Positions 1 through 36,873 of a stretch of DNA of 36,873 bases are shown piece after piece. The DNA comes from Thermovirgaceae bacterium (GTDB taxonomy: Bacteria; Synergistota; Synergistia; Synergistales; Thermovirgaceae), in assembly GCA_046542505.1 (NCBI GenBank), contig JBKHBH010000010.1, forward strand, positions 1 to 36,873, given 5' to 3'. The notes beneath the pieces are model-generated. The model searched no databases. It was not told where the DNA came from and saw nothing but the letters and a program-made list of their open reading frames with translations. The stretch's first letter is position 1, and each line of letters opens with the position of its first letter. Both the position numbers and the translations under genes were made by a program.

Positions 1-176
1 GTGATGATTGCCCTGGGACGCCCGAGGAATGCCGTTACCCTTATGAAAGGCGACCCACTATGGAAGCTTTGGCCATAGACGTCTTTACCGCCGCAAGGCA
101 ATTAGGGTATCCCATTATCGTAAAAAAAGGTCCGGACGAACCGACGGACCGCTACGCCCTGCTTTTGGTGGAATAG
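1..176 (+). CDS. DUF2284-family Cys-rich metal-binding protein, 3' partial (not in ORF track)
   Basis: Frame 3 reads DDCPGTPEECRYPYERRPTMEALAIDVFTAARQLGYPIIVKKGPDEPTDRYALLLVE* (TAG 174-176). This matches the DUF2284 C-terminal pattern CR.P..RP(S/T)MEA..IDV..T....G.P. Confidence 0.75.
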   Translation, partial: DDCPGTPEECRYPYERRPTMEALAIDVFTAARQLGYPIIVKKGPDEPTDRYALLLVE

Positions 177-212
177 CCGGTCTTGCCGCCAAAAGGTTCA
201 ACCAGGTGTTTT

Positions 213-241
213 TTGCAATGCCGGTGTTCCTTTGCTACCGT
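213..241 (+). promoter_or_regulatory. Putative sigma70 promoter for the OCD-family gene
   Basis: TTGCAA (213-218), 17-nt spacer ending in TGc, TACCGT (236-241). Confidence 0.45.
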
Positions 242-342
242 TTGAACGAAGAGGTTTTCATGAGGAAGGCTCAGGCCTGTTTCAATGAAAATCTCCGATG
301 TCGCCTGCAAAGCAAGAAGAAAGAGGAAGGGGGAACGTCTTG

Positions 343-1326
343 ATGAACATCAGGATACTGTCCCTTGCAGAGATCGAGGGGCTGGGAATTTCCGTTGCCG
401 AAATCATGGATGTGGTCGAGAAAGGATTCAGGCTCAAGGGTGAAGGGGAAATCGAACTTCCGGCGAAAATCGGAATTCATCCGAGGAAGGACTGTTTCAT
501 CCACGCAATGCCCTGTTTCGTTGGTGACGATGTTGATGTCTCCGGGATCAAATGGGTTTCGGGCTATCCCATCAACCAGCCGAAAGGTCTTCCCTATATC
601 ACGGGCGTCATGTGCCTGAACGACTCTGAGACGGGGTTTGTCAAGGCTCTTATGGACGCCGGGTGGATCACGGCCTGGAGAACCGGCGCTGCATCCGGAG
701 TGTGCGCCAGGCACATGGCTGATCCAGAATCGGAGACGATAGCTGTCATCGGCCTTGGAGTCCAGGGACGGACCAATACCGTCGCCCTCGCCAAGGCCCT
801 TCCCGGTCTGAAGACAGTGAAGGCTTTCGATGTCCACCTCCAGCAGGTTGAAAAATACGGGGAACTCATTGCGAAAGACCTGCCCGGCCTGGATGTCGTC
901 CCTTGCGACACCGTGAAGGATGCTGTTCACGGAGCTGATGTGGTGGTCACCTGTACGCCCATCGTCGCTGAACCCGAGAGGTTTGTCCGCTCCGAATGGC
1001 TGAAGGATGATTGCCTGGCCATTGCTGTCGATTACGATTCCGCCTTTGACGCCGATGTGATGAAGCAGGCGGAGGTTTTTGTCTGCGATGACAGAAACCA
1101 GTACCTGTGGACCCAAAAGCAGGGCGTCTATTTCCAGAAGGGCTACCCCGGAGAAAAAGACATCCTGGGTGACATGGGAGATCTCTGCGCCGGAATGGTC
1201 AGGTCCCCGAAAAAAGGCCGCAGGGGTGCCGTACTCATGGGGATCGCGAGTCATGATGTCCTGACCGCGGACCTCATTTACAGGAAAGCCGTCGAAGAGA
1301 GAGTGGGCGAAGTAGTGGAAATATAA
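343..1326 (+). CDS. Ornithine cyclodeaminase / mu-crystallin (archaeal-type alanine dehydrogenase) family protein
   Basis: Motifs HAMP, GIKWVS, TAWRTGAASG, Rossmann IGLGVQG and ADVVVTCT. Purine-rich RBS at 323-333 favours ATG 343 (or TTG 340) over 298. Confidence 0.9.
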   Translation: MNIRILSLAEIEGLGISVAEIMDVVEKGFRLKGEGEIELPAKIGIHPRKDCFIHAMPCFVGDDVDVSGIKWVSGYPINQPKGLPYITGVMCLNDSETGFVKALMDAGWITAWRTGAASGVCARHMADPESETIAVIGLGVQGRTNTVALAKALPGLKTVKAFDVHLQQVEKYGELIAKDLPGLDVVPCDTVKDAVHGADVVVTCTPIVAEPERFVRSEWLKDDCLAIAVDYDSAFDADVMKQAEVFVCDDRNQYLWTQKQGVYFQKGYPGEKDILGDMGDLCAGMVRSPKKGRRGAVLMGIASHDVLTADLIYRKAVEERVGEVVEI

Positions 1327-1354
1327 CCGGTGCTCTCGCGCTGATTGTCGAGAT

Positions 1355-1384
1355 TCATATGGGGCCGTTTATGGCCCCATATGA
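1355..1384 (+). terminator. 12-bp perfect hairpin after the OCD gene (possible terminator)
   Basis: TCATATGGGGCC-GTTTAT-GGCCCCATATGA; no clear U-tract. Confidence 0.5.
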
Positions 1385-1430
1385 TCTGCTCGCGGAACAA
1401 GGTGTATATCTATCACGTTACCTGGGTTCG

Positions 1431-1458
1431 TTGACAGAATGGTGGTTCCGACTAAAAT
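1431..1458 (+). promoter_or_regulatory. sigma70 promoter for the gntR-ABC operon
   Basis: TTGACA (1431-1436), N16, TAAAAT (1453-1458). Confidence 0.7.
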
Positions 1459-1459
1459 T

Positions 1460-1477
1460 ATAAATGGATCCATTTAT
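1460..1477. promoter_or_regulatory. Palindromic operator, probable GntR binding site
   Basis: Perfect 18-bp palindrome ATAAATGGATCCATTTAT overlapping the predicted TSS. The TGGATCCA core is the same as in Caulobacter VanR operators. Confidence 0.7.
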
Positions 1478-1497
1478 TCCACCAATAGGCGGGCGCG

Positions 1498-2235
1498 ATG
1501 ATAGAAGCCATCAAATCCGACGAAAAGGCTTTCAGGCAAGTTGTCTCCAAACTGGTATCAAAACACCTGAAGCCGGGAGACAGGGTTTTCGAACCCGGGC
1601 TCTGCGAAGAACTTGGCATGAGCAGGACTCCCGTCCGCCAGGCGCTGGCCAGGCTTATGGAAGCTGGCATCCTCTTCAAGAATCCTCATCAGAAAGGATA
1701 TGTCGTCCCTGAACTTTCCATGGAGGACATGAGACAAATTTTCTCAACCCGCGTCATTATCGAAGGAGAATGTGCCTTTTGCACGGCCGAAGTGATAGGT
1801 GCAGGAGAACTTGCCTTTTTGCGGGAATTGAACGGGCGTGAGGAGCAATGCTTTTTCAACGGCGACAGACATGCCTACGCTGAAATTAATGAAGCCTTCC
1901 ATTTCTATCTGTACAAGATATGCCGAAATCCCTATCTTCAGAAATTCGCCACGCATCTTTATTGGCGCTCACAACTCTACACCTTTCACATGGGGTTTTT
2001 CTACAGTTCTGATTTCATCAAAGAAAGAATCAAAAAACTCAAAGAAAGCGGCCACGTCAGTTACATGGAACACCGGAACGTCATCGATGCCCTTGAAAGC
2101 AGAAAGCCCGCAGCGGCGAGGGATGCCATGAAAACACATATACGCAGGACCTATGAACATTACGCGCAGGCCAAGGCCATCGATCTTTACGGAACTAGGG
2201 AAACAGCCTGTTCAGAACGCGGGGGGGGAAAATAG
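1498..2235 (+). CDS. GntR-family transcriptional regulator (FCD C-terminal domain)
   Basis: HTH LKPGDRVFEPGLCEELGMSRTPVRQALARL; FCD motifs NEAFH and EHRNVIDAL. Confidence 0.93.
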   Translation: MIEAIKSDEKAFRQVVSKLVSKHLKPGDRVFEPGLCEELGMSRTPVRQALARLMEAGILFKNPHQKGYVVPELSMEDMRQIFSTRVIIEGECAFCTAEVIGAGELAFLRELNGREEQCFFNGDRHAYAEINEAFHFYLYKICRNPYLQKFATHLYWRSQLYTFHMGFFYSSDFIKERIKKLKESGHVSYMEHRNVIDALESRKPAAARDAMKTHIRRTYEHYAQAKAIDLYGTRETACSERGGGK

Positions 2236-3155
2236 TGGGCAAATACATCATCAGGAGACTTGTCCTGGCGATACCGGTTCTCATAGGGGTTTCGATCATA
2301 GCCTTCATGATTTTGCACCTGTCGCCGGGGGATCCTGCACAGCTTCTTGCAGGAGAAGATGCCACCCAGGAAGATATCCAGATCCTGAGAGAACGGTTCG
2401 GTCTCGACCAGCCTCTTCCTGTACAGTATTTCCGCTTTATCAAGGGCATGGTCACAGGTGACCTGATGTCGATGAAGTTTAACGAACCAGTCCTCGACAT
2501 TGTCGGGAAACGACTGAAAAACACCCTGCTCCTTTCATTTTTCGCGATAACCATCGCCGTCGTCGTGGGGGTGGTCGCGGGGGTGCTCTCGGCCGTCTAC
2601 AGGTATTCCCTAATTGATTACATATCGTCCGTCGCGGCACTGTTGGGAGTCTCCATGCCGGTTTTCTGGTGGGGGCTGATCCTGATCCTGTTTTTCTCAG
2701 TGACTCTCCGGTGGCTCCCGTCCGGCGGCATGGGCGGATGGAAGACTTTTATCCTCCCGGCGGTCGTTTTGGGTACCGCATCGGCAGGGATCATCGCGAG
2801 AATGACCCGCTCGAGCATGATGGACGTGCTCCGTCAGGACTACATCACCACGGCGAGGTCGAAAGGACTGATGAACCGGATCATCATCCGCCGGCACGCT
2901 CTCAGGAATGCGCTGATTCCCACCGTTACCGTCATAGGCCTCCAGTTCGGATACATGCTTGCAGGGGCGGTTCTGACAGAATCGGTCTTTGCCTGGCCAG
3001 GTGTCGGACGGCTGCTTGTCACGTCCATACTGAGCCGTGATTATCCCGTTGTGCAGACCACACTCGTCATGGTTGCCCTGACCTTTGTCCTGGTAAACCT
3101 GGGTGTGGACATCCTGTACGCCTATCTTGACCCGAGGATCCGATATCATGACTGA
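2235..3155 (+). CDS. Dipeptide/oligopeptide ABC permease (DppB/OppB/GsiC type)
   Basis: GTG start; motifs SPGDPA, GLDQPLPVQY, EAA loop ARMTRSSMMDVLRQDYITTARSKG, LDPRI. Confidence 0.95.
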   Translation: MGKYIIRRLVLAIPVLIGVSIIAFMILHLSPGDPAQLLAGEDATQEDIQILRERFGLDQPLPVQYFRFIKGMVTGDLMSMKFNEPVLDIVGKRLKNTLLLSFFAITIAVVVGVVAGVLSAVYRYSLIDYISSVAALLGVSMPVFWWGLILILFFSVTLRWLPSGGMGGWKTFILPAVVLGTASAGIIARMTRSSMMDVLRQDYITTARSKGLMNRIIIRRHALRNALIPTVTVIGLQFGYMLAGAVLTESVFAWPGVGRLLVTSILSRDYPVVQTTLVMVALTFVLVNLGVDILYAYLDPRIRYHD

Positions 3156-4026
3156 AAAAGACCAGAGGAAACAAAAAAGCCGAAGCAAGACACATGTCGC
3201 CGTCATCTGGCGAAGGCTGAAAAAAAGCCGAATCGCCGTTTTGGGTTTTGTGATCGTCGCCCTCTACCTGGTCATAGCCCTTGCGGGGCCCTATATCACG
3301 CCCCATGACCCCTTTGACCAGAACCTTTCAAAGGCCTTTGCACCGATTTCGTGGAGCAACCCCTTCGGCTGTGACGAATTTGGTCGGGATATCTTCAGCC
3401 GCATCATCTATGGGGCGAGGGTTTCGCTGATCATACAGCTCAATTCCGTATTCATCGCCCTCCTCATCGGGGTGGCCCTCGGAGCCGTCGGAGGCTATTT
3501 CGGCGGAAAGATCGACGAAGTCATCATGAGGTTCATGGATATCATGCTCGCCTTCCCGGGGATGCTTCTGGCCCTTGCGATCGTGGCCATGCTTGGACCG
3601 AGCATGAGAAACCTGATCATCGCCATCGGAATCTATTCAATACCCCAGTTCGCGCGGATAACCAGGGGTTCCGTGCTCTCGGTGAAACAGAATGAATATA
3701 TCACCGCGGCACGGGCCATCGGGGAATCGGACCTTTCGATTATCTTCCGGTACGTCTTACCCAATGCCCTGTCTCCCATCATCGTGCAGACCACGCTGAG
3801 GATGGCCACGGTTCTTTTGACGGCGGCGGGCTTGGGCTTTCTGGGGCTCGGCGTACAGCCTCCGATTCCGGAATGGGGGGCCATGCTCAGCAGCGCAAGG
3901 ATGTACCTGAGAACCGCCCCCTTCGTGGCTGTTGTGCCGGGACTGGCGATCATGATAACCGTCATGGGGTTCAATTTTTTCGGCGACGGGCTGCAGGACG
4001 CCCTGAACCCGAGGCTGAAGGAGTAG
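3148..4026 (+). CDS. Dipeptide/oligopeptide ABC permease (DppC/OppC type)
   Basis: Motifs FGCDEFGRDIFSRIIYGARVSL, EYITAARAIG, LGFLGLGVQPPIPEWG. ATG 3148 overlaps the upstream gene end. Confidence 0.95.
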   Translation: MTEKDQRKQKSRSKTHVAVIWRRLKKSRIAVLGFVIVALYLVIALAGPYITPHDPFDQNLSKAFAPISWSNPFGCDEFGRDIFSRIIYGARVSLIIQLNSVFIALLIGVALGAVGGYFGGKIDEVIMRFMDIMLAFPGMLLALAIVAMLGPSMRNLIIAIGIYSIPQFARITRGSVLSVKQNEYITAARAIGESDLSIIFRYVLPNALSPIIVQTTLRMATVLLTAAGLGFLGLGVQPPIPEWGAMLSSARMYLRTAPFVAVVPGLAIMITVMGFNFFGDGLQDALNPRLKE

Positions 4027-4030
4027 CGCC

Positions 4031-5005
4031 ATGGCAGAAAAGGACATCATTCTGGACGTGAGAGACCTTTCCACCTGGTTTTACACAGAAGAGGGCATTG
4101 TCAAGGCCCTTGATGGCGTGAGCTTTTCCCTGAAAAAAGGGGAGCTTTTGGGAATCGTCGGAGAGACGGGATGCGGAAAGTCCGTCACCGCTTCGAGCAT
4201 TATGAGGCTGATCCCCCAGCCGCCCGGGAAAATCGCGGGCGGACAGGTATGGTTCGAAGACAGGGACCTGGTTCGGCTCAAGGAACAGGAGATGCTCAAA
4301 ATCAGGGGTTCGGAAATCGCCATGATCTTTCAGGATCCCATGAGCTATCTCAATCCGGTTCTCTCAGTGGGGTTTCAGGTCATGGAAGCCGTCATGGCCC
4401 ATGGAGGCACATCGGAAGAACAGGCGAGAGACAGGGGTGTGGAGATGTTCCGGAAGGTCAACCTTCCGGACCCTGAAAAGTCGCTGGGGCGGTACCCGCA
4501 CCAGTTTTCCGGCGGGATGAAACAGAGAGTCATGATCGCCATGGCCCTGGCCAACAATCCGAAGCTCCTCATAGCCGATGAACCGACCACAGCCCTGGAT
4601 GTCTCGATCCAGGCCCAGATATTGTCTCTCATAAAGCAGATGCAGGAGGAGTTCGGCAGCAGCGTCATCATCATCTCCCACGATTTGGGTGTCATCGCGA
4701 CCATGGCCGAGAAGGTGGCTGTCATGTATGCCGGTGGGATCGTCGAATACGGGACTGTGGAGGACATTTTCGACAAGCCCCTTCATCCGTACACGCGGGG
4801 GCTGATCGGGGCGATTCCGCGTCTGGACAGGGACCAGGAGTACCTTGAAATTATTCCGGGCAATCTTCCGAACCTGCTGGACCTGCCTGACGGGTGCAAG
4901 TTCCGTGAACGCTGTCCCATAGCCAGGGATATCTGTGCCGAGGTCCGGCCTCCCGTAATCGAGGTTGAAGAGGGACACGAGGTGGCTTGCCATGCCTATT
5001 CTTGA
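4031..5005 (+). CDS. Peptide ABC ATP-binding protein (DppD/OppD type)
   Basis: Walker A GETGCGKS, FSGGMKQR, ADEPTTALD, C-terminal Cys cluster. Confidence 0.95.
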   Translation: MAEKDIILDVRDLSTWFYTEEGIVKALDGVSFSLKKGELLGIVGETGCGKSVTASSIMRLIPQPPGKIAGGQVWFEDRDLVRLKEQEMLKIRGSEIAMIFQDPMSYLNPVLSVGFQVMEAVMAHGGTSEEQARDRGVEMFRKVNLPDPEKSLGRYPHQFSGGMKQRVMIAMALANNPKLLIADEPTTALDVSIQAQILSLIKQMQEEFGSSVIIISHDLGVIATMAEKVAVMYAGGIVEYGTVEDIFDKPLHPYTRGLIGAIPRLDRDQEYLEIIPGNLPNLLDLPDGCKFRERCPIARDICAEVRPPVIEVEEGHEVACHAYS

Positions 5006-5957
5006 AGCGCAAAACCTGACAAAGCATTTCCCCGTGGACAAGGGGATCATCTTTCCGAAAATCGTCGGGCACGTCCGGGCCGTCGACGGGATTTCCTTTT
5101 CCGTGGAAGAGGGACAGACTTTGGGTATCGTCGGGGAATCGGGAAGCGGAAAGACCACCCTGGGACTTTTGGTCATGAGGCTTTTGCAGCTGACAGCGGG
5201 CGACATTCTTTTCAGGGGCGAAAGCATCACCGACCTGGAGGGGGCGAAGAAGAGGCTTTTCCGCCGAAAGGCCCAGATCGTTTTCCAGGACCCCTTTTCT
5301 TCGCTGAATCCGAGGATGATCATCAGGGATATTATCGGCCGCGCCCTCAGGGTACAGGGGGTTCACGACAAGGAGGAGATTTCCGAGCGGGTGGGGAAAG
5401 TCCTCAGGGAAGTGGGTCTGCGGGAAGAACACCTGAACCGGTATCCTCACGAATTCTCTGGAGGGCAGAGGCAGAGGATCGCCGTAGCCAGGGCGCTGGT
5501 GACCAATCCCGACTTCATACTTCTTGACGAGCCCACTTCCGCCCTTGACGTTTCCGTCCAGGCACAGATTCTGAACATGCTGAAAAAACTCCAGAAAGAG
5601 AAAAACCTTACGTATTTGTTCATCACCCATGATCTCAGTGTCGTCAAGCACATGAGTCACAAGGTGCTCGTCGTCTACCTCGGGAGGGCTATGGAATACG
5701 CTAATAAGGCCGAGATTTTTTCGGAACCTCTCCATCCCTATACCCGGGCGTTGCTTAAAAGCATCCCCAAGCCTGCTGTGACGAGGGAGAATATCGCAGA
5801 GAAAGTCATACAGGGTGACATACCGAGCCCCATGAACATGCCATCAGGGTGCCGTTTCCACACGAGGTGCCCGCTGGCTGACGAAAAATGCAGGCAGAAA
5901 GAACCTTCCTGGCGAGAGGTTCGCAGGGGCCATTACGTGGCGTGTCACAAGGTTTGA
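4992..5957 (+). CDS. Peptide ABC ATP-binding protein (DppF/OppF type)
   Basis: GESGSGKT, FSGGQRQR, LDEPTSALD, GCRFHTRCP...VACH. Likely start is ATG 4992 (MPILEA). Confidence 0.95.
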   Translation: MPILEAQNLTKHFPVDKGIIFPKIVGHVRAVDGISFSVEEGQTLGIVGESGSGKTTLGLLVMRLLQLTAGDILFRGESITDLEGAKKRLFRRKAQIVFQDPFSSLNPRMIIRDIIGRALRVQGVHDKEEISERVGKVLREVGLREEHLNRYPHEFSGGQRQRIAVARALVTNPDFILLDEPTSALDVSVQAQILNMLKKLQKEKNLTYLFITHDLSVVKHMSHKVLVVYLGRAMEYANKAEIFSEPLHPYTRALLKSIPKPAVTRENIAEKVIQGDIPSPMNMPSGCRFHTRCPLADEKCRQKEPSWREVRRGHYVACHKV

Positions 5958-5985
5958 AGCCTGGTGCAAGTGACTGGAGGGTGCC

Positions 5986-7278
5986 ATGAGAACTCGTATT
6001 GTCAACGGTTATCTGATTGACCCGGCCACCGGCAGGGAAGGCCCCATGGATCTCGTCATGGAAAAGGGAGTCATAGATGGCGTAGGAGAAACACACGGCC
6101 GGGGGGTTCCGGAAAAAGTGATCGATGCGAGCGGCTGTTTTGTCGTGCCAGGTTTCGTCGATCTCCAGGTAAACCCCGGCAAGGGTGTCGGTCACATCGC
6201 CGGTCTTTTGCCTCTCAGGGGAATAACTACGGGTGTCTTTATGCCGTGTACGCTGACTTCCGGGGAGCCTGTCATGGAAGCCTGTGGAGGTCCGGAAGGT
6301 TTTGTCGCCGCCTGTGGAGGCCAGGCCTGCAACATTATGCCTTCCCTTCCGGTGGTCCCTGAGGATGCTGTAGGACATGATGCCTACGAGAAGCTCAGGA
6401 TACCTGCCGATGGTGTTAAAGAAGCCCTTTCGAAAGCCATCAAACAAGGATTTGGGGCCATAGGCGAGGCAATCCTGCCCCTAGGCGGGCCTGCGCACGT
6501 CAGAAGCAAAATATGCGAGGAATTTCTGGATCTTCTCTTGGACGCCACCAATGAAACGGGTATACCACTTCAGGTCCATACCGGTCTCGGTATCGAAGGG
6601 ATAAGGAAGGCTCTGGAGGTATCCCGAGGCAGGAGAATGCATCTCTGTCATGTGGGAAGCACCTGTGCCGGTGATGACATCCACGAAGCCATAAAGCTTT
6701 TCGCGGATTATCCCGCCGTTACATCTGACACGCACCTTTCAGAAGTCGCCGGAACGACCTCCAGAAGCAGCGATCTGGTCCGGAGGTACTTCGATCAGGG
6801 TCGTGTGGTCAAAGTTGATGCGGCAAGCCTTGATGCCGTACCGGTAACGGATCTGGAAAACACCGAACCACCCCTTTATTACGGGAAAGACAATCTTTTT
6901 ACGAACAATCTTACATGTGCCGTCTCGTCGGGCATTGACGCAATTGAATCCGACGAACTGGGAGACGGTATCCGTTCAAACCTGATGCTTAAAAACGCAC
7001 TGAGGCTGGTCAACACGGTCATCCTGGAGGATCAGAAAATGGATTTGCTGAAAAAACTTGTTGGCAAGATGACCGTGAACCCGGCGAGGATCCTCAAGAT
7101 TTCCAGAGGCAGCCTCGAGGAGGGTGCCGCTGCCGATGTTGCCGTCATAGATCTCGATAACGAGGACATCCTGCATGTGTGGGTGAATGGCTGCCAGGTG
7201 GTTTCCGAAGGGTGCCTGACCGGGGAGCTGCCAGGTGTGGCTCTTGATTTCGCAGAAATCCGGGGAGTGAGATCATAA
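5986..7278 (+). CDS. Amidohydrolase-superfamily protein, substrate unknown
   Basis: IDASGCFVVPGFVDLQVN, LQVHTG, HLCHVG, TVNPARILKISRGSLEEGAAADVAVID; RBS GGAGG. Confidence 0.8.
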   Translation: MRTRIVNGYLIDPATGREGPMDLVMEKGVIDGVGETHGRGVPEKVIDASGCFVVPGFVDLQVNPGKGVGHIAGLLPLRGITTGVFMPCTLTSGEPVMEACGGPEGFVAACGGQACNIMPSLPVVPEDAVGHDAYEKLRIPADGVKEALSKAIKQGFGAIGEAILPLGGPAHVRSKICEEFLDLLLDATNETGIPLQVHTGLGIEGIRKALEVSRGRRMHLCHVGSTCAGDDIHEAIKLFADYPAVTSDTHLSEVAGTTSRSSDLVRRYFDQGRVVKVDAASLDAVPVTDLENTEPPLYYGKDNLFTNNLTCAVSSGIDAIESDELGDGIRSNLMLKNALRLVNTVILEDQKMDLLKKLVGKMTVNPARILKISRGSLEEGAAADVAVIDLDNEDILHVWVNGCQVVSEGCLTGELPGVALDFAEIRGVRS

Positions 7279-8447
7279 TGCAGGTTCTTTTGATCCGCGG
7301 AGGACACGTATATGCGCCGGATGACCTCGGAATCCTGGATATTCTGGCAGTGGAAGGCACAATAGCGGCAATGGCGCCCGAGATCGACAGGAAGGCTGCC
7401 CAAAGCATCTTTGGCGAGGTCGAACAGCTCGATGCCTCCGGAACCTTAGTGATACCCGGTTTTGTAGACCAGCATGTTCACATGAACGGAGGCGGCGGAG
7501 AAGGAGGGCCGGCCAACAGGACACCGGAAACAGAAATAGACGAGTACGCTACGGGAGGTGTCACATCGGCCATTGGTCTCCTGGGGACCGATTCAGTCGG
7601 CCGTTCCCTTGAAAGCCTTCTGATGAAGGCCAGATCTCTCGAGTCAGGAGGCATCAGCACCTGGATTCTTAGCGGTTCCTACGAGTGGCCCTCCGTGACG
7701 ATTACGGAGAGTGTCAAACGTGACCTGGCCGTAGTCGACAAGGTGATCGGTGTCAAGATAGCTCTTTCCGACCACCGGTCGAGTCATCCTGATGTCCAGT
7801 CTCTTCGCGCACTTCTCTCGGAAGTCAGGCTGGGGGGGATAACCTCCGGCAAGGCAGGCATTGTAGCGGTCCATGTGGGGGATGAAAAGAGCGGCCTGAC
7901 GCCGCTTTTGAAAGCTGTCGATGAGACGGGTATCCCGATTACACAGTTTGCGCCGACACACCTGGGCAGAAACGGGCATCTGCTCTCGGAAGCGGTGGAA
8001 TTTGCCCGAAAAGGCGGTTATGTGGATTTTACATGCCGTGACGGGGATACGGCGGAGATTATAGGACACGTGCTGAAACAGGGGGTTGCCGTAAACCGGG
8101 TTACCGTCAGCAGTGATGGGCATGGCTCGCGGCCCGTTTTCGATGAACATGGAGAGCTCCAGGGAATCTCCATGCATGATCTCTCTGGAATTCACAGGCT
8201 TTTCCGTGATCTGCTCGGGCTTTCGGTAACATCCCTTCCCGATGCGGTCAGGATATGCTCCACCAACACTTCGACACACTATCGTCTGCATGGAAAAGGG
8301 ACGTTGCAGAAGGGATGCTGCGCGGACATGGTCATTTTGGAGAAAGAAGGATATGAGATACGTGACGTTATCTCCCGGGGGGAAATTCTCGTGAGATACT
8401 CGAAAGTGCTGAGACACCCCCGGTTCCAACGAGAGAAATCCAGGTGA
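7278..8447 (+). CDS. iadA: Isoaspartyl dipeptidase (beta-aspartyl peptidase)
   Basis: Signature PGFVDQHVHMNGGGGEGG, GLLGTD, GVKIALSDHRSS, PTHLGRN, SSDGHGS. Confidence 0.93.
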   Translation: MQVLLIRGGHVYAPDDLGILDILAVEGTIAAMAPEIDRKAAQSIFGEVEQLDASGTLVIPGFVDQHVHMNGGGGEGGPANRTPETEIDEYATGGVTSAIGLLGTDSVGRSLESLLMKARSLESGGISTWILSGSYEWPSVTITESVKRDLAVVDKVIGVKIALSDHRSSHPDVQSLRALLSEVRLGGITSGKAGIVAVHVGDEKSGLTPLLKAVDETGIPITQFAPTHLGRNGHLLSEAVEFARKGGYVDFTCRDGDTAEIIGHVLKQGVAVNRVTVSSDGHGSRPVFDEHGELQGISMHDLSGIHRLFRDLLGLSVTSLPDAVRICSTNTSTHYRLHGKGTLQKGCCADMVILEKEGYEIRDVISRGEILVRYSKVLRHPRFQREKSR

Positions 8448-8528
8448 AGAAGGGGGGATCAACCTGGCACAATAACAGAAGGGAAAGAGGAGAAAGCAGC
8501 CAATACAGAGAGAACGGAGGGATCAGGC

Positions 8529-10085
8529 ATGAGAATTACAGTAAAGGTTTTGTTCGCGGCGTTGGCCGTCGTTATCCTGTCATTTACAGCGGCAGGAGCG
8601 CAGACCATGACAATCGGGATGGGTGTCGAGCCTGTCAAGATGGATCCGGCGGATATTTCCGACAACCCCTCGGAAACGATCTGCCATCACATCTATGATA
8701 ATCTGATCGGTTTCAAGAAGGGGACCCTTGACCTCGAGAACCGTCTGGCAGAAAGCTATGAGGTTTCAGAAGACGGGAAAACCTGGGTGTTCAAGCTCAG
8801 GGAGGGGATTTCCTTTCACAGCGGAAACCCCTTTAACGCGGAAGCCGTCAAACACCATTTCGACAGGGTCCTGACGCAGAAACTCAACAGGTCTTCCCTT
8901 TATACGCCGGTCATCGACAGCGTGGAGGTGTTGGACGAATACACGGTACAGATGAACCTGAAGATGTCCTTCGGCCCATTCCCCTATATACTTGCCCATA
9001 CGGCCGGAACCATAGTGGACCCCGCATCTTTCGACGAGGAAGGGAACCTCGTGAACCCTTCAGGAACGGGTCCGTTCAAGTTTGAAAACTGGGAGAAGGG
9101 CGAACAGATCACCCTTGCCGCCAATGAAAATTATTTCAAGGGTTCGCCGAAGGTCGAGAAAATCGTCTGGAAAATCATCCCCGAGGACACGACCCGAACG
9201 ATGATGCTCGAGACGGGTGAACTTGATGTGGCCGAGAGGCTTTCCACCTATGAGGTTGAAAGGGTCAGGGAAATCGAAGGGATGAACGTCCATTCGGCGA
9301 ATTCTCTCAGGGTCATGTATATCGGCCTGAGTCTGAATCACCCCATTCTCGCCGACCAGAAAGTTCGTCAGGCTGTCGCTTACGCAATCGACAGGGCTGC
9401 TATCACCAAGACCATAATGGGTGGATATGCGCCGCTCATCAATACGCCGACGGCTTTCGACACCAATGGATACGTATCGATCGACGGCTATGAGTACGAT
9501 CCTGAAAAGGCCGGCAAGCTTCTGGATGAAGCCGGCTGGAAGATGGGCAAGGATGGCGTCAGGGAAAAGGACGGCCAGAAGATGGTCATCAACCAGTGGA
9601 CCTGCAGCGGAAGGTACCCCATGGACCATAAGGTTTCCGAGACGGTCCAGTCTTTCCTTTCCGAAGTAGGTATCAAGACCAAGATGACCACAATGGAGTG
9701 GGCTACATACCTTAGCGACCTGAGAGAACCCAGGGAAAAGAACAAGGCCGGTATTTTCTACCTTGGATGGTCCCCTTCCACGGGTGACGCCGACTGGGTG
9801 CTTCGTCCCAATTTCCATAGCGACAACATCGTCCCCGAGGGGAGCAACCGGACGTTCTACAGCAACGAAAGGGTTGACGAGCTCATCGAGGTTGGTATGA
9901 CGGAAACTGATCAAGAAAAGCGCCGGGCTGCATACAAGGAAGCCCAGGAAATCATTTCAGAGGAAGCACCCTGGGTGGTCATGTTCGTTATGCCCAACCT
10001 GATCGGTTCCAGCGAAAAAGTGGAGAACCTTGCCATCAGCCCCCTCGAAATGACACTGGTAACCTTCGAGACGGTGAAGAAATAG
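8529..10085 (+). CDS. Peptide ABC substrate-binding protein (family 5, DppA/GsiB-like)
   Basis: Signal peptide; LAESYEVSEDGKTWVFKLREGISFHSG; GTGPFKF. Confidence 0.93.
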   Translation: MRITVKVLFAALAVVILSFTAAGAQTMTIGMGVEPVKMDPADISDNPSETICHHIYDNLIGFKKGTLDLENRLAESYEVSEDGKTWVFKLREGISFHSGNPFNAEAVKHHFDRVLTQKLNRSSLYTPVIDSVEVLDEYTVQMNLKMSFGPFPYILAHTAGTIVDPASFDEEGNLVNPSGTGPFKFENWEKGEQITLAANENYFKGSPKVEKIVWKIIPEDTTRTMMLETGELDVAERLSTYEVERVREIEGMNVHSANSLRVMYIGLSLNHPILADQKVRQAVAYAIDRAAITKTIMGGYAPLINTPTAFDTNGYVSIDGYEYDPEKAGKLLDEAGWKMGKDGVREKDGQKMVINQWTCSGRYPMDHKVSETVQSFLSEVGIKTKMTTMEWATYLSDLREPREKNKAGIFYLGWSPSTGDADWVLRPNFHSDNIVPEGSNRTFYSNERVDELIEVGMTETDQEKRRAAYKEAQEIISEEAPWVVMFVMPNLIGSSEKVENLAISPLEMTLVTFETVKK

Positions 10086-10116
10086 TTCTTCGCAAACAAC
10101 AGCGGAAAAGGCAAGA

Positions 10117-10154
10117 GCAAAAAAGCCGGGGCACAATAGTCCCGGCTTTTTTGC
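10117..10154. terminator. Bidirectional intrinsic terminator
   Basis: GCAAAAAAGCCGGG-N10-CCCGGCTTTTTTGC. Confidence 0.9.
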
Positions 10155-10215
10155 CTAAAAGGCCTTGGAAGTGGGATAATGCGGGGGTGAAATCTTCCCG
10201 AAAGGACGCGATTTT

Positions 10216-11328
10216 ATGATTAACGAGAAACGGCTGCTGGATAATTTCCTGGAGCTGGTGAAAATCAAGGCGCCTTCCTTCGAAGAAAAACCCCTGGCGG
10301 AAGTTCTCCAGGGCCTGCTTTCGCGGCGGGGGCTTGATGTCATAATCGATGCGAGCATGGAGGAAACGGGCAGTAATACCGGGAATGTAATCGCCTGGCT
10401 TGAACCTTCCCCCGGCCGCACCGACTGGGTTGCCTTTTCCGCCCATATGGATACCGTTTTCCTTGACAGGGAGGTCTCTCCACGGGTAAAGGACAAAGTC
10501 GTGACATCCGACGGGCAGACGATCCTCGGTGCCGACGACAGGGCCGGGATCGCCGTGGCGCTGGAAGCCCTTGAGGTCCTCCTGGAAAAGGGGATGTCGC
10601 ATCCAGGGATAGAGCTGGTCTTCTCCGTCGCGGAAGAACAGGGGCTGGTCGGAGCGAAAGCGCTGAACCGGCAAGACTTGAAAGCGGACCGGGCCTTTGT
10701 CCTGGATAGCTCCATGGATCCCGGTCATATCATCATTGCCGCGCCGACGCAGTACAAGCTGTTTTGGACCGTGCACGGCAAGGCTTCCCATGCTGGCGTT
10801 GCCCCGGAAGAGGGTGTCAGCGCCATTCTGGCTGCTGCGGCGGGGATTGTCCAGGTTCCCCAGGGGCGCATCGATGAGGGGACGACGGCCAACATAGGTG
10901 TCATAAAAGGCGGCAAGGCAACGAACATCGTATGTGACCGAGTCGATATTCAGGCTGAGGGCCGGTCGCTCGACGAAAGCAAAGCCCGGGACCAGGTCGA
11001 AACCATGTCCCGGGCCATGCGCGACGGTGTCGAAGGCAAAGGCGCATGGCTTGAGGAAAGCCGGGAGTTGTCGTACCCGGGATTCAGGATGGACAAAAGC
11101 GACCCCGTCGTCGCCTCGGCCGTTGAAGCGGTCCGCCGGTGTGGTCTTGAACCGAAGCTCGTTTCAGCAGGCGGGGGAAGTGACGCCAACATCCTCAACG
11201 GCAAGGGCCTTCCGGCGGTGAACCTGGCCCTTGGTATGGAAAAGGTCCACACCGTGGAAGAACGGATCGCCGCACATGATCTTGTGAAGGCTGCGGAGAT
11301 CGTGTTACAGTTGATGGCCAGCGGTTAG
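10216..11328 (+). CDS. M20 metallopeptidase (peptidase T-like, YqjE type)
   Basis: AHMDTV, LGADDRAG, VAEEQGL, GKASHAG, GGGSDAN, HTVEE. Confidence 0.9.
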   Translation: MINEKRLLDNFLELVKIKAPSFEEKPLAEVLQGLLSRRGLDVIIDASMEETGSNTGNVIAWLEPSPGRTDWVAFSAHMDTVFLDREVSPRVKDKVVTSDGQTILGADDRAGIAVALEALEVLLEKGMSHPGIELVFSVAEEQGLVGAKALNRQDLKADRAFVLDSSMDPGHIIIAAPTQYKLFWTVHGKASHAGVAPEEGVSAILAAAAGIVQVPQGRIDEGTTANIGVIKGGKATNIVCDRVDIQAEGRSLDESKARDQVETMSRAMRDGVEGKGAWLEESRELSYPGFRMDKSDPVVASAVEAVRRCGLEPKLVSAGGGSDANILNGKGLPAVNLALGMEKVHTVEERIAAHDLVKAAEIVLQLMASG

Positions 11329-11460
11329 GAAAAACAAGCCGAGCCCTGTATCGATCATCTCAGCGCAGGTTCCGTGTGAGGAGAAATACTCTGTCCCAGA
11401 GCGCCTGTCCAAAATCAATATCTGTTGGTCCCGTGGCGGCGGTGTTCGGCAAGGCTTGTC

Positions 11461-11489
11461 TTGTCCTTTCACGGTGATTGTGGTAGCTT
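11461..11489 (+). promoter_or_regulatory. Putative promoter for the riboswitch-oadB transcript
   Basis: TTGTCC-N17-TAGCTT with extended -10 TG. Confidence 0.45.
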
Positions 11490-11534
11490 TTATCCATAGG
11501 GCATAAGGAGTTAAACCGGGAAATGATCGGAAAA

Positions 11535-11636
11535 CACACTAAAGGGGAGTAGCTTTCGGGCGAAGTCACCAGCACGGCGCAAGACGCCTGGCTTCGCCGG
11601 CGGCTTGAAGTAGTCGTTAGCGAGACTTTTAGCGTG
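11535..11636 (+). ncRNA. yybP-ykoY (Mn2+) riboswitch aptamer
   Basis: AAAGGGGAGUAGC ... CGAAGUCACCAGCAC-GGCG/CGCC-UGGCUUCG ... UUAGCGAGACUUUU. P1 pairs CACACUAAAGG (11535-11545) with CUUUUAGCGUG (11626-11636). Matches the RF00080 layout. Confidence 0.85.
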
Positions 11637-11668
11637 GCAGATGCCATGCATGAAGTCTCGCTTTTTTT
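11619..11668 (+). terminator. Riboswitch expression-platform terminator
   Basis: AGCGAGACTT (11619-11628) pairs with AAGTCTCGCT (11653-11662), followed by a T-tract. The left arm overlaps the aptamer 3' strand. Confidence 0.85.
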
Positions 11669-11687
11669 ATGAAGGGGAGGAAACGCA

Positions 11688-12809
11688 ATGGACTGGTTGA
11701 TGACCATCGCAGAGGCTTTCACCTACAAACAGGCCGTCATGATGCTCGTCGGGTTGGCCTTGATATGGCTTGCCGTAAAGAAGGAATTCGAACCAAATCT
11801 GCTGCTTCCCATGGGGTTCGGGACGATTCTGGTCAATATCCCCCTTTCGTCGGCGATCACGCGGGTTGTGGATGGTGTGACCACCGAGGGGGCGCTCAGC
11901 CTGCTTTTTGATATTGGAATCGCTACAGAACTTTTCCCCTTGCTTATTTTTATTGCCGTAGGGGCCATGATCGACTTTACGCCCCTTCTGTCGAACCCCG
12001 TCATGTTCACCTTCGGTCTCGCTGCACAGGCGGGGATCTTTCTTACCATGGGGCTTGCCCTGTTTTTCGGGTTTGATATCAAGGAGGCCGCTTCCATCGG
12101 GATTATAGGTGCCGCAGACGGCCCGACGTCCATATATGTGTCGGCCCGCTTTGCGCCCCACCTTCTTGGACCCATTTCCGTGGCGGCCTACACCTACATG
12201 GCTATCGTGCCCCTGATCCAGCCGCCTGTGATCCGTCTGCTTACCACCAGAAACGAAAGACGGATCCGAATGGGTTATTCCGACAGGCCAGTCTCAAAAA
12301 AAACGAAGATCCTTTTCCCCGTTGCCGTCACTTTCGCGGCTGGTTTTATCGCTCCCGCTTCGGTGTCGCTCATAGGTTTTTTAATGTTCGGCAATCTTGT
12401 CAGGGAGTGCGGCGTTCTTGAGCGCCTTTCTCATGCCGCGCAGAACGAGCTGGCCAATCTCGTGACCCTTCTGCTGGGTCTTTCCATTTCGGCCACCATG
12501 ACGGGAGACCGTTTTGTCCAGCCCGCGACCCTTCTCGTCATCGGTATGGGGCTTGTGGCATTCATCCTGGACACAGCTGCAGGGGTCACCGCCGCCAAGG
12601 TGCTGAATTTGTTTTTGAAGCGGAAGGTCAATCCCATGGTGGGTGCTGCCGGAATTTCGGCCTTTCCCATGTCCGCCCGAGTGATCCAGCGGCTGGGGCA
12701 GCAGGAGGATCCACAGAATTTCCTGCTCATGCACGCCGTCGGGGCCAACGTGGCCGGGCAGATAGGCTCGGTTCTTGCAGGCGGCTTGCTCCTGGCCTGG
12801 CTCGCATAA
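11688..12809 (+). CDS. oadB: Na+-translocating decarboxylase beta subunit (OadB/GcdB/MmdB family)
   Basis: FEPNLLLPMGFG, FPLLIFIAVGAMIDF, IGIIGAADGPTSIY, VGAAGISAFPMSARV, NFLLMHAVGANVAGQIGS; RBS GGGAGG. Confidence 0.92.
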   Translation: MDWLMTIAEAFTYKQAVMMLVGLALIWLAVKKEFEPNLLLPMGFGTILVNIPLSSAITRVVDGVTTEGALSLLFDIGIATELFPLLIFIAVGAMIDFTPLLSNPVMFTFGLAAQAGIFLTMGLALFFGFDIKEAASIGIIGAADGPTSIYVSARFAPHLLGPISVAAYTYMAIVPLIQPPVIRLLTTRNERRIRMGYSDRPVSKKTKILFPVAVTFAAGFIAPASVSLIGFLMFGNLVRECGVLERLSHAAQNELANLVTLLLGLSISATMTGDRFVQPATLLVIGMGLVAFILDTAAGVTAAKVLNLFLKRKVNPMVGAAGISAFPMSARVIQRLGQQEDPQNFLLMHAVGANVAGQIGSVLAGGLLLAWLA

Positions 12810-12814
12810 GCTGT

Positions 12815-14089
12815 TTACAGGTTTCGGAAAGGGGCCAGTTCTCCTGCTGGACCTGACAAAAGAGGTATGCCTCGAGCTACCGCCTCGAGGTCTGGATGTT
12901 CGTTCACTTCATCGAGCAGATTTTCGGAAACCATAATGTATTCCAAATCCAGCGTGTTTTTGACCCGAACGACCCTGGTTCCCCTGCCGCCCCCCAGAAC
13001 GAGGCCCGCGGCGACTGCCTGGCGGTCGGAATCAAGTACCATGGGGAGGCGTTCCGTCACCTTTGAGGCGATTGCATTGGCATAAGTGGCAACGAAATCC
13101 GTTTTTTTGCAAAGCCGCGCCGTGGTGATGTCCGCCATTCCGATTCCCGAGGCATTGCCTCCGGAAGCCTCGGTGAGGTCAAAAACGGCTATCCAGTCGG
13201 TGGAGAAAGTCGTTCCGGCCTTTCGTGATCCGTCGAAGGCACGTCCCGTGACATTCGGGTCCATGCCGGCGCCCGAAATGTCCTTCCCCATCCTTTCGAC
13301 CAGAAGCAGCTCGCACTTCCGGAGCAGGATTCTCCCCATCAGTCTTCTCGCGCGTTCGAGAAGACGGGGTTCCTCTGTATCGATATCACCGGGGAGGAAT
13401 CCGAAAATTCCGGCCGTTTCCTCGTAGGCGTTTTCGAGGATGCCGATTCCTCCAAGTACCGGAAGCTTCGACGTCACGACTTTACGGACTTCCGGGAGGA
13501 CTGCGGTCATTTCGTCGAGACCGTGGCTGTGGCATGCCAATGCGCCCCTTGTGTTGCCGATCCCCACGGAGAGCATTTTCGTCAGGCCGCTTTCAAATGG
13601 TCCCGACACATCAGTGTGCGGCTTGATCCGGTTTACGGCGAGAATCCCGTCCGATTCGGCCGCAATGGCATCGACCCAAACGGGAACACCGCCTTCGGTC
13701 TCGCCGATTTGGACCGATTCAGAGGAAGACCGGATTGGAGCACCCGTGGATTTTTCGGTGATCCCTAGATTTCGAAGGACATCAATCTGGCCCTCGGGCG
13801 TTCCTCCTCCATGGCTTCCCATTGCCGGAATGATGAAAGGTTCTGCGCCTTTTGTTTTGAGATATCCGGCGATGATCCTGTGAATCTCGGGGATGGAGGT
13901 GATTCCGCGGCTCCCCGCCGTGACGGCGATTCGCAGGCCGCGGGGAATGTCTTTCTCCCGGATCACCCGGTCAAGGGCTTCGAAAAGACTCTTCTCGAGA
14001 CTTTCCATTCGGGGCCTTGGAAATTTTTGTCGTACAAGATGCGTTTCCGGGATCTGGACGTCCCGGAGAAGTCCGGACAAGTTTGCCAA
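12815..14089 (-). CDS. LarA-like / DUF2088 lactate-racemase-domain protein
   Basis: AVTAGSRGI, PAMGSHGG, NRIKPHT, ESGLTKM, GKDISGAGMDPNVTGR. TTG 14089 has AAGGAG at 8-nt spacing, whereas GTG 14098 overlaps the RBS. Confidence 0.78.
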   Translation of the reverse strand: MANLSGLLRDVQIPETHLVRQKFPRPRMESLEKSLFEALDRVIREKDIPRGLRIAVTAGSRGITSIPEIHRIIAGYLKTKGAEPFIIPAMGSHGGGTPEGQIDVLRNLGITEKSTGAPIRSSSESVQIGETEGGVPVWVDAIAAESDGILAVNRIKPHTDVSGPFESGLTKMLSVGIGNTRGALACHSHGLDEMTAVLPEVRKVVTSKLPVLGGIGILENAYEETAGIFGFLPGDIDTEEPRLLERARRLMGRILLRKCELLLVERMGKDISGAGMDPNVTGRAFDGSRKAGTTFSTDWIAVFDLTEASGGNASGIGMADITTARLCKKTDFVATYANAIASKVTERLPMVLDSDRQAVAAGLVLGGGRGTRVVRVKNTLDLEYIMVSENLLDEVNEHPDLEAVARGIPLLSGPAGELAPFRNL

Positions 14090-14143
14090 GAAGGTCACTC
14101 CTTATTATGCAGGTGTTGAAGACAGGTACAGGTCTTCCGCTCG

Positions 14144-15238
14144 TTATTCCTTTTTGTCAGATCGTTCGGGGAGCGCAAGTTCGAAACGGTTGGAATAGGC
14201 AGTCATCTCTTCCCAGGTCTTTTCATCCAGGGGAACGCCTTCTTCAAGAGATTGCAGGCGCCTGAGACGTTCTTTTTCCCCGTGGATATAAATACGGTTT
14301 TTGCCTTCTGCTTTTTCGGAGGATCGAATCTCGTCAAGTATGGATTGTACCAGAGAGGTTATTTCCTCCGGTTCTCCGAACAGATCGAGACTCAAGGCGG
14401 CGAAGAAATGAGTGATAGCTCCGCCCTTTTCCGGAGAAAAGACGTGACGGCTCCAGGTTCCGCCTGAAAGGGCCGAGCAGAAAAGTTCCACCAACAGTCC
14501 AAGCCCGAATCCCTTGTGACCTCCAAGCATTTCGCCTCGCCCGCCGAGCATGAGCTGCCCGCCAAAGGGGAGGGCACTCTTGAAAAGCTCACTCATGGCG
14601 GCTGAATTCGTGGTATCGGCTCCACTGTCGTCCACGGCCCAGCCGAGGGGCATTTCAAGATTCCTTCTGGCATAGGTCTCGATCTTCCCGTGGGGTACTG
14701 TCGTGGTCGCCATGTCCAGGAGGAAAGCACCGTCATTAGTCGCAGGGAAGGCGACGGCGATGGGGTTTGTCCCCAGAAGGCGTTCTCTGCCGTGAGTTAC
14801 AATGGCGAAGGGTTCCGTATTTGTCATGGTGATCCCTATGCACTTTTGTGGTGGGGCCATTTCAGCCCAGAGTCCCGCCATCCCGAAATGGTTTGAATTC
14901 CTGACTGAGCAGAACCCGACCCCTCTTTCTGAAGCTTTCCCGAGGCAGGCTTTCATGGACTTGAGGGCGATGTCCATCCCGATTCCGTTGTTTCCATCCA
15001 GCACTGTAGAAAGAGGTGTTTCATAAACGGTTTCCGTCGGGGCGTCGGGCAGGAAGATCCCTTGCCTTACGTACCGCTCGTAGTCTACAATCCGCTGGAG
15101 TCCGTGGGAGGGAACCCCCCGGGCGTCGGCTTCCACCAGCGCCCAGGAGGTGATTTTCGCCTTTTCCCTCGAGTATCCGATGTTTTCAAGTACTTCTGTT
15201 GCGAAGTTGACGAGATTTTCGTAACGCAGCCGGATCAT
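14144..15238 (-). CDS. Ldh_2-family oxidoreductase (type 2 malate/L-lactate/sulfolactate dehydrogenase family)
   Basis: EADARGVPSHG, RNSNHFG, GTNPIAVA, LDMATT, GHKGFGL. ATG 15238 is preceded by AGGAG. Confidence 0.9.
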   Translation of the reverse strand: MIRLRYENLVNFATEVLENIGYSREKAKITSWALVEADARGVPSHGLQRIVDYERYVRQGIFLPDAPTETVYETPLSTVLDGNNGIGMDIALKSMKACLGKASERGVGFCSVRNSNHFGMAGLWAEMAPPQKCIGITMTNTEPFAIVTHGRERLLGTNPIAVAFPATNDGAFLLDMATTTVPHGKIETYARRNLEMPLGWAVDDSGADTTNSAAMSELFKSALPFGGQLMLGGRGEMLGGHKGFGLGLLVELFCSALSGGTWSRHVFSPEKGGAITHFFAALSLDLFGEPEEITSLVQSILDEIRSSEKAEGKNRIYIHGEKERLRRLQSLEEGVPLDEKTWEEMTAYSNRFELALPERSDKKE

Positions 15239-15248
15239 CAGGATACTC

Positions 15249-16613
15249 CTAGCCGGCGAAAAAGAGCGCCAGCGGTGCCAGCAGGAAGACGGAGAAAACT
15301 GCCCTGATGGCGTAAATGCCGGTGAGCTTGCCGACTCCAAGGGGAATTCTCGAGTTGAGAATCAAAACGCCAACTTCGGTCATATAGATCAGTCCCGTGG
15401 CGGAAATGCCGGCGCACATGAACTTGGCGGCCTCTGCGGTCCGGTCGGCGCCAATGACGGCAGCCAGAAACTGGTCGGCGTAGCTCAGGACAAAGGCTGG
15501 CGCTACGTCAGCGGCCTCGGGGATACGGACCAATGCCAGCATCCAGGCGAAAGGTGCCGACATCCACTGGAAGAGCGGCGTGTTATTGGCGATGATAAGC
15601 ACTATGGTTCCCCAAGAAACGACCAGTGGCATGGTAGTGACGATGAGAGAGGTAAAGGTTCGCAGGCAGGTGCTGATGACGGTGTGAGGCCCCTGGTCTT
15701 TGGCCTTTTCGACAGCCGTGTGAACAGCCCATTCCTTGAGGGTGAAACCCTCGGGAATATCCTCGCTCAGCTCCTGTTTGCCCGTTCCTGAATAGGTGTC
15801 CGGAATGCTTCTGAGAGGCCAGATCCTGGGCATGATCAGGGCGAGGATGAAGGTGACCAAATAGACGGCCAAAAGAATCTGGAAATACATGTGAGGCAAA
15901 CCGACAAAGTCGGCCATCAGGTAGATGTAGGCGATACTGATGACGGAAAAGCACGTGGAGATGATTGCCCCTTCACGGTCGCTGTAGTACCCCTCGTTGT
16001 GCATTTTCGTCGTGATGACGACTCCTACGGAACTGCTCCCAACCCAGGAGGCCATGCAGTCCACGGCGGCCCTTCCCGGAAGGGTGAATAGCGGCCTGAA
16101 AAGCGGGCGCGCCATGGTGCCTATGTACTCCATGAGTCCGAAATCGGTCAAAAAGGGAACGATAAAGGCCAGCACGATGAAAACGACGAGAAGTGCCGGG
16201 GCGAGAACCATGCCCGGGGTTCCGCCGTTGTCCATGCTCCAGATGATTTCCGGGCCGATCTTGAAATAAATCAACGGATAGAAGATGGCCCCGAGAAGCC
16301 TGGACGCGACCCAGAAGGGCGAGACGACAAAGATTTCGTTCAAAAAGTCGTGTCCAGTGACAAAGCGGGGTCTTGTGACCACGGCGTAGAGGGTGAAAAG
16401 CGCTCCAGCGCAGACGAAGATCATTGCCAGAACCGGCAGGTAGTCCCCCAGTATGCTCTTGCCGAGATCAATGGCGATGCCCAGAGGTGTGTTGATCGTG
16501 TGCTCCTGCGGAATGGGGAACAAAAAGGCGACCGCCCCTATGAGCGACGGGATGAGGAACTTGTGAAAATCCCTTCTGGTATGTACGGGCCTTGTTCCAG
16601 AATCATTTGCCAT
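15249..16613 (-). CDS. YjiH-family (Gate domain, COG3314-like) membrane transporter
   Basis: Multi-TM; DFGLMEYIG, RPLFTLPGRAAVDCMASWVGS, GYYSDRE, YADQFL, LIYMTEVG. Confidence 0.85.
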   Translation of the reverse strand: MANDSGTRPVHTRRDFHKFLIPSLIGAVAFLFPIPQEHTINTPLGIAIDLGKSILGDYLPVLAMIFVCAGALFTLYAVVTRPRFVTGHDFLNEIFVVSPFWVASRLLGAIFYPLIYFKIGPEIIWSMDNGGTPGMVLAPALLVVFIVLAFIVPFLTDFGLMEYIGTMARPLFRPLFTLPGRAAVDCMASWVGSSSVGVVITTKMHNEGYYSDREGAIISTCFSVISIAYIYLMADFVGLPHMYFQILLAVYLVTFILALIMPRIWPLRSIPDTYSGTGKQELSEDIPEGFTLKEWAVHTAVEKAKDQGPHTVISTCLRTFTSLIVTTMPLVVSWGTIVLIIANNTPLFQWMSAPFAWMLALVRIPEAADVAPAFVLSYADQFLAAVIGADRTAEAAKFMCAGISATGLIYMTEVGVLILNSRIPLGVGKLTGIYAIRAVFSVFLLAPLALFFAG

Positions 16614-16880
16614 GTCAATCATTCTCCTTTCCAGACTGTTGGATGCCTCACGCGGTGTTCGTGTATTTTGAAATGACCCCTTCGGGCCTCGATCAGCCTC
16701 TTCGCGCAGGACCTTCGTGTCGTTCCCGGGTCGGGAAAAGGTCGGTGAAGGTTTGCCTGCGACGAGGGAAAGAGATCACGGGGAATGAACCCGTACGATC
16801 AGGTCTTGTAACATCAGTCACGGAGCATGTGGTTTTTTGAAGCCAGAAGCCCGGAAAGAACGACCATGGGGTCTCCTCCG

Positions 16881-16913
16881 GCTATTAGTGGATCCAGTGG
16901 ATCCACTAATAGC
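16881..16913. promoter_or_regulatory. 33-bp palindromic double operator between divergent yjiH-like and gntR genes
   Basis: GCTATTAGTGGATCCA-G-TGGATCCACTAATAGC, with two tandem TGGATCCA cores. Confidence 0.75.
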
Positions 16914-16916
16914 GAT

Positions 16917-16946
16917 ACGGTATCATAGTGAAAATGCGGTTGTCAA
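16917..16946 (-). promoter_or_regulatory. Putative promoter for the yjiH-ldh2-larA operon
   Basis: Minus-strand TTGACA (16946-16941), N18, TACCGT (16922-16917), immediately upstream of the palindrome. Confidence 0.5.
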
Positions 16947-16997
16947 AAGACAAACTCAAAAAGTTTTGCCAGCGCGAAACATGGAGGAGGGAAAACC

Positions 16998-17675
16998 ATT
17001 CAGCCGTCTGCGGAAAAAATTTACGGCAGTCTCCTGGACCAGATCATCTCGGGCCGGTTGGAAGCAGGGCAAAGACTACCGACTACGACCCTTGCCGCAA
17101 GGTTTGGGACAAGCCGGATGCCCGTTCGACAGGCTCTCCAGCGGTTGGCGGACGAGGGTATCGTGGTCCAGAGTCCCGGGTACGGAGCCAGCCTCGTGTC
17201 GCCCACTCCAAAAGAAATCCGGGATGTGTATGCCGTCAGGGTTCTTCTTGAAAGGGCCGCTCTTGATCTGGCCTTCGGGAACCTCGATGGCGTCCGGCTT
17301 GCACGGCTGGAAGAATCGGTGTCCCGTCAGGCACAGGCGCGGGAAGTATCTTTCAGGGAGTACCTCAGGTGGGATCTTGCGTTTCACCGGACCATCGCTG
17401 ACGCGGCGGACAACGATTTTTTGAAAAGAGAAATAGAAAACGCTCTCTCGGCGTCGAATGTCTATAGAATCCTGTTCGAGAACAAGAGCGGGAAGTACAG
17501 GTCTCCCGCTCCGGAAGAAGAGCACCGCGAAATTTTTCTGTCCATCTGCAACGGGGAGAAGAGGACGGCGAAGGATCTTTTCCAAAGACATATTCTCAGG
17601 GGGATAGAGGATCTGGTAATGGAGGAACCGCCGGGCGGAAGAGGTGAAATGGATGCGAAAGTCAACAACCATTGA
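16998..17675 (+). CDS. GntR-family regulator (FCD); probable ATT start
   Basis: In-frame helix 1 IQPSAEKIYGSLLDQIISGRLEAGQRL lies upstream of the track start (17058). Also GTSRMPVRQAL, DLAFH, EEHREI; GGAGG 7 nt before ATT. Confidence 0.88.
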   Translation: MQPSAEKIYGSLLDQIISGRLEAGQRLPTTTLAARFGTSRMPVRQALQRLADEGIVVQSPGYGASLVSPTPKEIRDVYAVRVLLERAALDLAFGNLDGVRLARLEESVSRQAQAREVSFREYLRWDLAFHRTIADAADNDFLKREIENALSASNVYRILFENKSGKYRSPAPEEEHREIFLSICNGEKRTAKDLFQRHILRGIEDLVMEEPPGGRGEMDAKVNNH

Positions 17676-17913
17676 AAAGCGGGGTTTGAGAAAGGAAGAC
17701 ATAGCGGACTGGTTTTTGGCGCGTAATGGGGGCAAAAAAGGGACACATGGAGTTGAAGGACCGGGCTGGCAGGTGGAGTTTGTCGAGGAAAGGCTACAAA
17801 TGCTCGGCCCGATGCATTTTTCCGTTGTAGTTCTCAGGATAGAGGCGGAGCAGGAACTGTTCAACGATTTGCTTCACCGGTTCAGGGTGCATTTTCTTCG
17901 CGGAGGAGCCTGA
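17653..17913 (+). CDS. Small DUF1952-like protein ending in RGGA
   Basis: RBS GAGGTG 17641-17646; pattern GPGWQV...G......V.....E.E......F...FLRGG. Confidence 0.6.
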   Translation: MRKSTTIEKRGLRKEDIADWFLARNGGKKGTHGVEGPGWQVEFVEERLQMLGPMHFSVVVLRIEAEQELFNDLLHRFRVHFLRGGA

Positions 17914-18127
17914 CAACGGCTCCCAATTCACCAGTTCCCGCAAACTGCAGTCTGCCGGGAAAATTTCCCTGATTTTTCGAAACAGGCGGGAAGTCCGGGT
18001 CTGTCTGTAGCAGGTGTGAATCTTCTTTTCGTCAAATACCACTCGACGCTGTAAAATATATACAGAAAGCTGGCCGGTTTTGCCGGATTCCGGCTGCGGC
18101 CGAATCAGCCTGTCCTGGAGGTGCCCT

Positions 18128-18697
18128 ATGTTCGATGGAGAAGGGAAAGATCCGGTTCTTGCGGAACTGCTGGATGCAAAAAGACTAGTAAGCGCCGCGG
18201 ACATTTACGAGAGAAAAACGGGGATTCCAGATAAAAGGGGTGTATATGCCTGGTTTTTCGAGCCCCACAAGCTAGGGATCCGAAGCGGCCATTACGAACA
18301 CCTTCTGGACGGCAAGGCGCTTTTGTACCTTGGAGTGGTTCCCAGCACGTGGTACAGCAAGCGGACCCTTCCACGGAGAATACGAACCCACATCAGGGGG
18401 ACGGCACGCCAGTCCACCCTCCGTTACAGTCTTGGTGCCTGCCTCATTGAGGAACTGGGCCTCAGGGTTCGATATCTCCCCGGTTTCAAGCTTAATTTCG
18501 GTGATTCCGAAAACAGGCTGACGGAATGGATTTGTGAGAACGGATATGTCACCTGGTCCGGCCATGAGGAGCCCTGGAAGGTGGAAAAAGACTTTGTCAG
18601 CCTCCTCAAGCCGGCCCTGAATCTCAGGTACAACGAGAACCACCCGTTTCACGCCATTTTGACGAGAAGGCGGAAAAAACTGCGGCAAGGCGAATAA
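18128..18697 (+). CDS. GIY-YIG nuclease family protein
   Basis: GVYAW...LYLG, conserved Arg in RRIRTH, STLRYSLG, Glu in VEKDF, Asn in PALN; RBS GGAGGTG. Confidence 0.78.
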   Translation: MFDGEGKDPVLAELLDAKRLVSAADIYERKTGIPDKRGVYAWFFEPHKLGIRSGHYEHLLDGKALLYLGVVPSTWYSKRTLPRRIRTHIRGTARQSTLRYSLGACLIEELGLRVRYLPGFKLNFGDSENRLTEWICENGYVTWSGHEEPWKVEKDFVSLLKPALNLRYNENHPFHAILTRRRKKLRQGE

Positions 18698-19003
18698 GAT
18701 TCGTAGGGTCGATGAAGCCTTTTGAACGTATTTTTGCTCCTGATGTCAAAAAACTGTCTTGCCTTTTTTAGTTCCTTCAGGCCTTCGCAGGCCGGTCGGG
18801 TTTTTCCCGTATATATCCTGAACCTTTTTCAGGCGTGAGGCCTTTCCCCCCTCGTGTGTCATTTGTGACAAAAAGGCGAATCATCCTTTGCAGGAATGCT
18901 TTATCCGCCTGCACTTTTTTGCTGTTTCCCCCCTTCCTGATTGTAAAACTCCGACTATTTAAAAACCCATGATTTTTTCACAAGGTGAAGGGAGCGTTCG
19001 GTT

Positions 19004-19032
19004 TTGTAGAAAAATTGTCCATCCCATACAAT
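19004..19032 (+). promoter_or_regulatory. Putative sigma70 promoter for the transketolase operon
   Basis: TTGTAG-N17-TACAAT. Confidence 0.55.
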
Positions 19033-19156
19033 AAAAAAGCTATAACTGCACAGCCTTTGCATCGGCCGCACGGGTTATGTTGCCGGTTTGAAACCGGCCG
19101 ATGCCTGAGATTCAGGACTTGGAATCAATCCGAATCAACAACAAGGAGGTTCAGCC

Positions 19157-19990
19157 ATGGATGAAAGCAGGCGACAGAGACTGGAAACGGTCGCCGGAAC
19201 GATCCGTCGGCACATCATCAGTATGGTTTCGGCTGCGGGCTCGGGTCACCCGGGAGGATCTCTTTCGGCGGTGGAGGTCCTCACGGCCCTGTATTTTGAC
19301 GTCATGCATCATGATCCCGGAAACCCAGCCTGGGAAGAACGCGACCGGTTTGTCCTCTCCAAGGGGCACGCGTGCCCGGTGGTGTATGCGGCCCTCGCCG
19401 AAGCAGGATATTTCCCGGTGGAGGAGCTTCAGACTCTCAGGGCTTTCGGTTCTAGGCTGCAGGGACATCCCGACCGGAAAAAGCTCCCGGGGCTTGAGGC
19501 TTCTACAGGCAGCCTCGGTCAGGGGCTTTCCATCGCCTCCGGCATGGCCCTGGGTTTCAAGATGGACGGAAAGCCCAACCGCGTCTATTGCCTCATGGGA
19601 GACGGTGAGCTTGACGAGGGGCAGATCTGGGAAGCGGCCATGACGGCGGCTCATTACAAGCTGGATAACCTGTGCGGCATTATCGACAAGAACGGCCTTC
19701 AGATCGACGGGTGGACCTGTGACGTGAAATCCCTCGAGCCCCTGGCGGACAAATGGCGTGCTTTCGGGTGGAACGTTCTTGAGGTGGACGGGCATAACAT
19801 CGAAGACCTCCTTTGTGCTTTCGGAAGGTTTCGTCACAGCCATTTCATGCCCACCGTCATCATTGCTCACACGGTGAAGGGCAAGGGAGTGAGAGCCATG
19901 GAAAACGAAGCGGGATGGCATGGAAAGGCGCCTGACAGGGATCTGGCCTCCAGGATCCTCGAGGAGCTTGAAGGGGGTGGTGCAAGATGA
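19157..19990 (+). CDS. tkt: Transketolase, N-terminal (TPP-binding) subunit
   Basis: SGHPGGSLS, DRFVLSKGH, LQGHP, STGSLGQG, GDGELDEG; RBS AAGGAGG. Confidence 0.95.
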   Translation: MDESRRQRLETVAGTIRRHIISMVSAAGSGHPGGSLSAVEVLTALYFDVMHHDPGNPAWEERDRFVLSKGHACPVVYAALAEAGYFPVEELQTLRAFGSRLQGHPDRKKLPGLEASTGSLGQGLSIASGMALGFKMDGKPNRVYCLMGDGELDEGQIWEAAMTAAHYKLDNLCGIIDKNGLQIDGWTCDVKSLEPLADKWRAFGWNVLEVDGHNIEDLLCAFGRFRHSHFMPTVIIAHTVKGKGVRAMENEAGWHGKAPDRDLASRILEELEGGGAR

Positions 19991-20967
19991 CCGGCATGCC
20001 GCTTGCCGAAAACCTGTGGTCCGATGTAAGGAAGATTCCCACCCGTTTTGGCTACGGCGACGGACTGGTCGAACTGGGAAAGGAAAACCCCCAAGTTGTG
20101 GTGCTTGGGGCTGACCTCTCTTCGTCGCTGAAGGTTGACCGTTTCATGGACAGCTTCCCCGACCGATTCATTCAGACCGGGATCGCCGAGCAGGACATGA
20201 CAAACCTCGCGGCTGGCCTCTCTCTGGTCGGAAAGATCCCCTTCGTGAGCACATACGGGGTTTTTTGCACCGGACGCGCCTGGGATCAGCTCAGGACCAC
20301 GGTGGCCTACGGAGGCCTGAACGTGAAGATCGGTTCCGGTCATGGAGGCATATCCGTAGGCCCTGACGGAGCAACCCACCAGGCTCTTGAAGATATCGCC
20401 ATCACCCGGACGATTCCAGGCATGACCGTTATCGCTCCCTGCGACTATCATGAGACCGTCAAGGCCGTCAAGGCCGCTGCAGCCATTGAAGGCCCCGTGG
20501 TGATCCGGTTCGGGCGCGAAAAAGTTCCTGTGGTTACCACCCCGGAAACGCCTTTTGAGGTCGGAAAGGCGGAAATCTTCCGGGAAGGTTCGGATGTTGC
20601 CATTCTTGCCTGCGGCGTCATGGTGTACGAAGCCCTCAAGGCTGCAAGGATCCTCGAGGAAGAAGGTGTTTCCGCCAGGGTCATCAATTGCCATTCCGTC
20701 AAGCCCATGGACATCAGGACCGTGGTCGATTCGGCCCTGGAAACGGGTGCCGTCGTGACCGCGGAAGAACACCAGGTCATGGGGGGATTCGGCAGTGCCG
20801 TCGCTGAGGTCCTGTGCCGGCATGCGCCGGTTCCTCTCCGCATGGTTGGTATTCAGGACGTCTTTGGACAGTCAGGATCTCCTGAAGAGCTGATGGAGAC
20901 CTATGGCCTCACGGCCGAAGCCGTCGCGGAAGCGGTGCGGGATGTCCTTGAGGCGAAAGGGAGGTAA
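19987..20967 (+). CDS. tkt: Transketolase, C-terminal subunit
   Basis: ADLSSS, GIAEQDM, GPDGATHQALED, TAEEH; ATGA overlap. Confidence 0.95.
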   Translation: MTGMPLAENLWSDVRKIPTRFGYGDGLVELGKENPQVVVLGADLSSSLKVDRFMDSFPDRFIQTGIAEQDMTNLAAGLSLVGKIPFVSTYGVFCTGRAWDQLRTTVAYGGLNVKIGSGHGGISVGPDGATHQALEDIAITRTIPGMTVIAPCDYHETVKAVKAAAAIEGPVVIRFGREKVPVVTTPETPFEVGKAEIFREGSDVAILACGVMVYEALKAARILEEEGVSARVINCHSVKPMDIRTVVDSALETGAVVTAEEHQVMGGFGSAVAEVLCRHAPVPLRMVGIQDVFGQSGSPEELMETYGLTAEAVAEAVRDVLEAKGR

Positions 20968-20972
20968 TACAC

Positions 20973-22172
20973 GTGATATCTCCTCTTGCAAAACGAATGA
21001 ATCTGCTTGGAACGGAAACGGCTTTCGCCGTTGGAGCGGAAGCGGCTGATCTTGCGGCAAGGGGTGTCAAGGTTTACCCTTTCCATTTGGGTGACCTGGA
21101 CATGCTCACGCCGAAACATATCCGGGAAGCGGCAAGCCTGGCCATGAACGAGGGCAAAACGGGATACTGCCCCAATGCGGGGATCGCACCATTACGTGAA
21201 GCACTCGCGAAGGACGTGGGCGGCGCCAGGGATCTCTCTCTGGACGCCGGGAATGTCAGCGTTCAGCCGGGAGGCAAGCCGGTGATAGGGAAGTTCATCA
21301 TGGCTTTCATGAATGCCGGTGAAGAAGTGCTTTATCCCAACCCGGGATTTCCGATTTACGAGTCGATGATACGTTTCCATGGAGGAAAACCGAAACCCTA
21401 TGGTTTTATCGAGACGGGAAACGGGTTTGCCCTGGATTTTGGCTCTATCGAAGGACAGATCTCGCCGGAAACGAAACTCATTATTTACAACAACTACCAT
21501 AATCCCACCAGTGCGGCTTCAGACGATGCGGAGATGAAGCGGCTCGCCCAGTTGTGTGTCAAACATGATTTGATCGTTCTGAGCGATGAATCCTACTTTG
21601 ATATCCTTTTTGAGGGGCAGGCCAAAAGCATAGTTTCCCTCCCCGGGATGTTCGAACGGACGGTGATTCTTTACACCTTCTCGAAGAAATTCGCTATGAC
21701 TGGATGGCGCCTTGGCGCCGCTGTCGGGCCCGAGGAACTGGTAGGGGCGATTTCTCGCTTTAATGTGAACGACGAGTCCTGTACGGCCCAGTTTATCCAG
21801 TGGGCCGGTGTTGCGGCACTGAAAGGCCCTCTTGACGAGTACAAGGAAATGATGTCCACTCTTCGGGAACGCCGCGACGTGGCCGTGGAGATTCTCGACT
21901 CAATGAAGGGTGTCCGCGTAGCAAAGCCTCAAAGTACATTTTATCTTTTCCCGAACGTGACGGAGGCCATGGAACGTTTAGAAACGAAAACAGTGGAGGA
22001 GTTCCGGAAAAAAGTCCTAGATGAAACCGGTGTTTCCTTCACCACCAGAAACCATTTCGGGTCCCCCCTGGGAGGAGAGACACAGTCATACATCAGGCTC
22101 GCCTATTCGGGAATCGGTGTGAAAGACATCAGGGAAGGACTTGGCCGGATGAAGGAACTCCTTGACCGCTAA
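20973..22172 (+). CDS. Class I/II PLP-dependent aminotransferase (aspartate aminotransferase-like)
   Basis: GTETAF, PNPGFPIY, NYHNPT, LSDESY, FSKKFAMTGWRLG, IRLAY. Confidence 0.92.
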   Translation: MISPLAKRMNLLGTETAFAVGAEAADLAARGVKVYPFHLGDLDMLTPKHIREAASLAMNEGKTGYCPNAGIAPLREALAKDVGGARDLSLDAGNVSVQPGGKPVIGKFIMAFMNAGEEVLYPNPGFPIYESMIRFHGGKPKPYGFIETGNGFALDFGSIEGQISPETKLIIYNNYHNPTSAASDDAEMKRLAQLCVKHDLIVLSDESYFDILFEGQAKSIVSLPGMFERTVILYTFSKKFAMTGWRLGAAVGPEELVGAISRFNVNDESCTAQFIQWAGVAALKGPLDEYKEMMSTLRERRDVAVEILDSMKGVRVAKPQSTFYLFPNVTEAMERLETKTVEEFRKKVLDETGVSFTTRNHFGSPLGGETQSYIRLAYSGIGVKDIREGLGRMKELLDR

Positions 22173-22209
22173 AGCTGTAGTGAACGAGGGGCGAAGGATC
22201 AGGACAAAA

Positions 22210-22241
22210 ACAGGAGCCTGCCGGGAAAAGCCGGCTCCTGT
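22210..22241. terminator. Possible terminator hairpin after the aminotransferase
   Basis: ACAGGAGCC / GGCTCCTGT 9-bp stem with a large loop; no plus-strand U-tract. Confidence 0.35.
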
Positions 22242-22368
22242 GCCCTGCGGCTGCTGACAATATGCCGGTTTGAATATTCGGAAAAATCCTGGATAATAAA
22301 CATGTGCAAGCAATAATCACTACAATACTCGAAAGCAGGAAACCAGCGCTTTCGAAAAGAGAAAAACC

Positions 22369-25300
22369 ATGGTGTTTCCCAATGTTGAAGTTGGTCTGCA
22401 TCTGAGGAAAAAACTTGTGTCTCTCGCAGTAGCCGTCACTTTTCTGGGTATCGGCCTTTTCTTATGGTCCTCGTGCCGGGTGAAAGAAAACGTGCTGGCG
22501 GACCTGATCAGGACGGCGGAAGAAGTCGCAGGAGCCTTTTCAGTCAGACAGATCAGGGAATTGGGAAAAGCGGAACAGACCGGGCCTCGGTGGAAGCTTT
22601 TCGTGCGCCAGCAACGGTATCTCGAGAACACGCTGAAGGTTTTCCCCGAAGTTTCGGAGATTCGTGTCTATCTTCCTTCCAGTGGGGGGCCAGTCCTTGT
22701 TTCGGGAGAAGAAAAAACGGCAAGTCCCCATGAAACGCCTGATACGGTGAAAACTGTTTTCAAAACAGGCAGGGCTGGGCTGTCGGGAACTCTCGGGATT
22801 ACGGGTTCCGTAAGCCCTTTCCATGTGTTTGTCCCCCGGGGAGATTCCCATATCGGGAAAACGGCGGCCGTAGTCGAGGTGGAATTCCGGCAAAAGCCGC
22901 TGATACGTTACCTGGGGGAGTCTTTTTTTGCTCACGGCCTTGTTACAGTGGTCTTTCTGCTCGTACTCTTCTTCGGCGCCGGGGGGATGTCCAGGCTTTG
23001 TGACACGTCACAGGCAACATCAATGACGTGGTTCTGCCGCAACGTTGAGGCCCTTGCCGTACTGGCTGCCGGGGTGTGCTTCACGGTCTTCGCGGCGTAC
23101 CATATTTATCAAACGGAAACGACCGCCCGTGAAAGAGCTTTTGAAAGGCTTGCGCGGGCTGAAAACAGCAAGCTGCTCAGCACAATGAGAAATATCGAAA
23201 ACTATCATATGGAGGCGCTGGGGCGTTTTTTCGAAAGCAGCGTCCAGGTGGACATCGCCGAATTCAGGGAATTTTCGGGTTTTATGATGGAAGAACCTTC
23301 GCTGTGGGGATGGGGCTGGGCTCCTTCTTTAAGAAAAGGGCAAGAAAAAGCCTTTGAAATACGGGCCGCGGTGTTGGGGGTAAAAGATTTCAGAATCAGG
23401 GAACACGGCTCCCCGGATGTTCCTCTTCCTTCCGGCTCCGACAGCCGGCTTTACCCGCTGCTTTTTGCAGGTCCTGCCGGGAAAGGGCTTCCTGCCATCG
23501 GGCTTGATTTTGGTTCCGTTCCGGATTTTCAAAAGGCCATCACGACCGCTGTCGAGTCTGGATTCAGTACGGCAACGGCACCATTGCGATTTTCCGTCGG
23601 AAAGAATGCCTTTTCGGGAATTCTTGTCTTTCGGCCCGTCTATTTCGGTGGAGGTTCTCTGCGTGGTCTTGTGATCGGCTTTCTGGATGAAGGAATCCTG
23701 CTATCAAGCGGAGCCGGCGCCGGCAAGGAAGCTGCATTTCCCCGAAGCCTGCGGTTTTTTCAGGTGGACCCTGGCGGGAATGCCCTTCTCGTTGGAAGCA
23801 GAGGAAGCCTGAACACCTCTGGCAACGGGAGCGGCATTACTGAAGATCCCAGGGTCATTTCCCTTCTTCATGCATTCGGAAAGACCTATGTGCTGGAAAC
23901 CTTTCCGGATTCGGCCTTCGCCGGACTTTACCCTCTCAGGGGGTGGATTCTGGCGGTTTTTGGAGGCCTTTTCCTTTCGGGCCTGCTTGCCACATTGACG
24001 GGTTCGCAGATGTGGAAGCGCCGCAACCTTGCCCTGCAGGTCGAAGAAAAAACAAAAGCATTGGGGGAAAGTGAGGAACGATACAAGAGCATATTCGAAA
24101 ACTCCCACGCCGCCATGCTCGTCATCGATCCCGACGACGGGAGCATTATCGACGCAAATCCTGCATCGGAAACTTTCTATGGCTGGACGTGCAGTGAACT
24201 GCAGACCATGAAGATCAGTGAAATCAACACCCTCCCCCCGAAAGAAGTCCTGGCGGAAATGAGAAGGGCCAGGGAAGAACAACGCACCTTCTTTTCCTTC
24301 AAGCATCGACGGTCCGATGGATCGGTCGTCGACGTAGATGTCTACACCGGCCCCGTTTTAATGGAGGGGAAAACGCTCTTGTTTTCCATTATTCATGATG
24401 TGACAGCGAGGCACAGGGCCGAGGATGCCCTGCGGGAAAGCGAACAGCGGCAGAATGCCTTCATCAATACTCACGAGGACATGATGTTTGTCAAGGATGA
24501 CCAGTTTCGGTATGTCATCGTGAACGAAGCAACGGCAAGGTTTTTCGGTAGATCGAAAGAGGAGATTCTTGACAGGTCGGATTTCGGGTTGATGGCGGAA
24601 GAAGCAGCCGCGCTTTGTTATGAATCGGATCTCAGAGCGTTGCAGTCGGGAAAAACCGTTGTCGTTGAAGAGCCTGTAGGGGAAAGGGTTTACGAGACAA
24701 CGAAATTTCCCGTTCCCCTGAAGGGAGGCAAAACCGGCCTGGGAGGGATCATCCGGGATGTGACGGAAAGGCGTTATTTCGAAAACCAGTTGCGGCATTT
24801 CGCGACCCACGATGAGCTGACCGGGGTTGCCAACAGGACTCTCCTGCGCGATCGCATTCATCAGGCCGTCCTTTTTGCCCAAAGGGCCCAAAGACATGTG
24901 GCTGTCCTGCTGATCGACCTGGATCGCTTCAAGATTCTCAACGACAGCCTTGGGCACAGTTTCGGTGACGAACTGTTGCGCGCCGTGGCGAGGCGCCTGG
25001 AAACAATTGTGAGAGAAGGAGACACCGTTGCACGACTCGGCGGTGACGAGTTTGTCATCCTTCTTGCCCATATCGCTCGGGAAGAGGACGTTCACACGAT
25101 TGTGTCCAAGATACTCGAAGAGACATCGAGACCCTACGTGATCAATAGACGTGCCGTGACAGTTACCGCAAGCATCGGTTTCAGCCTTTCCCCCCGCGAC
25201 GGAAGCGATTCCGAGACGCTGATCAGGCTTGCCGACGTCGCCATGTACGAGGCAAAAAGGAAGGGCAGGAACGTGGTGCAGCAATATATGGAAGGGATGG

Positions 25301-26100
25301 ACAGGAGCGTGATGGAGACCCATGAAACGGAAGCGGATCTTCGGGGTGCTATCGACCGGGGAGAGTTGTTTCTCGAATTCCAGCCTGTCGCGGAGGTGGA
25401 TTCCGGACGCGTCCAGGGAGTCGAATCACTGATCAGGTGGAGGCATCCGAAATACGGTGTCGTTCCTCCGGCGCACTTTATTCCCCTGGCGGAGGAGACG
25501 AGGCTGATCGTTCCGATCGGGGAGTGGGTTCTCAGGCAGGCCTGTGGTTCCATAAAGAGACTGGAGCAGTCCGGTTTTTCGAAGGTTCCCGTCTCGGTGA
25601 ATCTTTCGGCCGTCCAGTTCCGGTCGGAAAGCATTGTTGAAACAGTGAAGAGCTGTCTCAGTGAACATTCCATCGAACCGCAACTCGTCATTCTGGAACT
25701 CACGGAAAGTCATTTTGTGCATGACCCTCGGGGGGCTGCGGAAACCATGCAGAGACTTTCAAAGCTGGGAGTCAGGTTGGCCCTTGATGATTTCGGCACA
25801 GGATATTCCAGCCTCAATTATCTTCGGCGTTTCCCGGTAAATGCCCTGAAAATTGACAGGTCCTTCGTGCACGATGCCATTGTCGATCCCAGTGCGGCGG
25901 CCATTGTGAGCAGCATTGTTGCCATAGCCCATAGCCTGGGGCTGAAAACCATCGCCGAAGGTGTGGAAACAGAAGAACAGCTTGCCTTTGTGAAAGGCTG
26001 GGGATGCGACGCCTACCAGGGATACCTTTACAGTAAACCTCTCATGTTTGAGGACCTCAAAGAATTTCTGCGAAAAAAAGGGACCGGATTTTCCATATAA
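22369..26100 (+). CDS. Membrane c-di-GMP cyclase/phosphodiesterase (sensor-CHASE-PAS-PAS-GGDEF-EAL)
   Basis: TM segments; CHASE-like EFREF...WAP...AIGLD; two PAS folds; HDELTG, RLGGDEF with I-site REGD; ESL, DDFGTGYSS, KIDRSF, AEGVE. Confidence 0.92.
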   Translation: MVFPNVEVGLHLRKKLVSLAVAVTFLGIGLFLWSSCRVKENVLADLIRTAEEVAGAFSVRQIRELGKAEQTGPRWKLFVRQQRYLENTLKVFPEVSEIRVYLPSSGGPVLVSGEEKTASPHETPDTVKTVFKTGRAGLSGTLGITGSVSPFHVFVPRGDSHIGKTAAVVEVEFRQKPLIRYLGESFFAHGLVTVVFLLVLFFGAGGMSRLCDTSQATSMTWFCRNVEALAVLAAGVCFTVFAAYHIYQTETTARERAFERLARAENSKLLSTMRNIENYHMEALGRFFESSVQVDIAEFREFSGFMMEEPSLWGWGWAPSLRKGQEKAFEIRAAVLGVKDFRIREHGSPDVPLPSGSDSRLYPLLFAGPAGKGLPAIGLDFGSVPDFQKAITTAVESGFSTATAPLRFSVGKNAFSGILVFRPVYFGGGSLRGLVIGFLDEGILLSSGAGAGKEAAFPRSLRFFQVDPGGNALLVGSRGSLNTSGNGSGITEDPRVISLLHAFGKTYVLETFPDSAFAGLYPLRGWILAVFGGLFLSGLLATLTGSQMWKRRNLALQVEEKTKALGESEERYKSIFENSHAAMLVIDPDDGSIIDANPASETFYGWTCSELQTMKISEINTLPPKEVLAEMRRAREEQRTFFSFKHRRSDGSVVDVDVYTGPVLMEGKTLLFSIIHDVTARHRAEDALRESEQRQNAFINTHEDMMFVKDDQFRYVIVNEATARFFGRSKEEILDRSDFGLMAEEAAALCYESDLRALQSGKTVVVEEPVGERVYETTKFPVPLKGGKTGLGGIIRDVTERRYFENQLRHFATHDELTGVANRTLLRDRIHQAVLFAQRAQRHVAVLLIDLDRFKILNDSLGHSFGDELLRAVARRLETIVREGDTVARLGGDEFVILLAHIAREEDVHTIVSKILEETSRPYVINRRAVTVTASIGFSLSPRDGSDSETLIRLADVAMYEAKRKGRNVVQQYMEGMDRSVMETHETEADLRGAIDRGELFLEFQPVAEVDSGRVQGVESLIRWRHPKYGVVPPAHFIPLAEETRLIVPIGEWVLRQACGSIKRLEQSGFSKVPVSVNLSAVQFRSESIVETVKSCLSEHSIEPQLVILELTESHFVHDPRGAAETMQRLSKLGVRLALDDFGTGYSSLNYLRRFPVNALKIDRSFVHDAIVDPSAAAIVSSIVAIAHSLGLKTIAEGVETEEQLAFVKGWGCDAYQGYLYSKPLMFEDLKEFLRKKGTGFSI

Positions 26101-26129
26101 TCCGGATGCCGCCACCCGGGTGGATCATC

Positions 26130-26159
26130 TTGCGGAATATCTACATAAAGGTATATAAT
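26130..26159 (+). promoter_or_regulatory. Putative promoter for the Y-family polymerase
   Basis: TTGCGG-N18-TATAAT. Confidence 0.5.
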
Positions 26160-26204
26160 GTCTAAAAAAGATAACTGTGTGTAGGTGTTTCGGGAGGGTG
26201 TTTC

Positions 26205-27533
26205 ATGGCTGTTCGTTTCAACAGGGGAGCCGTCCGCACGGCTTTCCATGACTGGATGTCTTTGCCGGGCAGGCTGCCGGAACAAAGGCCGCGTGTTGTC
26301 GCAGTCGCGGATTGCAATAATTTTTTCGTCTCTTGTGAGCGCCTTCTTCGCCCGGATCTAAAGGACAAACCCGTTGTAGTGCTGTCTTCCAACGATGGTG
26401 TCGTGATTTCCCGCAGTGCCGAGGCGAAAGCCCTGGGTATGGCCATGGGCGAGCCTTTCTTCAAGGTCAAGGGATTCTGCAAGGCTCACGGCGTGACGGT
26501 TTTTTCCTCCAGCTTTGGTTTCTACGAGCGGGTTTCACGGAAGGTCATGGCTGTTCTGGGTGAATACACGGGCAGCCTGGAGGTCTATTCCATCGATGAG
26601 GCCTTTCTCTCCCTTGATATCGCCACTGTGGACGACGTTGTCGGGTATGCACACCGGATCCGACGTGCCGTGAAGAAAAAAACGGGCATTCCCGTTTCCG
26701 TAGGGCTTGGGCCGACGAAAACCCTGGCCAAGCTCATGCTTGAGGCGGCGAAGAAAGCGCCGGCGGGTGTTTTCGCCTGGACGGATGTAAAAGAAACAGG
26801 AGCATACCTGGAAACCGTTCCGGTAAAAGATATCTGGGGAATCGGTCGCCGCACAGGGGCCTTTCTGGAAAGGCGCAGTGTAGTTACGGCAGAAAGATTC
26901 CGAAATCTCCCCGATGACTGGATTCGCCGGCACCTGACGATCAAGGGACTTCATACGGCCTGGGAGCTTCGCGGGCACCCCTGCATTCATTTGCGGGAAG
27001 TGGAAGCTCCCCAGAAATCAATACAGGTTTCACGATCATTCGGGCAGGATATACAATCCTTCGGCCAACTGAGGGAAGCCGTTACCCGGTTTGTCGTGAC
27101 CGGTGCAAGGAGGCTGAGGGCGCAGCGGTCCCTCGCTTCCCGGATCGAAGTGTGTCTGGCTACGAGCCATTTCAGGCCTGATTTTTTTGTCACGGGTGCC
27201 ACCCGGAACTTCCTCCCTACGGCCTACACGCCCATTCTCATAGAAAGGGCCCTTGACGCTCTTGAAGAAGTCTTCCGACCGGGTCCCCGCTACACGAGGG
27301 CCGGCATTTACCTGCATGGCTTTGTGCCCGAAGGAACGGTGCAAAGAGGCCTTTTCCGGAGTCTCGAGCAGGATCTCATACCCCGGGAAAGGGTCCTGAT
27401 GAAAACCGTTGATCGCATCAACGCCGAATTCAAGAGAGAAGCCGTCGCTCCGGCATCGGTCTGGAAAACTGAAAAAGCGGCATGGCGGCCGAAACAGGAA
27501 AGGTCGTCGGCCACTTTCGGGGATACCTGCTGA
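26205..27533 (+). CDS. umuC: Y-family DNA polymerase, UmuC-like
   Basis: DCNNFFVSCER, VLSSNDG, YSIDEAF, TKTLAK, IWGIGRR, KSIQVSRSFG. Confidence 0.88.
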   Translation: MAVRFNRGAVRTAFHDWMSLPGRLPEQRPRVVAVADCNNFFVSCERLLRPDLKDKPVVVLSSNDGVVISRSAEAKALGMAMGEPFFKVKGFCKAHGVTVFSSSFGFYERVSRKVMAVLGEYTGSLEVYSIDEAFLSLDIATVDDVVGYAHRIRRAVKKKTGIPVSVGLGPTKTLAKLMLEAAKKAPAGVFAWTDVKETGAYLETVPVKDIWGIGRRTGAFLERRSVVTAERFRNLPDDWIRRHLTIKGLHTAWELRGHPCIHLREVEAPQKSIQVSRSFGQDIQSFGQLREAVTRFVVTGARRLRAQRSLASRIEVCLATSHFRPDFFVTGATRNFLPTAYTPILIERALDALEEVFRPGPRYTRAGIYLHGFVPEGTVQRGLFRSLEQDLIPRERVLMKTVDRINAEFKREAVAPASVWKTEKAAWRPKQERSSATFGDTC

Positions 27534-27671
27534 GAAAATTGAAAGGCACTTGCGGTCTGGCGTTTTGGATCATCATGCAGGCTATGGACTTCGCCGTATC
27601 CGGCGACCAGCTGAATGGCCGCTCGAGCCGGGCAAGTCGAGGCGAACGGTTATTTTGCGGAATTCCGGAGA

Positions 27672-27700
27672 TTTACCAATAGGCCGCCTTCACGTATACT
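27672..27700 (+). promoter_or_regulatory. Putative promoter for the permease-PRTase pair
   Basis: TTTACC-N17-TATACT. Confidence 0.5.
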
Positions 27701-27765
27701 TTTTGTCAGATCGCTAACATTAATGTAAGTCTCAAGCCAAATGTGCGAAAGGATGCGACGCTGAC

Positions 27766-28869
27766 ATGTTGACTGACCTTCTGACTGCTTTAGCCGTTGT
27801 GATTAACGGAATTCCCCAGGGGATCCTCGCCTTGAGTTTCGGTTTCGCCGCCCTTCCGACGTCGATTGCCTTTCTGGTTGGCGTCGCTGGTTCGCTGGCC
27901 TTCAATTCTGTGGCGACCATTTCCTTCCAGGCGGAAACGATAACCCTGGCGGGCACGATGGGACAAAATATCGGGGAAAGACTGAGCCTTGTCTTCTGGG
28001 GAGCCGTCTTTTTGCTGATCCCTTCCCTCCTGGGTCTGAACGAAGCCATTGTCGCCTTCATCGGGCCGGTGATCGTGACGTCCATGATGGCCGGCGTAGG
28101 CATCATGCTGGCCTACGTTTCGATTGAAATGCTGCGTTCCGAGAAGTATTCCGGAGTGACCTCCATGATCACGGCCCTGGCAGTCTGGTTAGTTACACAG
28201 GACCTTGCCTATACCATCATCATTTCCGTGATTGTTGCCACCGTAGCCTACAATTTCCTGAAACGCTATCCCGGCCTTGTGAAAGATGAGCCCGTGGCGG
28301 ACCTTGAAAACGAACGTTTCCGCTTCGGGAACATCCAGTGGAAGTTCTGGACGAACCGCAGGATCCTCCTGGGAGCCCTTGCATTGGCTTGTCTTAATAT
28401 CGGTGCGAACATCAGTTTCGGAAAGATTACCGGCAGCATCGCCGGGGTAGAGACAAACATCGATCATCTGGCGATCTACTCCAGCCTGGCCGACATAGGA
28501 TCGACGCTTTTCGGAGGCAGTCCTGTTGAAGCCATCATTTCGGGGACCGCTACGGCTCCCAATCCTCTTCGCTCGTCGGTGATGATGATGGCCATCATGG
28601 CGGCGATCCTCCTGTTTAAGCTGCTTCCCGTTATCGGAAGATACGTTCATCGCTCTTCTATCGCGGGATTTTTGTTCATCCTTGGAACGTTCGTGACCTT
28701 TGCGTCCAACATACAGGGTGCCATAGCTATGGTCCCGGCCTTTGAGGGGCCCTTCGGGTTCAGCCCATGGGGTATGGTCATCGGGGCGACGGTGCTTGTC
28801 TCAGCGAGGTGGAATCCATTTTACGGCCTTGTCGCGGGGGTTGCGATAAGGATGGTGTTCGGACTATGA
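27766..28869 (+). CDS. NCS2/AzgA-like nucleobase permease
   Basis: Hydrophobic multi-TM; SFQAET, SMMAGVG, ADIGSTLFGGSPVEAIISGT; coupled to a PRTase. Confidence 0.72.
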   Translation: MLTDLLTALAVVINGIPQGILALSFGFAALPTSIAFLVGVAGSLAFNSVATISFQAETITLAGTMGQNIGERLSLVFWGAVFLLIPSLLGLNEAIVAFIGPVIVTSMMAGVGIMLAYVSIEMLRSEKYSGVTSMITALAVWLVTQDLAYTIIISVIVATVAYNFLKRYPGLVKDEPVADLENERFRFGNIQWKFWTNRRILLGALALACLNIGANISFGKITGSIAGVETNIDHLAIYSSLADIGSTLFGGSPVEAIISGTATAPNPLRSSVMMMAIMAAILLFKLLPVIGRYVHRSSIAGFLFILGTFVTFASNIQGAIAMVPAFEGPFGFSPWGMVIGATVLVSARWNPFYGLVAGVAIRMVFGL

Positions 28870-29414
28870 GCAACGGTTTTTATGAACTGGAAGTGGCAGG
28901 TCTGAAAAGACATCTGCCGAAGGTTCGTGTGGGAGAGAACCTGGTGATCGCCTCTTTCGTAATGCTCGGCGACACGGACCTGGTCGAAAGGTCCGCTGAT
29001 GAACTGGTGATGCGTCTGCCCCGTGAAAGGATCGAGATGTTGGTTTGTCTCGAGGCAAAGGGCATACCTCTGACCCATGCCATTGCAAGACGACTTGGCG
29101 TCAATTACGTGACGGTCAGAAAATCTGTAAAGGGGTACATGGAAGACCCCCTCATCGAAGAAGTCAAGTCGATCACTACAAAGGAAAAGCAGATTCTCGT
29201 GCTTGACGGCGTCGACAGGGCGAAGATCACGGGCAAAAAGGTGTGCGTCGTGGATGACGTGGTTTCTACTGGAGGCTCCATGAAAGCCGTCCAACGCTTG
29301 CTCGAGCGGGCGGGGGCGACAGTGGTCTGCAAGGCTGCCGTTCTGCTTGAGGAGGGCGGTTATGACGGGGCGGACCTGATTTACCTTGAAAGGTTGCCCG
29401 TTTTCGCAGGGTAA
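28866..29414 (+). CDS. Purine phosphoribosyltransferase (Apt/Xpt-like)
   Basis: LEAKGIPL, VRKSVKGYM, PRPP motif VVDDVVSTGGS; ATGA overlap at 28866. Confidence 0.88.
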   Translation: MSNGFYELEVAGLKRHLPKVRVGENLVIASFVMLGDTDLVERSADELVMRLPRERIEMLVCLEAKGIPLTHAIARRLGVNYVTVRKSVKGYMEDPLIEEVKSITTKEKQILVLDGVDRAKITGKKVCVVDDVVSTGGSMKAVQRLLERAGATVVCKAAVLLEEGGYDGADLIYLERLPVFAG

Positions 29415-29439
29415 ACGGGATTCGATCCTATAGCCGGAT

Positions 29440-29477
29440 GAAGAAAGGGGTGGTCCGATCGGGACGGCCCCTTCTTC
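29440..29477. terminator. Hairpin between convergent genes (probable bidirectional terminator)
   Basis: GAAGAAAGGGGTGGTCC-GATCG-GGACGGCCCCTTCTTC, imperfect stem. Confidence 0.6.
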
Positions 29478-29489
29478 TGCTTAGTTATT

Positions 29490-30206
29490 TTATTTCGGGG
29501 CTTCTTTCCGGGAGCTCTTTCCCGGTGGTGCCTTTTCCAGGACTTCGTTGATCCAGTTCCAGACGGGCGGAAAAACCCTTGCAGTTTCTCCCGGCCTGGG
29601 AACCATGAAAACGAAGGCTTTTTCCTGGTCCGGGACAAAGGCGACGTGCCGGAGGTCTCCAGGCCTATCGAGTTTTTTCTTCAGTTCAAGCAGGGCATCA
29701 CGTATCTTTTGGTCTTGATAGTAGAGTGTGAATGTCTTCCCTCCCCATTCAAACTGTTCACTTTTAAGGCTGGACTTGTTAGTGATTTTCGAGGCCCGGA
29801 AATTTTCGTATTCATTTTGAATGATGTGTCCCTCGGATATTTTCCCGTGAGCGTCTTTTGCAAAATAAAGAGTGACAAAAAGCCTGTCCCATTTCCTCAA
29901 GTATCTGGAAACGGGGTAATAGAGCAACGTATGCCGGGCGAGTAGTGTAATCGTTGCGTCCACCCGGCGGATGAACTGGTTTTTCCGGGGAACGAGATTT
30001 GCGTGATACCCGGACTGTCCTCCGATGGTGGTAAACGTCTGGTCCCTGGGATTGAGTGTGTCCACGAGGGCGTTGAATGCCGAGAGGTGAATCCGCTTGT
30101 TCCTGCGTCCTCCCCAGAAGAAACAAAGGGAGACCAAGACCGTGGCGGCGATAAAAAGCAAAAAAAGGGGCTCTTGGGTAATGGGTTGGCTTGACACATC
30201 CGACAT
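29490..30206 (-). CDS. Membrane-anchored hypothetical protein (possible DUF1682/CCDC47-like)
   Basis: N-terminal TM (LFLLFIAATVLVSLCFFW) followed by GGRRNKRI; last gene of the cstA operon. Start is ATG 30206 or GTG 30197. Confidence 0.7.
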   Translation of the reverse strand: MSDVSSQPITQEPLFLLFIAATVLVSLCFFWGGRRNKRIHLSAFNALVDTLNPRDQTFTTIGGQSGYHANLVPRKNQFIRRVDATITLLARHTLLYYPVSRYLRKWDRLFVTLYFAKDAHGKISEGHIIQNEYENFRASKITNKSSLKSEQFEWGGKTFTLYYQDQKIRDALLELKKKLDRPGDLRHVAFVPDQEKAFVFMVPRPGETARVFPPVWNWINEVLEKAPPGKSSRKEAPK

Positions 30207-30223
30207 CCTTTCCTGGAGTCCCT

Positions 30224-31168
30224 TCAGGCTGTCTGTCCGGGGCCAAATCCCAGAGGTCCGGTAAGGTCGGTATCCATGATATAACATTCGGGTTCATCTT
30301 GTCGGTACAAGGAGACCCGACTCAGTTCAATGCCCGGCATCTCCTTGAGAAGTTCTCTTTCCACTTGGTCTGCGGCATATTCGTTCTCGTCTGTAACCTT
30401 GTTTACAAAAAGCGTTCGCAAGGGAAGTTCCAGCTCTTTCGCCCCAGTGACAAGTCTCTGGGATTCTTTCAGGGAAAGCATGTCGGGATTGCAGACGAGG
30501 GCGATGTTGTTGTCCGGTGACTGCAGGAAGGACTGCACTGTTTCGTAGCGTTTTGTCATCTCCCGAAGTTTCCGCATCACCATATCTTCTTCCTCCGTAT
30601 AGGCGAGTTTTGTTTCCTTCCCGTCCTTTTCCCCGGTGATGTTATGTATGGTGTACCGCTTGTCCAGGATCTGGAGCCGTATGTCAATAAGCCTGTCCAG
30701 CCAGGCCAGCGTAACCTTCGGTAGTGCCAGTATACGAAGGGTAAGCCCCGTCGGTGGTGTGTCGATGATGATGTAATCGAAATTTTTCTGTTCTTCCCGA
30801 AAAAGGTGTTCCATGGCCACGAGGGCTGCATACTCCTCAACCCCGGGCGAGTACCGAAGAATTCGGAAATACTTGTCCATGTTGAAGGCGCGCGTATAGC
30901 TGTAAACTTCCTCGAGGATTCCCACGCTTGTTTTGAGATATTCCTGGGCGCATTTTTCCAGGTCCGTTTCCTGAAGATAGAGGGATGTCTTTTTGTATCG
31001 TGTTATCTTGTGCGAAAGCCGTTCACCGAAAATGTCCCCCAGGTTGTGGGCTGGATCAAAGGAAGTTACGAGCACCCTGTTGCCTCGCTCAGCCAGTTGC
31101 CACGCCGCCGCGGCCGACAGGGATGATTTCCCGACACCACCTTTTCCCGTAAAAAAGACAGACTTCAT
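30224..31168 (-). CDS. Single-domain ArsA/Get3(TRC40)-family ATPase
   Basis: Deviant Walker A GKGGVGKSS, switch I DPAHNL, PGVEE, switch II DTPPTG, VNK. Confidence 0.9.
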   Translation of the reverse strand: MKSVFFTGKGGVGKSSLSAAAAWQLAERGNRVLVTSFDPAHNLGDIFGERLSHKITRYKKTSLYLQETDLEKCAQEYLKTSVGILEEVYSYTRAFNMDKYFRILRYSPGVEEYAALVAMEHLFREEQKNFDYIIIDTPPTGLTLRILALPKVTLAWLDRLIDIRLQILDKRYTIHNITGEKDGKETKLAYTEEEDMVMRKLREMTKRYETVQSFLQSPDNNIALVCNPDMLSLKESQRLVTGAKELELPLRTLFVNKVTDENEYAADQVERELLKEMPGIELSRVSLYRQDEPECYIMDTDLTGPLGFGPGQTA

Positions 31169-31182
31169 GGATCCACCTCTTT

Positions 31183-31497
31183 CTAGTCAATATCCAGCAG
31201 GCCGATAATCTCCGCCATCGAATCTGACGCTGCGTGGGCACGGGCGTTGAGCACCTTGATCTCGTGTTCAAGGTGGGGAAGAAGCTCTGCGGCAATAAAC
31301 GACGGGGGGGCCGGTATTCCGGTAAAAGAGCCCGTCAGGAGCAGGACAAAAAGGTTTTCGAGTTCCTTGACTTCGAAACGGGTCAGTTCTACGACTTTTT
31401 CCCTGTGGGATGATCCCATGATTGAAAAGAAAGAGAGGGCTTTCTCCAGCGAAGCCCGGAAAAAGCCCTTCCCTTCCTTGTTGTGAATGTCCGTCAA
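31183..31497 (-). CDS. Small cstA/ArsA-associated protein (cory-CC-star-like)
   Basis: ELENLFVLLLTGSFTGIPAPPSFIAAELLP resembles the small proteins found between cstA and ArsA-family genes. TTG 31497 has GGGAG upstream. Confidence 0.7.
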   Translation of the reverse strand: MTDIHNKEGKGFFRASLEKALSFFSIMGSSHREKVVELTRFEVKELENLFVLLLTGSFTGIPAPPSFIAAELLPHLEHEIKVLNARAHAASDSMAEIIGLLDID

Positions 31498-31511
31498 GAT
31501 GGCAAGTCTCC

Positions 31512-33233
31512 CTATTTCCCCTGTTCCAGGGGCTGATTCCTGTATTTGAGGAAGTCGTACATGAAGATCAAGTTCAGGACCAGCATGGCGATTTCGATGA
31601 CGAGCACTGTTATACCCGTTGCAGGGTCGGACTTGATGGTGGCCGGCAGTGCCACGGCGCTGAACCAGATGATAGCAGCCGTAACGGTGATCCACAGCAG
31701 GTAGGCCGGAATGGTGCAGATCGCCGTGGATTTGCACTCAAGTCGCTTCGAGACCCATGCCGCGCCGGTCAGAAGCGTGATGGAAGCAATAAGCTGGTTT
31801 GCCGAACCGAAGGACGGCCAGAGGAGCGCGAAATTCCCGCTCCACGCGAGGTAGATCCCGATGGCTGCCGGAATGATGGAGGCCACCCAGGGGTTGGTCA
31901 AAAAGTTGTAAGCTCCTGACCCTTTTTCCTTCAGCGGCATCGCGATTTCCGAAATGGTGTACCTCGCGAGACGGTTTGTCGTATCAAGGGTGGTCATGGC
32001 AAAAGCGGCAACCCACATTCCAGCGATCACTTGGACCAGGCTTGTGGGAATGAAACCAAGCCAGGTGCTTGCCACCATCCGGGCGAAAGAATGGGAGAAC
32101 ATGACGGCGTTCGGGTAGGAAGCCGACATGGACTTGACATACTGGTCGCCCCAGTTCGCCACGGTGATGCTCTCTCCGGCATCCTGCATCAGCTGGAGGC
32201 CGAATCCCGCCACGGCTGCCACTACTAGGGTCGAGAGGAAACCTTCCGTCAACATGCCCCCGTAGCCGATAGGAAGACCGTGGCTCTCCTTTTCCAACTG
32301 CTTGGAGGTTGTTCCGGACCCGACCAGGGAGTGGAAGCCCGAAAGAGAACCGCAGGCGATAACCAGGGGAATCACGGGCCAGAAAGGACTCGGCTTTCCT
32401 CCCGTCACGATCGGTGCGAAGGACGTAAAAGCCGGTGCAGTGAAGCCGTGGAAACTAAAAATTGCCGCAAGGGCTCCAAGGGCCAGACCGAAATACAGTA
32501 GCCAGGAATTCAGGTAGTCCCTCGGCTGCAACAGGACGTCCACGGGGATGGCCGCGGCGATGATGATATAGAAGAACAGGATGACCATCCAGGTACTGTA
32601 GCTCATCTCGACGGGCCAGAGGGCACCGCCGTATATCGAGGCGGCGAGCAAGATGACACCGATAAACGTCGCAGCAACGAGGTTCATCTTCACCCGGTAC
32701 ATCAGCACGCCCAGAACCAGTGCTGCGAGGACCATCAGGAAAAATGCCGTCGGGACTTTCGGGTCACCCACGAAGGTTTTCCCGATGACCGCACCGAAAG
32801 CCGCGATAACCAGGATCAAAAGGAAGAAGACGAGCCAGTAAAATAGTTTCCCGGTGCGTTTCGTGATGACGTCGGAGGCGACGAACTGGACGGAGCGGCC
32901 GTCGTACCTGACCGAAGCCATCAACGAAAGATAGTCGTGGACGGCGCCGATGAAAATGTTGCCGAACCACACCCAGAGGAGACCGGGGACCCAGCCCCAT
33001 GCCATGGCAACGACGGGACCGACGATCGGCGCAGCTCCAGCGATGGACGCGAAGTGATGGCCGAAAAGCACAGGCGGTTTCGCCGGGACATAGTCGACGC
33101 CGTCAAAAAGCCGTGTCGACGGCGTTGCGTTTTCGTCAGACGCCTTGACCACTTCTCTCTCCAGTTTCTTGCCGTAAGTCATGTAGAGGAGTATGTAAAT
33201 GGCAAGCCCCGCGACTACAATCAGAGTAGTCAT
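31512..33233 (-). CDS. cstA: Carbon starvation protein A family transporter (peptide/pyruvate)
   Basis: DGVDYVP, LFGHHFASIAGAAPIVGP, GAVHDY, LLQPRDY, IACGSLSGFHSLVGSGTT, TTLDT, LWPSFGSANQL; ATG 33233 with GGGAGG. Confidence 0.95.
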   Translation of the reverse strand: MTTLIVVAGLAIYILLYMTYGKKLEREVVKASDENATPSTRLFDGVDYVPAKPPVLFGHHFASIAGAAPIVGPVVAMAWGWVPGLLWVWFGNIFIGAVHDYLSLMASVRYDGRSVQFVASDVITKRTGKLFYWLVFFLLILVIAAFGAVIGKTFVGDPKVPTAFFLMVLAALVLGVLMYRVKMNLVAATFIGVILLAASIYGGALWPVEMSYSTWMVILFFYIIIAAAIPVDVLLQPRDYLNSWLLYFGLALGALAAIFSFHGFTAPAFTSFAPIVTGGKPSPFWPVIPLVIACGSLSGFHSLVGSGTTSKQLEKESHGLPIGYGGMLTEGFLSTLVVAAVAGFGLQLMQDAGESITVANWGDQYVKSMSASYPNAVMFSHSFARMVASTWLGFIPTSLVQVIAGMWVAAFAMTTLDTTNRLARYTISEIAMPLKEKGSGAYNFLTNPWVASIIPAAIGIYLAWSGNFALLWPSFGSANQLIASITLLTGAAWVSKRLECKSTAICTIPAYLLWITVTAAIIWFSAVALPATIKSDPATGITVLVIEIAMLVLNLIFMYDFLKYRNQPLEQGK

Positions 33234-33275
33234 ACAATTCCCTCCCTTTTTATTAAACATAAAGGCTATGCTATT

Positions 33276-33305
33276 AATTTACGCCCCGCGTGGGGTTTTT
33301 GTCAA
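33276..33305 (-). promoter_or_regulatory. Putative cstA promoter
   Basis: Minus-strand TTGACA (33305-33300), N18, TAAATT. Confidence 0.5.
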
Positions 33306-33549
33306 ATATTACGGCATCCAGTACGCCAACCGTCTTGCATTTGCAGTCCGCAGAATTTGGCATGCAACATTGCAATTTGGCAGGAGGGATCTTTTTTTTT
33401 ATGGCAATATACAGATTTTATATAATAGTGCTTATTTTTAATAGAAGATGAGGATGTTGTCCCGGCCGACATCCTACAGGATAATTGTTTTTAAGAAGAA
33501 TTAGATTGGACCTGCGTAAAGGTGCCTTCACGCGTTTTTAAACTTTCGG

Positions 33550-34380
33550 CTACTCCTGCATGTCGCTTCTTGCCTGCTCCCGGGCTTCTTCCGAAAGGAC
33601 TCTCCCACGCGATGAGGCGGCGCTGATGGCCTTCATGAAAGCCGTCCGGATGCGGCTTTCCTCCAGTTCGTAGATACCGTCGATTGTGACCCCGCCAGGC
33701 GTCAAGACCATGTCCTTGAGTTCCGCAGGATGTTTCCCTGTTTCAAGCAAAAGATATGCGGCACCGATGGCCGTATGTGCCGCTGCCTCCAGGGCAAGTT
33801 TGCGCGGGAGGCCCTCCCGGAGCGCCCCGTAGATCATGGACTCGACGACGGTAAAGATATAGGCCGGTCCCGAACCGGACATGGCGGTCAGTACGTCGAG
33901 GTATTGCTCGTCTACAAGCCGTATTTCACCGGGGATGCGGAGGATTTCCTCGATGAGGCACAGTTCTTCTTTCTCAAAGGATCCGTCGGGAGAGAAGAGG
34001 GTGTAGCCCTTTAAGACTTTTGCTGCAATATTTGTCATGGCTCGGACAAAACGGCATCCTGGCGCGGTCTCATGCAGAATGTCCAGTGATATGGCCGCAG
34101 CAAAGGAAATGACCGGTTTGCCGGCGGAGACGCCGGCGATTTCGCGCAGAACAGGGACAACCTGCGACGGCTTGACGGAAAGGATGATGATATCCGCATC
34201 GGAAGCCGCCTGAATGTTGTCAGTTGTGATGGTGATGCCTTTCTCACCGAGACCGTTAAGACGTTCGAGCTTGCGGCGCGTCGCCGTGACCCGGCAGTAG
34301 GTCGACAGGGCCTCGGCGATGGCCCCTCCGATGATGCCTGCTCCGATGATGCTGACGTGAAGATCTTTCAATTGTTTCAT
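33550..34380 (-). CDS. proC: Pyrroline-5-carboxylate reductase
   Basis: IGAGIIG, LSVKP, ISFAAAI, RAMTN, TAMSGSGPAY, LKDMVLTPGGVTIDG; RBS AAGGAGG. Confidence 0.95.
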   Translation of the reverse strand: MKQLKDLHVSIIGAGIIGGAIAEALSTYCRVTATRRKLERLNGLGEKGITITTDNIQAASDADIIILSVKPSQVVPVLREIAGVSAGKPVISFAAAISLDILHETAPGCRFVRAMTNIAAKVLKGYTLFSPDGSFEKEELCLIEEILRIPGEIRLVDEQYLDVLTAMSGSGPAYIFTVVESMIYGALREGLPRKLALEAAAHTAIGAAYLLLETGKHPAELKDMVLTPGGVTIDGIYELEESRIRTAFMKAISAASSRGRVLSEEAREQARSDMQE

Positions 34381-34402
34381 TCCTGTTCCCTCCTTTTGGA
34401 AT

Positions 34403-34438
34403 AAAAAAGGGCCGCCGACCCGGAAGTCGGCGGCCCTT
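34403..34438 (-). terminator. Attenuator terminator in the proC leader
   Basis: Minus strand AAGGGCCGCCGAC-TTCCGG-GTCGGCGGCCCTT then TTTTATT, directly before the proC RBS. Confidence 0.9.
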
Positions 34439-34484
34439 GTGTCCAGATGATCTTGAAAAAACTAAAACGCTATCAGGACATGAC

Positions 34485-34568
34485 CTACCCTCCCCGGGGA
34501 GAATTTTCTCCGGAACGCGGTGGAACGCACGGGTTGGGCCTGGCTGTCCTGATAAAGAGAATATGCAT
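34485..34568 (-). CDS. Proline-rich leader peptide of proC (27 aa: MHILFIRTARPNPCVPPRSGENSPRGG)
   Basis: GGAG 7 nt upstream of ATG; 5 Pro codons (CCC, CCG, CCA, CCG, CCC); stop codon lies inside helix segment 2. Confidence 0.7.
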   Translation of the reverse strand: MHILFIRTARPNPCVPPRSGENSPRGG

Positions 34569-34611
34569 TGTTTGTCTCCATTTCAGTTTTCGGTGAAAAG
34601 TATTGGAAAGA

Positions 34612-34640
34612 AGGATATCCTCTTTCGCAAAGGACGTCAA
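34612..34640 (-). promoter_or_regulatory. sigma70 promoter for the leader-proC transcript
   Basis: Minus-strand TTGACG (34640-34635), N17, TATCCT (34617-34612). Confidence 0.65.
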
Positions 34641-34702
34641 CGGCCAATTTGGGCACTCGAGCCGGAAGCCTGTAAACTTGATCAAAGGCTGGAGGTGATT
34701 TG

Positions 34703-35644
34703 ATGTCCGAAAAACAGGCAGTCTTTTTCTTTTGCGTGGAAGAACCCCATAATCACGTGGCGGGATCCGCCTTCGCACGCCTTTTTTCACTTTACCCCAT
34801 GGAGGAGGCTGGGTTTGAAATCGACGGATACCCGGTGCTGCAATGCCGGGACAGTGAAGGGAACCGCCTGTGTTTTTGCCGCCAGAAGGAGCTTGTCAGC
34901 TACGATTTCCGTCGGTACCTGCCACAGCTACGGGAATATTTCCAGGACTTCGACCTGGCGGCTGAAGTCAACTGGCACGAGGGAGCCAACGCCCCTGACA
35001 GGGTCCTGACGGTTCACACCATCGGAGATGTCGAGGCGGGTGTATACACGCCCGCCAACCCGAGGCTTTTCAGGAACCTTCTCCTTTCTCTCGAATCGGA
35101 ACGCCAGCGTGCCGGTCTCGATGATTTTACCGTGGTTACCGAAGCCACGCACTGGACAGGTTCATTCAAGGGGCAGAATCCCGAAGACTTGAGAAAGTGG
35201 CCGGTGCCGATGGTGGATATAGAAATCGGCAGCACGCCGCAGGTATGGGAACACCCGGAAGCCGTGAACGTCCTGGCAAGAAGCCTCTTTGGCGTATTCG
35301 GGAGTGATGAAGTCCTGGATCCCGTCCTGTGCGTGGGGGGAGTCCATTTCGAGCGTTCGTTTTGCGAAGCGGCGAAGAACCGGGAGTATTCTTTTGGAAT
35401 CTCTCATATCCTTCCAAACCAGTGGCTGGTGAGCGGAGGGTACGACAGTGAGAAAAACTTCTGGAAGATAGAAGCCGCGGCTTCCAGTATCGGGGACAAC
35501 CTCAGGGCGGTGGTTTTTCATGAAGGAATCAAGGGTCCCTATCGGGATGCGAGCAGGAGACTTGCCGAAGCCAGAGGTATTCCGGCCATCAGGCACAAAC
35601 ATTTGCGCAAGCCCGAAAACCTTGACTGGATACAGTTACTGTAG
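34703..35644 (+). CDS. dtdA: Archaeal/plant-type D-aminoacyl-tRNA deacylase (DtdA/DTD2/GEK1) homologue
   Basis: W-H-E-G...VLTVHTIG, TEATHW, DIEIGS, VGGVHF, SHIL; RBS GGAGGTG. Confidence 0.75.
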   Translation: MSEKQAVFFFCVEEPHNHVAGSAFARLFSLYPMEEAGFEIDGYPVLQCRDSEGNRLCFCRQKELVSYDFRRYLPQLREYFQDFDLAAEVNWHEGANAPDRVLTVHTIGDVEAGVYTPANPRLFRNLLLSLESERQRAGLDDFTVVTEATHWTGSFKGQNPEDLRKWPVPMVDIEIGSTPQVWEHPEAVNVLARSLFGVFGSDEVLDPVLCVGGVHFERSFCEAAKNREYSFGISHILPNQWLVSGGYDSEKNFWKIEAAASSIGDNLRAVVFHEGIKGPYRDASRRLAEARGIPAIRHKHLRKPENLDWIQLL

Positions 35645-35712
35645 ACAGGTAGAGAAAAGACATATCGCAGAACTGTTTTAAAAAAGGTACAATGTTACAA
35701 AGGGTGGTGAAT

Positions 35713-36087
35713 ATGCGCAGGTTCTGGAAGATCACCTGTCCTATCTGTGGTGCGGAGGCGGAGTATTCGGAAGATTCGGGGCCGAAGGTTGAATGCTCGC
35801 ACTTTGACCGCTATGATCGCACGGAGCATATCGCCTACTTCAGCGACGATCTCAAAGAGGAAGTACCTGTTTACCTTGAGGATGTTGCGGAAGGATGCTA
35901 CGCCTTCGATTGTCCCTTGTGCAGGGAGCATATCGAGGCCTGTGCGTCCCTGCGGACGGGACATTATCATGTCACCACCACATGCCGCCACTTCATGGCC
36001 ATTGACAAGAACGAAGACGATACGCTGGTTGCTGAATTCCAGGACGATTTCGGAGAAATTCACGTGGTGAGCCTGGAACTGGTCTGA
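35713..36087 (+). CDS. Small acidic protein with two tandem CxxC...CxHF repeats (putative Zn-binding)
   Basis: CPICG...CSHF...YFSDDLKE and CPLCR...CRHF...EFQDDFGE; RBS-like AGGGTGGTG before ATG 35713. Confidence 0.7.
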   Translation: MRRFWKITCPICGAEAEYSEDSGPKVECSHFDRYDRTEHIAYFSDDLKEEVPVYLEDVAEGCYAFDCPLCREHIEACASLRTGHYHVTTTCRHFMAIDKNEDDTLVAEFQDDFGEIHVVSLELV

Positions 36088-36107
36088 AGGAAGAGGAGGG
36101 AACCAGC

Positions 36108-36641
36108 CTGGATATCTATATCCGTGTCGAGCGGTCGGGAGATTTTGACCAAATAGAGGCACTGGTCGGACGTGCCTTTACAGATGAGGTATACAGCCAG
36201 GGCTATGAAGAAGGCCTGGTCGGGAGACTGAGGAACGAAGGCGCATTTTTGGAAGATCTTTCCATCGTGGCCGAGCGCCGCGGGGAGATCATCGGGTATG
36301 TCATGCTTGTCCCGGTTACAATGGAAGAATCGCCGGAAACATGTCCTTCCGTATTTTTGGCACCTGTTGCCGTTGCTCCTGAGTACCAGGGGCGCGCCGT
36401 CGGGTCGCGTCTTGTGGAATTTGCCCTGGGCAAGGCCCGCGAGCTTGGTTACGGATCGGTTTTCGTTCTTGGCCACCCCGCGTATTATCCCCGTTTCGGA
36501 TTCAAGCCGGCGTCTGTTTGGGGGATCACCGCACCCTTTGATGTTCCCGACGAATCCTTCATGGTTCTGGAGCTTCTCGAGGGAGCCCTCGAGAGTTTGT
36601 CTGGAAAGCTTGACCTTCCCCGGGCATTCGGAGGAATGTGA
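36108..36641 (+). CDS. GNAT N-acetyltransferase (YhbS-like); probable CTG start
   Basis: In-frame DIYIRVERSGDFDQIEALVGRAF...EEGLVGRLR upstream of the track start; LAPVAVAPEYQGRAVGSRLV; VLGHPAYYPRFGF. Confidence 0.88.
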   Translation: MDIYIRVERSGDFDQIEALVGRAFTDEVYSQGYEEGLVGRLRNEGAFLEDLSIVAERRGEIIGYVMLVPVTMEESPETCPSVFLAPVAVAPEYQGRAVGSRLVEFALGKARELGYGSVFVLGHPAYYPRFGFKPASVWGITAPFDVPDESFMVLELLEGALESLSGKLDLPRAFGGM

Positions 36642-36693
36642 ACTCGTCTAAAACAAACGGTTGGAAAGGAAAAACCCACAAAGGAGTGACGGT

Positions 36694-36873
36694 ATGTACG
36701 ATCGTGCCCTTCTGGATAAAACATGGGATCTCGTCGTGGAATACCTTTCGAACCTGCCCGGCAGGCATGTCGGAGCACGGGATACGGTAGAATCGCTTCG
36801 TGCAAGGTTGCATCGATCCTTGCCTGAGAATTCTGAAGACCCCTCGAGTGTTGTGGATTTTCTGGTGCGTGAG
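36694..36873 (+). CDS. Group II PLP-dependent amino-acid decarboxylase, 5' partial (not in ORF track)
   Basis: AAGGAG RBS; MYDRALLDKTWDLVVEYLSNLPGRHVGARDTVESLRARLHRSLPENSEDPSSVVDFLVRE resembles the N-terminal helices (YL..L..R.V...LR..L...LPE...DP..V) of this family. Confidence 0.6.
   Translation, partial: MYDRALLDKTWDLVVEYLSNLPGRHVGARDTVESLRARLHRSLPENSEDPSSVVDFLVRE

Follow-up and report, generated by a model that had tools for sequence, protein, structure and literature searches.

In the window analysed here (the whole 36,873-nt stretch of DNA from a Thermovirgaceae bacterium), a short Pro-rich ORF and a terminator stand in front of proC, the gene for the last enzyme of proline synthesis. 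This raises the question of whether the ribosome reads the supply of proline at this locus, as an earlier note on the same DNA had suggested, or whether the leader serves some other end. Leader-peptide attenuation is the textbook case of the ribosome as a metabolite sensor. Because a Pro-rich ORF, a hairpin and a terminator precede proC and recur in relatives, the ribosome itself most likely senses the supply of proline, and we consider it probable that the element is a classical ribosome-mediated transcription attenuator of proC reading charged tRNA-Pro.

Parts of the proC leader

The proC gene (33550..34380, minus strand) was identified from the list of ORFs and from Pfam. It encodes a pyrroline-5-carboxylate reductase of 276 aa that matches P5CR_dimer (7.1e-35) and F420_oxidored (1.4e-14). 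Its ATG is at 34380 of the minus strand and is preceded by a GGAGGG Shine-Dalgarno (SD) motif (34388..34393, minus strand). Neither proB nor proA was found in the source genome, which is 93.5% complete, so that proC may be the only dedicated proline-synthesis gene of this organism.

All parts of the leader are carried by the minus strand. A consensus scan places a promoter-like site, TTGACG-N17-TATCCT, at 34612..34640 (-35 at 34640-34635, -10 at 34617-34612), the very promoter that the earlier note had predicted. This site agrees with the consensus at 9 of 12 positions. Within 33200-35000, three promoter-like sites of such quality are found, that of the leader included, against 1.4 +/- 1.3 in shuffled sequences. 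In an alignment of 11 sequences from relatives, TTGAC of the -35 element and TAT of the -10 element are invariant. Further downstream, the GGAG motif proposed as the ribosome binding site of the leader ORF is indeed present (34576..34579, minus strand), and its GGA is invariant in the same alignment, as is the TG of the start codon. The leader ORF itself, read from the sequence, runs from the ATG at 34568 to the TAG at 34487-34485 (34485..34568, minus strand) and comprises 27 codons plus the stop (MHILFIRTARPNPCVPPRSGENSPRGG). As had been reported, five of these codons specify proline, at positions 11, 13, 16, 17 and 24. The cluster P11-N-P13-C-V-P16-P17 (34518..34538, minus strand) is proposed to provide the regulatory codons.

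The leader ends with an intrinsic terminator, returned by a terminator scan at 34403..34438 of the minus strand. Its hairpin (34438-34407), located by the earlier note just before the proC ribosome binding site, has a stem of 14 pairs, 10 of them GC, a UCCG loop of 4 nt and a U-run behind it. The hairpin folds with -26 to -29 kcal/mol, and a core of 24 nt is invariant in the 11-sequence alignment. A promoter of proC located downstream of the terminator had been named as evidence that would speak against attenuation; the consensus scan returned no promoter-like site between the terminator and proC (34381-34406).

Recurrence before proC and conservation of the leader ORF

The 320-nt DNA of the leader matched 16 of 41 related genomes, with long matches directly upstream of proC. 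A covariance model, R1, was then built from the part of the leader that extends from the SD motif to the hairpin P1 (see below). R1 has matches in 17 of 151 Synergistales genomes, with 11 of 18 genomes in family f1 and 5 of 9 in family f7; among the same 151 genomes, it has none in f2, f3, f4, f5, f6, f8, f9 and f10. Of the 151 genomes, 79 have a proC gene. This gene lies directly downstream of 16 of the 18 R1 matches, and the two others are near contig ends. Behind one of these contig-end matches, that of genome G013, a group II intron begins. A further 35 proC upstream regions were read by eye, and eight of them carry diverged copies missed by R1: those of G010 and G014 (f1, g6), of the second proC copy of G009, of G062 (f5), of G092 (f4), and of G030, G142 and G054 (f4, g17). 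The remaining 27 regions are operonic or have no leader ORF. Altogether, 24 leader ORFs are available, and the expectation that relatives would keep the leader in front of proC is borne out: the unit recurs in four families of Synergistales with its predicted SD motif, ORF, Pro cluster and terminator.

A metagenome scan with R1 gave 17 strong matches, nearly all of them duplicates of genome representatives, and six new variants, including the locus L197. In L197, a weak second R1 match (22.7 bits) is located downstream of proC. Outside Synergistota, R1 had no match in 77 proC loci of other phyla (80 genome-contig loci sampled). The same 77 loci were submitted to a crude search in which a leader ORF had to contain, within seven codons, at least three for one residue and to be accompanied by a terminator. 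This search found no Pro-cluster ORF with a terminator among them, and two loci with an ORF enriched in Ser or Leu.

Conservation of the leader DNA is confined to sites in front of proC. The gene upstream of the leader differs between lineages, which indicates that the leader travels with proC. In all 24 leaders, a predicted terminator stands directly 5' of the proC SD motif. These terminators have several different sequences, and the distance from the U-run to the proC start is only about 10-45 nt across leaders, in differing genomic neighbourhoods. These observations bear on the idea that there is no switch at all, the promoter-to-terminator unit, which is self-contained, being an independent small transcript (an sRNA or a small-protein gene) and proC being expressed by constitutive leak-through or from an unrecognised promoter. 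We hold this idea to be highly improbable: the unit always stands directly before proC while its surroundings change, no promoter-like site follows the terminator, and the peptide beyond the Pro cluster is not conserved.

The ORF is a constant part of the leader. In 24 of 24 leaders, an SD motif and a start codon lead into a frame that stays open for 27-35 codons; 16 of these frames have 31 codons. Each ORF holds 3-8 Pro codons. In all 24 leaders, 2-4 of these codons form a cluster in the 5' arm of P1, the codons being spaced and not in a run, as in PNPCVPP, NPSPCPSVVP, NPCPCP, LPCSPRP, LPSPCLPRP and IPSPGSPWGSPGGCPLP. Conservation of the Pro codons, on which the proposal of a proline sensor had been made to depend, is therefore observed across the whole set. 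Stop codons interrupt frame +1 in 19 of the 24 leaders and frame +2 in 15. The shuffle-based probability of the open frames, taken as a product over nine lineage representatives, is 3e-4, a figure that is partly circular because the ORFs were defined by being open. The closest relative of the window leader, that of L197 (whose proC is 91% identical to the window's), differs from it in almost all of the first ten codons and keeps PNPC[VI]PPRS. Its ORF has 31 codons and ends with the usual TGA; compared with this frame, the window has a single-base substitution (GGGUUGG to GGGUAGG) that creates its early TAG. In the f7 leaders, the frame is displaced by 7 nt with respect to a conserved UGUCCUG motif; the ORF nevertheless keeps its 31 codons.

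At the level of single codons, the picture is mixed. Over the ORF as a whole, codon periodicity is absent: in ten f1 sequences (G002 was excluded for a 1-nt indel), 28, 27 and 29 changes were counted at codon positions 1, 2 and 3, respectively. The only stretch with periodicity is P-C-V-P-P (codons 13-17), with 1, 1 and 5 changes. Counts of CCN triplets over nine lineage representatives are 43 for frame 0, 29 for frame +1 and 40 for frame +2. The excess in frame 0 is weak, and the near equality of frames 0 and +2 indicates that the Pro richness largely follows from the C-rich 5' arm. The sequence of the peptide outside the Pro cluster is not conserved. Within it, a Cys codon follows a Pro codon in 21 of 24 leaders, which makes it almost as conserved as the Pro codons, and N or S precedes that Pro in many leaders.

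The conserved Cys codon opens the possibility that leader translation gates the terminator through a signal that is not specifically tRNA-Pro charging. The x-P-C-x-P(-P) core would be slow or prone to arrest, and what the leader reports would be the activity of EF-P, the overall capacity for translation or a small molecule present in the exit tunnel, as with mgtL/mgtP, pyrL, TnaC or SpeFL. Such a reading would account for the Cys after Pro and the N/S before it, for the location of five of the seven changes in codons 13-17 at third positions, and for the VPP found in most f1 leaders. Against it, however, PP is missing from the f7, g6 and G092 leaders, the ORF as a whole shows no codon periodicity, the target acts at the final step of proline synthesis, as would suit a sensor of starvation for its cognate amino acid, and the sibling leaders of the genome obey the cognate-codon rule (see below). 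On balance, we regard a signal of this kind as unlikely. The same distribution of PP, which besides most f1 leaders is present in that of G062, bears on the suggestion that the PP motif implies a dependence on EF-P: since PP is not conserved, EF-P dependence is no feature of the leader family, and this part of the earlier proposal is not upheld.

Hairpin P1 and the candidate antiterminator

The minimum-energy fold of the 232-nt leader has -92 kcal/mol (z -5.57), and none of 200 shuffled sequences was as good. It consists of the terminator and of a long irregular hairpin, P1, in which 34554-34531 pairs with 34499-34471. The pairing of segment 1 with segment 2 described in the earlier note is thereby recovered on the minus strand. 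In the predicted fold, segment 1, the 5' arm, corresponds to UAUCAGGACAGCCAGGCCCAACCC (34531..34554, minus strand), and segment 2, the 3' arm, to CCCCGGGGAGGGUAGGUCAUGUCCUGAUA (34471..34499, minus strand); the latter holds the stop codon of the leader, and the ORF spans both arms. In the window, P1 alone has -40.7 kcal/mol and z -4.61. In the 11 other leaders folded, its z ranges from -3.1 to 0.0, and the hairpin is thermodynamically exceptional in the window only.

Segment 2 is the best-conserved part of the leader. CCGG and UGUC.UG are invariant columns in two alignments, and CCGG and UGUCCUG are invariant in that of 11 sequences. About 11 columns of segment 2 are invariant, against one in segment 1, as expected of a strand that has two alternative partners. 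Compensatory changes, which the earlier note had proposed to look for among relatives, were not found in P1. In this comparison, 82.0% of cells are paired, versus 82.5 +/- 0.5 in shuffles, and only one pair has changed on both sides. Slid-register controls have 32-55% of cells paired, which shows only that the register is real. RNAalifold, applied to 11 sequences, assigns a covariation term of just -1.45 kcal/mol. It also proposed a pairing of the -10 region with the proC SD motif, which was discarded on the ground that the transcript probably does not include the -10 region.

The strong conservation of segment 2 could also be explained if P1 were a structured RNA recognised by a ligand or a protein, as in a riboswitch or in protein-dependent attenuation. 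An open frame with Pro codons would then be a by-product of the C-rich arm. The leader is indeed conserved at the sequence level without codon periodicity, frame +2 holds almost as many CCN triplets as frame 0, and the invariant CCGG and UGUCCUG could be recognition sites. Several observations argue for a translated leader instead. The SD motif and the start codon are at a fixed place, and the frame is open in 24 of 24 leaders while the other frames mostly contain stops. Family f7 retains 31 codons despite the 7-nt frame shift relative to UGUCCUG, and the ORF closes with a stop codon that forms part of the 3' end of segment 2. An aptamer would, moreover, be expected to show covariation in P1, where none was found, and there is no match in Rfam. 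An aptamer or protein-binding element is in our view quite improbable. As to Rfam, no family reached its gathering threshold in the whole window. A search of 34300-34800 at E up to 10 returned 13 sub-threshold matches, the best at E 0.15, with neither leader families nor the T-box among them; the majority overlap with the hairpin of the terminator. A T-box was also considered and rejected: RF00230 has no match even at E up to 10, and the UGGU found in segment 2 is not conserved (f7, G062, g7).

If P1 belongs to a translated attenuator, the place of the stop codon matters. In 14 of the 24 leaders, the last base of the stop is 1 nt past UGUCCUG. Across the 21 leaders that carry the motif (the three g17 leaders have no UGUCCUG), the stop ends at offsets between -11 and +12 nt from the end of the motif. 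The base of the terminator is 22-48 nt after the stop. Judged from these distances, the stop is placed so that a terminating ribosome would mask segment 2 and not the terminator.

An alternative partner for segment 2 was sought by masked folding, in which the RNA expected to be covered by a ribosome stalled on the last Pro codon of the cluster was hidden and the RNA was cut before the 3' arm of the terminator. In the window, segment 2 is then predicted to pair with segment 3 (34425..34448, minus strand), which is made up of the spacer AUCUGGACA and the 5' arm of the terminator. This pairing has -20.6 to -21.3 kcal/mol and engages 9 of the 13 bases of the terminator 5' arm. The same arrangement is predicted in 24 of 24 leaders, where segment 2 pairs with the spacer, the terminator 5' arm and part of the loop. 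The energies of these folds range from -17 to -50 kcal/mol, and the arm bases paired upstream from 7 of 12 to 12 of 13. Segment 2 begins 13-24 nt past the last Pro codon of the cluster. The predicted pairing persists with the altered terminators of g6, G062, G092, the second proC copy of G009 and g17.

Controls set the scale for these predictions. When the spacer was shuffled, the antiterminator had z -0.9 to +1.5, which is no better than chance. Shuffling of segment 2 gave z -0.25 to -2.05, negative in 16 of 16 cases, none of which is individually significant and all of which come from related sequences. The share of the 5' arm paired with upstream RNA was also computed for the 518 predicted terminators of the genome, with a median of 0.62 and a 75th percentile of 0.75; at 0.69, the proC leader falls between the two. 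The earlier claim that segment 2 can pair with segment 3 holds in so far as this pairing is predicted once segment 1 is masked, but the pairing is no stronger than in shuffled sequences or among the 518 terminators. A switch is consistently predicted in the leaders and is, from the folds, plausible.

Proposed mechanism and comparison with known systems

From the parts of the leader, their order, their conservation and their predicted folds, we infer translation of the leader ORF, stalling at its Pro codons, an antiterminator and a response to proline. Transcription would begin at the conserved promoter-like site, and a ribosome would translate the short leader ORF through both arms of P1. With ample Pro-tRNA, the ribosome would reach the stop codon in or next to segment 2 and cover this segment; in an untranslated leader, P1 would form. 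In either case, the terminator hairpin would form and transcription would end 5' of proC. When Pro-tRNA is scarce, the ribosome would stall on the Pro cluster of segment 1 and leave segment 2 free. Segment 2 would then pair with the spacer and the terminator 5' arm before the 3' counterpart of that arm has been transcribed, and RNA polymerase would read on into proC.

The source genome contains other units of similar construction, each composed of a promoter, an SD motif, a short ORF with a run of cognate codons and a terminator. A leader with WWW and a terminator (MKNKRTRKTSRVNRFWWWR) is found 5' of a trpB-like target, a PALP enzyme with a TrpB-like N-terminus. A leader ORF with MMMCMC is located 5' of a metN-like gene, whose product combines an ABC ATPase and a NIL domain as MetN does. 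Two paralogous leaders, with FGFYYF and WFCFYYY, stand before a phenylacetate-CoA-ligase-like gene and a membrane protein, and a leader with YRYYYAY precedes a small membrane protein and an SSF symporter. Searched against Rfam, these other leaders matched no family. Since their codon runs are cognate, the lineage appears to use leader-peptide attenuation elsewhere too, and the sibling leaders are good circumstantial evidence that it employs ribosome-mediated attenuation.

A more ambitious reading, which we judge fairly unlikely, would make the x-P-C-x-P core a dedicated proline-sensing stalling module within a phylum-wide regulon of leader-peptide attenuators. The Cys between the prolines would tune the ribosome, so that three or four spaced Pro codons give a sharp response to a shortage of Pro-tRNA. 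In Synergistota, the regulon would cover biosynthesis (proC, the trpB-like gene), uptake (the metN-like gene, the SSF symporter) and salvage (the phenylacetate-CoA-ligase-like gene).

Returning to the preferred reading, a proC attenuator that reads charged tRNA-Pro, its specificity appears undescribed so far, the mechanism itself being textbook. No leader-peptide attenuator for proline biosynthesis was found in full-text literature searches; the 2010 survey (PubMed id 20198868) and supplements were outside their scope, and a prior prediction is possible. The word 'proline' is absent from the main text of PMC1262725 and PMC4833913, and from the accessible part of the main text of the genome-wide attenuator survey PMC2965389. 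The latter, in that part, describes leader peptides as then known only in Proteobacteria and Actinobacteria, in addition to its own Firmicute cases. In the accessible part of PMC9413887, Synergistetes are treated only for the HisR repressor.

If the preferred reading is true, leader-peptide attenuation is extended to one more amino acid and, with Synergistota, to one more phylum, and a few spaced Pro codons suffice for proline as the sensed residue. Proline is the slowest amino acid in peptide-bond formation, and Synergistota live in anaerobic digesters by fermenting amino acids. The proC leader and the Trp, Met and aromatic leaders would jointly supply a rule by which many 'orphan' terminators of uncultured lineages could be annotated, and the sibling attenuators make Synergistota a good test bed.

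Three known systems invite comparison. In Firmicutes, the proline T-boxes of proBA and proI (RF00230) respond to uncharged tRNA-Pro with read-through of a terminator, by direct binding of the tRNA and without translation. The proC leader would follow the same physiological logic, but it is too short for a Stem I. In Salmonella, mgtL and mgtP control Mg2+ transport and virulence genes, largely via Rho or other stem-loops. Like the proC leader in the proposed mechanism, these leaders of mgtA and mgtCBR are short ORFs whose Pro codons, through their translation, set the choice between alternative RNA structures (see the abstract of PMC3641672). The proC leader, in contrast, would serve a proline-biosynthesis gene through an intrinsic terminator, and has no relation to them in sequence or in Rfam.

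The closest likeness is to the trpL, hisL, leuL, thrL, ilvL and pheL leaders of E. coli and Salmonella (for the general mechanism, see the relevant parts of PMC9413887 and PMC1183508). The proC leader shares with them the promoter, the SD motif and an ORF with cognate codons in segment 1. It also shares a stop codon positioned for masking of segment 2 and a terminator directly before the biosynthetic gene, and the alternative pairings of their design, 1:2, 2:3 and 3:4, are predicted for it. Unlike these attenuators, the proC leader would respond to proline, would control a single gene, proC, and belongs to the phylum Synergistota. Its codons form a spaced cluster, P-x-P-C-x-P-P, and its ORF spans the whole 1:2 hairpin.

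Ancestry of the proC locus and the proline pathway

Outside Synergistota, the nearest relatives of proC of the window come from WOR-3 and from archaea, which hints at an old gene transfer. The divergent neighbour of proC (window positions 34700-35644, + strand) codes for a PF04414-type D-aminoacyl-tRNA deacylase (1e-28), a kind of enzyme that is mainly archaeal. A search of the whole G000 genome, the genome of the window (93.5% complete), returned neither proB (TIGR01027) nor proA (TIGR00407) above the cut-offs. The pyrroline-5-carboxylate used by the proC product is probably supplied by a route other than proB/proA in this organism.

Variants of the proC leader in related Synergistales

Bacterial class C introns insert directly after terminator hairpins. 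In the related genome G013 (locus L027, contig G013:C95, minus strand, positions 1-80), the leader terminator leads not into the SD sequence of proC but into the 5' portion of a group II intron (RF02001 match, 62.9 bits, cut by the contig end). The position of this intron, just past the terminator, agrees with the insertion habit of class C. Another relative, G009, has two copies of proC, and a separate Pro-cluster leader with a terminator precedes each copy (loci L146 and L127; also metagenome locus L189). The second of these leaders, MKKYEASLSDFVPGANPCPADSNQCRAGWSCHFAR, is strongly diverged, and an extra GC hairpin lies between it and proC.

Other candidate leader peptides in G000

Further leaders were found in G000 (positions below are counted within each locus). 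Ahead of a sodium:solute symporter gene, a leader ORF, MAFRSFGPGFAGSLYRYYYAYHGPVTIRTGTCRPWENAR, carries five Tyr within seven codons (L019, G000:C112:11370-14409, plus strand, from 1354). Its terminator (1501-1540) resembles that of the proC leader and is followed by a small hydrophobic ORF (from 1559) and by the symporter itself (from 1656; SSF, 1e-27). Two paralogous leaders, on the minus strand of L171 (G000:C30:4097-5696, about 1448-1537) and L172 (G000:C88:4227-5776, about 1396-1485), encode the peptides ...NCFGFYYFSGVEPPLRFDA and ...NWFCFYYYGSVEPPLRFDA and have in common a promoter, a terminator and a conserved tail, VEPPLRFDA. Downstream of one is an AMP-binding gene, phenylacetate-CoA ligase-like; downstream of the other is a gene for a 394 aa protein with a hydrophobic N-terminus and no Pfam match. 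Both leaders may be aromatic-amino-acid attenuators for salvage or transport genes.

An ORF containing MMMCMC (L170, G000:C42:12521-13900, plus strand, about 69-170) precedes a terminator (about 195-225) and a gene (280-1290) whose product, a NIL-domain ABC ATPase, has the architecture of MetN-type methionine importers. This leader is a possible Met/Cys-sensing attenuator controlling an uptake system. Finally, on the minus strand of L169 (G000:C3:7236-8855), the ORF MKNKRTRKTSRVNRFWWWR (about 1481-1540), preceded by an SD motif, contains three Trp codons. Two terminator-like hairpins (about 1424-1450 and 1376-1407) separate it from a gene (127-1332) whose product, a PALP enzyme, has an N-terminus like that of TrpB. 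The whole unit matches no Rfam family and looks like a Trp attenuator of textbook design.
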